Positions 1 to 7,022 of a DNA stretch of 7,022 nucleotides are shown piece by piece. Position 1 is the stretch's first letter. Each line of letters opens with the position of its first letter. The position numbers and the translations under genes were made by a program. The DNA comes from Candidatus Nanohaloarchaea archaeon (GTDB lineage Archaea; Nanohalarchaeota; Nanosalinia; Nanosalinales; Nanosalinaceae): NCBI GenBank assembly GCA_042217695.1, contig JBDGSE010000003.1, positions 1 through 7,022 of the forward strand, given 5' to 3'. The notes under the pieces are model-generated. The model was not told where the DNA came from, made no database searches, and saw only the letters and a list, made by a program, of their open reading frames with translations.

Positions 1-54
1 CCTGTGCGGTTTTATCATGTCCCATGTGGCCGCGTCTATACCGATTATCTTCAT
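1..54 (-). CDS. 5' end of an alkaline phosphatase superfamily (nucleotide pyrophosphatase/COG3379-like) protein, truncated by the window edge
   Basis: Not in the ORF track. The reverse complement from ATG at 54 reads MKIIGIDAATWDMIKPHR with no stop. 'IIGIDAATW' matches the N-terminal metal-ligand strand of the two paralogs in this window (VFGMDGA, VVGFDGL). It starts 4 nt after the sulfotransferase stop, suggesting an operon. Confidence 0.8.
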   Translation of the reverse strand, partial: MKIIGIDAATWDMIKPHR

Positions 55-58
55 CCTT

Positions 59-709
59 TCACTGGTCGGCTTCGAGTTCCTGGAGTTTCTCGTACACTCT
101 TCTTTCCTTGTCGGACAGCACGATACTCGAGTTCTTCTGCGTCCTGTGCCCTGTGTCAACTATGCTCTCGTCCACATCCAGACCGATCTTCTCGAACGTC
201 TCGAAGGCTTCGCCGGAGAGCAGGGATTCGTAGCTCACAAGGATCGCGTCGTCGATGTTCTCGTAGGCCGCGATCAAAGCGTTGTTGTTCTCCGCCCATG
301 AGAGCCCGAACTGCGAGATCCCGCGCCTCAGCTGACTGGATTTCACGTCCTTCGGGTTCCGGTAGATGAAAACCGCCTTCATGTCCTCGGCCAGGTACTT
401 GTAGAAGAATATGGCGGGTATCCGCACGATCTTGAGCCCGGACCAGTCCTCGAACTTGTTCAATCTCTCGATGACCTTGTTCATCTCTTTCGTGTTTTCC
501 TCGGTCATCGCGTTCTCTATCAGGTCCTTGGAGACCTCTTTACCGCGTTCAAGTTCGTAGTATCCCTCTTTGTTGTACTCGTCCTCGTCGAAATCGGTCG
601 GGAAATCAACGCCCGCGCTCTCGACCAGTTGACAGGCGAGCGAGGTACCGCTCCTTGGATGTCCTGCGACGAAGACCGTCCTGTCCACTACTTTGGGCTT
701 CTCTGTCAT
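59..709 (-). CDS. P-loop (PAPS-dependent) sulfotransferase family protein, about 216 aa
   Basis: It has the 5'-phosphosulfate-binding loop VAGHPRSGTS, the 3'-phosphate-binding motif IYRNPKDVKSS and a downstream VSYESL. I moved the start from 763 to ATG 709 (MTEKPK) because a BRE/TATA-like element lies about 24-31 nt upstream of 709. Confidence 0.88.
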   Translation of the reverse strand: MTEKPKVVDRTVFVAGHPRSGTSLACQLVESAGVDFPTDFDEDEYNKEGYYELERGKEVSKDLIENAMTEENTKEMNKVIERLNKFEDWSGLKIVRIPAIFFYKYLAEDMKAVFIYRNPKDVKSSQLRRGISQFGLSWAENNNALIAAYENIDDAILVSYESLLSGEAFETFEKIGLDVDESIVDTGHRTQKNSSIVLSDKERRVYEKLQELEADQ

Positions 710-732
710 ACAAAGATAGGGGCGGCTGAAAC

Positions 733-746
733 TATTTAATCTTTCG
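733..746 (-). promoter_or_regulatory. Archaeal BRE+TATA promoter for the sulfotransferase gene (probably leaderless)
   Basis: The minus strand reads CGAAAG-ATTAAATA, ending 24 nt upstream of ATG 709. Confidence 0.65.
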
Positions 747-789
747 AAGACCTGATAGAACACGAAAACACCTCACAAACCATTAACTA

Positions 790-797
790 CTTAAGAA
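790..797 (+). promoter_or_regulatory. TATA-like box for the metallophosphoesterase gene (divergent promoter region)
   Basis: CTTAAGAA begins 28 nt upstream of ATG 818 in an AT-rich intergenic stretch. Confidence 0.5.
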
Positions 798-817
798 TAG
801 CAACACACTTGTCTGTT

Positions 818-1567
818 ATGAGCACGGTTCTTGAAACCTCGGACCTGCACCTGGAGGAACAGGACCAGGAGTCGAAGGAAGATACGCTGGAGCGACTGCT
901 GACAGTTGCAGAGGACGCCGACGAGATATGGGCTCCGGGAGACATCGGGGATGTACGGGACTGGAACATGTTCGAGGAAACGTTCTCTGAACACGATATA
1001 GAGTACAGCCTGGGCAACATGGACACGAAGCCTAATGAGAGCTACCACGCGGACCGCGACACAGTGGAAGACGTGGACCCGCTGGAGGACCCCAAGCTCG
1101 GCGGTTCCGGCGTGAAGACCGATGACGTGACCGATTTCGTCAACAACATCAAGCTTTTCGAGGAAAAACTGTCTGGAAACGGCTACAACGTGATGTTCAG
1201 CCACAACCCGAAGCACGTAGGCATCGACTCCTGGAACGAAGAGTTCATCCCTGACGAGGAGAACGACCGTGGCAGAGCGACCGCGGACCATCCTTTCTAC
1301 GACATAATAGTTACCGCGCACTACCACAACGGCGGCGCCTACGTCAACGAAAACGGCGCGCTGGTTGTTAAAAGCCCCTCTGCTAGGGAAAACTACAAGG
1401 AAGGCGCACCTGAGAGAACCTCCCAGCTGATAGAGTTCTCGGAAGACTACATCAACGTCAGAGAGGTAGACCTTGACTCTCCTGATGGCGAACCGGTATA
1501 CGAGAAGACGTTCCGGTACGACGGCGAGGGGTTCGAGGAGATAGACCCCAGGGAGTACCTGGAGTGA
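818..1567 (+). CDS. Calcineurin-like metallophosphoesterase (YfcE/MJ0936-like), divergent, about 249 aa
   Basis: The motifs SDLH, GDIGD, GNMD, SHNP and AHYH occur in the order of the D-x-H / GD-x-x-D / GN-x-D / H / GH-x-H motifs of the family. ATG 818 is preferred over TTG 809 on promoter spacing. The protein is very acidic. Confidence 0.75.
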   Translation: MSTVLETSDLHLEEQDQESKEDTLERLLTVAEDADEIWAPGDIGDVRDWNMFEETFSEHDIEYSLGNMDTKPNESYHADRDTVEDVDPLEDPKLGGSGVKTDDVTDFVNNIKLFEEKLSGNGYNVMFSHNPKHVGIDSWNEEFIPDEENDRGRATADHPFYDIIVTAHYHNGGAYVNENGALVVKSPSARENYKEGAPERTSQLIEFSEDYINVREVDLDSPDGEPVYEKTFRYDGEGFEEIDPREYLE

Positions 1568-1575
1568 ACACCGGA

Positions 1576-1583
1576 TTCAAATA
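1576..1583 (+). promoter_or_regulatory. Possible TATA-like box for the PHP gene
   Basis: TTCAAATA lies at -30 to -23 relative to ATG 1606 in the 38-nt intergenic gap. It is an imperfect match. Confidence 0.3.
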
Positions 1584-1605
1584 GCTGCGCCACGTTTTCT
1601 AACTC

Positions 1606-2475
1606 ATGAAGGAAGCAGACCTCCACACGCATTCAACCGCCTCGGATGGCACCGATTCAGTCGACACAGTGGTCGAGACCGCACGGGAACGGGACATCGA
1701 CTGCGTGGCGATAACCGACCACGACACGCTTCACGAAGAACTCGAGTTCCGTGTGGAAAAACGGAACGGCGTGGAACTTATCAACGGCGCGGAGATAAAG
1801 GCCGAGATAGACGAAATGAAGATAGAGATACTTGGATACTTTCTCGATCCCTCTGATCCTGGTCTGAAGCAGTTGACCGAAAAGATCCGGGATCTCCGCG
1901 TGGAAAGGATGCAGGAGATGGTGGAACGCGTCAACGAGGTCATCGAGCCCGAACTCGTGATGGAGGACGTGAGAGAACATACCGAAGGTGCGCTGGGCCG
2001 ACCGCACCTGGGCATGGCTCTCCGCGATAAAGACGTTGTGGACACCGTTTCAGAGGCCTTCGAGGAGTACATCGGGGACGGCCAGCACGGCTATGTCGCC
2101 ACAAAGAAGCTCCCCGCGGAAGAGGTCATACAGCAGATACATGAAAACGGTGGTGTGGCATCCCTGGCCCATCCCGGACGCGACCTGTACGAGAAAGAGG
2201 ACGAAAAAGTCGGGAAACTGGCGGGCATGGGTCTCGACGCCATCGAGGTGCCGTACAGCTACGAACGGCTCGAGAAAGACCATTCGATAGATATGCATTT
2301 CAGGGAGACGCGGGCAGAGGAGCTCGCGGACAGCTACGGACTGCTGGTCTCGGGTGGATCCGACTCCCATGGAACGGAAAGCGGGAAAGACTACATCGGC
2401 AACGTCCGGCTGGATTATGGAAAAGTAGAAAAGTTGAAGGAGAGGGCCCGTTCTAGAGGTACCCGAGGTCTCTGA
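1606..2475 (+). CDS. PHP-domain metal-dependent phosphoesterase, TrpH/YciV-like (COG0613), 289 aa
   Basis: It carries DLHTHSTASDG, AITDHDT, GAEI, ILGY, GRPH, SLAHP and SGGSDSHG, plus the helical insertion (R..R...M) typical of this subfamily. Confidence 0.92.
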   Translation: MKEADLHTHSTASDGTDSVDTVVETARERDIDCVAITDHDTLHEELEFRVEKRNGVELINGAEIKAEIDEMKIEILGYFLDPSDPGLKQLTEKIRDLRVERMQEMVERVNEVIEPELVMEDVREHTEGALGRPHLGMALRDKDVVDTVSEAFEEYIGDGQHGYVATKKLPAEEVIQQIHENGGVASLAHPGRDLYEKEDEKVGKLAGMGLDAIEVPYSYERLEKDHSIDMHFRETRAEELADSYGLLVSGGSDSHGTESGKDYIGNVRLDYGKVEKLKERARSRGTRGL

Positions 2476-3061
2476 GCCTCTCCTTTGTCTCCTCTTCCTC
2501 CTGCGGAGTCATCCCTGTGTGTTCGTCTCTCTCCTCGAGAAGGCCTTCCTCCTCGAGGTAGTCCACGACCTTCTGTGCGGATTCCTCAGGTGATTCCTCC
2601 ACGGTGTTGACCTTTACATCCGGGTTCTCAGGCTCCTCGTAGGGATGGTTCACCCCGGTGAAGTTCTCGATCTTGCCCTCCTCGGCTTTCTCGTACAGGT
2701 TCTTCGGATCCCTGTCCTTCGCCACTTCGACCGGGCAATCCACGTATATCTCCACGAACTCGCCCTCGTTCTCGATCTCTTCCCTGGCGTTCTGGCGTGC
2801 ATCCTCGAACGGTGAGATCGCTGCCACGATAGTGGCGATGTCGTGCCTGTTCAAGAGCGAGGCTATAACAGAGATCCTGCGGTTGTTGATGGCGCGTTCC
2901 TCTCTTGTAAAACCCAGGTCGGGGTGCAGCTTTTTCCTCAGGTCGTCGCCGTCCAGGTTGTGCACCTGTTTATCCCGGGAACGCAGCTCTTCCTCCACCA
3001 GCTTGGCTACAGTGGATTTTCCAGAGGACGGGAGGCCGGTGAACCAGAGAGTGAAACCCAT
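2453..3061 (-). CDS. cysC: Adenylyl-sulfate (APS) kinase with an acidic C-terminal extension
   Basis: It has the P-loop WFTGLPSSGKST and the motifs LDGD, LGFTREER, AAISP, RDPKNLY and FTGV..PYEEP. It starts 1 nt after the sat stop, with a GGTGA RBS at 3068-3072. Confidence 0.97.
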   Translation of the reverse strand: MGFTLWFTGLPSSGKSTVAKLVEEELRSRDKQVHNLDGDDLRKKLHPDLGFTREERAINNRRISVIASLLNRHDIATIVAAISPFEDARQNAREEIENEGEFVEIYVDCPVEVAKDRDPKNLYEKAEEGKIENFTGVNHPYEEPENPDVKVNTVEESPEESAQKVVDYLEEEGLLEERDEHTGMTPQEEEETKERLRDLGYL

Positions 3062-3062
3062 C

Positions 3063-4205
3063 TTATTTCACCAGCGGCTGATCGAAGTCTTTCACGGTTT
3101 CAGCTACCTCGGGGCGCATCATCTCTGGAGGTGGCGTCTTACCCTCGGAAAGCATGTTCCTTATCTTGGTGCCTGAAGGAGTGACGTGGTGTTCCTGGCC
3201 GTGGGGACAGGTCTTCTCGGAGACGGTGTCGTCGCACTTCCTGCAGTAGAAGGCGTAGTCGTAGAACATCGGTTCGATCCCGATGGCACCTATCTCGTCG
3301 AAGATGGCCTGTGCCTCGTAGTCGCCGTAGTAGTCGCCGACTCCCGCGTGGTCACGGCCAACTATGAAATGGGTGCACCCGTGGTTCTTTCTGACTATGG
3401 CGTCGAAGACCGCCTCCCGCGGCCCCATGTAACGCATCTTCGAGGTGAAGATGCTCATCGCGGAGTGCTCGGGGTAGTAGTTCTGTATCAGGCTGCGGTA
3501 GGCCTCCAGTATGACCTCGTCCCGGTAGTCTCCGGACTTCTTCGCACCTATCTTGGGGTGGACCAGCACCGAGTCAACGTGCTCCATGGCGCTCTTCTGC
3601 AGGTACTCGTGGCCTCTGTGGGGGGCGTTACGGGTCTGGAAACCGACGACGGTGTCCCAGTCCTTCTCCTTGAACAGGACCCGGGTCTCCTTCGGGTTCA
3701 GGTTGTACTCCTGGAACCGGTCGAAACCGTCCTGTATCATCTGGATGTCGCCTCCCACGAGGTATTCGTCCTTCTCCATGTACATCTTCACCCCGGGGTG
3801 CTCCTCATCGTCGGTCTGGTAAAGCTTTTCCGCGGCCTCCTTCCTGTCGTAATCGTATATCTCGTCGACGTCCATGACCGCCAGCGGTTCACCGTCGTGT
3901 TCAAGCACCACCCGGTCCTCGGATTCGATGCGTTCCCTCTGTCCCTCATCGATGTCAAGAACAATGGGAACAGTCCAGACGGTACCGTCCTCCAGCGTCA
4001 TGTCCTCGACGACCTTCAGAAAGTTGTTCTGGTCCATGAAGCCTTTAAGCGGCGAGTAACGTCCGTCCGCGATGTTGTGAAGATCCTTTACAAGGTCTTC
4101 CCCGATTTTGATGCTTTCCATATCCTTCGCCTCCTTGAGAAGGCGTTCCCTCTTCTCTCCGTCGACCTTCCGGTCGACAAGTTTTCCTCCATGCGGTGGA
4201 ATCAT
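3063..4205 (-). CDS. sat: Sulfate adenylyltransferase (ATP sulfurylase, Sat type)
   Basis: It has N-terminal PPHGGKL, YSPLKGFM, FQTRNAPHRGHE (QxRN and HxxH), GPREA, VGRDHAGVG, a CxxC...CPH zinc site, SGTKIR and MRPEV. There is an ATGA overlap with the upstream gene and a GAGGT RBS at 4214-4218. Confidence 0.98.
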   Translation of the reverse strand: MIPPHGGKLVDRKVDGEKRERLLKEAKDMESIKIGEDLVKDLHNIADGRYSPLKGFMDQNNFLKVVEDMTLEDGTVWTVPIVLDIDEGQRERIESEDRVVLEHDGEPLAVMDVDEIYDYDRKEAAEKLYQTDDEEHPGVKMYMEKDEYLVGGDIQMIQDGFDRFQEYNLNPKETRVLFKEKDWDTVVGFQTRNAPHRGHEYLQKSAMEHVDSVLVHPKIGAKKSGDYRDEVILEAYRSLIQNYYPEHSAMSIFTSKMRYMGPREAVFDAIVRKNHGCTHFIVGRDHAGVGDYYGDYEAQAIFDEIGAIGIEPMFYDYAFYCRKCDDTVSEKTCPHGQEHHVTPSGTKIRNMLSEGKTPPPEMMRPEVAETVKDFDQPLVK

Positions 4206-4408
4206 AGCGAGTAACCTCTTGCGTCAAGTATCTCCCAGAGTTTCTCGTGGTACATGTAAAGTACAAATTTGACAGCCATCGAGACGCCGGCGATGCTTCC
4301 CGCGATGCTGGCGCTCCCGGTGAAAAGGTACGAGACTATCATGGTGGTCGCGGTGCCGTGCATCCTCCAGCTCAGGCTTTTACCGGCTTTCTGTCTCAGA
4401 CCCATCAT
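4202..4408 (-). CDS. Small membrane protein, DUF2061-like
   Basis: The pattern K.LSWR..GT.TT.....LFTG.....G......K..LY.YHEKLW with two hydrophobic segments fits DUF2061. It is translationally coupled to sat through the ATGA overlap at 4202-4205. The start is 4408 or 4405. Confidence 0.82.
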   Translation of the reverse strand: MMGLRQKAGKSLSWRMHGTATTMIVSYLFTGSASIAGSIAGVSMAVKFVLYMYHEKLWEILDARGYSL

Positions 4409-4411
4409 TTT

Positions 4412-4600
4412 TCACTCCACGTACCCCAGATCCTTCAGTTTCTGGGCTATCTCCTTAGCCTCTTCGACCGAGACATCTGAACCAGAATCTCCTTCAGCCA
4501 GCTCCCGGAGCTTGTCCTGTACGAACCGGGACAGGTTTATGTGGTTCTCATCCACGAACTCCGCAAGTTCATCGGGAAGCGAAATAGTCTTTCTCTTCAT
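4412..4600 (-). CDS. Small ribbon-helix-helix (CopG/CcdA-like) DNA-binding protein with an acidic C-terminal tail, about 62 aa
   Basis: MKRKTISLPDELAEFVDENHINLSRFVQDKLRE reads as an alternating beta strand, helix A, an 'NLS' turn and helix B. ATG 4600 is preferred over 4609 on TATA spacing. It ends 3 nt before the DUF2061 gene. Confidence 0.75.
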   Translation of the reverse strand: MKRKTISLPDELAEFVDENHINLSRFVQDKLRELAEGDSGSDVSVEEAKEIAQKLKDLGYVE

Positions 4601-4622
4601 ATGATGCATAAGTTAATTAAGA

Positions 4623-4638
4623 TATTAAAAATGTTTCT
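4623..4638 (-). promoter_or_regulatory. Archaeal BRE+TATA promoter of the RHH-DUF2061-sat-cysC operon
   Basis: The minus strand reads AGAAACA-TTTTTAATA, ending about 23 nt upstream of ATG 4600 in a very AT-rich gap. Confidence 0.65.
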
Positions 4639-4639
4639 G

Positions 4640-6040
4640 TCAGAAATCGATGCCGGAAACATCCGAAACATTCTCCGGTTCGAAATCTTCCGCGAAAATG
4701 TCCAGCGGGGAACCGTCCGCCTCGAGCTCCTGGCCCAGGTACCTCGCCAGCGTGGGCGCCACGTCGACTATGTCCGCATCCTCCAGTTCGCCGGAACGGA
4801 ACGCGGGGCCGTGAGCACCGTAGATGCCTGTACGCTTGTGGACGAACGCGTCAGTAGAGAAGAGGTATTCTGGAAAAAGAGGCGGCCCTACCGCAACATC
4901 TTCGGTGGTACGGAAAAGTAAATCAGGCATCCCGTCCGGGCTATCATATATGTCTTCGGAACGCCAGACATCCGTCACAAAATCTTCTCCCTCCAATTTT
5001 TCTTTTATTTCCTCGCGAATCTTTCTCGTGTCCTGTACACTCCCTTGAGACCAGCGGTCGTCGTTGATGTTGATGTCCCCAAAATTAGAGGTCGCCTTCA
5101 AGTACGAGAAAGCTTCTGTGTTCTGGAAATCTATTGCCTCGATGAAGCCGGACTTCGGGGAGAAATCAATTCCTGTGGACGCACTTAATCTGTCGTTCAA
5201 ATATTTCAGAAAAGGCCTAAGAAAGGTCTCTGCAAGAGGAGCGGCTAGTTCCTGTATCTTTTCTTTCAGGCCTCTACCTACAGTATCTTCTTCCTCTAGA
5301 TAACCCTTCTCCTTCAGCCAAGTATTTACGTAGAAATAGTTGTCGATATGAGTGAAGCCGTGGTCCGAGACCAGCAGTATGTTGTCGTACTCCTCCATCC
5401 TGTCGCCCAGGACCTCGTCCACCTTCTCGTAGGCCTCCAGAACCTGTTCGAAACTCCTAGAACGATGCGCATTTGTATCAGTAAGCTGGAAAACTTCTAC
5501 CCTCACATCAGTCTTCCCTCCTATCTGCGGGAAAGCTTTCTTCCTTATCTCAAAGTTGTGGTGATATGCCTGCCTACGCTTCTCTTTCGTAGGTTGTTGA
5601 CCGGTCTGCACAAAATCGAAGTCCGGAATATCTTCTAAAAGGCCGGAAGGATAGACATCAGGATCCTCGACCATTGGAAAACCTTCCACCATGAAACCGT
5701 TTATAGGCCAAACCGGGGAGGTCCCAGGTACGTTTATAACTCCAAATTCTCCGTCAAGACGATCCCATACGAAGTCTCCTTTCCACTTACTTGAATTCCT
5801 CAGAACTATATCGTAGTCTTCGTTGAGCCAGGTATGGTGAGAGGTGTCAAAACGATCCGGGCGGTAACCCGAGAACATCGACACCCAGGCCGGGATGGTG
5901 ACCGGAGGGATTGTCGACTCCATTTCGCCGAACGCGCCGTCCTCCATGAAACGCTCCATATTCGGCATCAGTCCTCTGTCGATGGCCTCCTCGATGTATT
6001 CCCGGACCGCGCCGTCCATCCCGAACACCAGCAGCGTCAT
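4640..6040 (-). CDS. Alkaline phosphatase superfamily protein (type I phosphodiesterase/nucleotide pyrophosphatase, COG3379-like), about 466 aa
   Basis: It carries VFGMDGA, STIPPVTIPAWVSMFSG (Thr nucleophile region), INVPGT, TDTNAH, VSDHGF, NTWLKEKGYL, VHKRTG and IVDVAPT. ATG 6040 follows an AGGAG RBS at 6050-6054; 6064 is an alternative start. No signal peptide is visible. Confidence 0.9.
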   Translation of the reverse strand: MTLLVFGMDGAVREYIEEAIDRGLMPNMERFMEDGAFGEMESTIPPVTIPAWVSMFSGYRPDRFDTSHHTWLNEDYDIVLRNSSKWKGDFVWDRLDGEFGVINVPGTSPVWPINGFMVEGFPMVEDPDVYPSGLLEDIPDFDFVQTGQQPTKEKRRQAYHHNFEIRKKAFPQIGGKTDVRVEVFQLTDTNAHRSRSFEQVLEAYEKVDEVLGDRMEEYDNILLVSDHGFTHIDNYFYVNTWLKEKGYLEEEDTVGRGLKEKIQELAAPLAETFLRPFLKYLNDRLSASTGIDFSPKSGFIEAIDFQNTEAFSYLKATSNFGDININDDRWSQGSVQDTRKIREEIKEKLEGEDFVTDVWRSEDIYDSPDGMPDLLFRTTEDVAVGPPLFPEYLFSTDAFVHKRTGIYGAHGPAFRSGELEDADIVDVAPTLARYLGQELEADGSPLDIFAEDFEPENVSDVSGIDF

Positions 6041-6086
6041 ATTATCAGTCTCCTTTACCAACATTTTATTACTTCAGTATATTGAT

Positions 6087-6950
6087 TCATACTTCTATCT
6101 CGATGTTTTCCGCCTCGGAGTAGTCCAGATGCTCAAGAGCCCTGAAAAGCAGGTTTGTTATCTTGACAGGCTCCTCCATATTTAAATTGACCGAGTAAAA
6201 CGCCTGATCTCTGTGTCCGCCTCCTTCTAGGCCGTGGTCAGACGCGAACACTACAAGAGTTTCATCATCGACTTCCTCAAGGAGTTTCCCAGCGAAGTCA
6301 TCCATTTCTTGGTAGAGTTCGCGGTCTTTCTCATCGTTGTTAAAGAACAGATGCTGGTGCCAGTCCGGGTAGTGCAGGTGCTGCATCACCAGTTTATGCT
6401 CCCCGATATTCTCAAGAAGCTGTTTCTTTCTGTACAAGTGCTCTGCCTCCATATCCCGTAAGACTCGTTCCTTTGATACAGGCGGTCTCTTCCTGTGGGC
6501 CTTGGTAACGTAACTCTTCCCTGCAATATAAGGGTACTCGCTGTAACCTGGTATGTCCAGAGCTTTCGAATCTGCGACTTTCTCAAAGATAGAATCGACT
6601 TTCAAGAAATCTCTGTCTGGCACAAATATGCTGGACTCGAAAAGGTAGTAGTAAAGCATCTTTCTGAAGTGCATCCCGCTCCTGTTAAACATCTGGAAAA
6701 ACTTCAGGACGTACCTGTCAATCTTGCGCACTTTTTCTCCCCGGAACGTAAGCATAGTGTCTATGCCGTGCCTCTCTGGCCTCTCACCAGTTATCATCGA
6801 TGCCCACAGCATCGGTGTGGACAGCTTTATGTCCTCTGTATCTAGTCTCCCGAAGCTCTGTAGCTGAAGATTCTTGCATTCGAACTTCCTTATTTTCTCG
6901 TGATCTAAGCCATCAAACCCTACAACCACCATTTTATCGAACTCGGGCAT
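6087..6950 (-). CDS. Alkaline phosphatase superfamily protein, short form, 287 aa
   Basis: It carries VVGFDGLD, STPMLWASMITG, HYPDWHQH, FASDHG and GGH, the same metal-ligand series as the longer paralog but without the large cap insertion. No signal peptide is visible. Confidence 0.85.
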   Translation of the reverse strand: MPEFDKMVVVGFDGLDHEKIRKFECKNLQLQSFGRLDTEDIKLSTPMLWASMITGERPERHGIDTMLTFRGEKVRKIDRYVLKFFQMFNRSGMHFRKMLYYYLFESSIFVPDRDFLKVDSIFEKVADSKALDIPGYSEYPYIAGKSYVTKAHRKRPPVSKERVLRDMEAEHLYRKKQLLENIGEHKLVMQHLHYPDWHQHLFFNNDEKDRELYQEMDDFAGKLLEEVDDETLVVFASDHGLEGGGHRDQAFYSVNLNMEEPVKITNLLFRALEHLDYSEAENIEIEV

Positions 6951-6973
6951 ATTGAATATTTTTCGCTCGGAAG

Positions 6974-6984
6974 GTTTTAATTAC
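6974..6984 (-). promoter_or_regulatory. TATA-like box for the 6087-6950 gene (leaderless)
   Basis: The minus strand reads GTAATTAAAAC, with TTAAAA at -30 to -25 from ATG 6950. Confidence 0.5.
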
Positions 6985-7022
6985 CGACGCTGGAAAGATA
7001 AAAGTCCTCGAAGGAAAAAGAG

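What the first reader, a model, noticed from the sequence alone, without database searches (positions are those of the whole stretch)
2453..4465. The same acidic 'EE...[KR]L[KR]DLGY' C-terminal tail on two unrelated proteins of one operon (CysC and the RHH protein)
Seen: CysC ends ...MTPQEEEETKERLRDLGYL* (tail about 2453-2500). This follows its normal end (DYLEEEGLL) and a linker. The RHH protein ends ...SDVSVEEAKEIAQKLKDLGYVE* (about 4412-4465) after a G/S/D linker. Both share an acidic helix and L-[KR]-D-L-G-Y within 1-2 residues of the C-terminus. From general family knowledge, such 'L..LGY' tails are common on sulfatase/AlkP-family proteins, and I know of no assigned function. The two complete AlkP proteins here lack the terminal tail, although the long one has an internal WLKEKGYL. 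Inference: this is a portable docking or targeting tag that could assemble a sulfation complex or couple the regulator to pathway enzymes. It is the best candidate here for an undescribed system.
Basis: partly seen in the sequence, partly recalled or inferred. Interest (0 to 1): 0.8.

Follow-up and report, generated by a model that had tools for sequence, protein, structure and literature searches.

The report
Shared tail helix on sulfation proteins
A short, strongly conserved helix ending in Leu-Gly-Tyr sits at the very end of several unrelated sulfate-handling enzymes and of the small DNA-binding protein encoded with them, in salt-loving archaea and some bacteria; it probably works as a contact handle, but its partner is unknown.

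Summary
CysC (2453-3061, -) ends ...EEEETKERLRDLGYL and the RHH protein (4412-4600, -) ends ...EEAKEIAQKLKDLGYVE. The window comes from a Nanohaloarchaeon.

The tail is a module of about 19 residues: [hydrophobic]-[S/T]-x-E-E-x-x-x-[I/V]-x-x-[K/R]-L-x-x-L-G-Y-[L/M/I/V], on an acidic linker. AF2 models it as a helix in both proteins.
- It is kept in 120 of 120 listed RHH orthologues and in 111 of 120 listed CysC relatives, some of them from Halobacteria and bacteria.
- In 21 related loci plus the window, 55 of 345 genes carry it, in six unrelated families: RHH, a small CopG-like protein, a CysD-like PAPS_reduct protein, PF00884 sulfatase-like enzymes, another AlkP-like family, and CysC. No other family has it.
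- Ordinary CysD, including E. coli's, already ends ...L..GY[FML], so the motif is partly inherited by family.
- A palindrome, ATGCATAA-N-TTATGCAT, precedes the RHH gene and also the unlinked CysD-like gene.

The motif is portable and linked to sulfation. Its function as a docking tag remains untested, and no receptor was found. No Pfam or NCBIfam model and no paper found describes it.

The parts
2453..3061 (-). cysC, adenylyl-sulfate (APS) kinase, 202 aa
   Evidence: Pfam APS_kinase E 8.9e-59 over residues 2-152. NCBIfam apsK 205 bits against a cut-off of 138.7. AF2 mean pLDDT 91.5. Best fold match is the A. fulgidus APS kinase 7yq1, TMt 0.95.
2456..2536 (-). CysC C-terminal extension, residues about 176-202: conserved linker ERDEHTGMT, an acidic run, and the LGY helix (AF2 helix at residues 186-199, coded at 2465-2506)
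   Evidence: It lies beyond the end of all solved APS kinases. AF2 block-mean pLDDT is 82 to 93 across it. 111 of 120 listed relatives keep L..[hydrophobic]GY at the end.
3063..4205 (-). sat, ATP sulfurylase; no tail
   Evidence: Pfam PUA_2 plus ATP-sulfurylase, E 1e-55 and 3.5e-88. Its start overlaps the DUF2061 stop, and its stop lies one base from the cysC start.
4202..4408 (-). DUF2061 small membrane protein, 68 aa
   Evidence: Pfam DUF2061 E 2.2e-18. A homologue directly follows the RHH gene in at least 10 of 21 related loci.
4412..4600 (-). RHH (CopG/Arc/MetJ-like) protein, 62 aa from the conserved Met (the ORF is open from 4609)
   Evidence: 299 relatives, of which the 120 listed are 62-100% identical. 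Sources name them Arc/MetJ-type RHH or CopG-family regulators. AF2 gives helices 10-18 and 23-36 plus the tail helix 45-58. No Pfam or NCBIfam match at E <= 0.01.
4415..4480 (-). RHH tail: G/S/D linker plus the LGY helix (VSVEEAKEIAQKLKDLGYVE)
   Evidence: K54, L55, L58, G59 and Y60 are invariant in 30 of 30 aligned orthologues. LGY is present in 120 of 120 listed. AF2 helix 45-58; this is the most confident part of the model, with block-mean pLDDT 76.
4601..4639 (-). RHH promoter region: an A/T-rich box (TTTTTAATAT) and one half-site TTATGCAT (4604-4611) directly before the start codon
   Evidence: Read from the sequence. In 14 of 21 related loci the full palindrome ATGCATAA-N-TTATGCAT, with at most one mismatch, sits at this place. 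The window keeps only one half.
4640..6064 (-). AlkP-family (PF01663) protein, 474 aa. It has no LGY tail, an internal WLKEKGYL at about 5297-5320, and ends ...SGIDF
   Evidence: Pfam Phosphodiest E 4.4e-27. Internal motif at residue 250. An '[DE][LIV][DE][FIV]' end occurs in 21 of 41 complete members of this family cluster.
6087..6950 (-). AlkP-family protein, 287 aa; ends ...NIEIEV, no LGY tail
   Evidence: Pfam Phosphodiest E 4.6e-13. Orthologues lie in L004, L013, L016 and L019.
59..763 (-). sulfotransferase-like protein, 234 aa; no tail
   Evidence: Pfam Sulfotransfer_1 E 4.8e-5, 23.3 bits against a cut-off of 22.
1606..2475 (+). PHP-domain protein, 289 aa, resembling 3',5'-bisphosphate nucleotidase; its last 23 bases overlap the cysC tail codons on the opposite strand
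   Evidence: Pfam PHP. NCBIfam NF041577 E 1.2e-40, 139 bits, which is below the cut-off of 400. Coordinates.

Best explanation
The two tails are copies of one portable C-terminal module. It is a single amphipathic alpha-helix of about 15 residues with:
- a capping box at its start ([hydrophobic]-[S/T]-x-E-E);
- a glycine cap at its end (L-x-x-L-G-Y-[hydrophobic]);
- a conserved narrow hydrophobic stripe ([I/V] at -9, L at -5, L at -2, then Y);
- a variable, mostly acidic tether joining it to the host protein.

The module marks three groups of proteins: sulfate-activating enzymes (a CysC clade and CysD-like proteins), cytoplasmic AlkP-superfamily enzymes, and the small RHH/CopG-like proteins encoded with them.

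I propose that it is a protein-protein contact handle. The hydrophobic stripe and the invariant Gly-Tyr would fit a common site, either on a shared partner or on one another's host proteins. Pathway enzymes would then be brought together, and the RHH repressor, whose tail is most like that of the CysD-like enzyme, would be coupled to the enzyme whose gene it controls. RHH antitoxins use a C-terminal helix to bind their partner in much this way.

Shown here: the module, its conservation, its restricted family range, its terminal position, its helical prediction, and the operator-like palindrome.
Inferred, not shown: that it binds anything, what it binds, and that the RHH protein is a repressor.
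For: Conservation:
- LGY in 120 of 120 listed RHH orthologues.
- L..[hydrophobic]GY in 111 of 120 CysC relatives retrieved by the whole protein. Tyr is never replaced by Phe, Leu or Trp; the only exceptions are one Gln and one His.

Portability:
- 55 of 345 genes in 21 Nanohaloarchaeal loci plus the window carry the tail.
- By family: RHH 22/22, small CopG-like 11/11, PAPS_reduct/CysD-like 12/13, PF00884 sulfatase-like 7/10, a further AlkP-like family 2/14, CysC 1/1.
- None in epimerases (0/23), flippases (0/12), nucleotidyl transferases (0/13) or PF01663 AlkP proteins (0/41).
- The 2/14 case shows the tail can be added to a fold that does not need it.

Terminal position:
- 55 terminal against 5 internal occurrences.
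- A 30-column tail profile run over 1.84 billion representatives gave 82 hits at E <= 1e-3; in 81 of them Tyr lies 1-2 residues from the end.

Range:
- Halopiger glycosylation cluster: 4 of the 14 annotated genes translated, namely 2 sulfatases, 1 AlkP and 1 PAPS_reduct.
- Bacterial AlkP proteins (Thermoleophilia) and CysC proteins named Bipolaricaulota.
- A Desulfolutivibrio PAPS_reduct protein.
- Two 31-kb haloarchaeal regions outside such clusters have the tail on the CysD-like gene only; no other six-frame ORF of 40 aa or more carries it, among 62 annotated genes.

Architecture:
- Linkers vary in length and composition in the sulfatase/AlkP and RHH proteins, while the helix is constant.
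- AF2 predicts a helix in CysC (186-199) and in RHH (45-58).

Coupling of regulator and enzyme:
- The palindrome ATGCATAA-N-TTATGCAT lies between an A/T box and the RHH start in 14 of 21 loci, with at most one mismatch.
- A perfect copy precedes the CysD-like gene in both loci where that gene has its own promoter, L003 and L012.
- An HMM built from RHH tails alone ranks CysD-like tails first among 1,840 six-frame ORFs (E 5e-4). Its first 28 non-RHH hits are all tail proteins, one of them a small CopG-like protein with LGY mutated to PGY.
- A natural fusion of APS kinase, a CopG-like domain and the tail exists (P0304).
Against: - No receptor was identified, and binding was not demonstrated by any search.
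- AF2 models the CysC tail and its linker as ordered (block-mean pLDDT 82-93). The CysC linker is itself conserved. Both fit a tail that packs on its own enzyme.
- Canonical CysD ends ...[11 protein letters not shown] in E. coli...LEELRKDGYM in Ilyobacter and ...FERLRSSGYL in Skermanella. The canonical last helix of APS kinase ends ...KKLMELGY in the A. fulgidus structure 7yq0. The motif can therefore be an integral, family-inherited element.
- Part of the likeness is generic to stable helices. The tail profile's best solved-structure match is a helix of ribosomal protein L7/L12 (E 0.013). Pfam gives weak partial matches to the first helix of PG_binding domains.
- The window's CysC tail scores only 7.2 bits (E 0.46) against the RHH-tail HMM.
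- Haloarchaeal CysD-like genes also sit alone in housekeeping neighbourhoods. A partner, if there is one, need not be encoded nearby.
Confidence: 0.4

Rival explanations
1. The tail is a family-autonomous structural helix. In each protein it packs on its own domain or holds its own homo-oligomer together, for example an RHH tetramer of the Mnt type or a helical hairpin with the preceding helix. There is no shared partner. The likeness between families comes from descent within the CysD and CysC families, together with convergence on an ideally capped helix.
For: - The CysC tail and linker are modelled as ordered (block-mean pLDDT 82-93), and the CysC linker motif is conserved.
- CysD and APS kinase have the motif as part of their ordinary ends.
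- Some CysC proteins show two successive copies, such as ...AKLEELGYL...KKRLEDLGYL (P0391). This suggests duplication of the enzyme's own last helix.
- There are generic matches to L7/L12 and PG_binding helices.
- In every tailed family a helix precedes the linker.
Against: - The same 19-residue pattern, with invariant Gly-Tyr, occurs on six unrelated folds.
- Linkers in the sulfatase/AlkP proteins are long and unconserved.
- It is added sporadically within one family (2/14).
- It is restricted to sulfate/AlkP enzymes and their RHH proteins rather than spread across families.
- Tyr is never replaced by Phe, which is hard to explain by hydrophobic packing alone.
Confidence: 0.35
2. The tail is a membrane-proximal targeting helix. 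It would bring cytoplasmic enzymes that act on lipid-linked glycans, and the regulator, to the membrane or to a small membrane protein such as DUF2061.
For: - 20 of 101 proteins newly retrieved with the tail profile are CysD-like proteins that carry a further stretch of up to about 18 hydrophobic residues directly after LGYM; L008 shows the same.
- A DUF2061 membrane protein is encoded directly after the RHH gene in the window and in at least 10 of 21 loci.
- The loci are surface-polysaccharide clusters with flippases, epimerases and nucleotidyl transferases.
- The sulfatase-like proteins have no signal peptide.
Against: - The helix is very polar. Eisenberg mean hydrophobicity is -0.45 for the CysC tail and -0.03 for the RHH tail, with moments 0.36 and 0.50.
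- The hydrophobic face is only three to five residues.
- Invariant Gly-Tyr argues for a specific protein site.
- A DNA-binding RHH carries it.
- DUF2061 is absent from about half of the loci.
Confidence: 0.1
3. The invariant tyrosine on a flexible arm is a site of covalent modification, such as O-sulfation or adenylylation. It would serve as a carrier or sensor of activated sulfate.
For: - Tyr is never replaced by Phe in 120 RHH, 111 CysC and 81 profile hits.
- The host enzymes make, bind or cleave activated sulfate or phosphate esters: CysC, CysD-like, and sulfatase or phosphodiesterase folds.
- The window encodes a sulfotransferase of unknown substrate.
- From my own knowledge, not checked by any search: PAPS reductases of the same superfamily use a mobile C-terminal tail that carries the catalytic residue.
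Against: - There is no direct evidence.
- E. coli CysD has the Gly-Tyr end, and from my own knowledge no such modification is known there.
- The sequence around the Tyr is basic and hydrophobic rather than acidic.
Confidence: 0.04
4. The likeness is chance, or a by-product of the acidic, E/K/L-rich composition of a halophile proteome.
For: The proteome is acidic, and E/K-rich helices are common. Part of the profile matches unrelated helices.
Against: - 0.04 to 0.10 terminal occurrences are expected against 55 observed.
- The motif is conserved across phyla.
- No other six-frame ORF carries it in two 31-kb haloarchaeal control regions with 62 annotated genes.
Confidence: 0.01

Closest known systems
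Canonical C-terminus of CysD (sulfate adenylyltransferase subunit 2)
   Same: CysD ends with ...ER.GR...[ML]E.L[KR]..GY[FML]. Examples are E. coli ...[25 protein letters not shown], and the Ilyobacter and Skermanella proteins. The CysD-like proteins of Nanohaloarchaea, Halobacteria and Desulfolutivibrio align to it up to the last residue.
   Different: Canonical CysD has no Leu at -2 and works with the GTPase CysN. The proteins here score far below the CysD and CysH model cut-offs (72 bits against 195). No cysN was seen in the loci, though this was not searched for systematically. The role of the CysD end was not found in the passages I read.
Last helix of APS kinase (for example A. fulgidus 7YQ0)
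   Same: The ordinary fold ends in a helix of the same pattern...EEEVEAVLKKLMELGY. The RHH-family profile matches it weakly (E 1.4). The window's own canonical end is ...KVVDYLEEEGLL.
   Different: In the window's CysC clade a second such helix is added after a conserved linker. No solved APS kinase has this. The canonical helix tolerates Phe or Leu after the Gly (EGFIK, EGLL). The added tail does not.
RHH regulators with a C-terminal helix: type II antitoxins (RelB, ParD, CcdA, FitA) and the Mnt repressor
   Same: An N-terminal RHH dimer, a flexible linker and a C-terminal helix, with a palindromic site over the gene's own promoter. In those systems the helix binds the partner protein or makes the tetramer; this is recalled from textbook knowledge.
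   Different: There is no toxin gene next to it. The helix is shared with enzymes. No Pfam RHH model is matched at E <= 0.01.
Encapsulation peptides of bacterial microcompartments and cargo-loading peptides of encapsulins
   Same: A short terminal amphipathic helix on a poorly conserved linker, shared by unrelated enzymes of one pathway. The comparison is from my own knowledge of those systems.
   Different: No shell or encapsulin genes were seen in the 21 loci or the window (not every gene was scanned). A DNA-binding protein carries the tail. It is always C-terminal.
HbYX and GQYL C-terminal motifs of proteasome activators
   Same: A conserved tyrosine near a free C-terminus.
   Different: Tyr is followed by 1, 2 or 3 residues (77, 114 and 101 sequences). 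It is always preceded by Gly, not by a hydrophobic residue.
MinD/FtsA-type C-terminal membrane-targeting helices
   Same: A short C-terminal amphipathic helix after a linker, with basic residues beside Leu.
   Different: Much lower hydrophobicity, acidic residues within the helix, and an invariant Gly-Tyr.

Membership tests
APS kinase (CysC) | Match to the curated family models above their cut-offs | tested here: met
   Pfam PF01583 at 198 bits (cut-off 21.1). NCBIfam TIGR00455 at 205 bits (cut-off 138.7).
APS kinase (CysC) | P-loop kinase fold superposable on solved APS kinases | tested here: met
   AF2 mean pLDDT 91.5. Foldseek match to 7yq1_C with TMt 0.95 and rmsd 1.2 over 173 columns.
APS kinase (CysC) | Ordinary length, ending with the last helix of the fold | tested here: not met
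   About 27 extra residues follow the canonical end. This is a clade-specific extension and does not argue against membership.
Ribbon-helix-helix (CopG/Arc/MetJ) DNA-binding proteins | Match to an RHH family model | tested here: not met
   No Pfam or NCBIfam family at E <= 0.01. Only source names say Arc/MetJ-type RHH or CopG family.
Ribbon-helix-helix (CopG/Arc/MetJ) DNA-binding proteins | An N-terminal strand with basic or polar residues, followed by two helices | tested here: inconclusive
   The invariant R3-K4-T5-I6-S7-L8-P9 is followed by AF2 helices 10-18 and 23-36. The strand is not formed in the monomer model (pLDDT < 50 for residues 1-6), as expected for a fold that needs a dimer.
Ribbon-helix-helix (CopG/Arc/MetJ) DNA-binding proteins | A palindromic operator at its own promoter | tested here: met
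   ATGCATAA-N-TTATGCAT with at most one mismatch lies directly upstream of the start codon in 14 of 21 loci. The window keeps one half-site. Binding itself was not tested.
Type II antitoxin (RHH class) | An adjacent toxin gene | tested here: not met
   The downstream genes are DUF2061, an AlkP-like gene, a CysD-like gene, or sat and cysC.
CysD / PAPS_reduct superfamily (the about 305-aa tailed protein of related loci) | PP-loop PAPS_reduct domain | tested here: met
   PF01507 at E 1e-19 to 1e-22.
CysD / PAPS_reduct superfamily (the about 305-aa tailed protein of related loci) | Reaches the CysD or CysH equivalog cut-offs | tested here: not met
   The best match is NF003587 CysD at 71.8 bits against a cut-off of 195. 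It is a distinct subfamily.
Formylglycine sulfatases (PF00884 sensu stricto) | A C/S-x-P/A-x-R motif near the N-terminus, and export | tested here: not met
   No such motif in the first 140 residues of the 7 tailed or related sulfatase-like proteins examined. The domain starts at residue 2-20, leaving no room for a signal peptide.
HbYX proteasome-activator motif | A penultimate Tyr preceded by a hydrophobic residue | tested here: not met
   The position of Tyr varies, with 1-3 residues after it. The residue before Tyr is Gly in 120/120 RHH, 111/113 CysC and 81/81 profile hits.
Membrane-targeting amphipathic helix | High hydrophobic moment together with mean hydrophobicity near or above zero | tested here: inconclusive
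   CysC tail: moment 0.36, mean hydrophobicity -0.45. RHH tail: 0.50 and -0.03. Only two sequences were computed, and with a simple scale.
Microcompartment or encapsulin targeting peptides | Shell or capsid genes in the same genome or locus | not tested
   None was noticed among the proteins scanned. Whole genomes could not be searched.

The most novel reading that the evidence does not exclude
The tail may be more than a passive handle. On this reading it is a swinging arm whose invariant tyrosine is transiently sulfated or adenylylated. It would act as a protein-borne carrier and read-out of activated sulfate. CysC and CysD-like enzymes would load it, sulfatase- and phosphodiesterase-fold enzymes would unload or use it, and the RHH repressor, carrying the same arm, would sense the PAPS status of the cell.
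Probability: 0.04. Interest if true: 0.95.

Novelty: new variant of a known kind. Interest (0 to 1): 0.62.

Why it matters
Terminal peptides shared by unrelated enzymes of one pathway usually encode an assembly or targeting rule. Known examples are microcompartment encapsulation peptides, SSB tails and FtsZ tails.

This motif covers the enzymes that make PAPS and a large set of cytoplasmic 'sulfatase' and 'alkaline phosphatase' homologues. The roles of those homologues in archaeal surface-glycan clusters are unknown. From my own knowledge, the enzymes that sulfate haloarchaeal glycans and glycolipids are also largely unidentified.

If the tail defines a complex, it gives a direct handle for finding that machinery. 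It would also explain how a small repressor is wired to it. The motif occurs in Halobacteria, which are genetically tractable. The question can therefore be tested there rather than in uncultivable Nanohaloarchaea.

If the tail proves to be only a structural cap, the result is still useful. It would be an annotation feature: a 19-residue signature that separates a CysC clade, a CysD-like subfamily and non-secreted AlkP-superfamily enzymes.

Tried and rejected
- **Complex prediction of two CysC plus two RHH chains (collected).** No verdict. The score was 0.00 against a mark of 0.32, and the partner's own fold was uncertain. This counts neither for nor against binding.
- **ESM Atlas search with the tail alone.** No usable hit.
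- **tblastn of a bacterial small CopG-like tail protein against plasmids.** No match.
- **Literature.**
  - 'LGY motif' gave one unrelated paper (listing only).
  - Six tail heptapeptides searched as strings gave 0 papers.
  - Nanohaloarchaea with sulfatase or sulfotransferase gave listings only, nothing relevant.
  - DUF2061 gave six incidental mentions (listing only).
  - CysD C-terminus: I read passages of PMC5770160 and PMC4373884. Neither describes it. The original CysD-CysN structure paper was not in the library.
- **DNA repeat or RNA element as the cause.** Rejected, because the codons differ between the two tails.
- **HbYX motif.** Rejected.
- **RHH as a sat/cysC-specific regulator.** Rejected: 0 of 21 loci.
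- **The tail as a general haloarchaeal C-terminal habit.** Rejected: no other ORF carries it in two 31-kb control regions.
- **Pfam and NCBIfam models for the tail, the RHH or the small CopG-like protein.** None at E <= 0.01 for the window's CysC and RHH in either library, none in Pfam at E <= 0.001 for the small proteins, and none in NCBIfam at E <= 0.01 for the one small protein scanned. At E <= 1 there were only weak partial matches, to RHH_1, PG_binding_2, POTRA and UFL1_C.
- **P0241 (1,350 aa, top profile hit).** It has ten internal ...RL.ELGY repeats inside a 66-residue repeat. I judged it a different thing.

Three limits on the evidence:
- Alignment A3, used for the CysC fold, was picked mostly from tail-bearing relatives. 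Its invariant LGY columns therefore say nothing; the unbiased count is that.
- The 40-residue tail alignment A4 contains family-specific residues upstream of the tail. The family range seen is biased towards the families put in.

Full report
**What is in the window**

Six genes lie head to tail on the minus strand:
- an AlkP-family protein of 287 aa (6087-6950);
- an AlkP-family protein of 474 aa (4640-6064);
- a 62-65-aa RHH-like protein (4412-4600/4609);
- a DUF2061 membrane protein (4202-4408);
- ATP sulfurylase Sat (3063-4205);
- APS kinase CysC (2453-3061).

The last four are packed with overlaps or gaps of 1-4 bases. Nearby lie a sulfotransferase-like gene (59-763, -), an unassigned 252-aa ORF (809-1567, +), and a PHP-domain protein (1606-2475, +). 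The PHP protein resembles 3',5'-bisphosphate nucleotidases, but below that model's cut-off. The window thus encodes a plausible PAPS cycle: make it, use it, clear PAP. The closest relatives of both proteins are named Candidatus Nanohaloarchaea.

**The observation**

Both tails are as described.
- The CysC tail begins after the normal end of the fold. Family models stop at residue 152 or 169. Sequence matches to solved APS kinases end at query residues 160-180, and fold matches span 168-182 columns of the 202-residue model.
- The two tails use different codons, so the likeness is selected at the protein level.
- From composition, 0.04 terminal occurrences of L..LGY are expected in 345 genes. 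I found 55, against 5 internal ones.

**Conservation**

- All 120 listed RHH orthologues (of 299 found) end ...KL..LGY plus one to three residues. K54, L55, L58, G59 and Y60 are invariant in a 30-sequence alignment, while the linker varies.
- Of the 120 best CysC relatives, retrieved by the whole protein, 91 end in strict LGY and 111 in L..[hydrophobic]GY. The remaining nine have variants such as LCY or LDY, Gln or His in place of Tyr, or an end that fails the pattern.
- These relatives are named Nanohaloarchaea, Aenigmatarchaeota, Bipolaricaulota (bacteria) and Halobacteria (Halorubrum, Haloparvum).
- The refutation test 'not conserved in orthologues' therefore fails for both proteins.

**Context of the RHH gene**

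A genome scan with the RHH alignment gave 22 loci, 21 of them Nanohaloarchaeal. None has sat or cysC near the RHH gene. The usual order is: AlkP-family genes, RHH, often DUF2061, an AlkP-like gene of about 255 aa, then a protein of about 305 aa with a PAPS_reduct domain. In locus L004 the two AlkP genes upstream of the RHH gene have orthologues in the window (76% and 68% identity). The sat-cysC pair of the window stands where L004 has the AlkP-like and PAPS_reduct genes.

**The tail is portable**

Among 345 complete genes of these loci and the window, 55 carry the tail:

| Family | Tailed / total |
|---|---|
| RHH | 22/22 |
| Second small protein of about 70 aa, RHH-like (Atlas neighbours are named CopG family) | 11/11 |
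| PAPS_reduct protein | 12/13 |
| PF00884 sulfatase-like proteins | 7/10 |
| Further AlkP-like family of about 280 aa | 2/14 |
| CysC | 1/1 |
| Epimerases | 0/23 |
| Flippases | 0/12 |
| Nucleotidyl transferases | 0/13 |
| PF01663 AlkP proteins | 0/41 |

An alignment of 20 tails from these families has L, L, G and Y invariant, and [I/V] at -9 in at least 70%.

A profile of that alignment was run over 1.84 billion representative proteins. It found 82 at E <= 1e-3, and in 81 of them Tyr is one or two residues from the end. Most are small RHH-like proteins or C-terminal fragments. One is a fusion of APS kinase, an RHH-like domain and the tail (P0304).

A 40-residue version searched among longer proteins gave 103 hits at E <= 10. 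Ninety of them carry Pfam annotation, and all ninety carry PF01507, PF01663, PF00884 or PF01583. They include bacterial AlkP proteins ending ...YSEEDEEEVRKRLEDLGYL. That query was biased towards these families by its upstream columns.

Other contexts:
- In a Halopiger plasmid glycosylation cluster, four of the 14 annotated genes I translated have the tail.
- In two 31-kb haloarchaeal regions of ordinary genes, only the PAPS_reduct gene has it.

**What the module is**

The consensus is [Y/F/L/I]-[S/T]-x-E-E-E-E-x-[I/V]-[K/R]-x-[K/R]-L-x-x-L-G-Y-[L/M/I]-([D/E]).

By standard helix-capping rules, which are my reading and not a tool result, this is one helix with three features:
- a hydrophobic staple and capping box at its start;
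- acidic residues first and basic residues last;
- a Schellman-type glycine cap whose following Tyr folds back on L(-5).

AF2 predicts a helix at CysC 186-199 (block-mean pLDDT about 93) and at RHH 45-58 (about 76, the best part of a weak monomer model).

Part of the pattern is generic. The profile's best solved-structure match is a helix of L7/L12 (E 0.013), and Pfam gives weak partial hits to the first helix of PG_binding domains. The specific features are the terminal position, the L..LGY end, and a Tyr that is never Phe.

**Where it comes from**

- Canonical CysD ends in the same way (Ilyobacter, Skermanella, E. coli). The PAPS_reduct proteins here align with CysD to the last residue. In that family the tail is therefore inherited.
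- The ordinary last helix of APS kinase has the pattern too (7yq0 ...KKLMELGY). Some CysC proteins show two successive copies, so the CysC tail may be a duplicated last helix.
- On sulfatase-like, AlkP-like and RHH proteins it looks acquired.

**Regulator and enzyme**

A 17-base palindrome, ATGCATAA-N-TTATGCAT, lies between an A/T-rich box and the RHH start codon in 14 of 21 loci with at most one mismatch. Two further loci have 2-3 mismatches. The window keeps one half-site.

Perfect copies also precede the PAPS_reduct gene in L003 and L012, the two loci where that gene stands apart from the RHH gene. The RHH protein is thus very likely an autoregulator that also controls the tailed CysD-like gene. 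Binding was not tested.

An HMM made from RHH tails alone ranks the CysD-like tails first among all non-RHH ORFs (E 5e-4). The window's CysC tail scores weakly (E 0.46).

**Mechanism**

I favour a protein-protein contact handle (0.40). Its conserved part is a narrow hydrophobic stripe plus Gly-Tyr. It sits on variable tethers on unrelated folds of one functional neighbourhood. The regulator carries the version of the enzyme it controls, an architecture that recalls RHH antitoxins.

The main rival (0.35) is that each tail packs on its own protein or oligomer. Supporting it:
- AF2 models the CysC tail and linker as ordered.
- The CysC linker is conserved.
- CysD and APS kinase use the motif as an integral element.

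Membrane targeting (0.10) is suggested by three things:
- a hydrophobic stretch after LGYM in 20 of 101 proteins newly retrieved with the tail profile, all CysD-like;
- the DUF2061 neighbour;
- the glycan-cluster setting.

The helix, however, is very polar.

A modified-tyrosine reading (0.04) is not excluded. None of these was tested directly.

**Comparison with the known, and novelty**

No Pfam or NCBIfam model covers the tail, the RHH protein or the small CopG-like protein. My literature searches found no description. The open library lacks many subscription papers, so this is not proof of absence.

The kind of feature is known: a terminal helix shared by pathway proteins. This instance, its family range across Archaea and Bacteria, and its presence on the cognate repressor appear undescribed. 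I rate it a new variant of a known kind, with interest 0.62.

Noticed in passing
window 4601-4639; L001-L021 directly upstream of the RHH start; L003:19053-19069; L012:11401-11417: A conserved 8+1+8 palindrome, ATGCATAA-N-TTATGCAT, lies between an A/T-rich box and the RHH start codon. It has at most one mismatch in 14 of 21 loci. Perfect copies also lie in front of the CysD-like gene where that gene is unlinked. The window, like L014, keeps only the half-site TTATGCAT (window 4604-4611).
   Followed up: yes
window 4640-4654 and 6087-6104; many AlkP genes in L001-L021: There is a second, different C-terminal motif...E-x-[LIV]-[DEGS]-[LIV]-[DE]-[FIV]*, as in ...EELEDLDF...SGIDF and ...NIEIEV. 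It occurs on 21 of 41 complete PF01663 AlkP proteins and on 4 of 4 members of a 330-aa sulfatase-like family. AlkP-superfamily proteins of these clusters thus tend to carry one of two terminal motifs.
   Followed up: partly
window 2453-4408 compared with L004:7528-10956: The sat-cysC pair occupies the place where related loci have an AlkP-like gene of about 255 aa and the CysD-like gene (L004 has a further AlkP gene between them). None of the 21 related loci has sat or cysC. This looks like a module swap downstream of RHH-DUF2061.
   Followed up: partly
L008:2058-3011; P0329, P0330, P0347, P0364 and 16 others: Twenty of 101 proteins newly retrieved with the tail profile, all CysD-like, continue after ...LGYM with a stretch of up to about 18 hydrophobic residues, for example AVPLFAVGLQSLQGTGL. 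This may be a membrane anchor placed directly after the helix.
   Followed up: no
P0304 (265 aa; Pfam): A natural fusion of APS kinase, a small RHH-like domain and the LGY tail. P0244 has RHH_1 plus a second RHH-like unit plus the tail. P0317 has a DnaB N-terminal domain plus the tail.
   Followed up: partly
L004:11924-12676: A sugar nucleotidyl transferase carries an N-terminal RHH_1 domain (residues 5-40, E 2.2e-8). This is an unusual fusion of a DNA-binding fold to a glycan-precursor enzyme in the same clusters.
   Followed up: no
L003:3852-5261, L013:5306-6532, L014:2158-3426, L014:17679-18989, L017:6779-8218: The proteins Pfam calls 'sulfatase' start their catalytic domain at residue 2-20, so they have no signal peptide. 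They lack a C/S-x-P/A-x-R formylglycine motif in the first 140 residues. They are probably cytoplasmic AlkP-superfamily enzymes with another chemistry.
   Followed up: partly
window 2453-2475: The convergent cysC and PHP-domain ORFs overlap by 23 bases at their 3' ends. The last seven CysC codons, ...RDLGYL and the stop, are shared with the end of the opposite-strand ORF.
   Followed up: no
window 4202-4230: The window's DUF2061 protein ends ...LWEILDARGYSL, a faint echo of the tail. Its orthologues end ...WERLWNNISWGLE. This is probably chance, or a constraint from the overlap with the sat start.
   Followed up: no
L028 and L029: In Natrinema and Halarchaeum the tailed CysD-like gene lies among housekeeping genes (glutamate-cysteine ligase, ribonucleotide reductase), not in a glycan cluster. 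Its role may be broader than surface-glycan modification.
   Followed up: no
L024:5595-6801: In Desulfolutivibrio the tailed CysD-like gene directly follows tatA. It lies about 2 kb downstream of a block of sulfotransferase, WbqC and aminotransferase genes, with an IS5 transposase gene between.
   Followed up: no
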